DNA from: Aulosira sp. ZfuVER01 | GTDB lineage: Bacteria; Cyanobacteriota; Cyanobacteriia; Cyanobacteriales; Nostocaceae | DNA: 64,000 nt | Direction: 5' to 3' | NCBI GenBank assembly: GCA_034530615.2 | Contig: JAVRCV020000059.1 | Coordinates: 32,001 to 96,000, forward strand | The notes under the pieces: generated by a model | Databases searched by the model: none | What the model was told of the DNA's origin: nothing | The model's input: only the letters and a program-made list of their open reading frames with translations | Shown: one piece after another, positions 1-64,000 of the stretch | Numbering within the stretch: the first letter of the stretch is position 1 | Layout: each line of letters starts with the position of its first letter | Program-made: the position numbers and the translations under genes

Positions 1-2374
1 CAGAGCGCACATACAACTTACCAATATCTTCAGGGTTAGAGCGGAATTTTGCATCTGCTTGTACGTAAACTCGGTAAGTCCGCTGTAACAAATTAAAGTC
101 GTTGACATACCGCGAACCCAAATAACTTTGTAAGGTATTAAAGATGTCGTTGACTTTCACTTGCAGGGCTTTGGCTTTGCTGCGGTCTACTTCAATTACC
201 ATCTGCGGTGTATTCGCACTAAATGTGCTAAACACAGCTTGCAATCCTGGTGTTTGATTACCGCGTTGGAGTAACTGACCCATAACTTGCGTCATTGTAC
301 CCAAGCCATTGTTACCGGCTCTATCTTGTAGCTCAAATTGAAAGCCACCAAAACTACCTAAACCTTGAATCGCTGGGGGGTTAACTGGTAAAATTCTTGC
401 TTCGGGAATTGCCGATAGCACTCCCCGGAGTTTATTCATAATGGCTTGTGCTGATTGCTCCTCACCAGTGCGCTCATTCCAAGGTTTGAGGGTAGTAAAA
501 ATTGCACCACTGTTAGCAGTATTACCACTGAAACCAAAGCCACCAATAGCGAAAGTACCAACTACTTCCGGTATTTTCAGGATTTCTTTTTCTACCTGAG
601 CCATGACGTTGCTGGTGTAGTTGAGCGAAACACCTTCTGGCCCTTGGATAATCGTGATGAAATAGCCTTGGTCTTCTTCTGGAAGAAAGGCGGTAGGTAC
701 GCGGGTATACACCCAGGCTGTCAACCCTAAGGACAGAACAAATAGCAAGACAACGATCGCAGCAAAGCGGTTTAAACGAAACAGCGATCGCTCGTACCCT
801 CTGCGTATCCAATCGATAAATCTATTGACTACCCCGAAAATCTTGCCTAACCAACCACGAGGTCTTTGTCCGCGACGTAGCAGTAAGGCGGAGAGGGAAG
901 GCGTGAGAGTTAGAGCTAAAAAGGTGGAAATGGCAATCGAAAAGGCGATCGTCAGCGCGAATTGTTTGTAAATCTGCCCTGTGGAGCCAGGAAAGAATGC
1001 TACAGGAACAAATACAGCCATTAATACCAAAGAAGTGGCAAGTACCGCCCCGAACAACTCGCGCATGGATTCGGAGGCTGCTTGGCGTGGTGGCATCCCC
1101 TCATCCTCAATCAAGCGGGCAATGTTCTCCACAACGATGATGGCGTCATCCACGACTAACCCTGTAGCCAAGGTGATACCAAACATCGTTAATGTGTTGA
1201 TCGAAAACCCAAATGCTTTGATAAAGGCGAATGTACCAACCAACGCTAGGGGAATTACAATCACTGGAATCAACGTTGTGCGCCAGTCTTGCAAGAACAG
1301 GAAAATCACCAAAACCACAAGTGCGATCGCTTCTATCAGCGTCTTCACAACTTCTGATAGAGAGGCTTCCACGAAAGATGTGGTATCAAAAGCTACTTGA
1401 TATTTCATCCCTGGCGGAAAGCTTTGTGCAAGTTTCACCATTTCTGCTTTCACCGCCTTCGCCACATCCAAGGCGTTACTCCCTGGAGTCGGAAATATCC
1501 CTATACCAACACCTTCGTTACCTCGAAATCGCAGAAACGAGTTATAGTTTTCTGCTCCTAGTTCCGCTCTACCTACATCTTTGAGTGTAATCAGCGAGCC
1601 ATCAGCAGCAGTTTTCAGAACTATATTGTCAAATTCTGAGACCTCTGTCAGCCTACTAACAGCTCTCAAGTCTATTTGATAAATCTGATCCTTATCTGTA
1701 GGTTGCTGTCCAATTTGCCCTGCACCTACCTGCAAGTTTTGCTCGTTGAGTGCATCAATTACATCTTGGGCGGTGAGATTGCGGCTAGCAAGACGGTTAG
1801 GATCGAGCCACAGACGCATAGCGTAGCGGCGTTCGCCAAAAATCCGCGCCTCACTCACACCTTTGATTCTTTTGAGGGCATCTACTAAATATAAATCGGC
1901 GTAGTTGCTTAAAAATACGTTGTCAAAAGCCTGTTTCTCGGCATACAACCCCATCGCTAAGAGGATGTTGTTAGATTGTTTGCTAACAGTAACTCCAGTT
2001 CGCTGTACGGCGTCTGGTAACAACGGTTGTGCAACAGAAACTCGATTTTGTATATCTACCGCCGCAATATCTTTATTGCGCTCGGCATCAAATGTAACAG
2101 TAATTGTACTAGTACCGTTGTTACTACTGTTTGAGGTCATGTATTTAATGCCCTCAACCCCGTTAATTTGGCGCTCTAAAACAGTCGTGACGGTATTTTC
2201 GACAACTTCAGCACTTGCACCCACATAATTAGCAGTCACGTTAATTTGCGTTGGGCTAATTTCTGGATAGCGGGCTGTGGGCAGCGTGGGGATGCTGATT
2301 GCTCCTACCAAAAGGATGATGATGGAGCAGACACTGGTAAATACAGGTCGCCTGATAAAGAAGTCAACAAACAT
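1..2374 (-). CDS. RND efflux transporter permease (AcrB/HAE1 family), 3' end outside window
   Basis: Reverse strand from ATG at 2374 reads MFVDFFIRRPVFTSVCSIIILLVG...; later GLVVDDAIIVVENIAR motif; follows the MFP gene. Confidence 0.93.
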   Translation of the reverse strand, partial: MFVDFFIRRPVFTSVCSIIILLVGAISIPTLPTARYPEISPTQINVTANYVGASAEVVENTVTTVLERQINGVEGIKYMTSNSSNNGTSTITVTFDAERNKDIAAVDIQNRVSVAQPLLPDAVQRTGVTVSKQSNNILLAMGLYAEKQAFDNVFLSNYADLYLVDALKRIKGVSEARIFGERRYAMRLWLDPNRLASRNLTAQDVIDALNEQNLQVGAGQIGQQPTDKDQIYQIDLRAVSRLTEVSEFDNIVLKTAADGSLITLKDVGRAELGAENYNSFLRFRGNEGVGIGIFPTPGSNALDVAKAVKAEMVKLAQSFPPGMKYQVAFDTTSFVEASLSEVVKTLIEAIALVVLVIFLFLQDWRTTLIPVIVIPLALVGTFAFIKAFGFSINTLTMFGITLATGLVVDDAIIVVENIARLIEDEGMPPRQAASESMRELFGAVLATSLVLMAVFVPVAFFPGSTGQIYKQFALTIAFSIAISTFLALTLTPSLSALLLRRGQRPRGWLGKIFGVVNRFIDWIRRGYERSLFRLNRFAAIVVLLFVLSLGLTAWVYTRVPTAFLPEEDQGYFITIIQGPEGVSLNYTSNVMAQVEKEILKIPEVVGTFAIGGFGFSGNTANSGAIFTTLKPWNERTGEEQSAQAIMNKLRGVLSAIPEARILPVNPPAIQGLGSFGGFQFELQDRAGNNGLGTMTQVMGQLLQRGNQTPGLQAVFSTFSANTPQMVIEVDRSKAKALQVKVNDIFNTLQSYLGSRYVNDFNLLQRTYRVYVQADAKFRSNPEDIGKLYVRS

Positions 2375-2391
2375 ATAAATCGTTGCTTAAG

Positions 2392-2515
2392 TATTGGGTA
2401 TTGGGCATGGGGCATGGGGCATTGAGGCATGAGAAAAATAGGGCAATGGGGCATTCCCCCTTGTCAACGCCACTTGCTACAACGGAGGGAACCTCCGCAA
2501 CGCAGTGGCTCCTCC
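2392..2515. repeat. Heptamer tandem repeats (TGGGCAT-like) followed by a small dispersed repeat
   Basis: tattggg/catgggg units; 2477-2502 is the exact reverse complement of 17394-17419. Confidence 0.75.
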
Positions 2516-2549
2516 TGGTCTTCCCTTGTCCCCTTCTAGCCTCCAGTCT

Positions 2550-3863
2550 CTACTCTGGAATCACAGGAACACCATCTCTCAGATTCAGTAACCCTGAGAC
2601 GATAATTTTTTCTTCTGGCTGCAATCCTTCCAGAACTTGGTAATTATTGCCTTGGATATTGCCTAATTTCACCTGTTGTTGCCGAGCTACTAATTGGGAA
2701 TTACCTTGTGGAGTATTTTCTGTTTGCGCTACATAAGCAAATGTTTCACCCGCTACACGAGATACTGCTGTTGTGGGAATTAAAACTCCAGATTTCCGAT
2801 TCCAAATCACTCTAGCCCGCACTAATTGATCTGCCCGCAATTTACCTTGTGAGTTATTCAATAGTGCTTTGACTAGGATTGATTGAGTACCATTACCGAT
2901 ATTTGGCGAAATAAAGAATATTTTACTTTTACCTAGAGGTTGCCCTTGAGCATCCATGACTTCTACTGGTAATCCTTGACGCAATTGAGAACCACGCTCA
3001 AGCGGGACAGAGATGTTGACTTCCAAAGGTTGATTTTGAGTGATTGTAGCTAACTGTGTGGAAGTATTCACAAAATCACCGACTTTTACGGGAATTTCAC
3101 CAACTGTCCCAGCAAAAGGAGCAGTAATTTTGTAGTACTGAAGCTCAACTACTTGTTGATTGGTATTTGCTTCTGCTTGCTGCAAAGCTTTTTCTGCCTG
3201 GGTTATGGTTGCTTGCTGTGCTTGAATTTTGGAATCTATGGCAGCAAGTTGCGCTTTGGCTGTGGCGAGACGATTGGCGTACTGCTCCTTAGTCTGTCGG
3301 GAAACTGCGCCTTGTTCAGCCAGATTAGTGTACCTGTCATAATCTTGCTGGTTCAATCGCACATCAGCAACATTTGATAAGCGATCGGCTTGTAAGGATT
3401 TGAGTGTGGCGAGGGCATTTTGTAGCTGCGCTCTGGCTGCTTGTGAACCGGCATTTAACCCACTAACTGCTGCTTGCTGCTGTCTTGGATCTACTTGAAT
3501 AATTGGCGTTCCCTGAGCCACTTTATCTCCCGATCGCACAAATATCTGCGTGACTTGTCCTTGAATTCGCGGTTGCAACCTAACTGAACGCCGGGATTCT
3601 AGGTTAGCAATAAAATCTGAACTCTCCTCAATTGTGCCTGTTTGTACAGGTGCTACCTTGACTCTTACCCCTGGTGGAGCATTATTTGGTGCAGCAGCTT
3701 GATGTTGAGGAGTTACCAAACGCCAAACTATAGCTGTACCACCACCAAGCAATAATAGTGCAGCTAACACTAACCGCAGCCACCGCCATTTTTGTGGAGG
3801 TGGCTCAAATGACGGCTCTGGAACCCGTTCTTCAAAATCAGTTTGATGTTCAGGGGATGTCAT
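2550..3863 (-). CDS. RND efflux periplasmic adaptor (membrane fusion protein)
   Basis: N-terminal TM segment, lipoyl-like halves (PRIQGQVTQI..., ITAPFAGTVG), coiled coil; upstream of permease. Confidence 0.93.
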   Translation of the reverse strand: MTSPEHQTDFEERVPEPSFEPPPQKWRWLRLVLAALLLLGGGTAIVWRLVTPQHQAAAPNNAPPGVRVKVAPVQTGTIEESSDFIANLESRRSVRLQPRIQGQVTQIFVRSGDKVAQGTPIIQVDPRQQQAAVSGLNAGSQAARAQLQNALATLKSLQADRLSNVADVRLNQQDYDRYTNLAEQGAVSRQTKEQYANRLATAKAQLAAIDSKIQAQQATITQAEKALQQAEANTNQQVVELQYYKITAPFAGTVGEIPVKVGDFVNTSTQLATITQNQPLEVNISVPLERGSQLRQGLPVEVMDAQGQPLGKSKIFFISPNIGNGTQSILVKALLNNSQGKLRADQLVRARVIWNRKSGVLIPTTAVSRVAGETFAYVAQTENTPQGNSQLVARQQQVKLGNIQGNNYQVLEGLQPEEKIIVSGLLNLRDGVPVIPE

Positions 3864-4403
3864 GGTATGCAGAGAACCTAAAAAAATTAAAGCTGATTGA
3901 AATTTAATTTACTGATTTAGCATGAAGCTTGATGAGAAATTATCTGATATACCATCTCAAATATACTCCCTTGATAACTTACGCTAATCTACCAAAAGGT
4001 GAGATATAAAATCTAGTTTACAAATATAATTAGGCTGCTGTCTTTTCAATTCTTGCGAAAAATGTTCGATTCTTGCTAACAGGCGATCGCTTCTGAAGAT
4101 ATTGCTAGTAATAAATGTAATTTATTATTCTACTTATATACTGTTAAAATTTTATTTTTTACACTTAACTACTCTAGTAAATAAATATAAAATCCCCCGG
4201 CAGAGAGCATTTGGAGAGAAAATTATTCAAAAAGCTATTTGTTTATCATGTATCTCCAATAACATTACTTAATAAAAGTGCTAAAGCTAAGATAGTTATC
4301 CTTTGATGACTAATCCAAGATGAGGCAGATATAAGGTAGCTTGCTATATCTACCTCTATAGAATGGCAAAATTTGCTCTGGAATACTAAATACATACTTC
4401 ATA

Positions 4404-4511
4404 TATAGGACTCCTATTTGATTTTTGAACAAATTCCGTATACTTCAATTTCTCCATTCCCTTTTCCGTGCGTCTATGAGTGATTTCTGAGAATCATGTC
4501 GGATTGCTACA
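4404..4511. repeat. Degenerate MITE-like inverted-repeat element
   Basis: Ends tataggactcctatttgatttttgaa / tttctgagaatcatgtcggattgctac are imperfect inverted repeats. Confidence 0.45.
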
Positions 4512-4586
4512 TATTAGCTAAGTAATAAAAAATCAATTTTTTTATATTTTTGATACAAAGCACTTACTATGGAAATTTATTTAGCA

Positions 4587-4711
4587 TAAGTAGTTAAACA
4601 TAATGAATTACACAATGTCATTGCGAATGGAGCGAAGCGAAATGAAGCAATCGCAAGGGCTGGGATTGCTTCGCTTCGCAATGACTGTAATTAATTTTGC
4701 TTAGTTACTTA
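4587..4711. mobile_element. MITE-like element with internal palindromic repeat
   Basis: Terminal TAAGTAGTTAA / TTAGTTACTTA; inner GTCATTGCGAA...TTCGCAATGAC and GAAGCAATC...GATTGCTTC inverted repeats. Confidence 0.6.
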
Positions 4712-4752
4712 CTGAGTCAGAAAAACCTCTTTCTTGAGAAAGTTGTGTTTAT

Positions 4753-7107
4753 ATGAAGAAACACTTTTTGTGTTTTGCTTTATTGATTTCCGGCTTATTT
4801 GTCGAAACTCTAAAGTTCTTTAAGTCTAAAGTAGTTTTCATTGTTTCTACAATAAGTTCCATTTTTTATCGTAAAAAATCTTTGGAAATGAGAAATACTA
4901 TGCCATCTATCGAAGAACAGCGTATAGGCTTATATAACAATAGCGGAGTTTATTACCCCGATGGATTAACGTGGAAGTTTAATATAGAAATCAGAATACG
5001 AGTTTCTCCTGTCGTTATTAATCAAGTAGTTTACGTTATCAACGACAAAGGTACTTTCTATGCAATAGATACCCGAACTAGAAAAGCAAAGTGGAATTGT
5101 CAAACATCAGAAGTAGCGAAATGGTTTGAAACAGCCCTTTATCGGCGCTTTCCACCAACAATAGTTGATAATATTGGCTACATCAGTAACAATAATCAGT
5201 TGTATGGAATAGACCTGAAAACAGGTAGAGCTAAATGGACATTTACCACACCAGGCGCAGTGGAATCATCGCCTGTTGTCGCAGATGGTGTTGTTTATAT
5301 AGCTAGTAACTTTACAGAAACGCACTGGCCAAAAACCGAGCATCCTTCCACACCTACTATGGATGTGTACGGTTATCTCCAGGCTGTGGATATTGCTACC
5401 CAGCAAGTAATATGGCAATTTGAAAAACCCAATGGAGTTAGTTCTCTTGCTGTTGCTGATGGCACAGTCTACATTTTCGCATTTGGTAGTTTCTGGGCAC
5501 TGGATAGTGCTTCATCTGCGGTACGGTGGCAGTTTAACAAACACAATCACAGTTTTTTGGCTCCAGTGGTTGTTAATGGAATAGTTTATGTTAGCTGTCC
5601 GTCTTACTATTTCCATACGAAAAGTTCAGTTGTTGCTTTACAGAGTGCCAACGGAAAAGTTATGTGGGAATTCCAAACAAACAGTTATATCTCCACAAGT
5701 CCGTTAGTCACTGATGACATGGTTTACGTTAGCACTAGAGATGGATATCTTTTAGCTCTCAACAAAGAAACAGGGCAATTACAGTGGAATTTTTATCGTG
5801 GCGATCGCAACATCACTTCCCCTAGTATCGCTGAGGGAATAGTTTATTTCAGCAGTGAAGATGGAAATCTTTATGCCTTATCCAGCACTACAGGCCAGCA
5901 ACTGTGGAAGTTCACAACAAGAGGTGCAGGGTTTTCATCTCCTGCTGTTGCTGCTGGAATGGTTTATTTTGGCAGTGAAGATGGCTGTCTATACGCCATT
6001 GATACTAAAACAGCACTGATTAACCAAATCGTTTCATCTGCATTAATTCCTATAGAGCCTGTACCAGAGCCGCCAATTAACTCAGATGGAGCTATGTATC
6101 GTGCTAATCCACAGCAAACAGGTGTTTACATTACTAGAGGCGTTCATCAAGTTGTTGGCTTGAAGTGGAAATTATCGCTGGATACATATTTATCATCTCC
6201 CCCTATTGTTGCAAATGGAATAGTTTATGTTGGCGGCAGTAACTCTCATCTTTATGCTATAGATGCTGAGGTTGGAAAACAAATATGGCAGTTTAAAGCA
6301 ACTTCTGGAATCCATTCTTCTGCTGCTATTGCTGATGGCATGGTTTACATTGGAAGTGATTCTTTGTATGCACTTTCTGCAACGACTGGACAAGAGCAGT
6401 GGTCAATCAAACTCAGAAGCGCTTCGTCTGCTGCTGTTGTTAATGGCACAATCTATGTTTACAGCAGAAACAAAGGCGGATCAGACAATCTCTCTGCCCT
6501 GTCGTGTCGGAATGGACAACTAAAGTGGTCTAGCCAAAATGTATTCAGGCGTGGCGCTTGCCCTTTAATAGATGATGGAATCGTTTTAGTACGCAATTAT
6601 CAAGTAGAGGCGCTTTCTCTCGCTACAGGAGAAGTTGCTTGGCAGTTTAAGACTCAACAGAACGATGATATCTTATCAGCTATTTCTGATGGAACAGTTT
6701 ACATGTGCAATGGACAGAAAAATTTCTATGCAGCTGATATAAGTACTGGAGAGGTGAAGTGGAACTTTAGTCCAGAAAAAACCTGGTTGCTTCCTACTCC
6801 AGCGATTTTTGATGACACAGTTTATACTATCGGCGAAAATACTCATACACTCTACGCACTTTCCTGCACAACTGGGGAAGAGAAGTGGCAGTTTACAACG
6901 GATACTAAGATACAAACACCTCCGACTATTGCTGACGGAATTGTTTACTTAGGAACCTTTAGGGGTCATATCTATGCAGTAGACACTCAAACAGGACGAC
7001 AACTATGGAAGTGGGAAATAGGAACTTCATTGTACTCTGAACTAGCGATCGCCTCAGGGGTAATCTATACTACGGGCTATGATGGGAAGCTTTACGCGCT
7101 CAGTTAA
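4753..7107 (+). CDS. PQQ-like (BamB-type) double beta-propeller repeat protein
   Basis: Many LYA(I/L)D..TG...W.F and SP.VADG.VY repeats; two halves joined by Pro-rich linker; start codon uncertain. Confidence 0.85.
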   Translation: MKKHFLCFALLISGLFVETLKFFKSKVVFIVSTISSIFYRKKSLEMRNTMPSIEEQRIGLYNNSGVYYPDGLTWKFNIEIRIRVSPVVINQVVYVINDKGTFYAIDTRTRKAKWNCQTSEVAKWFETALYRRFPPTIVDNIGYISNNNQLYGIDLKTGRAKWTFTTPGAVESSPVVADGVVYIASNFTETHWPKTEHPSTPTMDVYGYLQAVDIATQQVIWQFEKPNGVSSLAVADGTVYIFAFGSFWALDSASSAVRWQFNKHNHSFLAPVVVNGIVYVSCPSYYFHTKSSVVALQSANGKVMWEFQTNSYISTSPLVTDDMVYVSTRDGYLLALNKETGQLQWNFYRGDRNITSPSIAEGIVYFSSEDGNLYALSSTTGQQLWKFTTRGAGFSSPAVAAGMVYFGSEDGCLYAIDTKTALINQIVSSALIPIEPVPEPPINSDGAMYRANPQQTGVYITRGVHQVVGLKWKLSLDTYLSSPPIVANGIVYVGGSNSHLYAIDAEVGKQIWQFKATSGIHSSAAIADGMVYIGSDSLYALSATTGQEQWSIKLRSASSAAVVNGTIYVYSRNKGGSDNLSALSCRNGQLKWSSQNVFRRGACPLIDDGIVLVRNYQVEALSLATGEVAWQFKTQQNDDILSAISDGTVYMCNGQKNFYAADISTGEVKWNFSPEKTWLLPTPAIFDDTVYTIGENTHTLYALSCTTGEEKWQFTTDTKIQTPPTIADGIVYLGTFRGHIYAVDTQTGRQLWKWEIGTSLYSELAIASGVIYTTGYDGKLYALS

Positions 7108-7148
7108 ATTAAGCTGAAAGCACCAGCCCAATAAGTCTTTCAGCCGAA

Positions 7149-7388
7149 TTATGGCTCAAGCGCTTTGGAGATGGAAGCCAAGCGATCGCGCTGTCTTAAC
7201 CAAGCTTCACATACTTGTTTGGTCAGCCGGATTTCTTCGTCAGTCAAAAGCTCATCCGTTTTTTTTTCGGCTAGAATTTTAGCGACTTTAGCGGCTTGAT
7301 GGTATTCAACGCCATATTTAACTAATTCTGTGTGCCAAAATTGCTGATTTTTTTGTAACGATTTATGTTTCTCTGTAAAATAAGTCAT
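7149..7388 (-). CDS. Hypothetical protein (79 aa)
   Basis: ATG-started ORF with helical, protein-like composition in an otherwise empty gap. Confidence 0.55.
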   Translation of the reverse strand: MTYFTEKHKSLQKNQQFWHTELVKYGVEYHQAAKVAKILAEKKTDELLTDEEIRLTKQVCEAWLRQRDRLASISKALEP

Positions 7389-7542
7389 TTTTATGATATG
7401 TATCTTGTCTCCTATACTCTAATTTCTAAAATTTGTAAACAAATTACTTCTTACTCCAGATAGATAAAGGGATCAACTTAATATTTCTTTTATATTCTGA
7501 AACAAAACTGCTTATATCTTAAAGCAAGTTCATTTTTAAACT

Positions 7543-7579
7543 AAAAAAATAGCTCTGTGAATCATTCACAGAGCTATTT
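7543..7579 (-). terminator. Intrinsic terminator of pirin gene
   Basis: AAATAGCTCTGTGAAT / ATTCACAGAGCTATTT stem with U tract on the minus strand. Confidence 0.75.
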
Positions 7580-7649
7580 AAACGAGCATATTGTCTTCTA
7601 AAACGCAGTCAACCCGAACTGTACTACCCTGTAGTATGCAAACTTGGGA

Positions 7650-8366
7650 TTAAGCCAAATCGAAAAGCAGGATTTCTGCACTAGCCTTGGTGCTGATTTC
7701 GAGTTTCTCTTCGCCACTAACTTGTACGCCATCGCCTGTTTTGAGTTCCTCGCCATTGAGAGTGGCTACACCTTGGGCGACGTGTAACCAGGCATGGCGA
7801 TCGCTCTTGATGTGATAATTAACAACATCACCCTTTTCCAGAATAGATGCGTATAGATCGAGATCTTGATGAACTACCACAGCGCCATCACGCCCATCTT
7901 TAGCAGCAATTAAGCGTAGTTTTCCCCGCTTCTCTTCTACGGGAAAGTTTTTTTGGTCGTACCTTGGCGTTAAACCTAGCTGATTGGGCAACATCCAGAT
8001 TTGCAGAAAGTGAACCGGCTCAGTTCGCGAATGATTATATTCACTGTGAGTAATACCAGTACCAGCACTCATAATTTGTGCGTCACCAGGACGAATCACC
8101 GAACCTGTTCCTAAGCTATCTTTATGCTCTAAAGCGCCTGATAAGACATAAGTGAGGATTTCCATATCTCGATGTCCGTGGGTTCCAAAGCCAGCACCAG
8201 GAACAACCGTATCATCGTTGATTACTCTTAGAGAGCGAAATCCCATAAAGTTGGGATCGTAAAAACTACCAAAGGAAAATGTGTGGTAGCTGTTGAGCCA
8301 ACTAATTTTAGTATGACCGCGTAAGTTGCTATTATGAATTACAAAATTCTTGGTATTTTGAGACAT
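7650..8366 (-). CDS. Pirin family protein (YhhW-like)
   Basis: HTFSFG..YDP, LRVINDD, GFGTHGHRDMEI, HSEYN, LQIW motifs. Confidence 0.95.
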   Translation of the reverse strand: MSQNTKNFVIHNSNLRGHTKISWLNSYHTFSFGSFYDPNFMGFRSLRVINDDTVVPGAGFGTHGHRDMEILTYVLSGALEHKDSLGTGSVIRPGDAQIMSAGTGITHSEYNHSRTEPVHFLQIWMLPNQLGLTPRYDQKNFPVEEKRGKLRLIAAKDGRDGAVVVHQDLDLYASILEKGDVVNYHIKSDRHAWLHVAQGVATLNGEELKTGDGVQVSGEEKLEISTKASAEILLFDLA

Positions 8367-8642
8367 AAATCTACCTCGTGGATAGTCGATTTTTTGAATT
8401 TACAAATTGAGTAATGTACATTTAAGCAATCCTAATTTTCATGTTTGATTGCCTAAAAGTTGAAATTAAATATTTAGTTTTACTGATTACTGCTACTTAA
8501 GTTGCATTCAAACAGCTAATTTTCTCTGTGCCTGAATTGCTCTATGTTCTTTGTGTGTTGGATTTTTTTCATTGAACGCAACTTGGTATTAGATTTATTT
8601 TTTGAACTATTTAAATAGTAATGTATCTAAATACAAAATGAA

Positions 8643-8669
8643 AAGTACGCACTTAAAAGTGACGTACTT
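8643..8669. promoter_or_regulatory. Palindromic operator-like site upstream of pirin
   Basis: AAGTACG-CACTT-AA-AAGTG-A-CGTACTT inverted repeat. Confidence 0.5.
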
Positions 8670-8898
8670 ACCAAAAAGTTACTACTATCGCAATCCTAAA
8701 TCATTTATGAAAAATTCATCATACTCAGTTAAAGCCCTACCTCCGAAGTTTTAACAAATTAGATAGGGCTGCTAGTGGTCGATGTCATTAATTTTCATGA
8801 GTTCGTAGTCAGAATCCAGACTCAAGCCTTGACTACGAACTTATTCACTTCAGATAACTCATGACATGAACCACTAGAAGTGGAAGGCTCAAAAGTTC

Positions 8899-9468
8899 TT
8901 ACTTGACAGCAGCTGGCTGTTTAGTTGCTTTCACAGCAGATGCGCCATTCTCACCTTTGATTTCAGCTACTTGCAGATGAGCTTCTAAGAACCAAAGACG
9001 TTTATCAATGGTGCGAGAAACTTCAGTATACAGGTCAGCAGTATCAAGATCGCCTAAATCATTGGTTTTGGCGATCGCTTCTCGCACATGTTTAGCATAA
9101 GGTGCGAAGCGATCTGCTAAAGCGGTTACATGGTCTTTGCCATCTAAAATATCAAAGGGGTATTCTGGCAAAATTGAATTGCTAGCTGCGGCGCGAGCTG
9201 TTCCGACGGCGTAGCCACCCAAAGCTGTGACACGTTCGGCAAACATATCAACGTACTCTTCCAGTTCGCCAGCCAGTTCATCGAACAATTCATGCAACTG
9301 ATAAAAATCAGTGCCTTTAACATTCCAATGGGCTTGTTTTACTTGGGTTTTCAAGTCCAGAGTAGCTGCCAAAGTTTGGTTGAGAATTACCACAATTTGC
9401 GATCGCGCTTCGGCAGGAATATCAATGCGGGTGGGATAAAGACGGGATGCAAGTTTATTGTCGCTCAT
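8899..9468 (-). CDS. dps: DNA starvation/stationary phase protection protein Dps
   Basis: KQAHWNVKG..FYQLHELFD, D..AERV ferroxidase motifs. Confidence 0.95.
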   Translation of the reverse strand: MSDNKLASRLYPTRIDIPAEARSQIVVILNQTLAATLDLKTQVKQAHWNVKGTDFYQLHELFDELAGELEEYVDMFAERVTALGGYAVGTARAAASNSILPEYPFDILDGKDHVTALADRFAPYAKHVREAIAKTNDLGDLDTADLYTEVSRTIDKRLWFLEAHLQVAEIKGENGASAVKATKQPAAVK

Positions 9469-9598
9469 GTGTTGTATCTGCTTGGAATATCTTCACAATA
9501 ACTCTACAAATAGTGCTTGAGTTTTTGGAACTTCCTAGAGACAGAGGGAATTTAGAAATTCATCAGTTATTATCTTCTTCATGAGCAAATTAGCTCAC

Positions 9599-10651
9599 TC
9601 AGGCTCGATGGTTATCTAGGGCACTAAATGTGCCACCAAAAAGGCGATCGCGGATTGTATCATTCTGCAAGAAATCATGGGGAAAACCCAGATCAATTTG
9701 ACTGACTTCATTGAGGCGTTGCAGATGTTCTGGTGATAAAGTGACATCTAAAGCTGCTAAGTTATCTTGAAACTGACTGAGCTTCCGTGCGCCGATAATC
9801 GGGATAACTACACCACTTTGAGCGTGTAACCAAGCTATTGCTACCTGTGAAGGTGTGTGTCCAATTTCCGCCGCAACTTGACTGACAACATCTGCGATCG
9901 CTAAACTGCGTTCGGAAATACTTCCAGTTGCAGGATTTGCTAATCGTCCTTGTTCATCCCCTGCTTGCGGCGGCTTGTTATACTTACCTGTGAGTACACC
10001 ACCGCCTAAAGGCGACCAAGGTGTTACAGCCAAATCTAAAGCTTTGGCCATTGGGAGTAAATCCCGTTCTGGCGTGCGTTGAATCAAACTGTATTCTACT
10101 TGCAAAGCGACAAATGGCGTCCAGCCTTGATAGTGAGCGATCGTGTTAGCTTGAGAGATAATCCAAGCAGGTGCGTCAGAAATGCCAACGTAGAGAATCT
10201 TACCTTGACGAACCATATCATCAAGCGATCGCATCACTTCCTCTACAGGTGTTGTAAAATCCCAAGCGTGCAACCAAAATACATCAATGTAGTCAGTATT
10301 CAGCCGTTTCAAACTGCCTTCCAAAGACTGAATTAAATTCTTGCGATGATTACCGCTACCGTTAGGATCGTTCTTGTTGTCGTTCATCCGCAAAGGGAAC
10401 GAATATTTAGTAGCAACAACAAAACGTTCTCGGTCTTGAGCAATTAACTCACCAACAATTTTTTCGCTCGTACCATCTGTATAACCGTTAGCGGTGTCGA
10501 TGAAATTGCCACCTGCTTCCACAAAAGTATCAAAAATCCTTCGACTTTCATCTTGGGAAGCACCCCAACCCCAATCTTCACCAAAGGTCATTGTTCCCAA
10601 GCAGAGTTCTGAAACTCTCAACCCGCTTTTACCTAAAAGTTTGTATCTCAT
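9599..10651 (-). CDS. Aldo/keto reductase
   Basis: LGKSGLRVSELCLGTM, FIDTANGY, ATK, SLKRLNTDYID; start set at MRYKLL. Confidence 0.93.
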   Translation of the reverse strand: MRYKLLGKSGLRVSELCLGTMTFGEDWGWGASQDESRRIFDTFVEAGGNFIDTANGYTDGTSEKIVGELIAQDRERFVVATKYSFPLRMNDNKNDPNGSGNHRKNLIQSLEGSLKRLNTDYIDVFWLHAWDFTTPVEEVMRSLDDMVRQGKILYVGISDAPAWIISQANTIAHYQGWTPFVALQVEYSLIQRTPERDLLPMAKALDLAVTPWSPLGGGVLTGKYNKPPQAGDEQGRLANPATGSISERSLAIADVVSQVAAEIGHTPSQVAIAWLHAQSGVVIPIIGARKLSQFQDNLAALDVTLSPEHLQRLNEVSQIDLGFPHDFLQNDTIRDRLFGGTFSALDNHRA

Positions 10652-10913
10652 CACGACTCCATGAATGTTACTTGTTTTCTCTATGGTTAAAAATGATTGT
10701 TGAATCACATAGACAATAAAACACAAAGAGGTAAATAGTCTTCTTTCCTAAGATTTGAATTGATTTTTTAATCATATTGACGATTTCAACAATAAATCTT
10801 TCTATTTTGATTGGATTCTCGGAAATTCTAGCAGTCATTACAAATCGCTGAAAAGCTTACTATATGGATTTATTCATTTCATAATTTAGACTTTATACTT
10901 CAGCCTTTCTGTA

Positions 10914-11825
10914 CTAAATTTTTACCTTTTCTCTGTAGACTCTGGGCGTTGTACCCATCAATTTACGGAAGACATTTGTGAAGTGACTTTGATTCTGAAA
11001 ACCGACTTGCTGACAGATTTGATCTATAGTTTGTTCGGTGCGAGTTAAAAGCTTTTTTGCTTTTTCAATTCTGCAACTCATCACGTATTGATGAGGAGCA
11101 AAACCCGTTGACTGTTTAAATAGTCGGGAAAAATGATACATACTCATTCCCACCACAGCAGAAATCTCAGCTAAGGTTAAATCTTGCTCCAGGTTTTCTT
11201 GAATATAGGAAATCGCTTTTCGTAACTTCAGTTGAGAAAGTCCCTGCTCTTGAGAGTAGGTCATACTTATGCCATTAGATACAGAATAATGTTTAAGTAG
11301 GTGGATGCAGAGCGTAGTTGTGAGAGATTCTACGTAAATCCGACTACCCATACCATCTGATTTGAGTTCTGACTGAAGTGCCAGCCCAATCTGTTGAATT
11401 AAGGGGTCTGGTGATGCAAAGCGCGGTACAATCTCGAATCGTTGTAGATCTCCTGCTTCAAACGTGGCATGACTAAACAAAGCTGGTTCTAAACTGATAA
11501 CTAAAAATTCTGCTTCTAATTGCCAACGTGATAAGTGATTGGTATTTGCCGGAAGTATTACCACATCTCCATAGTGGATGTGCTCATTCTGAAGCCTGCC
11601 ATTAAAAACCCGTTCTGTTTTGTGAACGCTTTGGTCTAAGCTAATAGTAACAATATGCTGTTGGCAGTAGTGTTCGGGAGTTTCATAACCAGGCTGTTGA
11701 TGATGATCTAGGCGAACACCATTCCAGTTGGAATCGTAACTCGAAAGCAGGGGCGATCGCGGTAAAATTTCTGAACAAGCATCTCTTTGAGTAAAATCAA
11801 CAGTTAAGATTTTCTCTTCTGCCAT
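10914..11825 (-). CDS. AraC family transcriptional regulator
   Basis: C-terminal double HTH (HFSRLFKQSTG; VGFQNQSHFTNVFRKLMGTTP). Confidence 0.93.
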   Translation of the reverse strand: MAEEKILTVDFTQRDACSEILPRSPLLSSYDSNWNGVRLDHHQQPGYETPEHYCQQHIVTISLDQSVHKTERVFNGRLQNEHIHYGDVVILPANTNHLSRWQLEAEFLVISLEPALFSHATFEAGDLQRFEIVPRFASPDPLIQQIGLALQSELKSDGMGSRIYVESLTTTLCIHLLKHYSVSNGISMTYSQEQGLSQLKLRKAISYIQENLEQDLTLAEISAVVGMSMYHFSRLFKQSTGFAPHQYVMSCRIEKAKKLLTRTEQTIDQICQQVGFQNQSHFTNVFRKLMGTTPRVYREKVKI

Positions 11826-11985
11826 TGTTCGCACCCCAGCAAGCTTTCAGATTCAGGTGTAAGGGTATACTTGCATTCTTAAATACCCTAGCTACTCTTT
11901 TGGAGTACAGGTAAGTTAAGTTTACATACAGAAATCTATAATCTCATAGAAACTATATCTCTGCCTGAGGGCATAAGCAAAGCAA

Positions 11986-12396
11986 ATGAATTACTACGTA
12001 ATTTACGATGGCAATTGCAATCTCTGCGTTACTTTGGTGCAATTATTAGAGAGCTTAGACCAAGGAAAGCTGTTTCGCTACAGCCCTATGCAAGATGAAC
12101 AAACACTAGTCAAATTTGGGATTACTCCCCAAGATTGCGAACAGGGGATGATTTTAATTGATGCAAATGCCCCCGAAAGACGTTGGCAAGGCAGTAACGC
12201 AGCTGAAGAAATTGGGCGGTTATTGCCGCTAGGAAGCATATTTGTTGATGCTTATCGAGCATTACCTGGGGTGAAATGGGCAGGCGATCGCTTTTACGAA
12301 CAAATCCGCGATAATCGCTATACCATCTTTGGCAAGCGTTCTAGCACCTATCAATCATCATTCTGTGTCGATAATAACTGCGATGTAGATAATTAA
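11986..12396 (+). CDS. DCC1-like thiol-disulfide oxidoreductase
   Basis: N-terminal YDGNCNLC (DxxCxxC) motif. Confidence 0.88.
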   Translation: MNYYVIYDGNCNLCVTLVQLLESLDQGKLFRYSPMQDEQTLVKFGITPQDCEQGMILIDANAPERRWQGSNAAEEIGRLLPLGSIFVDAYRALPGVKWAGDRFYEQIRDNRYTIFGKRSSTYQSSFCVDNNCDVDN

Positions 12397-12611
12397 GTAG
12401 TGTATTTACTGAGATAAGCAATTGAGTTTTGAAGCTTACTAAAGCACTAGCAAAATTACTCAATTCGATAGAGTTTTTTCGCCAAATCTTCTCTATATAG
12501 GTGAATAGACAAGCTTTTTCGCTAAAAAAAATCCACCTGTGGGTGCTAGAAAAATGTTGGCTAAACGCTACATGATGCTATCTGGCGCGACATCTAATGG
12601 GAGGATACTGC

Positions 12612-14456
12612 GTGAGAACTGGTGCTAACTACTTGGGTAACGGAGAGTGTGAATTTACAGTTTGGTCGCCAACATTAAACAGCGTGGCAGTGCAAATTTT
12701 GGCACCACAGGAGCAAGTAATTCCCCTGAAACCACAGGCAGAGGGATATTGGCAGACGAAAGTGAATGATGTCTATCCAGGCACACTTTATCGCTATGTT
12801 TTGGATGGCGAAAACGCTTTTGCCGATCCTGCATCATACTATCAACCCCAAGGAGTTCACGGGCCGTCGCAAGTTGTCGATCATCAGTTTGAGTGGACAG
12901 ATGACAACTGGACTGGCGTGCCATTGGAATCGATGATTTTCTATGAACTCCACGTTGGCACATTTACACCCGAAGGCACCTTCACCGCCATCATTCCCCG
13001 CCTAGCAGATTTAAAAGAACTGGGAATTAATGCCATTGAACTCATGCCCATCGCCCAGTTCCCTGGCGACACCCATATCGAACCCTCTCTGGCATACCGC
13101 AACTGGGGCTATGATGGCGTTTACCCCTTTGCAATACAAAATTCCTATGGTACTCCCGCCGATTTAAAGCAGTTGGTAAATGCTTGTCACCAACACGGTA
13201 TTGCTGTAGTGCTGGATGTGGTTTATAACCACTTTGGCCCAGAAGGTAACTATATGGGTCAGTTTGCACCCTATTTTACTAAAACCTATAAGACCCCTTG
13301 GGGCAACGCCATGAATTTTGATGATGCCCACAGTCAAGGTGTGCGTCACTATTTTATTCAGAATGCCCTGTATTGGTTGGGAGATTTCCATATTGATGCA
13401 TTACGCCTCGATGCAATTCAGGCAATATACGATTTAGGCGCAAAGCATTTCCTGTGGGAATTAGCCGAAGCAGTTCATAGCTTTTCCCAGAATGGAGGAC
13501 GCAAACGCTACTTAATTGCCGAAAGCGACTTGAATAATCCCCAAATCATTCGTCCAGCAGAATTAGGTGGCTATGGACTTGATGCCCAATGGAGTGATGA
13601 CTTTCACCACGCATTGCACGCATTGTTAACAGGCGATCGCCAAGGATATTATCAAGACTTTGGACAATGCGCCCAACTAGCCAAAGCTTATCAAGATACC
13701 TTTGTCTACGATTGGCAGTATGCACCTCATCGTAAACGATTTCATGGTATATCTTGCCGTGATCGCCCACCTTCGCAATTTTCAGTCTGCATTCAGAATC
13801 ACGACCAAATCGGCAATCAAATGAAAGGCGATCGCCTTTGGAATCGTGTATCCTTTGAAGGATTGAAATTAGCTGCTGGGGCTGTTTTGCTATCACCCTA
13901 CTTACCTCTATTATTCATGGGTGAAGAATACGGCGAAACTGCACCCTTTATGTACTTTGTCAGTCACTCCGACCCCGATTTAATTCAAGCAGTACGCGCC
14001 GGACGCAAACAAGAATTTGAAGCCTTTCACTATGACGAAGATCCACCAGATCCAGAATCAGCAGAAACCTTTTTGCGTTGTAAACTCAACTGGCAATTAC
14101 GCAACGAAGGCCAACACAAAGTTTTACTAGATTGGTATCGCCAGTTAATAGATTGGCGCAAAGCACATCCCGCATTGCTGAAGCAAGATCGCAACTGCAT
14201 CGAAGCAACTAGCGACGAAGACAAACAATTAGTCATCGTGCGGCGTTGGAGTGAATCAAGTGAAGTGATATTTGCACTGAATTTCAATCAATCGCCAATA
14301 ACAGTAACCTTACCAATTGAAAGCACTGCTCACAAAAAATTAGACTCAGCAGATACATCATGGAATGGCCTCGGTTCACAAGCACCTGAACATCTCTCCG
14401 TAGGACAAGAAATCACACTGCAACCAACCAGTTTGGTGCTGTACGAACTCAATTAA
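12612..14456 (+). CDS. treZ: Malto-oligosyltrehalose trehalohydrolase
   Basis: GH13 motifs YELHVGTFT, WGYDG, DVVYNHFGPEG, LRLDA, QNHDQ; GTG start assumed (ATG at 12597 possible). Confidence 0.95.
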   Translation: MRTGANYLGNGECEFTVWSPTLNSVAVQILAPQEQVIPLKPQAEGYWQTKVNDVYPGTLYRYVLDGENAFADPASYYQPQGVHGPSQVVDHQFEWTDDNWTGVPLESMIFYELHVGTFTPEGTFTAIIPRLADLKELGINAIELMPIAQFPGDTHIEPSLAYRNWGYDGVYPFAIQNSYGTPADLKQLVNACHQHGIAVVLDVVYNHFGPEGNYMGQFAPYFTKTYKTPWGNAMNFDDAHSQGVRHYFIQNALYWLGDFHIDALRLDAIQAIYDLGAKHFLWELAEAVHSFSQNGGRKRYLIAESDLNNPQIIRPAELGGYGLDAQWSDDFHHALHALLTGDRQGYYQDFGQCAQLAKAYQDTFVYDWQYAPHRKRFHGISCRDRPPSQFSVCIQNHDQIGNQMKGDRLWNRVSFEGLKLAAGAVLLSPYLPLLFMGEEYGETAPFMYFVSHSDPDLIQAVRAGRKQEFEAFHYDEDPPDPESAETFLRCKLNWQLRNEGQHKVLLDWYRQLIDWRKAHPALLKQDRNCIEATSDEDKQLVIVRRWSESSEVIFALNFNQSPITVTLPIESTAHKKLDSADTSWNGLGSQAPEHLSVGQEITLQPTSLVLYELN

Positions 14457-14573
14457 TTACTCTTTCCTCTGTGCCCTCTGCGTCTCTGCGGTTTGTAAAA
14501 AATGGCAAAGAAGTTTCGCGCAAAGGCGCAAAGAAAAATATTCCCCTCATTTCCCAGTCAACACAACAATCCT

Positions 14574-17366
14574 ATGCGAATTCCCAAAGCTACTTATAGA
14601 ATACAATTTACATCCCAATTTAACTTTGACAACGCCAAAGCGATCGCATCTTACCTCGCAGATTTAGGCATTTCCGATTTATACGCCTCCCCCATCTTCA
14701 AATCACGCTCCGGTAGTACGCATGGTTACGATGTAGTAGATGCTGCTCAACTCAATCCCGAACTAGGTACTACCGAGTCCTTTGAAGCCTTAGTCAGCGA
14801 ACTTCAAACCCTTGGTATCGGCTGGTTACAAGATATTGTACCCAACCACATGGCTTATAGTAGCGAAAACCCATACTTAATGGACGTGTTAGAACACGGC
14901 CCCGATTCTAGCTACACAGACTACTTTGATTTGAGTTGGAATGCTCCGTTTGGCGATCGCCAAGAACGAATTCTCGCTCCCCTACTAGGAGACTTTTACG
15001 GTGTTTCTCTAGAAAAAGGAGACATCCAACTGCAATATGAACAAAACGGTTTAACTGTCAATTATTACAGTTTAAAATTACCCCTGCGGTTAGAGTCTTA
15101 CACCAAATTCCTCACTTATAATCTCGGCAAACTTACCCGCACTCTCGGACGCAATCATCCCGATTTCATCAAGCTATTGGGTATTCTCTACATTCTCAAA
15201 AATGTGCCCTCAGAAGTGGCTGGTAAACAGCGACAAGACCAAATCGCTTTTATCAAAGGCTTGGTTTGGGAACTTTACAATAGTAATGATGATATCCGCG
15301 ATTTCATTGATGAGAACCTCAAAACCTTCAACGGAGAAGCGGGTAATTCAGAAAGCTTTAACTTACTAGATGATTTATTAAAAGACCAATTTTATCGCCT
15401 TGCTTTTTGGAAAGTTGGCGCGGAAGAAATGAACTATCGCCGCTTCTTTACTGTCAACGAACTCATTTCTGTAAAAGTTGAAGAACTGCGAGTATTTAAT
15501 AATACTCATAGCTTGATTCAAAAGCTAGTAGAAGAAGGTAAGTTTACTGGTTTACGCATCGATCATATTGATGGACTTTATAATCCAACACAGTATCTAG
15601 AACGACTCCAAGAAAAAATGGGTGATGTTTACATCACAGTCGAAAAAATCTTGGAACTTACTGAAGATTTACCAGAAAATTGGAGAATTGAAGGTACATC
15701 TGGATACGACTTTTTAAATTATGTCAATGGTGTATTCTGCCAATCAGAAAATCAGTCGCAGTTTGAGAAAATCTACCATAGCTTCATTGGTGCGAGAGTA
15801 GATTATGCATCTCTTGTCAAGAGTAATAAGCACCTGATTTTGGAAAAAAACTTAGCAGGTGATGTTGATAATCTCGCTATTCTGTTAAAGAATATTTCCA
15901 GCAAATATCGCTATGGTAATGACTTTACAGTTAATGGATTAAAACGAGCGATCGCAGAAGTTCTCACCCTATTCCCGATTTATCGCACCTACATTACTCC
16001 CGATGGTATTCATGATAGCGATCGCGTCTACATTGAGGAAGTAATTCGCCAAGCCAAGGAACAAGCACCGCTATTGCAGCACGAGATGGATTTTATTGAA
16101 AAGCTGATGCTGCTAGAGTTTGATGACTCATTGACGCAAACAGAACGGGAACAATGGCTATATTTTGTCATGCGGATGCAGCAATATACCGGGCCGCTGA
16201 TGGCGAAAGGCGTAGAAGACACCACCTTATATGCTTATAATCGGTTGCTGTCGCTGAATGAAGTAGGCGGAAATCCCAGTCATTTTGGTATTTCTCTAAC
16301 TGACTTTCACACCTTTAACCAAAAGCACCAAGCCAACTGGCCGCATACAATGAACACCACCGCCACCCACGACACCAAGCGCGGTGAAGATGTGCGGGCG
16401 AGGTTAAATGTGCTGTCAGAAATTCCGGATGAGTGGGAGCAACAAGTTAATACTTGGAGTAACCTAAATCAAGGGCTAAAAAGTCAGCGCCACAGATCAT
16501 CTATGCCCGATCGCAATGATGAATATTTTCTCTATCAAACCCTAGTGGGGGCGTTTCCTTTTGCTGAACACGAACAATCATCGTTTGTGGAAAGGGTGAA
16601 GGAATATATTATTAAATCCATTCGCGAAGCGAAAGTGCACACAGCATGGTTGCGTCCTGATAGCGAATATGAAGAGGCTTGTACCTCTTTTGTAGAGAAG
16701 GTACTAGATCCATCAATTTCTCAAGAATTTTTGGCAGATTTTCGCAATTTTCAACAGCGAATTGCAGAATATGGCATCTTCAATTCCCTTTCTCAAACTC
16801 TATTAAAAATTGCTGCTCCGGGTGTACCAGACTTTTACCAAGGAACCGAACTTTGGGAATTAAGTTTAGTCGATCCAGATAACCGCCGCCCTGTAGATTT
16901 TGAGCAGCGACGTAGTTATTTAAGTACGATAAAACAGCAAATAAAGTCAGATATTCTCGGCTTAATTCAAGAGTTACTCACTCAGAAAAATGATGGCAGA
17001 ATCAAATTATTTTTAACAGTGCAAGCCCTCAAAGCTAGGATAGATTATCTGCAATTATTCCAAGACGGTGAATATCTGCCATTAGAAATTCAGGGAACCC
17101 ACGCCGATAATATCATCGCCTTTGCAAGACAACAGGGAAATCAAACAGCGATCGCGATCGCCCCGCGCTTGTTCACTCGCCTAATTCAGCCTGGAGAATA
17201 TCCTTTAGGCGAGTCGGTTTGGCAAGATACCTGCATCCAATTACCTAAAGGTACTTCCTCAACCTGGAAAAATGCCATAACTCAGCAATCCTTAGAGGCT
17301 ACAGGAACATTATCTATTGGTGCAACCCTTGCTCATTTTCCAGTTGCTTTATTGGTGAGTGAATAA
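14574..17366 (+). CDS. treY: Malto-oligosyltrehalose synthase
   Basis: P.ATYR.Q, STHGYDVVD, DIVPNHM, NYRRFF, GLRIDHIDGL, THDTKRGED, SLVDPDNRRPVD. Confidence 0.95.
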   Translation: MRIPKATYRIQFTSQFNFDNAKAIASYLADLGISDLYASPIFKSRSGSTHGYDVVDAAQLNPELGTTESFEALVSELQTLGIGWLQDIVPNHMAYSSENPYLMDVLEHGPDSSYTDYFDLSWNAPFGDRQERILAPLLGDFYGVSLEKGDIQLQYEQNGLTVNYYSLKLPLRLESYTKFLTYNLGKLTRTLGRNHPDFIKLLGILYILKNVPSEVAGKQRQDQIAFIKGLVWELYNSNDDIRDFIDENLKTFNGEAGNSESFNLLDDLLKDQFYRLAFWKVGAEEMNYRRFFTVNELISVKVEELRVFNNTHSLIQKLVEEGKFTGLRIDHIDGLYNPTQYLERLQEKMGDVYITVEKILELTEDLPENWRIEGTSGYDFLNYVNGVFCQSENQSQFEKIYHSFIGARVDYASLVKSNKHLILEKNLAGDVDNLAILLKNISSKYRYGNDFTVNGLKRAIAEVLTLFPIYRTYITPDGIHDSDRVYIEEVIRQAKEQAPLLQHEMDFIEKLMLLEFDDSLTQTEREQWLYFVMRMQQYTGPLMAKGVEDTTLYAYNRLLSLNEVGGNPSHFGISLTDFHTFNQKHQANWPHTMNTTATHDTKRGEDVRARLNVLSEIPDEWEQQVNTWSNLNQGLKSQRHRSSMPDRNDEYFLYQTLVGAFPFAEHEQSSFVERVKEYIIKSIREAKVHTAWLRPDSEYEEACTSFVEKVLDPSISQEFLADFRNFQQRIAEYGIFNSLSQTLLKIAAPGVPDFYQGTELWELSLVDPDNRRPVDFEQRRSYLSTIKQQIKSDILGLIQELLTQKNDGRIKLFLTVQALKARIDYLQLFQDGEYLPLEIQGTHADNIIAFARQQGNQTAIAIAPRLFTRLIQPGEYPLGESVWQDTCIQLPKGTSSTWKNAITQQSLEATGTLSIGATLAHFPVALLVSE

Positions 17367-17384
17367 AAAACCACAGAGACACAG

Positions 17385-17535
17385 TGAGCAGTCCGTTGCG
17401 GAGGTTCCCTCCGTTGTAGGAACTGCGAACCCGAAGGGAGAAACAGGATTACTCTTGCATTCCTCTCTGCGTCTCTGCGCTACGGACACTTTCCTCAAGC
17501 CGGGAAACCCGTCCACGGAAGTGTCCTCCTCTGCG
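17385..17535. repeat. Nested small dispersed repeats between treY and trehalase
   Basis: CGTTGCGGAGGTTCCCTCCGTTGTAG (also at 2477-2502, inverted) and GGACACTTTCC...GGAAGTGTCC hairpin within ctctgcg repeats. Confidence 0.7.
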
Positions 17536-17563
17536 TGAGAAAAAACTTTTCCATTAATTGCTT

Positions 17564-19084
17564 ATGACTCCTCAAACTTCCACCCAAACTCCCTTCACCA
17601 CCGCAAAAATTAACAACCTGCGAACCTACATCAAAAAAACTTGGAAAACCTTAACACGATCGCACGCACATTTACTCCAATCTGCCAAAGATACCAAGCT
17701 AGAACACAAACCTGGAACTCCCTGGATTATCTACATTTCCCCCAGAGAAGATTGTCCCAATGTTCAGTCTGTATTAGAGCGATCGCTTTCTCAAGAAGAC
17801 ATCCGCCAAATTGAAATTCGCACTCTACCCCCGGAAGCCGAAGCCATCAAAGAACATGGATTGCTTTACCTACCAGGCCCTTACGTTGTCCCTGGTGGAC
17901 GCTTTAACGAAATGTATGGCTGGGATAGCTACTTTATTTTGCTGGGGTTGTTGCGCGACGGAGAATTGGATTTAGCGCAAAGTCAAGTCGATCAGCTACT
18001 TTACCAAGTGCAGCATTACGGCACAATCCTCAATTCCAACCGTACTTATATGCTGTCGCGATCGCAACCCCCAGTTCTCAGCCTGATGGTTTTAGCGTTA
18101 TTCCAACATACCAAGGATGAAGAGTGGTTGAGGTCAGCTTTACCATTGTTAGAACAGTTTTACTATTACTGGGTAGTTCCGCCCCATCTCAACCCCGCAA
18201 CAGGTTTATCTCGATATTATGCTTTGGGTGAAGGCCCTGCGCCAGAAGTTGTATTTTCTGAACGGGATGAAGAGGGAAAAAGCCACTACGACCGTGTTAA
18301 GGAATATTACCAAAGATTTGAGATTGAAGATTATGATGTCAGTCTTTACTACGACAAAGAAAATGATGAACTAAGCAATCTATTTTACAAAGGCGATCGC
18401 ACAATGCGCGAATCCGGCTTTGATATCAGCAATCGCTTTGGCCCTTTTAGTATCGATATTATCCATTATGCGCCTGTGTGCCTCAACAGTTTGCTTTATC
18501 AAATGGAACAAGATTTGGCACAGATTAACGATATTTTAGGTAACGAAGAACTAGCGCAGCAATGGCGCGATCGCGCAGATGAAAGACGCGATCGCATCGA
18601 TCAATTTCTTTGGGATGAAAAACAGGGGTTATATCTTGACTATCATTTCCAAACTGAGACACGCCGCCAGTACGAATTTGCTACTACCTTCTATCCCCTC
18701 TGGGTAGGAGTCGCTTCCGAAACCCAAGCCAAACGAGTTGCAGAAAATCTCTCTATATTTGAAGCACCAGGCGGAATATTTACGAGTAGCCGTGTCACAG
18801 GTAATCAGTGGGATGCACCTTTTGGTTGGGCACCTTTGACATTAATTGCCGTTCAAGGATTGCACCGTTATGGCTATCATCAAGAAGGCGATCGCATTGC
18901 GCGTAAGTTCCTAGCTATGGTAGTTAAGGAATTTGAGCGTCGGGGTATCTTAGTGGAAAAATACGATGTAGAACGTTGTTCTGCCAACGTTTCTGACGAA
19001 ATCTGCTTTGGTTACAGTTCAAACGAAATCGGCTTTGGCTGGACTAATGGTGTTGTACTAGAACTCCTAGCAAGTTTGACTTGA
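17564..19084 (+). CDS. treH: Alpha,alpha-trehalase (GH37)
   Basis: PGGRFNEMYGWDSY, RSQPP, RESGFD, QWDAPFGWAP, GFGWTNG. Confidence 0.93.
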   Translation: MTPQTSTQTPFTTAKINNLRTYIKKTWKTLTRSHAHLLQSAKDTKLEHKPGTPWIIYISPREDCPNVQSVLERSLSQEDIRQIEIRTLPPEAEAIKEHGLLYLPGPYVVPGGRFNEMYGWDSYFILLGLLRDGELDLAQSQVDQLLYQVQHYGTILNSNRTYMLSRSQPPVLSLMVLALFQHTKDEEWLRSALPLLEQFYYYWVVPPHLNPATGLSRYYALGEGPAPEVVFSERDEEGKSHYDRVKEYYQRFEIEDYDVSLYYDKENDELSNLFYKGDRTMRESGFDISNRFGPFSIDIIHYAPVCLNSLLYQMEQDLAQINDILGNEELAQQWRDRADERRDRIDQFLWDEKQGLYLDYHFQTETRRQYEFATTFYPLWVGVASETQAKRVAENLSIFEAPGGIFTSSRVTGNQWDAPFGWAPLTLIAVQGLHRYGYHQEGDRIARKFLAMVVKEFERRGILVEKYDVERCSANVSDEICFGYSSNEIGFGWTNGVVLELLASLT

Positions 19085-19288
19085 GACTGCGTAAGTTCTC
19101 ATCAAAAAGAACCGCAGATTCAGAGGCTGTTTGTCAAGGATTATGAAGTCAGCTTCTGTGGTAACAAACCATGACAAAATACAGATGAGATGCACAACTT
19201 TTACCCCGCGCATCTCATCTCAATGCAATTAATGTTTGCAACTTCCGAAGCAACTCAAGATGCTTCTTACCCTCATCTGTTATTCAGC

Positions 19289-20080
19289 TTAGCTGTTTGC
19301 GGCAAGTTCGTCCTTTTTTTTCGTAAGTTCTTTCTTTCTTCTACCGACTTTAAAACTAGCCAAACCAACTCCGCTCAGAAGTACACCGGCTATAGTACTA
19401 GGTTCAGGTACATCACGGGGAATATCAATAGTTCCCTGGATTGTGGTATTTCCTATATAAGGAAGACCACTAATACCATGTTCCACATAAGTAAGCTTAC
19501 CAGTCGCTCCTTCAAACAGGCCTTCCCCTCCAATAATATCGATAGTCCCTAAATTTGTTACGTGTATTACACCATCAATGACTTCCTCTGTAACATTAGC
19601 TAATTCAGTACCAAACAATTTATTGGGACCACTTCCTGCTAGAGTTAAATATCCAGGTGGTAGTTCTGGATAGTTTTGCTTAAGGAAAGGAAAATAATTG
19701 GGATCTGTACTACCCGTTGAAGACTGATAAGTATACTTGCCAGGATTATTAGGATCGGGAATAAAAACATCGTGCAAGTAAACCGAACCAAAGAATTTTG
19801 TTAGCCCATAGGGTGCATCCAAAGTTTCGCTAGGAGTACCTTGATCGATTAAGGGATTAACCTCAATTTTTAGATATTCTTGAGGACCATTATTAGGATA
19901 GCTGGTAATTACTCCTGGGAAGAATTGACCATAATCTAACGAGCTATCCAATAGATTATATAGATTGTAAGTTGTTGGTTTAAAGGTAAGCGTACTTGCT
20001 TGGGCTGGCGCAGACTGAATAGCAAAACTGCCTAAGGTAATAGCTAGGGGAGCGAGCAGTAATTGGCGAGCTTTTTGCAT
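19289..20080 (-). CDS. PEP-CTERM sorting-domain surface protein
   Basis: Signal peptide ending PAQA; C-terminal DVPEPSTIAG + TM + RRKK; start at MQKARQ (alternative 20128). Confidence 0.88.
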   Translation of the reverse strand: MQKARQLLLAPLAITLGSFAIQSAPAQASTLTFKPTTYNLYNLLDSSLDYGQFFPGVITSYPNNGPQEYLKIEVNPLIDQGTPSETLDAPYGLTKFFGSVYLHDVFIPDPNNPGKYTYQSSTGSTDPNYFPFLKQNYPELPPGYLTLAGSGPNKLFGTELANVTEEVIDGVIHVTNLGTIDIIGGEGLFEGATGKLTYVEHGISGLPYIGNTTIQGTIDIPRDVPEPSTIAGVLLSGVGLASFKVGRRKKELTKKKDELAANS

Positions 20081-20795
20081 GATATTGCGATCGCTAAACT
20101 TATCACGATGGCGAATGATTTTTTGCATAACTTAATAAGTTTTTCAGACGCAGTTTAATATGTTTACGATAAAAACAATACCATTAAAAATGGTGCAAAC
20201 TAAATCACAAAAGAAAATGTTTATTTTCTTGTATTAATTTCTGAACAGATTTTAAACAAGCAAATTCCCTATCGATTGCATATCACATACACCCTTCATG
20301 TATAACCTAGAAAATTAGATTAATTATTTCTTGTAAATTCCCCTCATGGGGAAGAACAAGAGATTGTGAAGCTGGAATAATGGATTATGAAGCTGGAATA
20401 AAGTCTCTATAATTTCATACTCTGCATTATTTACATCACTGGGACATGCAAAGCATATCATTATTGAAATTACTACTCTATTGCTTCAAAATCTATTTTC
20501 ATTTGTAGCGATTTTCTGACTTTGCTGTCTTTACATTTCTTTAGAGACAGTCTCTAAACATCGATATTTATCTATGTTAATTACTGTGCATGTGTGATTC
20601 CCCAATTCTTTGATTCTGATGAAATACAGCAGAAACAGATAAATATGATGAAATACAGCAAATACAGATAAATATCAACTTTTTTCTATCTAGCACATAT
20701 ATGTAAACTAAGCTTAGTTCCAGGACGATAATGAATATCCCAAAGGATTTTTGAATCATCCTGTTACTGAGTTAAATTATGCATTCTGCCCAGAG

Positions 20796-22583
20796 ATGAT
20801 ATTTGCTATTATTCGACATCCAAAGCGGTTAGTTGCCTTAGTGCTGGCTTGTTTTCTTATTATCGTAGGTTGTCAGCCAGCGAAGTTTCAAACTAAAGCA
20901 GCTCAAGTATCTCAACTAGTTCTAGTATCTCTCAGTGAACCAGCTACTTTTAACTATGCCATTAATGACTCGCCCTATAGTGTTTTTCCCTTCATCTATA
21001 GGGGATTACTAGATGAAAATGTCATTACTAGCAAGTTAGAACCAGCGCTAGCAGAGTCTTGGTCAATTTCTCCGGATAAAAAGCGCATTACTTTTACCCT
21101 GAGAAAAGGGCTAAAGTGGTCAGATGGGGAACCGCTAACAGCAGATGATGTTGTGTTTAGCTATCGGGATATTTACCTCAACAAAAAAATTCCCACGACA
21201 TCTAGAGATTTACTGCGTATTGGAGATACAGGCGCTTTTCCATCGGTACAAAAACTCGATGAACGACGAGTTGAGTTTACTTTGCCTACACCATTTGCTC
21301 CTTTTTTAAGATATACAGAAAGATTAGCAATTCTGCCAGCCCATGCTTTGCGTTCTGCTGTGTTCTCTAATGATGCTAATGGCAATCCCCAATTTTTATC
21401 GATGTGGGGAACGAATACAGATCCGCAAAAAATTATCTGTAATGGTTCTTATACAATTGAAAGCTACACTCCTGCGCAACGAGTTACATTTCGACGTAAT
21501 CCTTACTATTGGCGCAAAGATACTCAGGGTAATTCTCAACCTTACATTGAACGCATTATCTGGCAAATTATTTCCTCTACGGACAATCAATTACTAAGAT
21601 TTCGTTCTGGGGAATTAGATAGCCTGAATGTCACACCATCAGATTTTGGGTTGTTGAAGCGAGAAGAAAAGCGCGGCAAATATACTATTTATAATGGCGG
21701 GCCTAGTAGTGGTTTTTCGTTTGTTGGTTTCAATCTTAATCAAGCTCGCAATGCTCAAGGCAAACCTTTTGTAGACCCAATCAAATCTCAGTGGTTTAAT
21801 AATTTGGCTTTTAGACAAGCAGTCGCCTATGCTATTGACCGTAACCGAATTAAAACTAACATCTATCGGGGATTAGGTGAAATACAGCATTCATCAATAG
21901 CTGTCCAAAGTCCTTATTATTTATCTCCGCAAGCAGGGTTAAAAGTTTACAGTTATAATCCCAATAAAGCAAGGGAAATGCTGTTATCGGCAGGTTTTCA
22001 GTACAATTCCCAAAAAGAACTATTAGATGGGAATGCGAATCGAGTTGAATTTGAAATGCTGGTAAAATCTGAGGATCAGTCAAGGATAGACGCAGCTGTT
22101 CAAATTCAACGAGACCTGAGTCAGATTGGAATCAAGGCCAATTTGCAGGTAGTTAGCTTTAATGTTGTACTGCGAAGGTTACTATCGCGACGCGATTGGG
22201 ATTGTTACGTTGGTGCATTTGGCGCTACAGGCGCAGATGTAGAACCTCATTTCCTCAACCTGTTTTGGTCTAGTCGCGGCTCATTTCATCAATTCAACCA
22301 AGGGCCGCAACCAGGCGCACCGCCAATTCAGGGATGGGTGGTTTCTGATTGGGAGAAAGAGATTGACAGTCTGTTCAACGCAGGTGTCCAAGAACTCGAT
22401 GAGAAAAAGCGTCAGGCGATTTATGGACGATTTCAGCAAATAGTTGCGGAACAGTTACCTGTGTTTTTCTTAGTCAATCCCATATCTTTGCAAGCAGTGC
22501 GCGATCGCGTCGCCAATATCAAGTATTCTGGCTTAGGTTCTGTCTTTTGGAACATTGACGAATGGCAAATTACAGAAAAATAA
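20796..22583 (+). CDS. ABC transporter substrate-binding lipoprotein (family 5, peptide/nickel)
   Basis: Lipobox IIVGC; PALAESW, FTLRKGLKWSDGEPLTADDVVF signature. Confidence 0.9.
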   Translation: MIFAIIRHPKRLVALVLACFLIIVGCQPAKFQTKAAQVSQLVLVSLSEPATFNYAINDSPYSVFPFIYRGLLDENVITSKLEPALAESWSISPDKKRITFTLRKGLKWSDGEPLTADDVVFSYRDIYLNKKIPTTSRDLLRIGDTGAFPSVQKLDERRVEFTLPTPFAPFLRYTERLAILPAHALRSAVFSNDANGNPQFLSMWGTNTDPQKIICNGSYTIESYTPAQRVTFRRNPYYWRKDTQGNSQPYIERIIWQIISSTDNQLLRFRSGELDSLNVTPSDFGLLKREEKRGKYTIYNGGPSSGFSFVGFNLNQARNAQGKPFVDPIKSQWFNNLAFRQAVAYAIDRNRIKTNIYRGLGEIQHSSIAVQSPYYLSPQAGLKVYSYNPNKAREMLLSAGFQYNSQKELLDGNANRVEFEMLVKSEDQSRIDAAVQIQRDLSQIGIKANLQVVSFNVVLRRLLSRRDWDCYVGAFGATGADVEPHFLNLFWSSRGSFHQFNQGPQPGAPPIQGWVVSDWEKEIDSLFNAGVQELDEKKRQAIYGRFQQIVAEQLPVFFLVNPISLQAVRDRVANIKYSGLGSVFWNIDEWQITEK

Positions 22584-22657
22584 CAAAGGTGCGATCGCCT
22601 TTTGCCATTACTCAGGAAAACTATGGCTAATTTAGGATTGGGGTAAATTTTATTTTT

Positions 22658-22687
22658 TTTAACCGTTTCCTAGCTATTTCTTAACTT
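22658..22687 (+). promoter_or_regulatory. Putative Pho box (SphR site)
   Basis: TTTAACCG / CCTAGCTA / CTTAACTT octamers at 11-bp period, resembling cyanobacterial YTTAAYYW repeats, upstream of a phytase gene. Confidence 0.65.
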
Positions 22688-22988
22688 TACCAGGATAACT
22701 TGAGGACACAATCACGATTGGGCCTGTTTTTAATTGTGTACTCTTAATATTCGAGATATCCAACTATTATTCTTTCTTTGTGTCTCTGCATGAGACTAAT
22801 TCTTTCTGCTACTCAGCAAATATGTTAACTACAGATAGTATTTTTAAATTAAAATTACCATCTTATTTTTAGTAACCGCCAAGGAGAAAAAAAGAGAATT
22901 GTTTGAATCATGTTTATTGTTTAAATCAAATTTTATAAATACCACTTTAAAATGAAAAATTTTATTCTAAAAATATCAAAGCTAATCT

Positions 22989-25900
22989 ATGCCAACTACC
23001 AAGACAATTCGCTTTTCCCAATTCAATGCTTCCCTAAATCGCAATGCTGACGGTGAGTTAATCACATATTTATCAACACCTAACAATGCTCAAGCGAAAG
23101 CCGTTGCAGAAATTATCCAGCGTAATAATCCTGATATATTATTAGTCAACGAGTTCGATTACGTACAAAAAAATCCTCTACAGGCAGTTCAATTATTCCA
23201 GCAAAATTATCTTGCTATCAGTCAAAATGGTGCAACTCCTGTTAACTATCCCTACTTTTATATTGCTCCTAGTAATACAGGAATTGCTTCTGGATTTGAC
23301 TTAAATAATGATGGTAAAGTTGTTACAACCCCAGGTGCATCAGGATACGGGGATGATGCTTTTGGATTTGGTAATTTCCCTGGTCAATATGGGATGTTGC
23401 TACTTTCTAAATATCCTATCGACACTGTTAATGTCCGCACCTTCCAAAATTTTCTTTGGAAGGATATGCCAGAATCTTTACTTTCTACTATCTCAACTCT
23501 TAATTCTAATACTTCCTGGTATTCGGCAGAAGAACAAAACGCCTTACGCCTTTCTTCCAAGAGTCATTGGGATGTACCGATAAAAGTGAACGGTGAGACA
23601 ATTCACGTTCTTGTTAGTCATCCTACACCACCAACCTTTGACGGAACCGAAGACCGCAACGGTAAGCGCAATCATGACGAGATTCGCTTTTGGGCAGATT
23701 ATATCACCCCTGGTAAAGGCGACTACATTTATGATGATGCAGGTAAAAAAGGTGGGATTGCTGCTGGTTCTAGCTTTGTGATTATGGGCGATCAAAATGC
23801 TGACCCTGTAGATGGTGATAGTTATGACAATGCAATTCGCCAACTTTTACAAAATCCTGGCATAAATACTAATGTTATTCCCACCAGTCCCGGCGCACCA
23901 CAACAAGCAGCTTTACAGGGTGGTGCAAACGCTAGCCAAAAAGGTAATCCTTATTTTGATACCGCAGATTTTGCAGATACGGCTCCCGGTAATCTGCGGA
24001 CTGATTATGTACTACCCTCCGCTGATTTGACGATTAGTAATTCCGCAGTGTTCTGGCCTGTAAATGATGACTCAACGTTTCCTTTAGTAGGTACTTTTCC
24101 TTTCCCCAGTTCTGACCATCGTTTAGTATTCGCAGATGTGGAAGTGGGAACAACGACACCAGGGAAAACTATTCCTAGTGCAGGATTTATCGGACAGACG
24201 ATCTTACCTACAGGCTTTATTCCCTCTGGTGTGGCGGGAACGGTAAATGGGGTAGAAGCAGTGTTGGGTGGGTTGTCTGGTGTCGCCTATGATGCGACTA
24301 AAAACCAATTTTATGCGATCGCAGACGATCGCTCTCAATTTGCTCCCGCCCGCTTTTATACTTTTACTACCGATCCTGCAAGCATTGCCACAACTGGGGT
24401 AAATTTCACCAACGTTACACCCCTAAAGGATACTAATGGCAATTTATTTGCACTCAACAGCATCGATCCAGAAGGCATTGCTTTAACTAACAATGGTACA
24501 GTTTTCATTTCCTCTGAGGGTGAGGTGAATCCTGGTGTGGGTCGTGTGACCAATCCCTTCATTAAAGAATTTTCCCTCACTACGGGGCAAGAAGTGCGAT
24601 CGCTTTCTGTCCCCAAGAAGTTTTTACCAGTAGTTCAGGACACTAACGCTAACGGTGTTGTCGATGCTGGCGATACCCAAACCGCAGGCGTTTACAATAA
24701 CTTAGCGTTTGAAAGCCTCACCATCACACCTGATCAAAAAACTCTCTTCACCGCCACAGAAAACGCTTTATTTCAAGATGGGCCAAAGGTTTCCCCTACA
24801 ACTGGTAGCCGATCGCGGATTTTGCAATACAATCTGGTAACTGGACAGCCAGAAAAGGAATATCTCTACATTACCGATGCATCTGTCACCCCAAACCCAG
24901 CGACAGGTGCAACTGATAACGGCTTGGTGGATTTATTAGCTATTGATAATCGGGGTACATTACTAGCGTTAGAACGTTCTTTTGCCCAAGGTGTAGGGAA
25001 CACAATCAAAATCTACGAAATTTCCTTACAAGGTGCAACGGATATTAGCAGTATCGACTCACTCAGCAGTTTGAGCGAAACTCAAATAGCTGCGATCGCA
25101 CCAACCCAAAAGCGTCTACTGTTGAATTTAAATGACCTAAATCTGCCGACTGGTACAGATAATATCGAGGGTATAGCTTTTGGGCCGAAATTAGCCGACA
25201 GTCGTCAATCGATTGTTTTGGTAAGTGATAACAACTTTAATACAAGCCAATTTACGCAAATTCTGACTTTGAATGCAGATTTAGTAACTACCGCCGCACC
25301 GATAGTAGAAACTCGTCCTGACTTATTTGACGATGACACATTACCGACAGATCAGCGTGCTGATGCTGATGATCCAGCTATCTATATTAATGCCAATAAC
25401 GCTGCTGATAGCCTAGTTCTGACTTCAGTGAAAAATGCCGGACTGCGGGTTTATGACTTGTCTGGTAAACTGTTGCAGGAAGTGAATCCTGGAGGAATTC
25501 GCTACAACAACATTGATTTGCAATATGGATTTAAATTGGGTAATGAAAAAATAGATATTGCTGTGGCGAGCGATCGCGGTAACGATAAACTAGCAATATT
25601 CAAAATTAACCCCAATCCCAGCACCCCAGGTAAGTATCTAGAAGATATTAGCGATCGCAGTCTTGGTACTATCTTTCAAGCACCACCATTTTTTGCTCCC
25701 TATTCCTCATCCTCTCGCAGTGCTTATGGGTTAGCTTTATATCGTAGTCCCATCACCAATGATTACTATGTCTTTACCAGCCGCCGAGAAACCGGAGATA
25801 TAGCGCAGTTTAAACTGATTGACAAAGGTAATGGCAAAATTGGTGCTGAACGAGTGCGAGAGTTTACCATTCCTTCCCCTTCCGATCCTGAACGTTCTGC

Positions 25901-28427
25901 TCAAACAGAAGGTATGGTGGTAGATCAAGAAACAGGCTTCCTCTACATTGGACAAGAAGATGTAGGTATTTGGAAGTTCCAAGCCGAACCCAATGGTAGT
26001 AATACAGGTAAGCTAATTGATCAAGTCAAAGCTTTGGGTGGTAGTTACCTCAGCGATGACGTAGAAGGTTTGACTATCTACTACGGTAAAAACGGCACAG
26101 GCTATCTGTTAGCTTCCAGCCAAGGTAATAATACCTTTGTTGCTTACACTCGCGAGGGTAACAACGATTATCTGGGTAACTTTGCTGTTGGTAGCAATGG
26201 GGCAATTGATAGTGTACAAGAATCAGATGGTGCGGATGTAATTAACGTACCTCTTGGCCCTAACTTCCCATTTGGTTTATTTGTGACTCAGGACGGTTCT
26301 AATGAACCAGCGAAAATAGTCCAAGATGAAGACGAATTTGAAAATATCAACTCTAACTTTAAGTTAGTACCTTGGGAAAATATCGCTCATGCTTTCCCTA
26401 CTCCTTTAAATATTGATACCACAAGTTACGATCCGCGCAATCCTGTTGCTCAACCGAAGCTAACTATCTATGACTTCAAAGATCTACCAAAATTAGGCAC
26501 AACTTCCAAAGGTGAAGATATTTTCTTGGGTGGTTTTTCTGGGTTGTATTTTCAAGGTATTGCACCTAATGGAAATCTGCGATTTGTTACCCATACAGAT
26601 AGAGGCCCCAATGGCGAACCTGTGGGTGCAAATCGACCATTTTATTTACCTAGCTTCCAACCAGAAATCGTTAATTTTGAACTCAACCGCACCACGGGTG
26701 AGATTACGATTACCAAGCGCACAGGGTTATTTCGTCAAGATGGTACAACCCCATTAACCGGACTACCAAATTTACAAGCTGGGGCGAATGGTACAGCCTA
26801 TACAGATGAAATTGGCGTTGATTTAGATAATAATCTCCTACCTAACGATCCTCTAGGTGCAGATTTAGAGGGAATTGTTGTTGCGAATAATGGTGATTAT
26901 TGGATGGTGGATGAATACCGCCCAGCAATTTACCATTTTGATAGTAACGGTAAATTAATTGAGCGATTTATCCCCAAAGGAACTGCAACTGCACCCAACC
27001 CAAATCGACCAGCCGATACTTTTGGGATTGAAGTATTACCAGAAGTTTACGCCCAGCGCCGCAATAATCGCGGCTTTGAAGCGGTGGCGCTAGAAGGTTC
27101 TAAACTTTATGCGTTTATTCAGAGTCCAATAGATAATCCTGATGTTGCCAATGATGGAACTTCTAAAGCTTCTCGCAACCTGAGAATTTTAGAGTTTAAT
27201 ATTAACAGCAAACAGGTAACAGGCGAGTACTTATATATTCTAGAAGGTCTACCTGGAACTGACAAAATTGGCGATGCGGTTTCCCTTGGTAAGGGCAAAT
27301 TTGCAGTTGTAGAACGAGATGACAATGCTACATCGGCTGGCAACAAATTAATCTACCAAATTGATTTAAAAGGCGCAACAAATATCAATAATTCTGCTAA
27401 ATTTAAATTACCAAATGGTAAGACCATTGAGCAATTAAGTCTGGCTGAATTAGCGACTGCCAAAATTACTCCTGTTAGCAAAAGCTTGATAGCTAATGCT
27501 GCACAGTTGGGTTACACCGGGGTAGAAAAATTGGAGGGTTTAGCATTAGTTGCACCCAACACTTTGGCTTTAATTAATGACAACGATTTTAACGTTACTG
27601 GTAAAACCCCTGCTGAGAGACTAGGACTTCTGGAATTACCTAATAACCTAGTGGTTGCTCAATCTAATATTCAATTTGGTTCTAGCAACAGCGATGATAT
27701 TAGCGTTAAGCCGAATCAAACCGTAATCACAGGTGACGGTGCAGATATTGTAGAGTCTACAGAAGGTAACACCATTATCACAGGTAATGGTGATGATACA
27801 GTATTTGCAGGTAGTAACTCTTCAGCATCTACAGGCGAAGGTAGCGATCGCGTTTTTGTTGGCGCTAATAATCCTGCTAAAAATACGACTGTTAATGGTG
27901 GCGCAGGTAACGATGAACTTACCGTAGTAGAAGCCAATGGGATTAATAACTTGTTTGGTGAAGCAGGTAACGACACCCTCCAAGTCATCGAAGGTTCTCG
28001 TCAAAACCTATATGGTGGTTCCGGTGATGACACTCTCATCAGTAGCGGTAGCAATAACCGTCTCTATGGTGGTACTGGAGATGACAAACTCTTCTCCAAT
28101 TCCAGTGACTCCTTATTTGGTGGTGATGGTGATGATGTGCTATTTGCTGGCGATCGAGGAAATAACCGCTTGACTGGTGGTAATGGCGCTGACTCTTTCT
28201 GGATTGTGAATGCTAGCCTCCCCACCAGTCAGAACATTATCACCGACTTTACCCCAGGAATTGACGTAATTGGGATTGGCGGTATTGGTGTAATTCAGTT
28301 TGGTGATTTGATGCTGTTGCAACAGGGTGATGATACTTTGGTGAAAATCGGCAATACAGAGTTAGCTTCATTGTTGGGAATTACTGCAAATACCCTCACT
28401 ACCAATGACTTCACTTTTATAGCTTGA
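22989..28427 (+). CDS. Multidomain phytase: endonuclease/exonuclease/phosphatase + phytase-like esterase + beta-propeller phytase + second phytase-like domain + RTX Ca-binding tail
   Basis: GDQNAD and SDH (EEP); GGLSG..DDR, DPEGI, NLAFES; DADDPAI, EGMVVD, DVEGL; GGxGxD repeats. Confidence 0.9.
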   Translation: MPTTKTIRFSQFNASLNRNADGELITYLSTPNNAQAKAVAEIIQRNNPDILLVNEFDYVQKNPLQAVQLFQQNYLAISQNGATPVNYPYFYIAPSNTGIASGFDLNNDGKVVTTPGASGYGDDAFGFGNFPGQYGMLLLSKYPIDTVNVRTFQNFLWKDMPESLLSTISTLNSNTSWYSAEEQNALRLSSKSHWDVPIKVNGETIHVLVSHPTPPTFDGTEDRNGKRNHDEIRFWADYITPGKGDYIYDDAGKKGGIAAGSSFVIMGDQNADPVDGDSYDNAIRQLLQNPGINTNVIPTSPGAPQQAALQGGANASQKGNPYFDTADFADTAPGNLRTDYVLPSADLTISNSAVFWPVNDDSTFPLVGTFPFPSSDHRLVFADVEVGTTTPGKTIPSAGFIGQTILPTGFIPSGVAGTVNGVEAVLGGLSGVAYDATKNQFYAIADDRSQFAPARFYTFTTDPASIATTGVNFTNVTPLKDTNGNLFALNSIDPEGIALTNNGTVFISSEGEVNPGVGRVTNPFIKEFSLTTGQEVRSLSVPKKFLPVVQDTNANGVVDAGDTQTAGVYNNLAFESLTITPDQKTLFTATENALFQDGPKVSPTTGSRSRILQYNLVTGQPEKEYLYITDASVTPNPATGATDNGLVDLLAIDNRGTLLALERSFAQGVGNTIKIYEISLQGATDISSIDSLSSLSETQIAAIAPTQKRLLLNLNDLNLPTGTDNIEGIAFGPKLADSRQSIVLVSDNNFNTSQFTQILTLNADLVTTAAPIVETRPDLFDDDTLPTDQRADADDPAIYINANNAADSLVLTSVKNAGLRVYDLSGKLLQEVNPGGIRYNNIDLQYGFKLGNEKIDIAVASDRGNDKLAIFKINPNPSTPGKYLEDISDRSLGTIFQAPPFFAPYSSSSRSAYGLALYRSPITNDYYVFTSRRETGDIAQFKLIDKGNGKIGAERVREFTIPSPSDPERSAQTEGMVVDQETGFLYIGQEDVGIWKFQAEPNGSNTGKLIDQVKALGGSYLSDDVEGLTIYYGKNGTGYLLASSQGNNTFVAYTREGNNDYLGNFAVGSNGAIDSVQESDGADVINVPLGPNFPFGLFVTQDGSNEPAKIVQDEDEFENINSNFKLVPWENIAHAFPTPLNIDTTSYDPRNPVAQPKLTIYDFKDLPKLGTTSKGEDIFLGGFSGLYFQGIAPNGNLRFVTHTDRGPNGEPVGANRPFYLPSFQPEIVNFELNRTTGEITITKRTGLFRQDGTTPLTGLPNLQAGANGTAYTDEIGVDLDNNLLPNDPLGADLEGIVVANNGDYWMVDEYRPAIYHFDSNGKLIERFIPKGTATAPNPNRPADTFGIEVLPEVYAQRRNNRGFEAVALEGSKLYAFIQSPIDNPDVANDGTSKASRNLRILEFNINSKQVTGEYLYILEGLPGTDKIGDAVSLGKGKFAVVERDDNATSAGNKLIYQIDLKGATNINNSAKFKLPNGKTIEQLSLAELATAKITPVSKSLIANAAQLGYTGVEKLEGLALVAPNTLALINDNDFNVTGKTPAERLGLLELPNNLVVAQSNIQFGSSNSDDISVKPNQTVITGDGADIVESTEGNTIITGNGDDTVFAGSNSSASTGEGSDRVFVGANNPAKNTTVNGGAGNDELTVVEANGINNLFGEAGNDTLQVIEGSRQNLYGGSGDDTLISSGSNNRLYGGTGDDKLFSNSSDSLFGGDGDDVLFAGDRGNNRLTGGNGADSFWIVNASLPTSQNIITDFTPGIDVIGIGGIGVIQFGDLMLLQQGDDTLVKIGNTELASLLGITANTLTTNDFTFIA

Positions 28428-28617
28428 GTGTTTCAGCTTAATTCAAAATAGGCCTATTGCATCAATTGATTTTTTAAATATCTACCCAAAGATGGATACA
28501 GATAAATATCTGTGTCCATCTGTTTTTATCTATCAATGATAATCGTTATATTCATGACATCTGAAACTTAAGATTTTTGCATTGACCACAAAATGGAACT
28601 GTCTGCAAACATCTAAT

Positions 28618-28714
28618 TTTAACCAAATGATAACTATATTTAAACCTGCTAAAACTTAATTACCAAACAAAATATATAAGTTTAACTTTTTGGTAATAAA
28701 CCATTCCTTAACCA
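28618..28714 (+). promoter_or_regulatory. Putative Pho boxes upstream of alkaline phosphatase fusion
   Basis: TTTAACCA/GATAACTA/TTAAACCT at 11-bp period (28618-28647) and ATAAACCA/CTTAACCA (28696-28714). Confidence 0.6.
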
Positions 28715-29082
28715 TTTCACAATTTTTTCAAAACTTTTGCAATGTATTTTAATTTATATGTTGTGACTTTTGATACTTAAATGCTCTAGCAGAATCTTAA
28801 TTCTAGTGATGGTTGATAGTTTATGGTTGAGCATTAATTACTTGAATAAAACACGGCACTTAATTAAAGAATAGAAATATCAGCCGTATCTTCGTCATTT
28901 GTTATTGGTTTTTATTGATGACAAATGAGCCGAGACTTCATCTGAAAAAGAGTGAATTATCTTAAAAGTCAATTACATACTTGAACCAAAAACTTATATT
29001 TTTGCCATCTCTAGTAGATTAAGTTTTTGATGCTACTGAGCAAAGACTATCTAGACAATTAAACACACGGAGATTCTCTTTC

Positions 29083-32000
29083 ATGGCTAAGAACGTCATC
29101 ATTATGATTGGGGATGGTATGGGCTGGGAAATGGCTCGTGCTGCATCCATATATAAAGAGATTCAAAATGGTAAGACAGGTGCTAATCTTAGCGATTTTT
29201 ATACAGAAGGTAAGGGTCAAGGATTAAACTTTCAAACGCTCCAAGGTTACGGTTTAGTAACTACCTATGGCACAACGATCGCAGATAGCAAAGGAGTATT
29301 TAGTACTGGTAACTCAGCTCTAGATGGTACTAATCCAATCACTGGTGAGAGTCCGGTTCGTCCTGGTTTCAAATTTGACCCAACTTTTAACCCAGGTAAT
29401 ACCCCAACAGGTGGTGCAAAAGTCAGTGACGGTGCTGTTGGTAACTTAGTAGGTTACGACCCAGCTAAAGGTGGCGTTAACCCTTGGACTCCTGGTAGTG
29501 ACCCGGAATATATTAAATACAGCTATCCCGACTCTGCAAACACTGCTACTACTCTCTACACTGGAGTCAAAAGCTACAACAACGCTATTGGCGTTGATAT
29601 TTTTGAAGATCCTCTGGAAACAATTCTCAAAACCGCCAACGAAGTTGGTAAATCAACTGGTTTGGTAACTTCAGTTCCCATCGACCATGCAACACCTGGT
29701 GCAGCGGCTGCTAACGTTAACCGTCGCAGCAAGTATGATGGCGACTATCCGGCATTGGATAACATTCTGCAACAGGAACTCCGGGTCTATCAACCAACGG
29801 TATTACTTGGTGGTGGTCATCCACTCTCTGCACCTGGAGACATATTACCAACAGGGGTTGAGCCAAATACAAGCAATGAATTTATTGGTAAGGATACTTA
29901 CAAAGAACTTAGCACTAAACCAACTAGTAACCGCTACGATTACACCTTTTTAGAGCGGGGTCAGGATGCGGCCAAGAAATTAGCTGAAACTGCGGCAAAA
30001 CTCGATCCAGAAAAAGGCGATCGCCTCTTCGGTCTGTACGGTGCGCGCGGTCAAAATGGTAACTTGCCTGTCAGTTCTGCTAACGGTGACTACAGCACCA
30101 CCGGTTTAGATATGTTTAGCGTTTTCACTAACCAAGGTGATAACGCAAAAGTAGATACCAAGCGTCCTCTACTTCCAGGGGAGACGGATGCATCTTTTAT
30201 TGCCAAAGAGGTTAACGAAAACCCCACCCTCAATGACCTGACAAACGCTGCATTAAACGTTCTGGGTAAAGACCCCGACGGTTTCTGGTTGATGGTTGAG
30301 GGTGGCGATATTGACTGGTCAGCCCATGATGACAACATGGACAACTTGATCGGTACCACGTTGGACTTCGATAAAGCAGTTGGCTCAACAATTGACTGGA
30401 TTAACAACAATGGTGGTTGGGAAGACAACCTCCTCATCGTGACTGCTGACCACGATCACTACCTAACTCTCAACGGTGACTTTCCGACTTTAGTATCAAA
30501 TAAAGGTGCTGAAGCGTTAACCAACCTGGATACACCAGCAGAAGTAGGACACTACTGGGGTTCCGATCCTAATGTTAAGTATGGTTGGGGAAGCCACGCC
30601 AACCGTCCAGTACCCGTCTACTACCAAGGTGCTGGTTCAGAAGTGCTAACTAACTTGGCAGGTAAAGGGTATGAAGCCTACGGTTATCAGATTCCTGGAA
30701 TTGCGGGTTTAAACGATCAAACCCACATTTACCAGACGATGTTCGCTTCCATAGTACCCAAAGTTGAGTTAGTCGGTTTTGCTTCTCTCCCAGCTGACAC
30801 TTTTAGCGAAGGGCCTGCTTCTGGTAAGGGAATTTCCGCCAACGGTAGAACCGGGCCTTTCCCCGGACAGCCAGTACAAGGCTTTAGTGGCGTACAATTT
30901 GCTAACAGTAACTCTTTCTACTTCCTGTCAGACAATGGCTACGGTAGCAAAGATAATAGTGCAGATTTTCTGCTGCGTATCCAACGTTTAGACCCGAATT
31001 TTAAGGGAGCAGAAAATGGTGATGGCAGCGTCAAGTTTTTAGACTACATCCAATTATCTGACCCAGATAAAAAGGTTCCTTTCAAAATTGTGAATGAAGG
31101 AACTACAGAAAGAGCGCTGACTGGTGCAGACTTTGATGTTGAGTCATTTGTCTTTGATAAAGACGGTAGCATCTGGGTAGGTGAAGAGTTTGGCCCCTAT
31201 TTATTGCATTTTGATAGCACTGGTAAATTGTTAGAGGCCCCTATTGCTACACCCGACGAATTCAAGACTTTAGATGGTAAAGCGCCAAAAGTTCTTGGTC
31301 ATAGAGGTGCAAGCGGCTATCGTCCAGAGCATACCCTTGAGTCATATAAACTCGCTATTGAGCAAGGTGCTGACTTTATTGAGCCAGACTTGGTAGTTAC
31401 CAAAGATGGTGTGCTAATTGCCCGCCATGAACCTGCTTTAGCAATTTTGAATGCTGATGGTACTGTCAATCTCAGCAATACAACCACAGATGTTTACAAC
31501 CGTCCTGAGTTTGCTAACCGCAAGAAAACTGTAAGTTTGGATGGAACCCAAATTACAGGTTGGTTTGCTGAAGACTTTACTTTAGCTGAAATCAAACAAT
31601 TACGGGCAGTAGAGCGTTTACCTTTCCGCGATCATTCCTTTGATAGCCAATTGGAAATTCCTACCTTGAAGGAAGTGATTGATCTAGTAAAGGATGTGGA
31701 AGCTAAGACAGGGAAAAAGATTGGCATCTATCCTGAAACCAAGCATCCAACTTACTTCCAGCAAGAAGCTACTTATGTAGGCACTACAGAGAAAATTAAC
31801 AGAAATATTAGTCAGCTGTTAATCGATACTCTGAAAGCAAATAACTTCACCGATCCTAGCCGCATTTTCATCCAGTCCTTTGAAGTAGGGAACCTAAAAC
31901 AGCTGCATGATACGATCATGCCTGCCGCTGGGGTGGATATCCCACTTGTGCAACTTTTGGATGCTAGTGATGTTGACATCAACGGCAAGATTATCGAAAG

Positions 32001-33840
32001 TCAGCCTTATGACTTAAAAGTGAGTGGTGACAAACGCACCTATGGCGATTTGCGAACTCCAGAAGGCTTGGCTGATGTTGCCAAATATGCTGATGGTATT
32101 GGGCCTTGGAAACGGATGATTGTTAGCGTCAAAGGTACTGATGCGAATGGCGATGGCAAGGCAGATGATGTTAATGGGGATGGAACAGTCAATGATGCTG
32201 ACAAGACATTATTGTCTCCCACTACCTTAGTTCAAGATGCTCACAAAGCAGGGTTACAAGTTCACCCCTACACCTTCCGTAAGGAAGACCAGTATCTAGC
32301 AGCAGATTACAAAGGTAGTTTAAATGCTGAGATCCAGCAGTTCTATCAATTAGGCGTAGATGCGCTGTTTACAGACTTCCCAAATATCGGGGATCAAGTG
32401 CGGGATCGATTAAGCGATCCTCAATACAATATAGTGAGATCGCCACAAAATCCCGATGTGCTTTCCGGAAATGCCTTTGCTAATTTAGGTGGTTCCAAAG
32501 GTTTTGAAGGTGGCGCAATCAATGCCAGCAAAACCAAGCTCTATATGCTGTTAGAGGGAACAGTTCAGGGCGATCCGACTGGTGCTTTACGGATTAACGA
32601 ATTTGACATTGCTAGCCGCAAGTACACTGACAATAAACTCTACTACAAACTGGATAATCCGGCAAATGCGATCGGGGATTTCACAGTTATTAATGATAAC
32701 GAATACCTAGTCATTGAACGAGATAACAGTCAGGGAGATACTGCTAAATTCAAGCGGATTTATAAAGTAGACCTGTCTAAAACCGATGCTAATGGCTATG
32801 TAGAAAAACGAGAAATTGCCGATTTGTTAAACATTCAAGACCCCAACGACCTGAATGGTGATGGCAAAACAACCTTTGACTTCCCATTCCAAACAATTGA
32901 AGATGTGTTAGTTATTGACAAAAACACCATTTTGGTAGCCAACGACAACAACTATCCCTTCTCTACAGGTCGTCCAGGGAACGATCCGCAAAATCCCGTC
33001 ATCGATAACAATGAAATTCTGTTGCTGAAGCTAGAGAAGCCACTCAACCTCGCTCCTGGCGTCGGTCAGCCCGCAGCCCTAGATCTCAAATTTGGTTCTA
33101 CAGGTAGCGATGATGTCACTCTTAAGCCTGGACAAGTATTAACCACGGGTGATGGTGCAGATAATATAGAAGCTACCAATGGTAACTTAATTAACGCTGG
33201 TGCTGGTAATGACCTAGTACAGGTAGGAAGTAACTCTTCTGTTCTTGGTGGTGACGGTGACGATAATATCGTCGTTGGTCAAAACGGCCCTGCCAGTGGT
33301 ACTGGTGTCGATGGTGGCAATGGTAAAGATACCCTTGTTGTAGCTGAAGCTAATGGTCGTAACAATCTATTTGGCGGGGCTGGTGCTGACACTCTCGTAG
33401 TTATCGAGGGTTCAGGTCAATTACAATTTGGAGGTTCTGGCAACGACGTTATCACTAGTGGCGGTAGCAATAATCGTCTTTACGGTGGTTCCGGCTACGA
33501 CATACTCAACTCCAATACCAAAGACTCCCTCTTTGGTGGTGATGGTGATGATGTACTGTTTGCTGGTTCTGGAGGTGGTAATCGCCTGACTGGTGGTACT
33601 GGTGCAGACCAATTCTGGATTGCAAATGCTAGCCTCCCAATCAGCAAGAATATTGTCACCGACTTTACCCCAGGAATTGATGTGATTGGGATTGCTGGTA
33701 TTGGTGTTACTCAGTTCAGTGGCCTGGCGCTGTTGCAACAGGGTGATGACACTTTGGTGAAAATCGGCAATACAGAAGTAGCTTCCTTACTAGGAATTAC
33801 CGCAAATACGTTGGCTACTAATAATTTTGCTTTTGCATAG
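29083..33840 (+). CDS. Alkaline phosphatase (PhoA-type) + phytase-like domain with inserted glycerophosphodiester phosphodiesterase + RTX tail
   Basis: [55 protein letters not shown]; GGxGxD repeats. Confidence 0.9.
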
Positions 33841-33930
33841 TGCGGTGATTGTCACTACAACTATTTACAGCTTAAATTTAATTATCAAAATTAGTTAGAA
33901 TTTGTTTAGGCTGTACTAATTTTTCTCGAT

Positions 33931-33957
33931 GAGGGAGTTATACTCCCTCTCTTTTTT
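33931..33957 (+). terminator. Intrinsic terminator
   Basis: GAGGGAGT-TAT-ACTCCCTC followed by T-rich tract. Confidence 0.7.
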
Positions 33958-34319
33958 ATCTATTATTAACTAAATCTTAATCTAAAAATTTGGTGGGATT
34001 ATTGACATTACTTGTGGAGTAAACAACAAGGATCTGGAAACAGGAAATAAGGGATGTATAGGTGTAACTGTAGTTATAAAAGTCATGAAAATTAGTTATT
34101 TATCTATGATTGTTGGCGCTGTTACAGCCCATATAATTTAAAGCATCTAATATACATCAAGACCTTAACCAAACTACAGTAGTCTACCTAGCAATAAGTC
34201 TTTCGTTCTTGAGAGAGGCTTGTTTTCGTTTTATGCTGCAACATCATTATGTGATGTAGCTTACTACTCAAAAATTTTCAAATTTTCTCTGGAGTCGGAA
34301 TATAGAAAACAAAATTAAG

Positions 34320-34445
34320 TAAGTGGTCAGGAAAAAAGAGAACTATATTAGGAAACGTAAATATAATTGAAACCTTTACTAATGACAAAGGACAAATGAA
34401 AATGGCGAATTTCACTAATTAGTTTTATTTATGTCAACCCACTTA
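34320..34445. mobile_element. MITE-like element
   Basis: Terminal TAAGTGG / CCACTTA, 126 bp; same end style and size as 4587-4711. Confidence 0.45.
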
Positions 34446-34528
34446 AAAGCTAGGTAATGATTCAAGGTATCAAAAAATTAGTTGTTTGCAAAACTCAGAT
34501 TTTCTGCGCCACCAGTAAGAGGTAATCT

Positions 34529-35728
34529 ATGGTGCAAAATTCAAAACTAGTGTACAGATTGTCCCCTAAGTCTATTCTGCGTCCATCCATTTTGATCGGT
34601 ATAATTGCATCTTTATTGGTTGGCGGCATCAGCTTTTATACAGTGAAACGTTGGCAATATTCTGGCAATTTAGAAGCACAAGCAGCAGCCAAAAAATTAC
34701 CAGAAATCAAAACGGTAACAGCTTTGGGAAGATTAGAGCCAAAGGGAGAGATTATTAAACTTTCTGCTACTGTCTCTACACAAGGTAGCCGAGTAGAGCA
34801 GTTGTTTGTGAAGGAAGGAGATACAGTTAAAAAAAATCAGGTAATTGCCATCTTAGATAGTCGCGATCGCCTGCAAGCAGCTTTAAAAGAAGTCGAAGAA
34901 CAAGTAAAAGTAGCTCAGGCGAATCTGTCTAAGACACAAGCAGGAGCCAAACGCGGTGAAATCCTCGCCCAAAAAGCCGCGATCGCTCGCCTTGCAGCAG
35001 AACGCAAAGGCAATATCGCAGCACAAATTGCCACAGTCGCCCGCTTGCAAGCCCAAGTGGAAAACGCCGCAGCCGAAGACAACCGCTATCAGCAGTTGTA
35101 TCAGCAAGGAGCAATTTCCGCTTCTCAAAAAGATAACAAACGCCTCACTTTAGAAAAAGAGCGCAAAAGTCTCCAAGAAGCTCAAGCACAGTTACAACAA
35201 ATTCAATCGGCTAGTCAACAACAACTTAAAGAAGCCACAGCCAATTTAGATCGAATTAGTGAAGTTCGCAGTGTAGATGTTGCAGCAGCTAAAGCAGAAG
35301 TAGATCGTGCCCAAGCCGCCATGAATTTAGCAAAAGTAAATTTACAACAAGCTTACGTGCGATCGCCTCAAGATGGACAAGTATTCGAGATCCACAGCCG
35401 TCCAGGAGAAATAGTCTCAGATGATGGGATCGCCAATATTGGGCAAACTAACCAGATGTATGCTGTAGCTGAGGTTTACGAAAGCGATATCAGCAAAGTA
35501 CATCCAGGTCAGCGAGTACGAGTAATTAATGAATTTCTCCCTCATGAATTGCAGGGAAAAGTCGATTGGATAGGCTTACAGGTGCGGCGACAAAATGTCA
35601 TCAATACAGACCCTTCTAGCAATATTGATGGCCGAATTATTGAAGTTCATGTGCGACTAGAGCCGACTTCCAGCCAAAAAGCTGCCAAATTTACCAATAT
35701 GCAAGTCAAAGTTGTCATTGAACTATGA
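34529..35728 (+). CDS. DevB-family ABC exporter membrane fusion protein
   Basis: VTALGRLEP.GE, VAEVYESDI, TNMQV.V motifs; paralog identity not determinable. Confidence 0.9.
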   Translation: MVQNSKLVYRLSPKSILRPSILIGIIASLLVGGISFYTVKRWQYSGNLEAQAAAKKLPEIKTVTALGRLEPKGEIIKLSATVSTQGSRVEQLFVKEGDTVKKNQVIAILDSRDRLQAALKEVEEQVKVAQANLSKTQAGAKRGEILAQKAAIARLAAERKGNIAAQIATVARLQAQVENAAAEDNRYQQLYQQGAISASQKDNKRLTLEKERKSLQEAQAQLQQIQSASQQQLKEATANLDRISEVRSVDVAAAKAEVDRAQAAMNLAKVNLQQAYVRSPQDGQVFEIHSRPGEIVSDDGIANIGQTNQMYAVAEVYESDISKVHPGQRVRVINEFLPHELQGKVDWIGLQVRRQNVINTDPSSNIDGRIIEVHVRLEPTSSQKAAKFTNMQVKVVIEL

Positions 35729-35774
35729 CATCAAATGAGGTGACAAAACACTCTTACATTTACTTAGCACTTCA

Positions 35775-36950
35775 ATGATGGGACTCATCGAACAACTGCG
35801 ACGGCGAACACCTCTAGGATGGCTACAACTGAGTCATGAAAAAAGTCGCCTGCTGGTAGCATTGTCAGGCATTGCTTTTGCTGATGTTCTAATGTTCATG
35901 CAATTTGGCTTTCAGAGTGCTTTGTATGACAGCAACACCAGACTACATCGCAGTTTGCTCTCAGATATCGTAGTTATCGGTTCCCAAACCCGTAACCTGC
36001 AAAGAATATCTACCTTTTCTCGCCGACGACTTTACCAAGCAATGGATATCCCAGGCGTGAAGTCAGCAGAGGGAATTTATATTGGCACAATGATTTGGAA
36101 AAATCCTCAAACACGACGTGACACAGAGATTCTCGTGATTGGGTTTAATCCAGACAAGCCAACATTTGACGTACCAGAAGTTAATCAGCAGTTGCAGGTA
36201 ATTAAACAACCATATACCGTCTTGTTCGACCGTGGTGCTAGAGGAGAATATCAAAAAACAATTGCCCAACTTGAACAAGGTAAACCTGTAAAGACCGAAA
36301 TCGAACGCCGGACGGTAACTATTAGTGGTTTATTTAAAGTCGGGGCTTCCTTTGGGGCTGATGGCACATTAATGACTAGCGATGAAAACTTTCTACGGCT
36401 ATTTCCCCAACAACTGGCTGGTAATGTCAGTGTCGGTTTGATTCGGTTGCAACCAAGTACTAACCACCAGCAGGTAGTAGCAGCATTAAAATCTCATCTG
36501 GGAAATGAGGTCAAAGTGCTGACTCATGAAGAATTCATTGAATTTGAGAATGATTTTTGGCGAAGAAACTCTCCCATCGGATTTATTTTTAACCTGGGTG
36601 TTTCGATGGGTTTTTCCGTAGGAGTGATTCTTGTGTATCAAGTTCTTTCTACAGATGTGAATGCCCATGTAAAAGAATATGCCACTTTTAAAGCAATGGG
36701 ATATCGCAATTTATACTTACTGACTGTAGTTTTTGAAGAAGCAGTAATTTTAGCTGTCTTAGGCTTTATACCCGGAACAGCAGTATCTTTAGGACTTTAT
36801 TATCTAACTTGCAATGCCACAAATTTACCAATGTACATGACTGCTACCAGAGCTTTATATGTGCTATTTATTACTTTTGTTATGTGTGGAATTTCTGGGG
36901 TGATCGCTACTCGTAAATTACAGTCTACAGACCCCGCTGATATGTTTTAA
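35775..36950 (+). CDS. DevC-family ABC exporter permease
   Basis: RRTPLGWLQL, YQVLSTDV..H..EYATFKAMGY, DPADMF. Confidence 0.92.
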   Translation: MMGLIEQLRRRTPLGWLQLSHEKSRLLVALSGIAFADVLMFMQFGFQSALYDSNTRLHRSLLSDIVVIGSQTRNLQRISTFSRRRLYQAMDIPGVKSAEGIYIGTMIWKNPQTRRDTEILVIGFNPDKPTFDVPEVNQQLQVIKQPYTVLFDRGARGEYQKTIAQLEQGKPVKTEIERRTVTISGLFKVGASFGADGTLMTSDENFLRLFPQQLAGNVSVGLIRLQPSTNHQQVVAALKSHLGNEVKVLTHEEFIEFENDFWRRNSPIGFIFNLGVSMGFSVGVILVYQVLSTDVNAHVKEYATFKAMGYRNLYLLTVVFEEAVILAVLGFIPGTAVSLGLYYLTCNATNLPMYMTATRALYVLFITFVMCGISGVIATRKLQSTDPADMF

Positions 36951-37020
36951 ATGTCATTTGTCCTCTTTGTCTTCCTTGTCTCCCTTGTTCTCCTCAACCC
37001 CCAATCTCTAGTCCCTACCT

Positions 37021-37719
37021 ATGGCTAGCAAACCAGCGATCTCGATTCACAATCTCGACCACTACTTTGGTCATGGTCAACTCCGCAAGCAAGTTTTATT
37101 TAATATCAATCTAGAGATTAACAGCGGTGAAATTATTATCATGACTGGGCCATCTGGTTCTGGTAAGACGACACTTCTCACCTTGGTAGGTGGGTTGCGT
37201 TCTCCCCAGTCTGGTAGTCTGCGGGTATTGGGACGAGAACTCTGTGGTGCTAGTACTCAGGAATTAGTAGAAGCTAGACGCCGTAACGGTTATATTTTCC
37301 AAGCGGATAATTTGCATGGTAGCTTGACGGCACTGCAAAACGTCAAAATGGGTTTGGAATTGCATCAGCATCTTGAATTAAGTGAAATGCGCATTCGCGC
37401 AGCCCAAATATTAGAGCAGGTAGGATTAGAAAATCGCCTGCATTACTACCCCGATCAGTTATCGGGAGGACAAAAACAACGAGTAGCGATCGCCCGTGCT
37501 TTAGTCAGTTATCCGCAAATTGTCTTAGCTGATGAACCTACCGCCGCTCTTGATAGCCAGTCAGGTCGTGATGTCGTCAACTTGATGCAAAAATTAGCTC
37601 AAGAACAAGGCTGTACTATCCTCATGGTTACTCATGACAACCGTATTCTCGATATTGCCGATCGCCTGGTGCATCTCGAAGACGGAAACTTAAAGTCAAA
37701 AGTTAAAATTGTCAACTAA
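37021..37719 (+). CDS. DevA-family ABC exporter ATP-binding protein
   Basis: GPSGSGKT, LSGGQKQRVAIARAL, DEPT, VTHD. Confidence 0.92.
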   Translation: MASKPAISIHNLDHYFGHGQLRKQVLFNINLEINSGEIIIMTGPSGSGKTTLLTLVGGLRSPQSGSLRVLGRELCGASTQELVEARRRNGYIFQADNLHGSLTALQNVKMGLELHQHLELSEMRIRAAQILEQVGLENRLHYYPDQLSGGQKQRVAIARALVSYPQIVLADEPTAALDSQSGRDVVNLMQKLAQEQGCTILMVTHDNRILDIADRLVHLEDGNLKSKVKIVN

Positions 37720-37973
37720 AAATATAAAATTAATAATAATTCTTGATTTTTACTAATTACCCATTGTGGCAAGAAAATTTTTATAGCCACAGCAAAAGCT
37801 GCTGCATATTTCTAGACCTTAGCAGAATCCTAAAGTGTTTCCTAAGTAACAGTCAAACTTTCTTTGATAGAGTACTAAGGAGCCTCAACAATTTGGCAAT
37901 AGTTCAAGAACCTATGCGGTTTTGTGGGTAACAGCAATCTTTCTGACACCAAAACCAAGGTGCCAAATCTACG

Positions 37974-38960
37974 ATGATTGAAAACCTGTTCCATGCTTAT
38001 ACACCTCTGTTCACCTGGATTGGCTTAGGACTAGTACTGTCTCGGTTTATCCCTGAGAGTTTTCTCAAATTACTGGGGTATATGCTCTACTGGGTAGGAG
38101 TCCCCCTACAACTTTTCGTGCTAGCACGCCACACCGATTTATCTCATGGTGGACTAATACCTGCGATCGCAGTAGTCATATTATTGCTGAGTCTTGTCCT
38201 AGCATTGCTAATTTGGTGGGGGTTACAATCCTTAGCCAATCGAAAAGTGCCAGCAGAACCAATTGGTTTAGATTTGCCCGAAACTTCCTTATCTAGTGTT
38301 AACTCCTTAGCAAGGGCAAGTTTAGGCAGTTTTATCTTGGCGACAATTTTAGGCAATACAGGCTTTGTCGGTTTGACACTTGCACAGGTGCTGACTGGCC
38401 CAGCAAATATGGATTGGGCAGTATTATTCAGTGTCACCAACAATGTTGTGGGTACATACGGCATTGCTGTTTTAATCGCTAGCTATTTTGGTAAAAGAGA
38501 AACCAAAAACCATTGGTGGATTCAGTTGCGGGATTTGGTAACTGTCCCTAGCTTATGGGCATTCTTTATCGGCTTGAATAGTCAATTTATCAAATTGCCA
38601 ACAGTAGTTGAGTCAGGGCTAGAACAAGCTGTCTGGGTAGTAATCGCTTTTGCTTTATTGCTGGTTGGTTTGCGGATGAAAGCCATCAAGGGGTGGAAAA
38701 GCCTAAAAATGGCTTTAGTTGCCAGTATGTTAAAAGTTCTGATTGTGCCTATGCTGGTGGGCTTAAGTGCTACCTATTTAGGTGTGATTGGCGAAGCCCG
38801 TCTAGTACTGGTACTGATGTCTGGAACACCCACAGGGCTTTCTGTATTAATTCTGGCAGAAGTTTATGACTTAGATCGGAATTTATTAGCGAGCAGTATT
38901 GCCTTAACTTTTGTCGGATTACTTCTAGCACTTCCTCTATGGCTTGCCTGGTTTAGCTAA
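37974..38960 (+). CDS. AEC (auxin efflux carrier) family transporter
   Basis: About 10 TM segments, GNTGFVG and MSGTPT motifs. Confidence 0.85.
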   Translation: MIENLFHAYTPLFTWIGLGLVLSRFIPESFLKLLGYMLYWVGVPLQLFVLARHTDLSHGGLIPAIAVVILLLSLVLALLIWWGLQSLANRKVPAEPIGLDLPETSLSSVNSLARASLGSFILATILGNTGFVGLTLAQVLTGPANMDWAVLFSVTNNVVGTYGIAVLIASYFGKRETKNHWWIQLRDLVTVPSLWAFFIGLNSQFIKLPTVVESGLEQAVWVVIAFALLLVGLRMKAIKGWKSLKMALVASMLKVLIVPMLVGLSATYLGVIGEARLVLVLMSGTPTGLSVLILAEVYDLDRNLLASSIALTFVGLLLALPLWLAWFS

Positions 38961-39242
38961 AATTTGTAACAGTATAAAAATAATTCCTGAGAGTGATAGA
39001 TTAAACTAAATAAACAGTTAAACTAAGCGTTGTTCCCGGGATAGCTTTGGCTTAGGCTATCTCATTTGCTAGTAAAGCTAGATTAATTATCGTTCCCGAT
39101 TCTTGACAACACAGCAATTAGAGTTTAGTCTCTGGACAATTTACCGAGATTTATCTTTTTACAGAACATTTACTTCCATGAGGAAACACGAGTAGTAGTA
39201 AGCTAGTCTGTTGTCCACAGAAGTAAAGTTTTTTGTGGCTCT

Positions 39243-40178
39243 ATGACTATCAAGAATCGCACTAATAAATTTCAAAAAAAGTTGCTTGGTTTTAATATCA
39301 CAGGTTTTACAGCCAATCGCTGTACAGCAAATTTGTTTATGGGAATGTTTGCCGCGTTCCCTATAGCCTTTGCATTGCCTGTAGATGCATTGCAGGTAAA
39401 GGTAAATCCTAATAATCCTCAGCTGGGAGATACTATCTCAGTAACGATTAATTTAGATAATCCTGAGAATGCTAAGAATCCCACAGTGGTTAGCGGCGAT
39501 AAGACATATCCTGCATTTGAAATTGCACCCAATCAATATCGGGCGTTGATTCCCACAACTCCCCTGGAAAAGGCTGGAACCAGAACACTCCGAATTTCAG
39601 AGGATGGTCAGGTACAAAACCTATCCGTGCAGGTACGAAATCGTAAATTTCCCGTACAACGAATTAATTTACCACCTGGAAAAGCTGGGTTAGAAGCCAC
39701 AGAGTTAGAACTCAAACGTGTGGCAGCTTTCAAAGCACTACAAACTCCCGAAAAGTATTGGGATGGCAAGTTTGTGCCACCAAATAGCGGGCGAGTGAGT
39801 ACAATTTATGGTGTACGCCGCTACTATAATGGTAAATTTGCCAATGACTATTACCATCGTGGTGTTGACTACGCTGGGGCTGCGGGTTCACCCGTGGTTG
39901 CTCCAGCGGCGGGAAAGGTTGCTTTAGTAGGCAAAGTATCTCAAGGATTCCGGGTTCACGGTAATGTAATTGGCATCGATCACGGTCAAGGAGTAACCAG
40001 TATTTTCATGCACCTAAGTCGCATTGATGTCAAAGAAGGCGATGTTGTCAAAGCTGGTCAGCTAATCGGCGCAGTAGGTTCAACAGGTGCTGCCACTGGG
40101 CCTCATTTACACTGGGGTCTGTATGTCAATGGACAATGTGTCGATCCAACACCTTGGCGCACTAAGGTTGTTGAGTAG
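39243..40178 (+). CDS. M23 family metallopeptidase
   Basis: HRGVD, HLS, GPHLH zinc motifs. Confidence 0.92.
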   Translation: MTIKNRTNKFQKKLLGFNITGFTANRCTANLFMGMFAAFPIAFALPVDALQVKVNPNNPQLGDTISVTINLDNPENAKNPTVVSGDKTYPAFEIAPNQYRALIPTTPLEKAGTRTLRISEDGQVQNLSVQVRNRKFPVQRINLPPGKAGLEATELELKRVAAFKALQTPEKYWDGKFVPPNSGRVSTIYGVRRYYNGKFANDYYHRGVDYAGAAGSPVVAPAAGKVALVGKVSQGFRVHGNVIGIDHGQGVTSIFMHLSRIDVKEGDVVKAGQLIGAVGSTGAATGPHLHWGLYVNGQCVDPTPWRTKVVE

Positions 40179-40299
40179 CAGAAATAAGATTGATCTCAAC
40201 TGTACATTATTTGTATATTATTTTGCCTATAATTAGGCAAAATAAACTAGATTGGTACCGTCCCTACCTTGCTGCGGTGGCTTAAAGATGATTAGTGTT

Positions 40300-40842
40300 A
40301 TGAGTATTGAAAAAATTGTAGAACAAGCTCTCCAAGATGGTTATCTGACACCAGCAATGGAAGCAGAAGTCGGGCGCATCTGTGATAACGCCTCGGAACT
40401 CTCAATAGAAGAGTATATGGCGCTGGATCGGCTAATGGGAGCGCTACTGACTGGCGAGGTTGTGGCGGTACCTCGCAAACAATTCATTAACGTCATGGAA
40501 GAGTTGGTACTAACAGAAGCGATCGCTCGTGTAGCAGAAATTGAAGCTACTAGCGAAAGCTCGTTAGACGTTGGGGATATTGCAGCTTACGCTCTCAACC
40601 GCCTTCCTCCGCTATATGCCACTACCGAAGAAGGTGCTAACTACCAGCGCCAAAGAGCCAAGGCAGAACTTCAAGAATTAATTTCTCACCAAATCGGTGA
40701 AGCGATTGGTCGTAACCTTGACCAACCCAATGACAACAGAACGCCAGTCTTGGGCAAAAGCACTGGTAACGAAGTTTTACGTCAAGTCAGTAACTTGCTC
40801 CAAGTTTATGCACCTGCTTTTGAGCAGAAATCTTCATCTTAA
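40300..40842 (+). CDS. cdgR: ComFB-domain protein, probable cyclic di-nucleotide receptor (CdgR-like)
   Basis: INVMEELV, DIAAYALNRLPPLYAT ComFB signature; synteny with sigG/leuS as recalled for Anabaena. Confidence 0.75.
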   Translation: MSIEKIVEQALQDGYLTPAMEAEVGRICDNASELSIEEYMALDRLMGALLTGEVVAVPRKQFINVMEELVLTEAIARVAEIEATSESSLDVGDIAAYALNRLPPLYATTEEGANYQRQRAKAELQELISHQIGEAIGRNLDQPNDNRTPVLGKSTGNEVLRQVSNLLQVYAPAFEQKSSS

Positions 40843-40895
40843 GAGTCAAGAGTCAAGAGTCCATAGTGAAATGACCCTTGACCCTTGACAATAAA

Positions 40896-41690
40896 TCATT
40901 CCCTGACTGTAACTGGTGTCCCCACGCTCACCTGCGTGTACAGCAATCGGACATCAGGATTGCGCATTCTTAGACAACCGTGAGAAATAGCAGTTCCCAT
41001 AACGTTAGTATCTGGCGTACCGTGAAAGCCAATTTCGTTGTGTCCATCTGACCAAAAACCAATCCATCGGTCTCCCAGAGGACTATCTTTACCTGCGGCA
41101 AATACTTTATCAGTGATGGGATGACGCCATACAGGGTCATGTTGCTTGTGCATGACTTGAAAGGAACCTGTAGGCGTTTCCCAACCTTTCTTACCCACAG
41201 CAATTGGGTAGCTGGCTATCACCACATCTGAACGGTAAACATAGGCACGGCGATCGCTTAAATCAACCACCACTTGCCTCTTAGCGTCTGTCAGCTTACT
41301 AGTATTTAATAATTTTTGTTGCGCCCAAGCTTGAGGTAACAAGGACTGCGGCAAAAACGACAGAGTTGGGTTCTGTTTTTGTTCTAGCGAGACGAATCTA
41401 GTCTTTTGCGACTCATCAGTTGCTAGAGCTACATTTTTGCTGGCTATTTCCGACTTAGTATTATGAAGCTTTATTGCTAAGGGCTTGGATGTAGCTATCC
41501 TTCGTTTGCCTTCACTGGGTGTTTGAGATGCTTCTCCTTTAGATGACTTCTGGCTTGTTTTCGTGGATGCTAGCTGCTCATACTGCTTTTCTGCTGTGAT
41601 CGCGCGCCAATGGACAAGCAAAGATAAGATTGCTGTTCCAAAACAGAGCCACATTATTATCCGCGTTACAGATTCATTTCTGACCATTGC
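40896..41690 (-). CDS. L,D-transpeptidase (YkuD family)
   Basis: YPIAVGK, TPTG.F, IGFHGT...SHGCLRM; N-terminal TM; start uncertain. Confidence 0.9.
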   Translation of the reverse strand, partial: AMVRNESVTRIIMWLCFGTAILSLLVHWRAITAEKQYEQLASTKTSQKSSKGEASQTPSEGKRRIATSKPLAIKLHNTKSEIASKNVALATDESQKTRFVSLEQKQNPTLSFLPQSLLPQAWAQQKLLNTSKLTDAKRQVVVDLSDRRAYVYRSDVVIASYPIAVGKKGWETPTGSFQVMHKQHDPVWRHPITDKVFAAGKDSPLGDRWIGFWSDGHNEIGFHGTPDTNVMGTAISHGCLRMRNPDVRLLYTQVSVGTPVTVRE

Positions 41691-41924
41691 CATCACCTTT
41701 TGTTGATCCCTGACATATCCAGTTGGCTTATTCGATTTCTTCACCGTTAACTCATCAAAAATTTATCAATACTTCTTAGTTTCCTTATGAATCTACTAAT
41801 ACCTGTGGGCACACTAAGGCTATGCAGAAGTCCTAGCAAGAATAGCTCTAAATAAGAGACTTTATTACTTGGAACTCTTGAGGTGCAGCAATCAATCATT
41901 AATGGTGTGGGTGGGAGTAAGACC

Positions 41925-42077
41925 ATGTTTGAAAAACTATTGCTAGCAGTCACGATTACATTTTCCCTTAATTTCTTTTTGCAAGTTCGTGTACCCAATC
42001 AAGATAAGACTGGTGCTAATTATCAGCAGCACACAGAAACATCAGCAACAATTTTAGTCACAAGACCAGATAAATAA
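41925..42077 (+). CDS. Small secreted/membrane protein (50 aa)
   Basis: GGGAG RBS then MFEKLLLAVTITFSLNFFL hydrophobic N-terminus. Confidence 0.6.
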   Translation: MFEKLLLAVTITFSLNFFLQVRVPNQDKTGANYQQHTETSATILVTRPDK

Positions 42078-42444
42078 AAGTCCTAGCAGTTACAGCAACC
42101 TAAATTCCAGCAATTGCTGTCTTCTCGATAAAATGTTGCGTATCTGAAACTTGGTAGATTTTTCTAATTTGGGTAAAAATCCTAAATTTCTTTTTTTTGA
42201 TCCCAATAGTAAAATTTTCTTTATCTGCTCTATCTATTTTTGACTTTTATGTCAAGCGTATAGTGCCAGATGTCAGTGATAGCACAAATGTACGTAACAT
42301 TGCTGTAATTATAGCGTCTGCTAGATTATGGTTAAAAAGCTTGCTGTGCAATAGCTATAGTCAAAAAAAGAGTTCCTAAATTGCCAGAGTTTTACTCAAA
42401 CTTATATACCTCATTGTTCCACTAATAAATCCGTCCTCGATGTA

Positions 42445-42472
42445 GGAACTTCTTGCCGATTAGCAGGTCTAA
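42445..42472 (+). promoter_or_regulatory. ECF sigma (autoregulatory) promoter
   Basis: GGAACTT-N16-TCTAA, matching the RpoE-type consensus, directly upstream of an ECF sigma gene. Confidence 0.75.
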
Positions 42473-42504
42473 TAGTAAGGGATGATTTAAAGCCAGTGCG
42501 ATCT

Positions 42505-43161
42505 ATGAGTCAATCGATTACTGTATCCTGGTCAACGGTTGATGCGAGGTGTCCGGAAGCATCAGTGCAAGTTGACAAACTCTCTAATCACGATTTAATT
42601 CTGCGCTGTCAAGCTGGACTGCGTCCCGATCGTGCTGCGTTTGCAGAATTATTGCGCCGCTATCAGAGTCAGGTCGATAGGGTGTTATATCACCTAGCAC
42701 CAGATTGGGCTGACAGAGCCGATTTGGCACAAGAAGTTTGGATTCGAGTGTATCGGAATATTAACCGACTACAAGAGCCAGCTAAATTTCGGGGTTGGTT
42801 AAGCCGCATTGCTACAAACTTGTTCTATGACGAGTTGCGTAAACGCAAGCGGGTTGTTAGCCCTTTATCGCTGGATGCTCCCCGCTCGGTAGATGATGGT
42901 GAGATGGATTGGGAAATTGCTGGAGATACTCCTGGCCCAGAGGAAGAACTGACAACTAGAGAATTTTACGAGCAACTGCGAGAAGCGATCGCTGATTTAC
43001 CAGAGGTGTTCCGCACTACGATTGTTCTCAGAGAAATCGAAGGGATGGCATACGAAGAAATTGCCGAAATCACTGGAGTTTCCTTAGGAACTGTCAAGTC
43101 GAGAATCGCCAGAGCTAGATCTAGATTGCAAGCCCAGCTGCAAAATTATCTAGATTCATAA
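42505..43161 (+). CDS. sigG: ECF RNA polymerase sigma factor SigG
   Basis: DLAQEVWIRVY, FRGWLSRIATN, GTVKSRIARAR; followed by anti-sigma gene. Confidence 0.9.
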   Translation: MSQSITVSWSTVDARCPEASVQVDKLSNHDLILRCQAGLRPDRAAFAELLRRYQSQVDRVLYHLAPDWADRADLAQEVWIRVYRNINRLQEPAKFRGWLSRIATNLFYDELRKRKRVVSPLSLDAPRSVDDGEMDWEIAGDTPGPEEELTTREFYEQLREAIADLPEVFRTTIVLREIEGMAYEEIAEITGVSLGTVKSRIARARSRLQAQLQNYLDS

Positions 43162-43328
43162 TCTAAAGTATCTTTCCTCTGCCAAAGGGGAGAATTTAAG
43201 CATTAATTAATAATAGTTAATCATTGTCTAAAAGGCTTAAATATAGCTCACGATAGGGAACAAAATTGATGAATTTCTCAAAAATATTCACTGTCTTTAC
43301 CCGTGTATGAATTGGTAATAATGTTAAG

Positions 43329-43949
43329 ATGACTACTGATTCTCAGTTTTACGACCGTTCTCGCTGGCAAATTCCTCAAGATTTAGCAGATGGAATGGAT
43401 AAGCATACCAATGAATCAACGGGTGCTATGGATGATATGGTGAAGCGCGATCGCTTCGAGTTATTAAGTGCTTACCTCGATGGAGAGGTAACAGCTGCCG
43501 AACGTAGACAAGTAGAAGAATGGCTGGCAAACGATGCCTCCGTTAAATGCTTGTATGCTCGATTGTTAAAGCTAAGGCAAGGCTTGCAAACTATGCCAGT
43601 GCCAGCCACCGAACAGCCTCTAGAAAAAACAGTCCAGCAGGTTATGGCACGTTTACATCGCCGTACCCAGTTAGCTTGGGCATTTGGAGGTGCTGCTGTT
43701 GCGGCTTGTGTTATTGGCTCATTAGCCGGGATCATTCCTGGTGGTGATACCAGAAACCTGCAACTAGCGCAAAATAGAATCGAGCCAACACAAACACTGC
43801 CAGAACCTGCTGCTGTTCCAGCATCACCGCTGATGGTTGCCTTAAATAATCCTGTAATCGAAATTCCTAAAGCAGCAGTGGTCTCTCCAACAAAAACAAG
43901 GCATCACCAACAGCCTAAACAGAGAGAGCTTGAACAGAATTTTAACTAA
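43329..43949 (+). CDS. Anti-sigma factor (RseA-like, SapG-like)
   Basis: FELLSAYLDGE motif, single TM, downstream of sigG. Confidence 0.85.
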   Translation: MTTDSQFYDRSRWQIPQDLADGMDKHTNESTGAMDDMVKRDRFELLSAYLDGEVTAAERRQVEEWLANDASVKCLYARLLKLRQGLQTMPVPATEQPLEKTVQQVMARLHRRTQLAWAFGGAAVAACVIGSLAGIIPGGDTRNLQLAQNRIEPTQTLPEPAAVPASPLMVALNNPVIEIPKAAVVSPTKTRHHQQPKQRELEQNFN

Positions 43950-43954
43950 TGAGT

Positions 43955-44410
43955 TCATAAATCCCACTTTTTGCTTGCTTTTAAACCGCAGCCACTCCAC
44001 CAGCCATCAGCTTGAGGGATACCCCCTAGCTGGCTGACTCTTTCAAGCGACATGAAGTAAACCCAAGCAAAACCCAAGGATAGCCCTTGCAAATTGTAGA
44101 TCCCAATTTGCTGTCGATTGTAGAGATTTTCTGATAAATCTCGATGAGGCTGGTAATCTTCCAGTTGATCTAGCTGACTTAAAATATCTAAGTCAGCGAA
44201 TGAGAGTAAATATCCTTGGACTTGGCTATTTCCCAATGTCATGGCTGGATAACCCATCGGCAGGGCAAACAGTTTACCCAAAGCTATAGCTCTTTTGCTA
44301 TCCAGCACTTTACCAGCACAATATCTTTTATAATTAGCTTCACCTGGTTTGAGAGTGCCGTAGACAAAAATACGCACTTTACCAGAAACTTTTATTTTTA
44401 ATTCAGTCAT
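43955..44410 (-). CDS. Gamma-glutamylcyclotransferase family protein
   Basis: IFVYGTLK, GYPAM, LDQLE motifs. Confidence 0.88.
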   Translation of the reverse strand: MTELKIKVSGKVRIFVYGTLKPGEANYKRYCAGKVLDSKRAIALGKLFALPMGYPAMTLGNSQVQGYLLSFADLDILSQLDQLEDYQPHRDLSENLYNRQQIGIYNLQGLSLGFAWVYFMSLERVSQLGGIPQADGWWSGCGLKASKKWDL

Positions 44411-44496
44411 AGCTTATTTTAACCAACTGAATTTGTTTGCCTACCATCTACAATATGTAGGCAGACACAGACAAGATTGCAGTAGGAGCGTTTTTG

Positions 44497-47124
44497 GTGG
44501 ATTCCCGATATAACCCAGCAGCAATTGAGGAAAAATGGCAAAAAGCATGGGCAGAACTTGGTTTAGATAAAACACTGATAGATAGCGATAAGCCAAAATT
44601 CTACGCTTTGTCCATGTTCCCTTACCCATCGGGCAGCCTACACATGGGTCACGTTCGTAATTATACAATTACTGATGTGATAGCTCGTCTCAAGCGAATG
44701 CAAGGTTATCGGGTATTGCATCCAATGGGTTGGGATGCTTTTGGCTTGCCAGCAGAAAACGCTGCTATTGACCGTGGTGTACCACCAGCTAAGTGGACTT
44801 ATCAAAATATTGCCCAGATGCGACAGCAATTGCAGCGTCTTGGTTTGTCTATTGACTGGAATAGCGAATTAGCTACCTGTTCGCCAGACTATTACAAGTG
44901 GACACAATGGATTTTCTTGCAGTTTTTGCAAGCGGGTTTAGCTTACCAAAAAGAAGCAGCCGTTAATTGGGACCCCATCGATCAAACTGTATTGGCAAAC
45001 GAGCAAGTTGATAACGAAGGGCGTTCCTGGCGTAGTGGCGCAAAAGTTGAGCGTAAACTCTTACGGCAGTGGTTTTTCAAGATTACTGATTATGCTGAAG
45101 AATTACTCAATGACCTCGATAAATTGACAGGGTGGCCAGAACGTGTGAAGTTGATGCAGGCCAACTGGATTGGTAAATCAACAGGTGCGTACCTGGAATT
45201 TCCCATTGTTGGGTTGGATGAAAAAATTAGTGTTTACACTACACGTCCGGATACAGTTTATGGTGTGAGCTACTTGGTATTAGCACCAGAACATCCCTTA
45301 ACAAAGCGTGTTACTAAAAAAGAACAGCAAGCAGCCGTAGAAACTTTTGTGCAAGAAGTTGCCAATCAAAGTGAGTTGGAACGTACTGCTGAAGATAAAC
45401 CTAAGCGAGGCATTCCTACAGGTGGTAAAGCAATTAACCCATTTACAGGGGAAGAACTGCCTATCTGGATTGCTGATTATGTACTATATGAGTATGGTAC
45501 TGGGGCAGTTATGGGTGTACCTGCCCATGATGCGCGAGATTTCAAGTTTGCCAATAAATATAATTTGCCGATTGAGTTTGTGATTGTCGAACCAGAGGCA
45601 GTTGCAGATAAAGATTTAAGCGCCACAATATCTGATGAAGATGGTGAAGTCTTTAATATCATCCAGGTTGAATACAACGAGGCGTATACAGAACCGGGAA
45701 TTTTAATTAACTCTGGTCATTTTAGTGGCATGGCTTCCACAGATGCCAAGCAAGCGATAGTAGAATATGCCGAACAACAAGGTTTTGGTAAAGCGCGAGT
45801 GCAATACCGCTTGCGAGATTGGCTGATTTCACGACAACGGTATTGGGGTGCGCCCATACCAGTAATTCACTGTCCAAACTGTGGGATAGTACCAGTCCCA
45901 GATAAAGATTTACCCGTGGAGTTGCCAGAAGAAGTCGAATTTACTGGACGCGGCGGTTCACCTTTAACTCAGTTAGAAAGCTGGGTGAATGTGCCCTGTC
46001 CCACTTGTGGTACTCCAGCGAAGCGGGAAACTGACACGATGGATACCTTTATTGATTCCTCCTGGTATTTCTTGCGGTTTACGGATGCCAAGAACGAACA
46101 GCAGGTGTTTGATTCGAGTAAAACTAATGACTGGATGCCAGTAGATCAATATGTGGGTGGCATTGAACACGCGATTTTGCATTTGTTGTATTCGCGGTTC
46201 TTTACTAAAGTGCTGCGAGATAGAGGCTTGTTGAACTTTGATGAACCTTTTCAACGTTTGTTGACTCAAGGGATGGTGCAGGGTTTAACTTACATGAATC
46301 CCAACAAGGGGGGTAAAGATAAATGGATTCCTTCACATTTAGTAGACTCTGCTAACCCCCGCGACCCCCAAACAGGTGAACCGTTACAACGCCTGTATGC
46401 TACTATGTCCAAATCCAAAGGTAACGGTGTCGCACCAGAAGACGTAATTAGCAAATACGGTATAGACACAGCGCGAATGTTCATCTTGTTTAAAGCGCCA
46501 CCGGAAAAAGACTTGGAATGGGATGAAGCTGATGTAGAAGGACAATTCCGCTTTTTGAATCGGGTTTGGCGCTTAGTGACAGATTATATTGCTGCTGGGG
46601 TATCCCAAAAGCAAGCCGATATTTCAAACTTGACTAAAGCGGAAAAGGAATTGCGACGGGCAATTCACACTGCGATCCAAGCAGTTACAGAAGATGTGGA
46701 AGACGAATATCAATTCAACACGGCTATTTCTGAATTGATGAAGTTGAGTAACGCATTAACTGATGCTAGCTGCAAAGATTCACCAATTTATGCTGAAGGG
46801 ATTCAGACTTTAGTAGTCTTGCTAGCCCCCTTTGCACCACACATTGCTGACGAGTTGTGGCATTTATTGGGTAATAGCAATTCTGTACACACTCAAACTT
46901 GGCCGTCTTTTGACCCTGCTGCCTTAGTAGCTGATGAAATTACTTTAGTAATTCAAATTATGGGCAAAACTCGTGGTGCAATTCAAGTGCCATCGCAAGC
47001 CGATAAAGCTGCCTTAGAAAAATATGCCAGAGAATCTGAAGTTGCCCAACGTTACATAGAAGGAAAAGAAATTAAAAAAGTGATTGTGGTGCCTGGGAAG
47101 TTGGTAAATTTTGTTATCGGCTAA
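44497..47124 (+). CDS. leuS: Leucine--tRNA ligase
   Basis: MFPYPSG.LHMGH (HIGH), TMSKS (KMSKS-like), [14 protein letters not shown] start. Confidence 0.98.
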
Positions 47125-47162
47125 GGGCAGTAAAAATACTCTAAGGATTTGCGAGAGATTCA

Positions 47163-47193
47163 GATTCTCGACTTTTCTACAAAGTCGGGAATC
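47163..47193. repeat. Palindromic hairpin after leuS
   Basis: GATTCTCGACTTT-TCTAC-AAAGTCGGGAATC. Confidence 0.55.
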
Positions 47194-47587
47194 TTACTAC
47201 CCAGCAAAGCACTAAAAATGTTGGGTTACTCTACCAGAAGCCTCCGCTCAACCCAACCTTGGATATTGGGTAAAGCTACTTCAAACTGTCCGTCGTCTAA
47301 TTGAAACGGTAATTGGACAACTTAGCTTTACGTTTTAATATCGAAAAAGTCTAGGCCAGAGATATATGGCATTTGACGAGTCGTTTTAATCGCAAATCGC
47401 AAACTGTTGGCTCACACTGTTTGTGTCTGGTTAAATCGTTTGTTTGGTTTGGAACCATTATAGTTTGATGGTCTAGTGAGACAATACAATAAGTTGCACA
47501 TCGCATTAGATCTAGATCGCAGGAAATTACTGAATGCATTTTGTCTTTTACACCTGCGATCGGTCATAACATATCATCTTTAGGAAT

Positions 47588-47697
47588 ATTTGTACACTGC
47601 AAATAGAAAGATGATCTCTAAGAAGAGTATGTCTAAATTATGTATATATGGTAAACACCTGGTATATCTGGAGGCTTGGTCTTAGCCGAGCCTTTTT
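47588..47697 (+). ncRNA. Putative sRNA transcription unit, copy 1 of 3
   Basis: GAGTATGTCTAAATTA (-10 TAAATT at 47634) then AGGCTTGG/CCGAGCCT-T tract terminator. Confidence 0.55.
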
Positions 47698-47798
47698 CAT
47701 ATATTTAGTATACAAGTATGTAAGTATATGCTTATATGCTGACAATTTTTCAGATAGCTATGATCTTCAGCAAGTAGTTTCCTAGCAGTTTTTGGCAT

Positions 47799-47911
47799 AT
47801 TTGGATACATCCCCTAGGATGATGCTCTGTGATGAGAGTAGGTCTAAATTAATTTAGTACGTTGTTAAGCACAGCAATGATCGAGGTTTGGCTCGCGACC
47901 AAACCTTTTTT
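47799..47911 (+). ncRNA. Putative sRNA transcription unit, copy 2 of 3
   Basis: CATCC-CCTA-GGATG, GAGTAGGTCTAAATTA, AGGTTTGG/CCAAACCT-T tract. Confidence 0.55.
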
Positions 47912-47949
47912 CTTCAGCAATAAGATCACTTTTTATCAGTCTTGAGGCG

Positions 47950-48059
47950 ATTTGCACACATCCTCTAGGATGATGAAGTCCAAGCCGAGTAAGTCTAAAT
48001 TAAGCTTGGTGTAGTAAATGCTTGGTATACATAGAGGCTTGGCCAAACCAAGCCTTTTT
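47950..48059 (+). ncRNA. Putative sRNA transcription unit, copy 3 of 3
   Basis: CATCC-TCTA-GGATG, GAGTAAGTCTAAATTA, AGGCTTGG/CCAAGCCT-T tract. Confidence 0.55.
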
Positions 48060-48344
48060 CTTGTGTACTTGTGTCGAATAACTAATTATTTGTCGTCGTT
48101 AACAGATTGTTATCGTTATTAACGAATTTTGTGTCATTTTAACAAATTATGGACTTGACGACTGAGCAAGATCAATGAGATAAATTCAATGGTGTCGTTA
48201 AAAATTGCCCGGAATCAATTTGATGTCAGAGGGCTTTGAAAATAAATCTGCGGATATTCTAAAAAATTCTCATAATCAGCAAAAGTCAATAGAAGTGGTA
48301 GATATTGGCAATTCAACAGAGTCTAGTGGGGCAATTTGCTGAGA

Positions 48345-48548
48345 TTAAAGACAAACGCAGGCAATAGCAAAGTCAACAGCCTGTAATGCTAGATCATCTT
48401 TATTTTGTAAGTGATTGTAAATTTTTCCTTTCTGCAAACCAGTAACTCGCATAATGTCAGAAATTGATGAGCCAGCATAACCCTGTTGATTAAACAGTTC
48501 GGCTGCTTGTTGAAGAATTTTTGCTTTTGTTTCTTCGCTTTTAGACAT
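48345..48548 (-). pseudogene. Truncated TetR/AcrR regulator (HTH only)
   Basis: KILQQAAELFNQQGYAGSSISDIMRVTGLQKGKIYNHL then stop at 67 aa; no ligand-binding domain. Confidence 0.75.
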
Positions 48549-48734
48549 TAAAACTTTTCCGACTGAGCGGTTTAAGACAGTCTAGTACGATGAATATTGG
48601 AGCATCAAGATGTATATATAAAATTAATTGCGTCTTGCCAATAATTCATTGTCAAGGCGCACAGCTTAATAATTGATTTCTACTTTGGGTTTGAGACTTT
48701 GGATTGTTGATTAAATATCCAATTAATCTAAAAT

Positions 48735-49085
48735 CTATCGCCCGTTCGAGGATCTGATAATTGGGTTTTCTACAGATTCTCTATACTGTTGAACTGCTTC
48801 GGTGTAGCCAATTGGCAGAACAGCTTCAACGTTTTCATGAGGTCTGGGGATAATTACCCATGATTCAAGAGTGCCACCATAAACATTTTCGGCAGCTTCC
48901 ACACCCGCCGCCATAGCGGTCTTGACTTCAGAAACATCACCACGAATATTCACTGTAAAACGAGCGCTACCCACTCTGATATAACCAACAAGGGTAACTC
49001 GACCTGCTTTTACCATTGCATCTGCTGCTGCTAGTACAGCAGGAAAACCCTTAGTCTCTAATGCTCCAACTGCCTGTAATGACAT
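48735..49085 (-). CDS. ccmK4: Carboxysome shell protein CcmK4
   Basis: BMC domain [26 protein letters not shown]; second gene of the K3/K4 pair. Confidence 0.9.
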
Positions 49086-49170
49086 TAAAAATCTCCTGTA
49101 TTAGTAAACTTAGGTGGCGCTACAACTTAATTGTACGAAGCTTCGCTACAAATTTTAATGGCGAATTTGC

Positions 49171-49482
49171 TTAGAAGATACGGAAAGATTCAGATTCTTC
49201 AGTGAAGTGAATGGGTAGAATGGTCTCCACATTTTCTGGGGGGTTAGGAACTATATAGTGGGTGATAACTGTACCAGTCTTGACTTGTTCTCCCGCAGCA
49301 ATTCCTGCTTCCACAGCTGTTCTAACTTCAGCAACTTGACCTCGAACGGCGACTAATAAGCGAGCGCTTTCCGCTTGACCATAATACACCAGTGTGACTG
49401 CGGCAGATTTTACCATTGCATCTGCCGCTGCCAACACCGAAGGAAAACCTAAAGTTTCAATTACGCCAACCGCCATTGGCAT
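49171..49482 (-). CDS. ccmK3: Carboxysome shell protein CcmK3
   Basis: BMC domain [27 protein letters not shown]...AESAR. Confidence 0.9.
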   Translation of the reverse strand: MPMAVGVIETLGFPSVLAAADAMVKSAAVTLVYYGQAESARLLVAVRGQVAEVRTAVEAGIAAGEQVKTGTVITHYIVPNPPENVETILPIHFTEESESFRIF

Positions 49483-49679
49483 AGCTTAACTCTCCTGAGT
49501 AAAGGATAAGTGATATTAATTGTACGAGGCTTTAGTACCAATTGTTAAATTTTGCTCAATTTTCTTGGATGCTATTCAATAGGCAATAGTCATTTGTCAA
49601 GAGTCAACAGTTATTAGTTATTTCTCCCTCATCCCCCTTGCCCTCCCTATTGTCCAGACAATACGGTAAACTAAGGTTT

Positions 49680-50582
49680 ATGTTTCCGAATTTTTTACCT
49701 ACAGCAGTTGGGCAACTGAGAGAACCCGCTGCGATCGCACTAGCTCAGAGCATACAATCTCAAGCGATCGCTACTCCTCTAACTAATCAACCAATCGCTA
49801 CAACCTATGTACAGCAAGGTAGTGGTGGTACACCAATTTTATTAATTCATGGCTTTGATAGTTCTGTCTTGGAATTTCGGCGTCTTCTACCACTGTTGGC
49901 AGGAGATAATGAAACTTGGGCAGTGGATTTATTAGGTTTTGGTTTTACAGATAGATCTGCCGACATTGACTATAGCCCCACCGCAATTAAAACCCATCTT
50001 TATTATTTCTGGAAAACTCTAATTAACCAACCTGTAATTTTGGTAGGTGCTTCGATGGGGGGTGCAGCAGCGATTGATTTTACACTCACCTATCCAGAAG
50101 TGGTGAAAAAACTAGTGTTAATGGATAGTGCGGGTTTAAAGGGAGGTTCACCCTTAAGTAGATTGATGTTTCCGCCTTTGGATTATTTAGCCACAGAGTT
50201 TTTGCGCAGTCCCAAAGTCCGCGATCGCGTTTCCCGTGCTGCTTATAAAAGTCAACAACTTGTCTCTAGCGATGCTGTAGATTGTGGAGCCTTACATCTG
50301 CAAATGCCAAGCTGGGGTAAGGCTGTGATTGCTTTCACTAAAAGTGGTGGTTATAAAGCTTTTAGATTTAAAAAGTTAGCACAAATTGTCCAACCAACGC
50401 TGATTTTGTGGGGTGATGCCGATAAGATTTTAGGTACTAAAGATGCTCCCAGATTTAAACGAGCAATTCCCCCCAGTAAACTTATCTGGATTAAAGATTG
50501 TGGTCATCTTCCACATTTAGAACAACCACAAATTACCGCCCAGCATATTTTAGAATTTTGCGGTGAACCAACAATAAATTGA
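49680..50582 (+). CDS. Alpha/beta fold hydrolase
   Basis: LIHGFDSS, GASMGG nucleophile elbow, CGHLPH. Confidence 0.9.
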   Translation: MFPNFLPTAVGQLREPAAIALAQSIQSQAIATPLTNQPIATTYVQQGSGGTPILLIHGFDSSVLEFRRLLPLLAGDNETWAVDLLGFGFTDRSADIDYSPTAIKTHLYYFWKTLINQPVILVGASMGGAAAIDFTLTYPEVVKKLVLMDSAGLKGGSPLSRLMFPPLDYLATEFLRSPKVRDRVSRAAYKSQQLVSSDAVDCGALHLQMPSWGKAVIAFTKSGGYKAFRFKKLAQIVQPTLILWGDADKILGTKDAPRFKRAIPPSKLIWIKDCGHLPHLEQPQITAQHILEFCGEPTIN

Positions 50583-50864
50583 GATATTGGCAGAACCACC
50601 AATTAAAAAGCCCACATTTGTGATTTGCCAAATTTGTAGATCACCGCGATCGCAATTTATTGAGTTTCTTAGCCTACGCAGGTGAGCTTCTATGCTGTCA
50701 GCGTTTCAAAATTAACTGCTCCGACTAAAAAACACCGCCGCAATCACAATTAAACCTAAAAGTACCAAAGGAACCCAGAGATTAGGTAGATCCGATAAAC
50801 TCATTACGCAGCCATTATCAGGGATAATTCCTTTTATACAGCAAGCAGCCTGCACGGAGAACCG

Positions 50865-53390
50865 ATGATGACATCTCCAGATACAGCAATTTGGCTACAA
50901 GAACGCACATCTTTAGGAATTCTCTCGCCTGCGGTGTTAGAGGCGATCGCTCAAGTGATGGAAATCCAAGTTGTATCGGAAGGTAGCACCCTAGTGAGCG
51001 AAGGTACTCAGCCAGAAGCACTTTACATTGTCCAAGATGGACACTTGGAAAGCGAAACTAGCAAAACCAACTCCGCTTTACCCCGTGGGTTCCTTCCTGG
51101 AGAAGTCATTAACCTCCAAGAATTACTGTTAGATGAGTTAACTCCATTTACAATTACTACTCTTAACGAATGTCATTTATGGGTGATACCTGCTGAAAAA
51201 TTTCGCGGTTTAGCTACTCAATACTCCGAAATTAATCAGGCTTTTTCTCGGCTGTTGGCGCAAGAATTGGCTGAGGTGACATCTGCTTTAAGCTACCAAC
51301 AAGAACGTACTTTAGCTTTACGTCCATATTTAGTTACTAAGGCGCAACGGGGAATTGTTGGTACAAGTCGCTATGCGGTGCGTCTGCGGGAGCAAATTCG
51401 CGAAGCCGCAAGCGATCGCTTGTCGGTAGAAATTTTTGGCGAACCAGGTTTAGAAAAAGATAATATCGCGGCTCTCATTCACTTTAGTTCCCCCAAGCGG
51501 CGAGAACCAATTATTAAAATAAATTGCGGGATTCTCCAAACCAGTGGTGCAGATTTATTTGGTCGGGCTGGCGGGAAACCCGGACTTTTAGAATGGTTAG
51601 GGGAAGGCACTTTAGTTCTGAATAATATCCAAGAATTGCCCCCAGAGTTATTACCAGCAGTAGCGCAGTTAGTTCAAAAAGATACATATACTCCTGTAAC
51701 TCGTGCTGGAGAACCAAAAGCTGAACCTCGTACTAGTAGAGCCAGGATTTTAATTGTCTCCGAAAGAACTCAGTCAACGATCGAACGCTGCGTTGGTCAT
51801 GTAATTAAAGTGCCACCACTACGGGTACGCAAAGCTGATATTAAAGCTCAGGTAGAATATTACACCAGTCTCTACAGCCGTGCGCGCGGTCTTGCTAAAC
51901 CGCATATTACCCCCGAAGCCTTGCGTCGTTTGCAAGCTTATGATTTCCCTGGCAATCTCAAAGAATTGAAGAATTTGGTAGAAAGAGCGATTGTTCAGGC
52001 GGGAAATGGGAAAGAACTCACAGAAGAAATCTTTTGGTCAGCCGAACCGAAGAAAAAGCAATTTCGCGTTAATTTATTAAATGCCTATCCTCGGTTGCGG
52101 CGGTTTTTGCGTAGTGACTGGTGGCCCGATCGCATTAATTATGGTTTTACCTTTGCAGCCTTTGCTTTTTTGGTAGGTGTGTTGTTTATTGGCCCGCAAA
52201 CACGCGATCGCAATTTTGCTTTAAATCTATTTTGGGCTTGGTGGTGGCCGTTCTTCCTGTTTCTCTTTCCCTTTTTAGGGCGTATCTGGTGTTCAGTCTG
52301 CCCCTTCATGATTTACGGTGAAATTACGCAGAAGTTATCTCTGTGGTTGTTTCCTCGGCAACTCAAGCGCTGGCCGAGGGAGAAAGCTGAGAAATGGGGC
52401 GGCTGGTTTTTATTTGGGCTATTTACCCTAATTTTCTTATGGGAAGAATTGTGGCACTTAGAAAATACAGCTTACCTCTCCGCTTGCTTGCTTTTATTAA
52501 TCACCGCCGGAGCAATGATTTTCTCTGCGATTTTTGAACGGCGGTTTTGGTGTCGTTATCTCTGTCCCATCGGCGGGATGAATGGTTTATTTGCCAAACT
52601 CTCAATGACTGAACTGCGGGCGCAGCAGGGTATCTGTTCTGCAAGTTGCACAACTTATCAATGCTATAAAGGCGGGCCGCAAAAAGGCGAAGGGATGGAA
52701 ACTAACGGCTGTCCTTTATACTCACACCCTGCACAGTTAGAAGATAACAGAGATTGTGTTTTGTGTATGACTTGCCTCAAAGCCTGTCCCCATCGTTCCG
52801 TCGAATTTAACTTGCGTCCCCCAGGAATTGAACTTTGGACAACTCATGTACCCCGCAGCTACGAAGTTGCACTGTTATTTTTAATGTTGGGTGGTGTATA
52901 TCTGCATCGTTTACCAGAATTGCAAGCTTGGTTAGGGCTAAACCTAGATTTAAATATTTTTTGGCAGCACTTAGGATTATCGCTGCTGGCTTTGCTGATT
53001 CCCGTAGCCATTCCCTTTGCTGCATACACGTTAATGCAACTATTGAATTTTGGACGTAAACCCAAAAGATTTATTGAACTTGCTTACGGCTACCTACCAT
53101 TGGTGTTAGGAGCTAACTTAGCCCACTATCTGCGTTTAGGGTTAGGCGAAGGAGGGCGCATTTTACCTGTGGCTTTTGCTACCTTTGGGTTGCATAGCGA
53201 GCAGTTACCTGTATTAGTAGCGCATCCCGCCGTAATTGCCTTTTTGCAAGGTAGTACCCTCATCTTTTCCGTACTTCTTACAATAGTGTTAACTCAAAAA
53301 ATTGCGCGACAACCATTTAAGGTGATGCTTTGGCAACATCTAGCAGCGATCGCTTTAGCTGTTAGTATGTGGGCAATTATTGTGTTGTAA
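50865..53390 (+). CDS. cNMP-binding + degenerate sigma54-activator-like AAA+ + membrane 4Fe-4S (NapH-like) protein
   Basis: cNMP-like N-terminus; GEPGLEKD, YDFPGNLKELKN; WCSVCP, WCRYLCP, CVLCMTCLKACP; multiple TMs. Confidence 0.85.
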   Translation: MMTSPDTAIWLQERTSLGILSPAVLEAIAQVMEIQVVSEGSTLVSEGTQPEALYIVQDGHLESETSKTNSALPRGFLPGEVINLQELLLDELTPFTITTLNECHLWVIPAEKFRGLATQYSEINQAFSRLLAQELAEVTSALSYQQERTLALRPYLVTKAQRGIVGTSRYAVRLREQIREAASDRLSVEIFGEPGLEKDNIAALIHFSSPKRREPIIKINCGILQTSGADLFGRAGGKPGLLEWLGEGTLVLNNIQELPPELLPAVAQLVQKDTYTPVTRAGEPKAEPRTSRARILIVSERTQSTIERCVGHVIKVPPLRVRKADIKAQVEYYTSLYSRARGLAKPHITPEALRRLQAYDFPGNLKELKNLVERAIVQAGNGKELTEEIFWSAEPKKKQFRVNLLNAYPRLRRFLRSDWWPDRINYGFTFAAFAFLVGVLFIGPQTRDRNFALNLFWAWWWPFFLFLFPFLGRIWCSVCPFMIYGEITQKLSLWLFPRQLKRWPREKAEKWGGWFLFGLFTLIFLWEELWHLENTAYLSACLLLLITAGAMIFSAIFERRFWCRYLCPIGGMNGLFAKLSMTELRAQQGICSASCTTYQCYKGGPQKGEGMETNGCPLYSHPAQLEDNRDCVLCMTCLKACPHRSVEFNLRPPGIELWTTHVPRSYEVALLFLMLGGVYLHRLPELQAWLGLNLDLNIFWQHLGLSLLALLIPVAIPFAAYTLMQLLNFGRKPKRFIELAYGYLPLVLGANLAHYLRLGLGEGGRILPVAFATFGLHSEQLPVLVAHPAVIAFLQGSTLIFSVLLTIVLTQKIARQPFKVMLWQHLAAIALAVSMWAIIVL

Positions 53391-54225
53391 ACCAGGTTTC
53401 TAAATCCGCGATCGCCTGAAAATCTAATAATGCTTCACCTAGATTTTCTAATTGTTCTAAGGTGAGAGATTCAACGCGCGATCGCACGTCTTGGGGTAAT
53501 TCTCCCACACGACGAATAAGTTGACGGAGAACGAGCAATTGTCCTTCTGCTTTTCGTCCTTCTTCCCTTCCGCGTTGTTCTCCGCGTTGTTCGCCTTCAG
53601 CGAGGATTTCTTGATAAATTACTGACTCGCGCATCATACCCTCCCGAAATAATTGTTTAATCAAGCCCCGATCGTATTTTAACCCGGCTAAGATTTGGGT
53701 ATAAGCCGAAATTTCTGGTCTTTGTCTCGGTTCCAGTTGATTAACTTTGGCTATAACTTGTTGCAATAAGGCTTGGGGTTGTGTTGTTGCTGCCAGTGGT
53801 GCTAATGGTAACAAAGCTTCGTCATTGAGAAATAGTTCGGGATTTTCTTCCCACATGGAAATCACTCGATATTCATGACGAGTATTTTCGACTATAAAGG
53901 CAGTTTCAATCACCGTTCCTGGTGCGGGGGGAAGCAATAAGACAACAACTTGCGTGATTGGGAGGCGATACAAACGATACAAGCGTACCCAATAATCAAG
54001 CATTCGCAGGGGTAAGGGTGGTGTAGCTTGGAGTTTGGTTTGAAATTCCAGGTGGAGAATGCGTCCTTCTAGCTGTAAGAATGTGACATAATCAGCGCGA
54101 ATCGGTTCAATGCTCAATTCAGTTTTCAGGACTGTGGCAGAATTTTGTCGTGTACCCAAAACCCAACTGGCAAAACGTTCTGGATATTTTTCGGACAGTA
54201 GTTTGCACAGGTTATCAAAGGACAT
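53377..54225 (-). CDS. Rpn/YhgA-like PD-(D/E)xK nuclease with C-terminal DUF4351-type domain
   Basis: IRAD...LHLEFQ, PLRMLDY, ESVIYQEI..EG, LEQLENLGEALLDF. Confidence 0.85.
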   Translation of the reverse strand: MSFDNLCKLLSEKYPERFASWVLGTRQNSATVLKTELSIEPIRADYVTFLQLEGRILHLEFQTKLQATPPLPLRMLDYWVRLYRLYRLPITQVVVLLLPPAPGTVIETAFIVENTRHEYRVISMWEENPELFLNDEALLPLAPLAATTQPQALLQQVIAKVNQLEPRQRPEISAYTQILAGLKYDRGLIKQLFREGMMRESVIYQEILAEGEQRGEQRGREEGRKAEGQLLVLRQLIRRVGELPQDVRSRVESLTLEQLENLGEALLDFQAIADLETWFTTQ

Positions 54226-54410
54226 TGACAATCAGCAACCATTGAAAGAGACATTGTTATTATCTCGTGCAGTGTTTTGAGTAGGCATGATTAGTTGGAT
54301 AGCTTGGTATCATATCTCTCAGCGTATATTTTTAAATTCTTGTAGATTTTTGTAGTATGTTATGCCAGAGCCTAACGCACCAATCATATATAGTGTAAGG
54401 ATTAAAAATA

Positions 54411-54749
54411 ATGCAAGTTCTCAAAAGATCCATTAAACCAGCAATCTATATATCCTTCCTCCACATTTACCAAACTACTTGGGGGACTGCTGGTGATATT
54501 TGTTTAATCCGTGAATCTGTAGCTAAGGAAAGTAGATCGAAATTTGTCGGGCGCAAAATCCGGCTAGCACTGCCAAAAGGATTGGAACGCGATCGCTTGG
54601 CAAACTGTCCGATAATTAAAGTTGCAGGTAATGTAGGTGACGGACATCCTAAAGAACACCCGTTGGAATGGGAGGCTTATGAAGGTATAGATAAAGAACT
54701 AGCAGCAGCAGTTCTTAAACCTTGGGGCTTTAAGTTAATTGAACTGTAA
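54411..54749 (+). CDS. Hypothetical protein (112 aa)
   Basis: Clean ORF with AAGGA upstream; no recognised motif. Confidence 0.7.
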   Translation: MQVLKRSIKPAIYISFLHIYQTTWGTAGDICLIRESVAKESRSKFVGRKIRLALPKGLERDRLANCPIIKVAGNVGDGHPKEHPLEWEAYEGIDKELAAAVLKPWGFKLIEL

Positions 54750-54989
54750 GTAGTCATGCAAAATTAAATAATACTTGTTGTTTAAGGGGGAAAGGGGAAG
54801 AAAAAACTTTTTTTCCTCCTTCCTTTTGCTTTTTTGTACTACCGCCATTATGCAAAATTTCGCTATGATCGCGTTCTTGAGCGAATTGACAGGAAAATGG
54901 GGGAACCCACTGGCACGCAGATGTATTTATGATCTTTAATTGAGCGATCGCTTTCACCTGAAGGCTTAATGTTCAAGCTGTAAGGCTTA

Positions 54990-56609
54990 TTAGACTTTAC
55001 AAGTCTCAAGGCGAGAGAAGAGATACCCGACTGCCTTCCCACCCAGAATCCGATACGATATCTCATAGGAGGGACTGACGCGCGACGGGAGGTGTCCACG
55101 AGGGGCTGAAGTATTATAAGTTTCAACTACAATCCAGTTGCTTTCGACTCTCCATCCTACGCGATCGCCAAATTTCTTCCAGGCTTGTTCATCATACTTA
55201 CCACCTGGCTTACCACCAACGCTCAAGTAAATTTCTTTTTGAACGCTAAAGCCAAAGCGTCCATTGCTATATTTGACCCAGAGGCGGTCAATGGTGCGGA
55301 GGTCGGTACAGGGAAAGTTTAATAGTTCTTCATCTCTAATCCAGTCATTTTCCTTACGCCCTACCACTTGAAGCATTAGCACATAAGTTTCATAATCAGC
55401 ATCTTTCCACTTACCTGCTGCTAGTAGGTCGCGTAGTTTTGTATAGTCTACGCCTTTTTCTGAACTGAGGTCATTTTCCTTTGTAGCCGATTTAGAGGTA
55501 ATGTTTTTTGCTACCTTGTGCGCCCATTCTCGCTTGCTTTGAGAGGTAAATCGCGCCTCAATGTTTGCAATATCCTCATCTCTAAGTTGCAAAAGCTGCT
55601 GTAATCTCTTCAATTCTGCTTGTGTATGCTGGTTCAGAATCTCTTCATCCTGTATCGCCTCAACCAACGCTTCTTCGTATTCCCTGAGATTCTCTTGATA
55701 CTTGCGGTAAGGTTCCAAAACTTCGTTTTCAATTTGGGTTGCTATCTCAACTGACAAACCCAATTCACTTTGCCGACGTTTGAGAATGCGGCGACCTGTA
55801 ACAGAGACTTTACCATCTCTAACCCATCGTTCTACTTCTTTACGGTAATCTAATTGATGATCGCCTAAAGGAGCTTTCGCTAACTTAATTTTAAAGCCTT
55901 CTTTAATAGCATAAAGTTCTGGCTTCATTGCCGGGGCTGCTTCCTGCACTTTTTTACAGGCATATTCATGCAGTTCATCTACAGAAATCATGCCATCATT
56001 ATCAGTGTCAGCTGCGCCTTTCTCAATCCCTTCGACAATGTAGCGGGTGTAAACCGATAACTCTTCCCCTTCTTGTTCAAAAGAATACTGAGTAGATGTG
56101 GAAGAAGTTAGTACCGCCCTTCCTTCTCCTCCCAGTTGATTCTTGATGTCTAGGCTGTTATCACTTTTCGCTTTCATTCCTTCAGCAAAAGCACCGCTAA
56201 AGCAACAGTCAAGAATAATTACCTGTCGCCGGGAACGGCTATTTTCCATCATCTCATGTATGACTTTGGCAGCAATGGCGGTAGCTTTAATGAGTTCGCC
56301 CTTAGGATTCTTACGAGTTTGGCTAGTTGCTAAATATAATCTGCCAGTTTCATCTTTAATCCCATGTCCAGAGAAATACAACAGTAGTAGGTCATCTTTG
56401 TGACGACCAGAGAACAAGGTTTCAATTGCTTCTTCCATTATCTGGCGTGGGGGATTTTCCAACACTGTAATATCAGTATCAGCAAAATCACCCATTTCTG
56501 GGTGCTGTAACACTCGCTGCATTGCTTTTATATCTTGCACAGCGCTGGGTAAAGCATTTAACCCAGGTTGGTACTCACTAATTCCAATTAGCAATGCTAG
56601 CTTTGCCAT
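54990..56609 (-). CDS. Caspase-like (C14) peptidase, EACC1-associated type, with C-terminal GUN4 domain
   Basis: ALLIGISEY, YFSGHG and ILDCCFSG (His/Cys dyad); DYTKLRDLLAAGKWKDADYET...FGFSVQK (GUN4). Confidence 0.88.
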   Translation of the reverse strand: MAKLALLIGISEYQPGLNALPSAVQDIKAMQRVLQHPEMGDFADTDITVLENPPRQIMEEAIETLFSGRHKDDLLLLYFSGHGIKDETGRLYLATSQTRKNPKGELIKATAIAAKVIHEMMENSRSRRQVIILDCCFSGAFAEGMKAKSDNSLDIKNQLGGEGRAVLTSSTSTQYSFEQEGEELSVYTRYIVEGIEKGAADTDNDGMISVDELHEYACKKVQEAAPAMKPELYAIKEGFKIKLAKAPLGDHQLDYRKEVERWVRDGKVSVTGRRILKRRQSELGLSVEIATQIENEVLEPYRKYQENLREYEEALVEAIQDEEILNQHTQAELKRLQQLLQLRDEDIANIEARFTSQSKREWAHKVAKNITSKSATKENDLSSEKGVDYTKLRDLLAAGKWKDADYETYVLMLQVVGRKENDWIRDEELLNFPCTDLRTIDRLWVKYSNGRFGFSVQKEIYLSVGGKPGGKYDEQAWKKFGDRVGWRVESNWIVVETYNTSAPRGHLPSRVSPSYEISYRILGGKAVGYLFSRLETCKV

Positions 56610-56617
56610 GTACCTAT

Positions 56618-57010
56618 CTACACTTTTGTAATCTCTTGTATTGCATTTACTGCGGCTTCTAATTCTTGGCGACTGCTGGCTTTGACCTTAACTTTCTTGC
56701 TTTCACCACTTTCTTTGGTTAATTCTAGTTCTATTTCAATGGGTTTGTTACCTAAACGGTCAGTGAGAAAACCCCAAACTTGCTTGACACTATCTGATTT
56801 CACCAAAGCAATCACTTGACCGACAACATAGCCTGTGATTGACTTGCTTCCCACTGGTGCGTTGAGTTCAGCTACTCGGTTAACTTCTTCTACCTCATTG
56901 AGTTCTTTCATTTGATTCAGAAGTCTTTCGGCTTCTTCGTCTTTTTCCTCTTCATCCAAGTCTTGGTCAATAAAGGTGATTGTCAGTTTCAGGTCTGATG
57001 TGTCTGCCAT
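56618..57010 (-). CDS. Effector-associated constant component EACC1-like protein
   Basis: 130 aa, acidic N-terminal helix, APVGSKS motif, hydrophobic middle; 8 bp upstream of caspase gene. Confidence 0.75.
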   Translation of the reverse strand: MADTSDLKLTITFIDQDLDEEEKDEEAERLLNQMKELNEVEEVNRVAELNAPVGSKSITGYVVGQVIALVKSDSVKQVWGFLTDRLGNKPIEIELELTKESGESKKVKVKASSRQELEAAVNAIQEITKV

Positions 57011-57258
57011 ACTGAGAATTGGGTGCTTAAAAATACAAGAAATTAAGATAGTGTATTACTGAGACTTAAGCTCAGTCTACTTTAAATACATCAAGATTAA
57101 GGTTGATAATTATGCAAATTTGCGAGTTTTTATGGATAATTTAGCCTTGAAGACTAGAAGAGGCTAAAGCATCCTGAATTGCTGATGATGCTGAAATTTT
57201 ATAGTTGTGATCGCCTTTGGTTATCTTGTCATCATGCCGTAAATAAGCTTGAGTTTCT

Positions 57259-57361
57259 GCGCGTAGACGCCTTAGCGGCTTGGCTTACCCCTACGGGGAA
57301 GCAAGCTACACGTAGCGTCTCGTTCGACGAAGTAGTTCCCTCAGGGTAAAGAAGGCATCGC
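57259..57361. repeat. Nested small dispersed repeat array within a split HIP1-like site
   Basis: Begins GCG, ends ATCGC; contains short hairpins CCCCTACGGGG, CCCTCAGGG and GCTACACGTAGC. Confidence 0.6.
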
Positions 57362-57640
57362 TTTAATGTTAAGGCTTATTTCGTCTTGTGAAGTACAAAA
57401 GTTTGTTGGTAAGTGCAATTATCGCTGTATAGGACAAGCTTTACTTAGGCGATCACATTTTTTATAGATGCGTCAGTATGATGTTTCTGGCGATACACGG
57501 GCTGCGTAGGCGATCACGTACTTATTCAAGAAATGAATTTTATACTATTATGGATTTTGCATGGTATGTAGGTTTACAGCGTGTATAGTAAATTCAGCGT
57601 AATTAAGCGGAAACCAAGGTATTAATTAGTTGATTTTGCT

Positions 57641-58138
57641 ATGCCAAATGAGCTGTTACAAATTCTAGTGCCTGCATTTATTGGTGCCGCTTCTGGATAT
57701 CTAATTAATCAATTGCCGCCACTGAGAACGTTTCGAGGTAGCAAGTTACTGGTAATTGCTATAGCGATTGAACTTGCGGTTTTGGGAGGAATTTGGGCAT
57801 GGTTAGCTGGAGATGTTGCTAAAACCTCGAATATCAGGGGACTAGTAGAAAAGCTTGGTTTTGCATTATTAGGAGCTTTTGTAGTTAATTTTATGCAACT
57901 TATATTTGGGATCAGTTGGGGTAGACAATCTGCACAACCAACTTTCCCGCAGCCAGGCACAAATGCTGGAACTGTGGTGAGAGGTACAAAGATGACCGGA
58001 AAGGGCAATAAAGCCACAGTTAGCAAAGGAGATGTGTGGGTAGAAAATACTGAAATAGATGGTGAAAACCAGGAATTTTCTGTAACAGATGATTTCAATC
58101 GGCCTTCTTCGCAACAAAATAATACTCCGAATCCATGA
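57641..58138 (+). CDS. Three-TM membrane protein with C-terminal 21-aa pseudo-repeat pair (candidate amyloid effector)
   Basis: Hydrophobic segments about aa 5-22, 36-56, 72-92; Pro/Gln linker; TVVRGTKMTGKGNKATV and VWVENTEIDGENQEFSV. Confidence 0.75.
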   Translation: MPNELLQILVPAFIGAASGYLINQLPPLRTFRGSKLLVIAIAIELAVLGGIWAWLAGDVAKTSNIRGLVEKLGFALLGAFVVNFMQLIFGISWGRQSAQPTFPQPGTNAGTVVRGTKMTGKGNKATVSKGDVWVENTEIDGENQEFSVTDDFNRPSSQQNNTPNP

Positions 58139-58917
58139 TTATCGCCAATCACATGATCGCTAATCGCACGCAGGAAGTTTTACTTTTTGAGCAGATGGTA
58201 GCGGGAAGCTTTACCAAACGAGTGCTACTGATTGAAGGTAAATCTGGTTTTGGTAAGACTTGGTTACTGGCTCGGTTGAAACAAACTCTGCCTCTAAAGA
58301 CGTTATGTGTACAAGTAGATTTCAAATTACCACAACCAGGCATTCCTGATATTTTTTTTTATATACGCAGGCGTTTGGGAAAGGAAAATTTTCCTCAGTT
58401 AAATGCTGCTTCTGAGCGATATTTGAGTTCGGGGATACAAATCTGTGACACTACAATGATTGGAAAAGATAACCAATTTAGTGTAGTTTTGAGCAATTTA
58501 GATGAGAGTACACGAAATTTTCGCTTGACTCTATTAAGAGAAGCATTTTTTGAGGACTTGCGTAAAATTCCCCAAAAACTAGTTTTTTTGTTTGATTCTT
58601 ACGAAAAAGCCCCTACTGAACTGGCAAATTGGTTAGAGGGTGAATTCTTAGCAGAAGTTGTCTATACACCCAAATTAATTGTAGTAATTGCCGGACAGCA
58701 GATTCCTCAAGCAACAATCGAATGGATAGATTTACATCATTGTTGTTCTTTGGAAGCCATTTTGGAATTAAAAGCATGGTGTGAATACGCCCAAAATGAA
58801 AGATTATCCCTGAATCACTATGAAGTGAATGCAGCGATGGTTCTGTGTAAAGGGCAACCTGCTGAAATTGCGGCAGCCTTAAAGACGCTAGAGGCGGAAG
58901 CGAGGAAAAGGCAATGA
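58135..58917 (+). CDS. STAND-like P-loop NTPase (NTPase + helical domain only)
   Basis: Walker A GKSGFGKT, Walker B LVFLFDSYE, VVIAG sensor strand, C-terminal KGQP (GxP); ATGA overlap with upstream gene. Confidence 0.85.
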   Translation: MIIANHMIANRTQEVLLFEQMVAGSFTKRVLLIEGKSGFGKTWLLARLKQTLPLKTLCVQVDFKLPQPGIPDIFFYIRRRLGKENFPQLNAASERYLSSGIQICDTTMIGKDNQFSVVLSNLDESTRNFRLTLLREAFFEDLRKIPQKLVFLFDSYEKAPTELANWLEGEFLAEVVYTPKLIVVIAGQQIPQATIEWIDLHHCCSLEAILELKAWCEYAQNERLSLNHYEVNAAMVLCKGQPAEIAAALKTLEAEARKRQ

Positions 58918-61523
58918 ATAATCCTTTATTAGAGAAGCTAGCAAAGGCACAAACAGACGAAGAACGTTTTTGGATTGTAACTGAGAGTTTACTTTCGACG
59001 CTTTCACCTGATTTAGCAGCAGTAGCGTGGGCTGCGGCAATTCCTCACTGGTTTAATGCAGATATCTTGGCGGCACTGCGTCCAGAATTGCAAGCACAAG
59101 CATCTCAGCTTTATATTGAATTGCAAGGCTTACCTTTCGTAGAAGAGTTTCCACGTCAAGGGCATAATATTCACGATTTAACACGACGGCAAATGTTAAA
59201 TCACTTGTGGCATGAGCATCGAAATGAATTTATGACGATGTCACAACGAGCAGCAGAGTATTTTTTCAGCAGCTATGAGCGTCAAGAAAAGATAAATGAC
59301 CAGCCAGAAACTCAAATTGAATGGCTGTATCACTTAGTGGTAATTGACCCAGAATGGAAAGGTAGTGAGCTTAGGGATTTAGCAAAAAACTGGGTGAATA
59401 ATTTTCGCACTGCTGAACTAGAATATCTGATTGGAGCATTACTAGAACAGATTACAGCAGAGCGAGTGGCAACACTTGCTAAAGCAGAAACTTACTTTTG
59501 GGCAGGTAGAGCGAAATTTCAATTTTCTAAGACAACAGAAGCTTTAGAGAGCTACAAAGCAGCATTAGAATTCTACCGCCAGATGGGTAATCATTTGGGG
59601 GAAGCTAATACCTTAAAAGCAATCGGTGATGTCTTGCACTTCCAAAAACAAACTACTGAAGCCTTAGAAAGCTATGAAGCGGCATTGGCATTCTACCGTG
59701 ACATGGTCGTTAGCGAAGTTCCTCCTTTGGAGGCTCGCTTGGGGGAAGCTAATACCTTAAAAGCAATCGGCGATGTCTTGCAGTTGCTTGACCGATGCAG
59801 CGAAGCCTTAGAAAGCTACGAAGCAGCATTGATATCCTACCGTGACATTGTCGTTAGCGAAGTTTCTCCTTTGGAGGCTCGCTTGGAGAAAGCTAATATC
59901 CTAAAAGCAATCGGTGATGTCTTGCAGTTCCTTGACCGACGCAGCAAAGCCTTAGAAAGCTACCAAGAAGCATTGGTATCCTACAGCCAGATTAGTGCTC
60001 GTTTGGGGGAAGCCAATACATTAAAAGCAATCGGCGATGTTTTACAGTTCCAAAAAGACAGTAGTGGAGCCTTAAAAAACTACAAAATGGCATTGAGACT
60101 CTACCGCCAAATTAATGCTCACCTGGGGGAAGCTAATACTTTAAGAGCAATGGGTGATGTCTTGCAGTTCCAAAAAGACAGTAGTGGAGCCTTAAAAAAC
60201 TACAAAGCAGCATTGACATTGTACCGCCAGATTGGCGATCGCTTAGGGGAAGCCAATACCTTAAAAGCAATCGGCGATGTTTTGAAGTTCCAAAAAGACA
60301 GTATTAAAGCTTTAAATAAATACGAAACCGCATTGGAATTATACCGCCAGATTAGCGCTCGCTTGGGGGAAGCCAATACTTTAAGAGCAGTCGGCGATGT
60401 TTTGCAGTTCCAAAAAGACAGTACTAGAGCCTTAGAATGCTATGAAGCAGCATTGGAATTATACCACCAGATTGGCGATCGCTTGGGGGAAGCCAATACT
60501 TTAAGAGTAATCGGCGATGTTTTGCAGTTCCAAAAAGACAGTACTCAAGCCTTAACTAAATACGAAGCGGCACTGCGCTTATACCACGACGTAGGCGATC
60601 GATTGGGAGAAGCTAATACTTTAAGAGCAATCGGTGATGTCTTGCAGTTCCTTGACCGAAAAACCGAAGCCTTAGAACGCTACCAAGAAGCATTAGCATC
60701 CTACCAACAGATTGAAGCTCGCTTGGGAGAAGCTAATACTTTAAAAGCGATCGGCGATGTTTTGCAGTCTCAAAGAAGTAGTACTGAAGCCTTACAAAAC
60801 TACGAAGCAGCATTTGCGTTATACCGCGACATTGTTGATCTTTTAGGAGAAGCTAACACCTTAAAAGCAATTGGCGATGTTTTGCAGTCCCAAGGAAGCA
60901 GTACTGAAGCCTTAGAACGCTACGCAGCGTCATTGGAATTATACCGTCGGATTGGTGCTCGTCTTGGAGAAGCTAATACTTTACAGGCAATCGGTGATGT
61001 TTTGCAATCTCGGGAAAATAGTGACGAAGCCTTAGAACGCTACGAAGCAGCATTGGAATTATACCGTCAGATTGGCGCTTGCTTAGGAGAAGCTAATACT
61101 TTACAGGCAATGGGTGATGTCTTACGCTTCCTTAAGCGACACACCAAAGCTTTAGAGCGCTACGAAGAAGCATTGACATTATGTCGTCAAATCAGATATC
61201 GCTTGGGAGAAGCTAATACTTTACAAGCTATAGGAATCTTACAAGAAAATTTAACTTCGGGTTTAACGTATTGTCAGGAAGCATTAAAATTGTATAACCA
61301 AATGAGTGATAAGTATAGCCAAAGTCGGAATTTAATATACTTTACATCTGAAATTCTCTTAAAACTAGGACGACAACAAGAAGCATTAGATACCCTCCAT
61401 CAAGCTATTGATCTTGCTAGTGAAATTCCCTATCAAAAATTGGTAAACGTTGCCTCAGAAAAAATTAGCGAAATCCACAGATCAGCACGGGATAATGCAA
61501 AGAGTGAGAGACGCGGAGATTAA
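58914..61523 (+). CDS. Winged-helix-like N-terminus + TPR repeat protein
   Basis: AIPHWF...LPFVE...NIHDLTR, then 14 LGEANTL.AIGDVL repeats of 40 aa; ATGA overlap. Confidence 0.88.
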   Translation: MNNPLLEKLAKAQTDEERFWIVTESLLSTLSPDLAAVAWAAAIPHWFNADILAALRPELQAQASQLYIELQGLPFVEEFPRQGHNIHDLTRRQMLNHLWHEHRNEFMTMSQRAAEYFFSSYERQEKINDQPETQIEWLYHLVVIDPEWKGSELRDLAKNWVNNFRTAELEYLIGALLEQITAERVATLAKAETYFWAGRAKFQFSKTTEALESYKAALEFYRQMGNHLGEANTLKAIGDVLHFQKQTTEALESYEAALAFYRDMVVSEVPPLEARLGEANTLKAIGDVLQLLDRCSEALESYEAALISYRDIVVSEVSPLEARLEKANILKAIGDVLQFLDRRSKALESYQEALVSYSQISARLGEANTLKAIGDVLQFQKDSSGALKNYKMALRLYRQINAHLGEANTLRAMGDVLQFQKDSSGALKNYKAALTLYRQIGDRLGEANTLKAIGDVLKFQKDSIKALNKYETALELYRQISARLGEANTLRAVGDVLQFQKDSTRALECYEAALELYHQIGDRLGEANTLRVIGDVLQFQKDSTQALTKYEAALRLYHDVGDRLGEANTLRAIGDVLQFLDRKTEALERYQEALASYQQIEARLGEANTLKAIGDVLQSQRSSTEALQNYEAAFALYRDIVDLLGEANTLKAIGDVLQSQGSSTEALERYAASLELYRRIGARLGEANTLQAIGDVLQSRENSDEALERYEAALELYRQIGACLGEANTLQAMGDVLRFLKRHTKALERYEEALTLCRQIRYRLGEANTLQAIGILQENLTSGLTYCQEALKLYNQMSDKYSQSRNLIYFTSEILLKLGRQQEALDTLHQAIDLASEIPYQKLVNVASEKISEIHRSARDNAKSERRGD
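59595..61240 (+). repeat. Intragenic 120-bp tandem repeats encoding TPRs (first two units 144 bp)
   Basis: Near-identical GGGGAAGCYAATACYTTAARAGCAATCGGYGATGT blocks at 120-bp period. Confidence 0.9.
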
Positions 61524-61615
61524 TGTTTAACCAAATTTTAGAGAAATAGTATAAGAACATGAATGATTTAGAATTGCATTAACCGTAATTACAATCATGC
61601 AATGTGTTTGTTGAT

Positions 61616-62476
61616 TTACTTTTCTACCATTTCTTTCTTCTTCTGCGGTGTAAATATCCCGTGTCGAGGACTAAATAATAATGCCAATACAAATAATCCC
61701 GATACTACTAAAACGATCGCGGGGCCGGAGGGTAAGTTATAAAAGTAGCTGAGGTACATTCCACTAATACTAGAAATTACGCCGATAACTGCACCCAAAA
61801 TCATGACTTGGTTTAAGCGTTTAACTAATAAATAGGCGGTAGCACCTGGGGTAATTAATAGTGAAAGTACAAGAATCACACCTACAGCTTTCATGCTGGC
61901 GACAATTGTTAACGCAATTAGCAGCATTAATCCAAAGTTCAGCCGATTTACTGGTAAACCTGCGGCTTGTGCGCCTAAGGGGTCAAAAGTGTAAAATAAA
62001 AGTTCTTTATATAACAAAACTACAACTAATAAAACAATCGCGGCAATGATGGCAGTGTCTCTGACTTCATCAATAGTAACGCCAAGAATATTACCGAAAA
62101 GAAAGTGATTGAGGTCGATTTTGTTATCTTTTTGAATGACGGTAATTAGAGTAATACCAAGGGCAAAAAATGCCGAGAAAACTATGCCCATTGCGGCATC
62201 TTCTTTAATTGGCGATCGCGTTCTAATTACTGCGATCGCCATTGTACTAAGAACGCCGGCAATAAATGCGCCAACAAATATATTCCCTCCCACCATAAAA
62301 GCGATCGCTAGTCCTGGCAAAACTGAGTGACTGATGGCATCACCAAGTAATGCCAATCGCTGTACCATTAAGTAGCTGCCAACAACTGCACACAATAAGC
62401 CGACTAAAATCGCAATCACTAGCGATCGCTGCATAAAGCCATATTGTAATGGCTCGATTAATGCTTGAAATGTCAT
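61616..62476 (-). CDS. mntB: Mn/Zn ABC transporter permease
   Basis: LLGDAISHSVLPG, HFLFGNIL, FDP, PSGPAIV. Confidence 0.88.
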   Translation of the reverse strand: MTFQALIEPLQYGFMQRSLVIAILVGLLCAVVGSYLMVQRLALLGDAISHSVLPGLAIAFMVGGNIFVGAFIAGVLSTMAIAVIRTRSPIKEDAAMGIVFSAFFALGITLITVIQKDNKIDLNHFLFGNILGVTIDEVRDTAIIAAIVLLVVVLLYKELLFYTFDPLGAQAAGLPVNRLNFGLMLLIALTIVASMKAVGVILVLSLLITPGATAYLLVKRLNQVMILGAVIGVISSISGMYLSYFYNLPSGPAIVLVVSGLFVLALLFSPRHGIFTPQKKKEMVEK

Positions 62477-62535
62477 TTGTTATTTGTCATTTGTAATTTG
62501 TCAGGCACAGGAATTTCCTTTTTCCTTTTCCCTTT

Positions 62536-63363
62536 TTATGCTGCATCAGAAAAGTACATTACTTTACCACCATAAGCACTGTGTAAGTTTTCTTCGGTGA
62601 GTACTTGCTGCCGTGAACCTGTGGCTATTAATTCCCGGTTTAATAATATTAAATCATCAAAGTGGGCTATCGATTCCCCTAAGTCGTGGTTGACTACTAA
62701 GACAATTTTGCCTGCGGTTGCAAGTTCATGAAAGACTTCAAATACTACTGTCTGAGTCTTCTGATCGATACCTACTAATGGTTCATCAAAGCAGAAAATT
62801 TCTGCTTGCTGGGTTAAAGCACGGGCTAAAAATACTCGTTGCTGCTGTCCTCCAGAAAGTTCTCCAATGGGGCGATCGCGAAATTGGTTCATCCCCACTC
62901 TTTCTAAAGCATTATTTGCTACTTGGCGGCTAACTGCGGAAAAGCTACGCAACCATCCTGTTTTTTTGACCCTTCCCATCATTACTACATCCCAGACTGT
63001 AGCAGGGTAAGTCCAATCTATTTGGCTGCGCTGTGGTACATAAGCAACTTTCTCTAGTTGCTGCATTAACGGTTTACCTTGGTATAAGACATTACCACTA
63101 ATTGGAGTAACTAAGCCTAACATGGCTTTCATTAAAGTACTTTTACCAGCACCATTGGGGCCAAAAATACCTGTAAGTCTACCAGGTTCAATAAAACAGT
63201 TGACATCTCTCAAAGCTTCTTGTGTGCGGTAGTGTACCCCAAGATGGGTGATGCTAATTCCTTGTGTAGATTTCATTTCATGAGTTTTGATTGCTTGTGT
63301 AGATATTTCCCTAGTTTGCCTCGGTGCTAGGCTCATCTTTTTGTAAAAAGAGATACTCTTCAT
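62536..63363 (-). CDS. mntA: Mn/Zn ABC transporter ATP-binding protein
   Basis: GPNGAGKST, YVPQR, LSGGQQQRVFLARAL; start uncertain. Confidence 0.88.
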   Translation of the reverse strand: MKSISFYKKMSLAPRQTREISTQAIKTHEMKSTQGISITHLGVHYRTQEALRDVNCFIEPGRLTGIFGPNGAGKSTLMKAMLGLVTPISGNVLYQGKPLMQQLEKVAYVPQRSQIDWTYPATVWDVVMMGRVKKTGWLRSFSAVSRQVANNALERVGMNQFRDRPIGELSGGQQQRVFLARALTQQAEIFCFDEPLVGIDQKTQTVVFEVFHELATAGKIVLVVNHDLGESIAHFDDLILLNRELIATGSRQQVLTEENLHSAYGGKVMYFSDAA

Positions 63364-63403
63364 AATATTGTTTTAATATTTCATTCTTTGAGCTTACTAT
63401 AAA

Positions 63404-63422
63404 AATGAGAAAAATATGAAAA
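63404..63422 (+). promoter_or_regulatory. Putative ManR binding site
   Basis: AATGAGAA-AAA-TATGAAAA direct repeat with 11-bp period between the divergent mnt genes. Confidence 0.65.
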
Positions 63423-63453
63423 AATCTATAGTGAGAAGTAATATTACAGATAA

Positions 63454-64000
63454 ATGAAACTAATGCTTGGGATAGACATGAGTAGTTGGAGTAAAGCGAA
63501 GGTAAATAAAATCAACAAGAATATTGTTTCGCAGATATGCCTGGGAATGCTTCTACCTTTGGCTTTATTTGGTTGTAGCCAACCGACTGAAGGTAACAAT
63601 CCTCAGGGAAATGGTAAACCGAAGGTTGTTGCAACCAGCACAATCATTGCTGATTTAACACAAGAAATTGCGGGAGAGGAAATTCAGCTAACTGGAATTC
63701 TCAAACCAGGTACAGATCCCCATGTTTACGAACCAGTACCAGCAGACAGCCGGGTTTTAGAAGAAGCTAAATTGATTTTGTATAACGGCTACAACCTGGA
63801 ACCGGGATTGATTAAGTTAATGAATGCTGCTGGTGGAAGAGTAAAGCGGTTAGCAGTGGGAGAAGTTGTCAAACCTTTGGAGTTAGATAAAGGGAAAGGC
63901 GAAATAGTCCCAGATCCTCATGTTTGGGGTAGTGCAGAAAATGCGATCGCAATGGTAACTGTAATTCGTGATGGTTTAATTGAGCTATTACCAGAAGATA
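63454..64000 (+). CDS. mntC: Mn/Zn ABC substrate-binding lipoprotein, 3' end outside window
   Basis: Lipobox LFGC, KVVATSTII, GTDPHVYEP, NGYNLE, PDPHVW; start may be 63463 or 63478. Confidence 0.88.
   Translation, partial: MKLMLGIDMSSWSKAKVNKINKNIVSQICLGMLLPLALFGCSQPTEGNNPQGNGKPKVVATSTIIADLTQEIAGEEIQLTGILKPGTDPHVYEPVPADSRVLEEAKLILYNGYNLEPGLIKLMNAAGGRVKRLAVGEVVKPLELDKGKGEIVPDPHVWGSAENAIAMVTVIRDGLIELLPED

Follow-up and report, generated by a model that had tools for sequence, protein, structure and literature searches.

A candidate NLR-like three-gene cassette in which a membrane protein and a split receptor share a strand-turn-strand motif

How might a bacterial NLR-like receptor be wired to an effector encoded in a separate gene? 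The question is raised by three consecutive genes in a 64,000-nt stretch of Aulosira sp. ZfuVER01 DNA (the window), in which a first-pass annotation had seen a candidate amyloid-signalling system made of a membrane effector, an NTPase and a TPR sensor. The ORF coordinates agree with the three genes on the plus strand and with the ATGA coupling described for them. Gene 1 (57641..58138) encodes a 165-aa membrane protein, the presumed effector; gene 2 (58135..58917) encodes a 260-aa P-loop NTPase of the AAA+/STAND fold, with a nucleotide-binding domain and a helical lid; and gene 3 (58914..61523) encodes an 869-aa protein in which a continuation of the STAND module is followed by a TPR array. Both junctions are ATGA overlaps of 4 nt. 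We consider it somewhat more probable than its alternatives together that the three genes form an NLR-like conflict cassette, in which a split STAND receptor would be coupled to the upstream membrane effector via a shared motif, with stacking or polymerising effector tails.

The gene 2 protein is a P-loop NTPase with both Walker motifs and a STAND/AAA+ fold. Walker A occupies aa 35-42 (58237..58260, plus strand) and the Walker B strand of the AF2 model aa 149-154 (58579..58596, plus strand); Gly40 and Lys41 of the former and Asp154 of the latter are invariant in 80 diverse family members. The AF2 model (pLDDT 84, pTM 0.80) matched the archaeal Walker ATPase 2qen, Cdc6/ORC, MalT (8bob), RuvBL and HslU in Foldseek. 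With Pfam, NACHT was reached at 26.9 bits (cut-off 26.7) and only over 26 residues (29-54), AAA_22 and AAA_16 remained below the cut-off, and nSTAND6 and iSTAND were far below theirs. The gene 3 protein contains 10 TPR_12 stretches (Pfam, E=7e-86), and its residues 3-288 align to residues 320-586 of the relative P0109, directly after the P0109 NTPase domain (E=8e-9); by this alignment, its N-terminal ~190 aa continue the STAND module. P0109 has the NTPase and the repeat sensor in one chain, as does P0133, judged by its length and match position, whereas here they are encoded by two genes. As had been proposed from the sequence, the NTPase and the TPR protein form a split STAND/NLR-like receptor, with the TPR array as the presumed sensor.

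The gene 1 protein consists of an N-terminal helical hydrophobic domain (aa 1-94; 57641..57922, plus strand) with 2-3 membrane-spanning helices, a disordered linker and a C-terminal tail with two repeats. Its earlier description as a 3-TM protein holds in part, in that AF2 predicts three helices (2-23, 34-62 and 66-94), but only two segments, aa 31-59 and 73-91, are clearly hydrophobic in 19-residue Kyte-Doolittle windows (>=1.6). Linker residues 95-109 have pLDDT<50, and the tail is modelled with moderate confidence (pLDDT 63-67) as six short strands at 112-148. No family was matched in Pfam (E<=0.1), NCBIfam or PADLOC, and the remark that the motif is unlike HET-s in sequence agrees with the Pfam result. 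Foldseek gave no match at E<=0.001, the Atlas yielded nothing, and the family searches recognised no toxic domain. Compared with Bell/HeLo-like domains, the protein has the hydrophobic N-terminal helices without a family match or a Foldseek match (E<=0.001). A search at E<=0.001 found 25 proteins including the query, mostly from Nostoc and Calothrix by source names, of which 23 were aligned.

The two tail repeats are R1 (aa 111-127; 57971..58021, plus strand; net charge +4) and R2 (aa 132-148; 58034..58084, plus strand; net charge -5), with R2 starting 21 residues after R1. The AF2 strands are at 112-114, 117-119 and 124-127 in R1 and at 133-135, 138-140 and 145-148 in R2. R1 is rich in lysine and the tails are highly charged. 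The third copy, R0, was annotated at aa 101-117 of the NTPase (58435-58485), between Walker A and Walker B, and this placement is correct; the hairpin as a whole covers aa 100-119 (58432..58491, plus strand). Translation of the three intervals returned exactly the 17-mers that had been quoted, and their alignment reproduced the invariant positions 6, 10 and 17 and the conservative positions 3, 8, 13, 15 and 16. R1 is conserved among the 23 aligned membrane proteins and R0 in the NTPase orthologs, and the pattern across lineages consists of alternating hydrophobics, Asn/Thr at position 6 and Gly at position 10.

From the window alone, the similarity of R0, R1 and R2 is only marginal. Shuffled sequences equalled the best ungapped 17-mer match of membrane protein and NTPase in 206 of 2000 cases, which is not significant within the window, and the R1/R2 match inside the membrane protein in 934 of 2000. 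When the two ortholog alignments were compared with hhalign, the top match was R1 against R0 (P=0.0054), at a probability of only 6.7%. Among the 16.05 million six-frame 17-mers of the genome, 98 scored as well against R0 as R2 does, and 283 as well as R1. The shuffle tests, the hhalign probability and the two cyanobacterial clusters described below that lack an ungapped match are what would be expected if the likeness reflected chance or common beta-hairpin composition without any functional link. We find this explanation very improbable, and we judge the likeness to be real because of the comparative data from other genomes and not because of the window statistics: tails and hairpins co-vary by lineage, and Chloroflexota have long near-identical copies of the insert in CHAT proteins and NTPases, one of them at a genome-wide E of 9e-7.

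In cyanobacteria, 44 records, 12 of them duplicates, represent 32 distinct places, and in all 32 a same-strand ORF ends <=35 nt before the NTPase start. Among the 12 Nostocales loci, the neighbouring genes on either side vary. The upstream proteins have 1-3 N-terminal hydrophobic helices in 7 of the 8 NTPase clusters and two anchored tail repeats in 6 of the 8. Upstream genes in other genomes do have the motif; its absence from them had been named as an outcome that would count against the idea. The upstream protein of the eighth cluster was analysed as a truncated sequence, with a tail near-identical to the L039 type. The profile search suggested earlier had a mixed outcome, in that a generic hairpin HMM picked up the tail repeats, but at weak scores only. 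When tails and hairpins were permuted between lineages, the cognate pairing was the best of 120 permutations for five lineages, and for eight lineages it was reached by 68-362 of 40320, depending on window length. In three lineages, none of the 34-36 other NTPase windows matches the tail as well as the hairpin does. Only 2-3 of the 8 rows of the eight-lineage matrix have the cognate hairpin as their one best partner, and the L039- and L080-type clusters showed no ungapped tail/hairpin match above background. Taken together, the data support the proposal that the effector-like membrane protein and the NTPase have a conserved motif in common, whose copies vary jointly from lineage to lineage.

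R0 is a strand-turn-strand insert (AF2 strands 103-109 and 114-119) between helices 87-98 and 124-144, and residues 100-118 have pLDDT<50 within the otherwise confident NTPase model. The model thus predicts an exposed hairpin on the surface; a buried core element is what the first-pass annotation had named as counting against the idea. A caveat is that a hairpin pattern defined post hoc was found in 71 of 93 stand-alone NTPase representatives. An R0-type hairpin is therefore nearly family-wide and may serve some other purpose in the first place. It could be primarily an element of the NTPase, for example at the ring pore or between subunits, like the helix-2 inserts of other AAA+ proteins, and the membrane protein would then be a mimicking regulator or anchor that keeps the receptor inactive instead of an effector. 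The hairpin pattern is frequent in the family, the Foldseek matches RuvBL and HslU are AAA+ proteins with inserts between the Walker motifs, and the membrane protein lacks a recognisable toxic domain. We still regard this as improbable. In relatives, the same slot, as the upstream gene or an N-terminal fusion, is filled by the classical effectors CHAT and TIR, and the hairpin pattern is absent from the fused-effector forms (0 of 14 representatives with N-terminally fused CHAT, TIR, EAD or wHTH; 2 of 14 by eye). Since the hairpin pattern is absent when the effector is fused, a recruiting role fits better than a core mechanical one.

The charges of the two tail repeats bear on how such recruitment might work. 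Aligned in register, R1 and R2 of this protein give four opposite-charge pairs and zero like-charge pairs; 14 proteins give 50 opposite versus 3 like pairs, and one representative per lineage gives 19 versus 1. Shifting the register by 1-3 gave 3-31 opposite and 1-15 like pairs, and several of the pairs have their signs reversed between lineages. This complementarity would fit a two-rung beta-solenoid, as in HET-s, whose rungs are joined by salt bridges. The HET-S/NWD2 system of Podospora (HRAM) likewise pairs a single-copy receptor with an effector that targets the membrane and has two 21-residue pseudo-repeats, and its rungs are charge-complementary in the way proposed here for R1 and R2. 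Unlike HET-S/NWD2, the cassette is bacterial, has a different effector domain and an internal receptor motif, and does not match it in sequence.

Relatives show what else the R0 site can hold. In the NTPases of Chloroflexota the site is expanded, and at 4 of 9 loci the expanded insert recurs at the C-terminus of a CHAT-domain protein (Pfam, E 1e-30 to 1e-33). The CHAT gene adjoins the NTPase gene in L021 and L024 and lies farther upstream in L018 (4.8 kb) and L025 (5 kb). In L025, the CHAT copy is the only strong non-self match to the insert in the 4.5-Mb genome (E=9e-7). A partner copy was not found within the DNA examined at 4 of the 9 loci, nor in the whole L027 genome. At the R0 site of 6 of 8 long-insert representatives, EAD7 is inserted, which is presented as a predicted homotypic effector-coupling domain (PMC7159879). 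Judged from these inserts, the R0 site is probably an adaptor site.

Alternatively, the tail could bind R0 1:1, in a fixed heteromeric beta-sheet or a three-rung mini-domain, and activation would follow from proximity in the receptor oligomer; the motif would then act as a very small EAD-type adaptor without a self-propagating polymer. Such docking accounts for the sequence data as well as amyloid templating does. The motif has three hallmarks given for EADs (PMC7159879), namely a copy on the core, a copy on the effector from the neighbouring gene, and the greatest likeness between neighbouring copies, and EAD7 itself occupies the R0 site in relatives. In addition, the Chloroflexota effector has a single long copy and not two repeats, and a Lys-rich R1 in highly charged tails is unusual compared with the amyloid cores as described. 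EADs are characterised there as small globular, mostly helical domains, whereas the motif here is a strand-turn-strand of 17-21 residues that, taken alone, is disordered or of low confidence in AF2 and not a small globular domain. The 2:1 copy number and the R1/R2 charge complementarity are, however, needed by an extendable solenoid and not by a 1:1 dock, and in every lineage R0 is similar to one rung of the pair (5-8 of 17 positions identical), as expected of a template. We consider 1:1 docking possible but rather unlikely.

The best reading of the coupling is that it is mediated by the motif in the manner of BASS and HET-s, except that the receptor carries its copy within the NTPase domain and not at the N-terminus; the amyloid part is put forward by analogy. 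The likeness to BASS1-10 was drawn from their published descriptions (10.1101/2020.01.06.895854). As described there, Bell/NLR pairs also have a small effector that begins with a hydrophobic helix and ends in a beta-prone motif, and the genes are collinear and overlapping, with the same short motif repeated on the adjacent gene for a TPR-bearing NLR-like NTPase. Two effector pseudo-repeats and one receptor copy are the arrangement reported for HRAM and BASS1/6, in keeping with the 2:1 copy number here. The hosts, filamentous cyanobacteria and Chloroflexota, CHAT as an alternative effector, and a beta-prone motif with conserved G/N/Q and a hydrophobic pattern are also common to both, with units of 17-21 residues here versus about 25. 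In contrast to the published pairs, where the receptor copy is described at the NLR N-terminus, the copy here lies between the two Walker motifs, and two genes encode the receptor; the cassette repeats are strongly charged with a Lys-rich R1, whereas BASS motifs are reported as Lys-depleted. Because the NTPase barely touches Pfam NACHT, a screen of NB-ARC/NACHT N-termini such as the published one would have missed the cassette.

A further relative is the E. coli anti-phage pair Bab/Agp (BASS11; 10.1101/2024.11.07.622273), in which a TPR protein is described as the neighbour of an effector of ~100 aa that has a hydrophobic helix at its N-terminus and an amyloid motif at its C-terminus. Foci or polymers of the tagged effector are reported on activation (10.1101/2024.11.07.622273). 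In that account, Agp is without an NTPase and has the motif at its N-terminus, whereas the motif of the cassette predicted here is inside the NTPase.

By analogy with these systems, the receptor and the effector of the cassette would be linked by the short shared strand-turn-strand motif rather than by fusion or a globular adaptor. The receptor would present one copy, R0, on the flexible hairpin between Walker A and Walker B, and the basic R1 and acidic R2 would lie in register on each other, forming the two rungs of a small beta-solenoid. With sensing by the TPR array and oligomerisation that depends on nucleotide, the R0 hairpins would cluster and offer one more rung for effector tails to stack on and polymerise; we infer that this would gather the hydrophobic helices and damage the membrane. 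A stronger form, which we hold as tentative, is that the hairpin is a true receptor-side amyloid-signalling motif that nucleates a charge-zippered two-rung effector polymer. Being built into the nucleotide-binding domain, the hairpin would have its exposure and clustering directly gated by nucleotide state and ring assembly. In cyanobacteria the nucleated effector would be the membrane protein, and in Chloroflexota a CHAT protease. If this form is true, it would define a new, widespread, prion-like signalling class, overlooked by screens of NLR N-termini, with thousands of NTPase family members.

The cassette is likely a new way of wiring a receptor to a cell-damaging effector, since in the known amyloid-signalling and adaptor systems the receptor bears its copy of the coupling motif at one terminus, and here the copy is an NTPase-internal insert. 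In a large NTPase family (2745 representative clusters at E<=0.001), a single site is occupied by a short beta motif in some members and by an expanded beta segment or EAD7 in others. This suggests that the nucleotide-binding domain in a bacterial NLR-like family has a general docking site for effectors, and that their recruitment could be gated by nucleotide state. Searches for amyloid signalling motifs can thereby be widened past protein termini, and tails of ~40 residues with hairpins of 20 provide compact pairs for testing.

The TPR units of gene 3 are also visible in the DNA as a tandem array (59595..61223, plus strand). Tandem Repeats Finder resolved it into 2.7 copies of a 144-nt period at 59595-59984 (87% matches) and 11.2 copies of a 120-nt period at 59879-61223 (76% matches). 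Gene 3 orthologs that are whole in their loci encode 331-660 aa, compared with 869 aa here.

The cassette comprises three open reading frames on the same strand: gene 1 encodes the 165-aa membrane protein (57641-58138), gene 2 a 260-aa P-loop NTPase (58135-58917) and gene 3 an 869-aa TPR protein (58914-61523). As proposed in the first-pass annotation, the genes are coupled by ATGA overlaps at the cassette junctions, and the three 17-residue strings reported there, two repeats in the membrane-protein tail (R1 and R2) and a like copy in the NTPase (R0), are exact translations of the intervals assigned to them and were correctly described position by position. Also accurate was the location given for R0 (aa 101-117), downstream of Walker A (aa 35-42) and ahead of the Walker B strand (aa 149-154). 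Promoter and terminator scanning gave nothing above shuffled sequence. The membrane protein has no family match in Pfam, NCBIfam or PADLOC, its model has no Foldseek match at E ≤ 0.001, and an ESM Atlas search returned no usable match. In the AF2 model (pLDDT 63), three helices are followed by a disordered linker and six short strands, three per repeat.

The NTPase is modelled by AF2 as an AAA+/STAND-type domain (pLDDT 84, pTM 0.80), and Foldseek matches this model to the archaeal Walker ATPase 2qen, Cdc6/ORC, MalT, RuvBL and HslU, while PADLOC gave no meaningful match. In RuvBL and HslU, inserts separate the two Walker motifs. Internally, pLDDT falls below 50 at residues 100-118 alone; these contain R0 and are modelled as a hairpin flanked by helices 87-98 and 124-144. 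A buried core position of R0 in all homologous NTPases would have counted against the first-pass reading; since residues 100-118 form a low-pLDDT hairpin between two helices, R0 is instead predicted to be an exposed insert.

We determined how often the likeness among R0, R1 and R2 arises by chance. The best ungapped 17-mer between the membrane protein and the NTPase was matched by 206 of 2000 shuffles, and the R1/R2 self-match within the membrane protein by 934 of 2000, neither of which is significant. A profile-to-profile comparison of the two sets of aligned orthologs, with 23 and 21 sequences, gave R1 with R0 as its sole match (P = 0.0054, probability 6.7%). Six-frame translation of the genome yields 16.05 million 17-mers, of which 98 score at least as high as R2 against R0 and 283 at least as high as R1; the top match is an unrelated 386-aa ORF on contig C51, nuclease-like as judged by eye. 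Hence, in the window data alone the likeness is no more than chance, and the case therefore depends on other genomes. A generic hairpin HMM of 20 columns picks up the tail repeats, but with weak scores. Searching the whole genomes G148 and G264 with 50-residue hairpin segments returned the query alone, a search too insensitive for matches of 12-17 residues.

In cyanobacteria, whole-genome searches found NTPase matches in 9 of 401 genomes sampled across the phylum (E ≤ 1e-10), 17 of 401 sampled across the order (E ≤ 1e-12) and 28 of 389 at the family level (E ≤ 1e-25). The 44 records, including 12 earlier loci and the window, contained 12 duplicate places and gave 32 distinct NTPase sequences, which form 8 clusters at 60% identity. 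In all 32 distinct loci (the contig-cut locus L077 is outside this count), a same-strand ORF ends at most 35 nt before the NTPase start. The upstream protein has 1-3 N-terminal hydrophobic helices in seven of the eight clusters; in the eighth it is seen as 36 residues, with a tail nearly identical to that of the L039 type (cyanobacterial types are named after one locus each). Upstream genes lacking the motif in other genomes would have counted against the first-pass reading; 6 of the 8 clusters have a pair of anchored tail repeats, spaced by 18-21 residues. At least two or three unrelated kinds of N-terminal domain occur in the upstream proteins, with the repeats as the constant part, and the flanking genes vary among the 12 Nostocales loci. 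The single-pass upstream proteins of L036, L037, L038, L048, L070, L072, L075 and L076, which share a strongly hydrophobic N-terminal helix, are an effector family distinct from the Nostoc-type protein of the window. In the four of these examined at full length, the helix is followed by a conserved basic-acidic patch, and three of the four (L037, L070 and L076) have an acidic residue at position 2, which recalls a Bell/HeLo feature.

The tail repeats are closer to the hairpin of their own NTPase than to the hairpins of other lineages. Closely related Nostoc-type orthologs vary too little for co-variation among them to be informative. With one representative from each of five lineages, the cognate assignment outscores every other of the 120 permutations at each of three window lengths. 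With eight lineages, the cognate score is reached by 263, 362, 135 and 68 of the 40320 permutations (windows of 10, 12, 15 and 17), and with a second set of representatives by 250 and 72. The cognate hairpin outscores every other partner in only 2-3 of the 8 rows, since three clusters have a similar motif. For the window, the L035 type and the L037 type, the hairpin matches the tail better than any of the 34-36 other NTPase windows, and in the remaining five lineages 2-14 other windows equal it. The L039 and L080 types have no ungapped tail/hairpin match above background; the L039 pair can be aligned by eye with a one-residue gap.

An alignment of R1 with R2 anchored on the conserved Asn/Thr and Gly has 50 opposite-charge pairs in register against 3 of like charge (14 proteins, about 6 lineages), or 19 and 1 with one representative per lineage, compared with 3-31 opposite and 1-15 like pairs when the register is shifted by 1-3 residues. 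The sign of several paired positions flips between lineages. Such complementarity is expected if two rungs stack in parallel and in register, and the HET-s solenoid has a similar charge-paired stacking. In each lineage, 5-8 of the 17 R0 positions are identical to R1 or R2, and the central charged residue of R0 has the opposite sign to that of one of the two. At the sequence level, the data fit a mechanism in which receptor and effector would be coupled via a common short beta motif. Here we lean slightly towards templated stacking of the motif, to which the R1/R2 pairing would be suited; simple docking, which would give a fixed docked sheet without self-propagating amyloid, is possible but rather unlikely. 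Structure prediction for a complex between the NTPase and residues 98-165 of the tail (score 0.01, mark 0.32) weighs neither way on binding.

A profile search of the NTPase family gave 2745 representatives at E ≤ 0.001, of which 162 reach E ≤ 1e-30. Throughout the family, a hairpin occupies the position homologous to R0. Its pattern, defined post hoc, occurs in 71 of 93 stand-alone representatives with short inserts and in 0 of 14 with N-terminal fusions (2 of 14 by eye), a descriptive contrast and not a clean test because the groups are mutually related; the 14 fusions were found among 148 listed representatives examined, with close kin of the query excluded. The R0 site is enlarged to 40-89 residues in 23 stand-alone representatives; 8 representatives have 90 or more inserted residues there, and in 6 of the 8 the insert is an EAD7 effector-associated domain (Pfam E 4e-21 to 8e-6); Pfam scans of the other two, P0145 and P0130, found no EAD7. 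In P0092, P0100, P0104, P0121, P0176 and P0192, EAD7 lies within the NTPase domain, at the R0-hairpin site, and not at a terminus; in published descriptions, as far as their available text goes, EADs are typically terminal fusions. A Pfam scan of 16 family proteins confirmed CHAT, TIR, EAD4, EAD7 and winged-helix regulator domains, and additional CHAT-like N-termini were assigned by eye. Since CHAT or TIR domains, fused or encoded upstream, occupy the effector slot in relatives, the membrane protein is, by analogy, best read as the effector.

In Chloroflexota, the NTPase insert has 45-60 residues and there is no small membrane gene upstream. In 4 of 9 loci, the insert has a close copy at the C-terminus of a protein with a CHAT domain (three of the four by Pfam, E 1e-30 to 1e-33), the gene of which lies directly upstream (L021 and L024), 4.8 kb upstream (L018) or 5 kb upstream (L025). 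Apart from the insert itself, the CHAT copy is the sole strong match across the 4.5-Mb genome of L025 (E = 9e-7, 56% identity over 40 residues). EAD7 also ends two of these proteins, in L021 (by Pfam) and in L025 (by eye). No insert copy was found within the locus DNA examined for L017, L019, L020 and L027 (L026 was not among the evaluated loci), nor in the whole genome of L027. The genome of L019 (G1033) has 14 weak insert matches, at E 9e-4 to 0.6, which fall in other large proteins and include that of locus L084. The recurring element there is the Gly/Asp/Val-rich beta motif of the NTPase insert, in one example just before a membrane helix of a TPR protein, and in Chloroflexota it could be a coupling motif in wide use.

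The N-terminus of the TPR protein aligns to the part of a single-chain family member (P0109, 1315 aa) directly after the NTPase domain (E = 8e-9); genes 2 and 3 together therefore make up a split STAND/NLR-like receptor. The TPRs are encoded by a DNA-level tandem array at 59595-61223 with a 120-nt period (11.2 copies, 76% matches) and, within it, a second period of 144 nt (2.7 copies, 87% matches). Orthologs at loci with the whole gene have 331-660 aa compared with 869 aa here, which suggests that repeats are gained and lost by recombination. Partner TPR proteins in Chloroflexota (984-1640 aa) have hydrophobic, membrane-helix-like segments in and after the TPR region (L024, 6862-11463; also L017, L019, L021, L025 and L027), and the receptors there could themselves be embedded in a membrane.

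Two effector copies to one receptor copy, as in the cassette, are described for the HET-s motif HRAM and the bacterial amyloid signalling sequences BASS1/6 (10.1101/2020.01.06.895854), and the BASS pairs in the available part of that work likewise have collinear overlapping genes and filamentous hosts. Bab/Agp, such a pair from E. coli, is described in the text available as working in phage defence. Unlike the receptor motifs that published summaries place at NLR N-termini (PMC12261475, in the parts accessible), the motif of the cassette is internal and the receptor is split. It agrees with the EAD adaptor description in the accessible part of PMC7159879, except that it is not a globular domain. 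In the accessible text of the literature searched, including PMC7159879, PMC8195603, PMC13581612 and PMC12261475, we found no internal receptor-side motif or such cassette; supplementary tables might list related pairs.

Beside the cassette, a divergent pair (54990-57010, minus strand) includes a 539-aa caspase of the EACC1-associated type (NCBIfam E = 8e-55), whose C-terminus is a GUN4-like domain (Pfam E = 3e-41) and which also matches PADLOC PD-T4-6 (E = 2e-48). The adjacent 130-aa acidic protein, which has no family match, is probably its EACC1-like partner. The pair is a second conflict system adjoining the cassette; we rejected it as a cassette part because it is not a conserved neighbour in other genomes. 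Downstream, 61616-64000 encodes a 286-aa ABC permease, a 275-aa ABC ATPase and the first part of a solute-binding protein; judged by eye, these look like a transporter for metal uptake, and they have no relation to the cassette. The same downstream transporter neighbours are found in L005.
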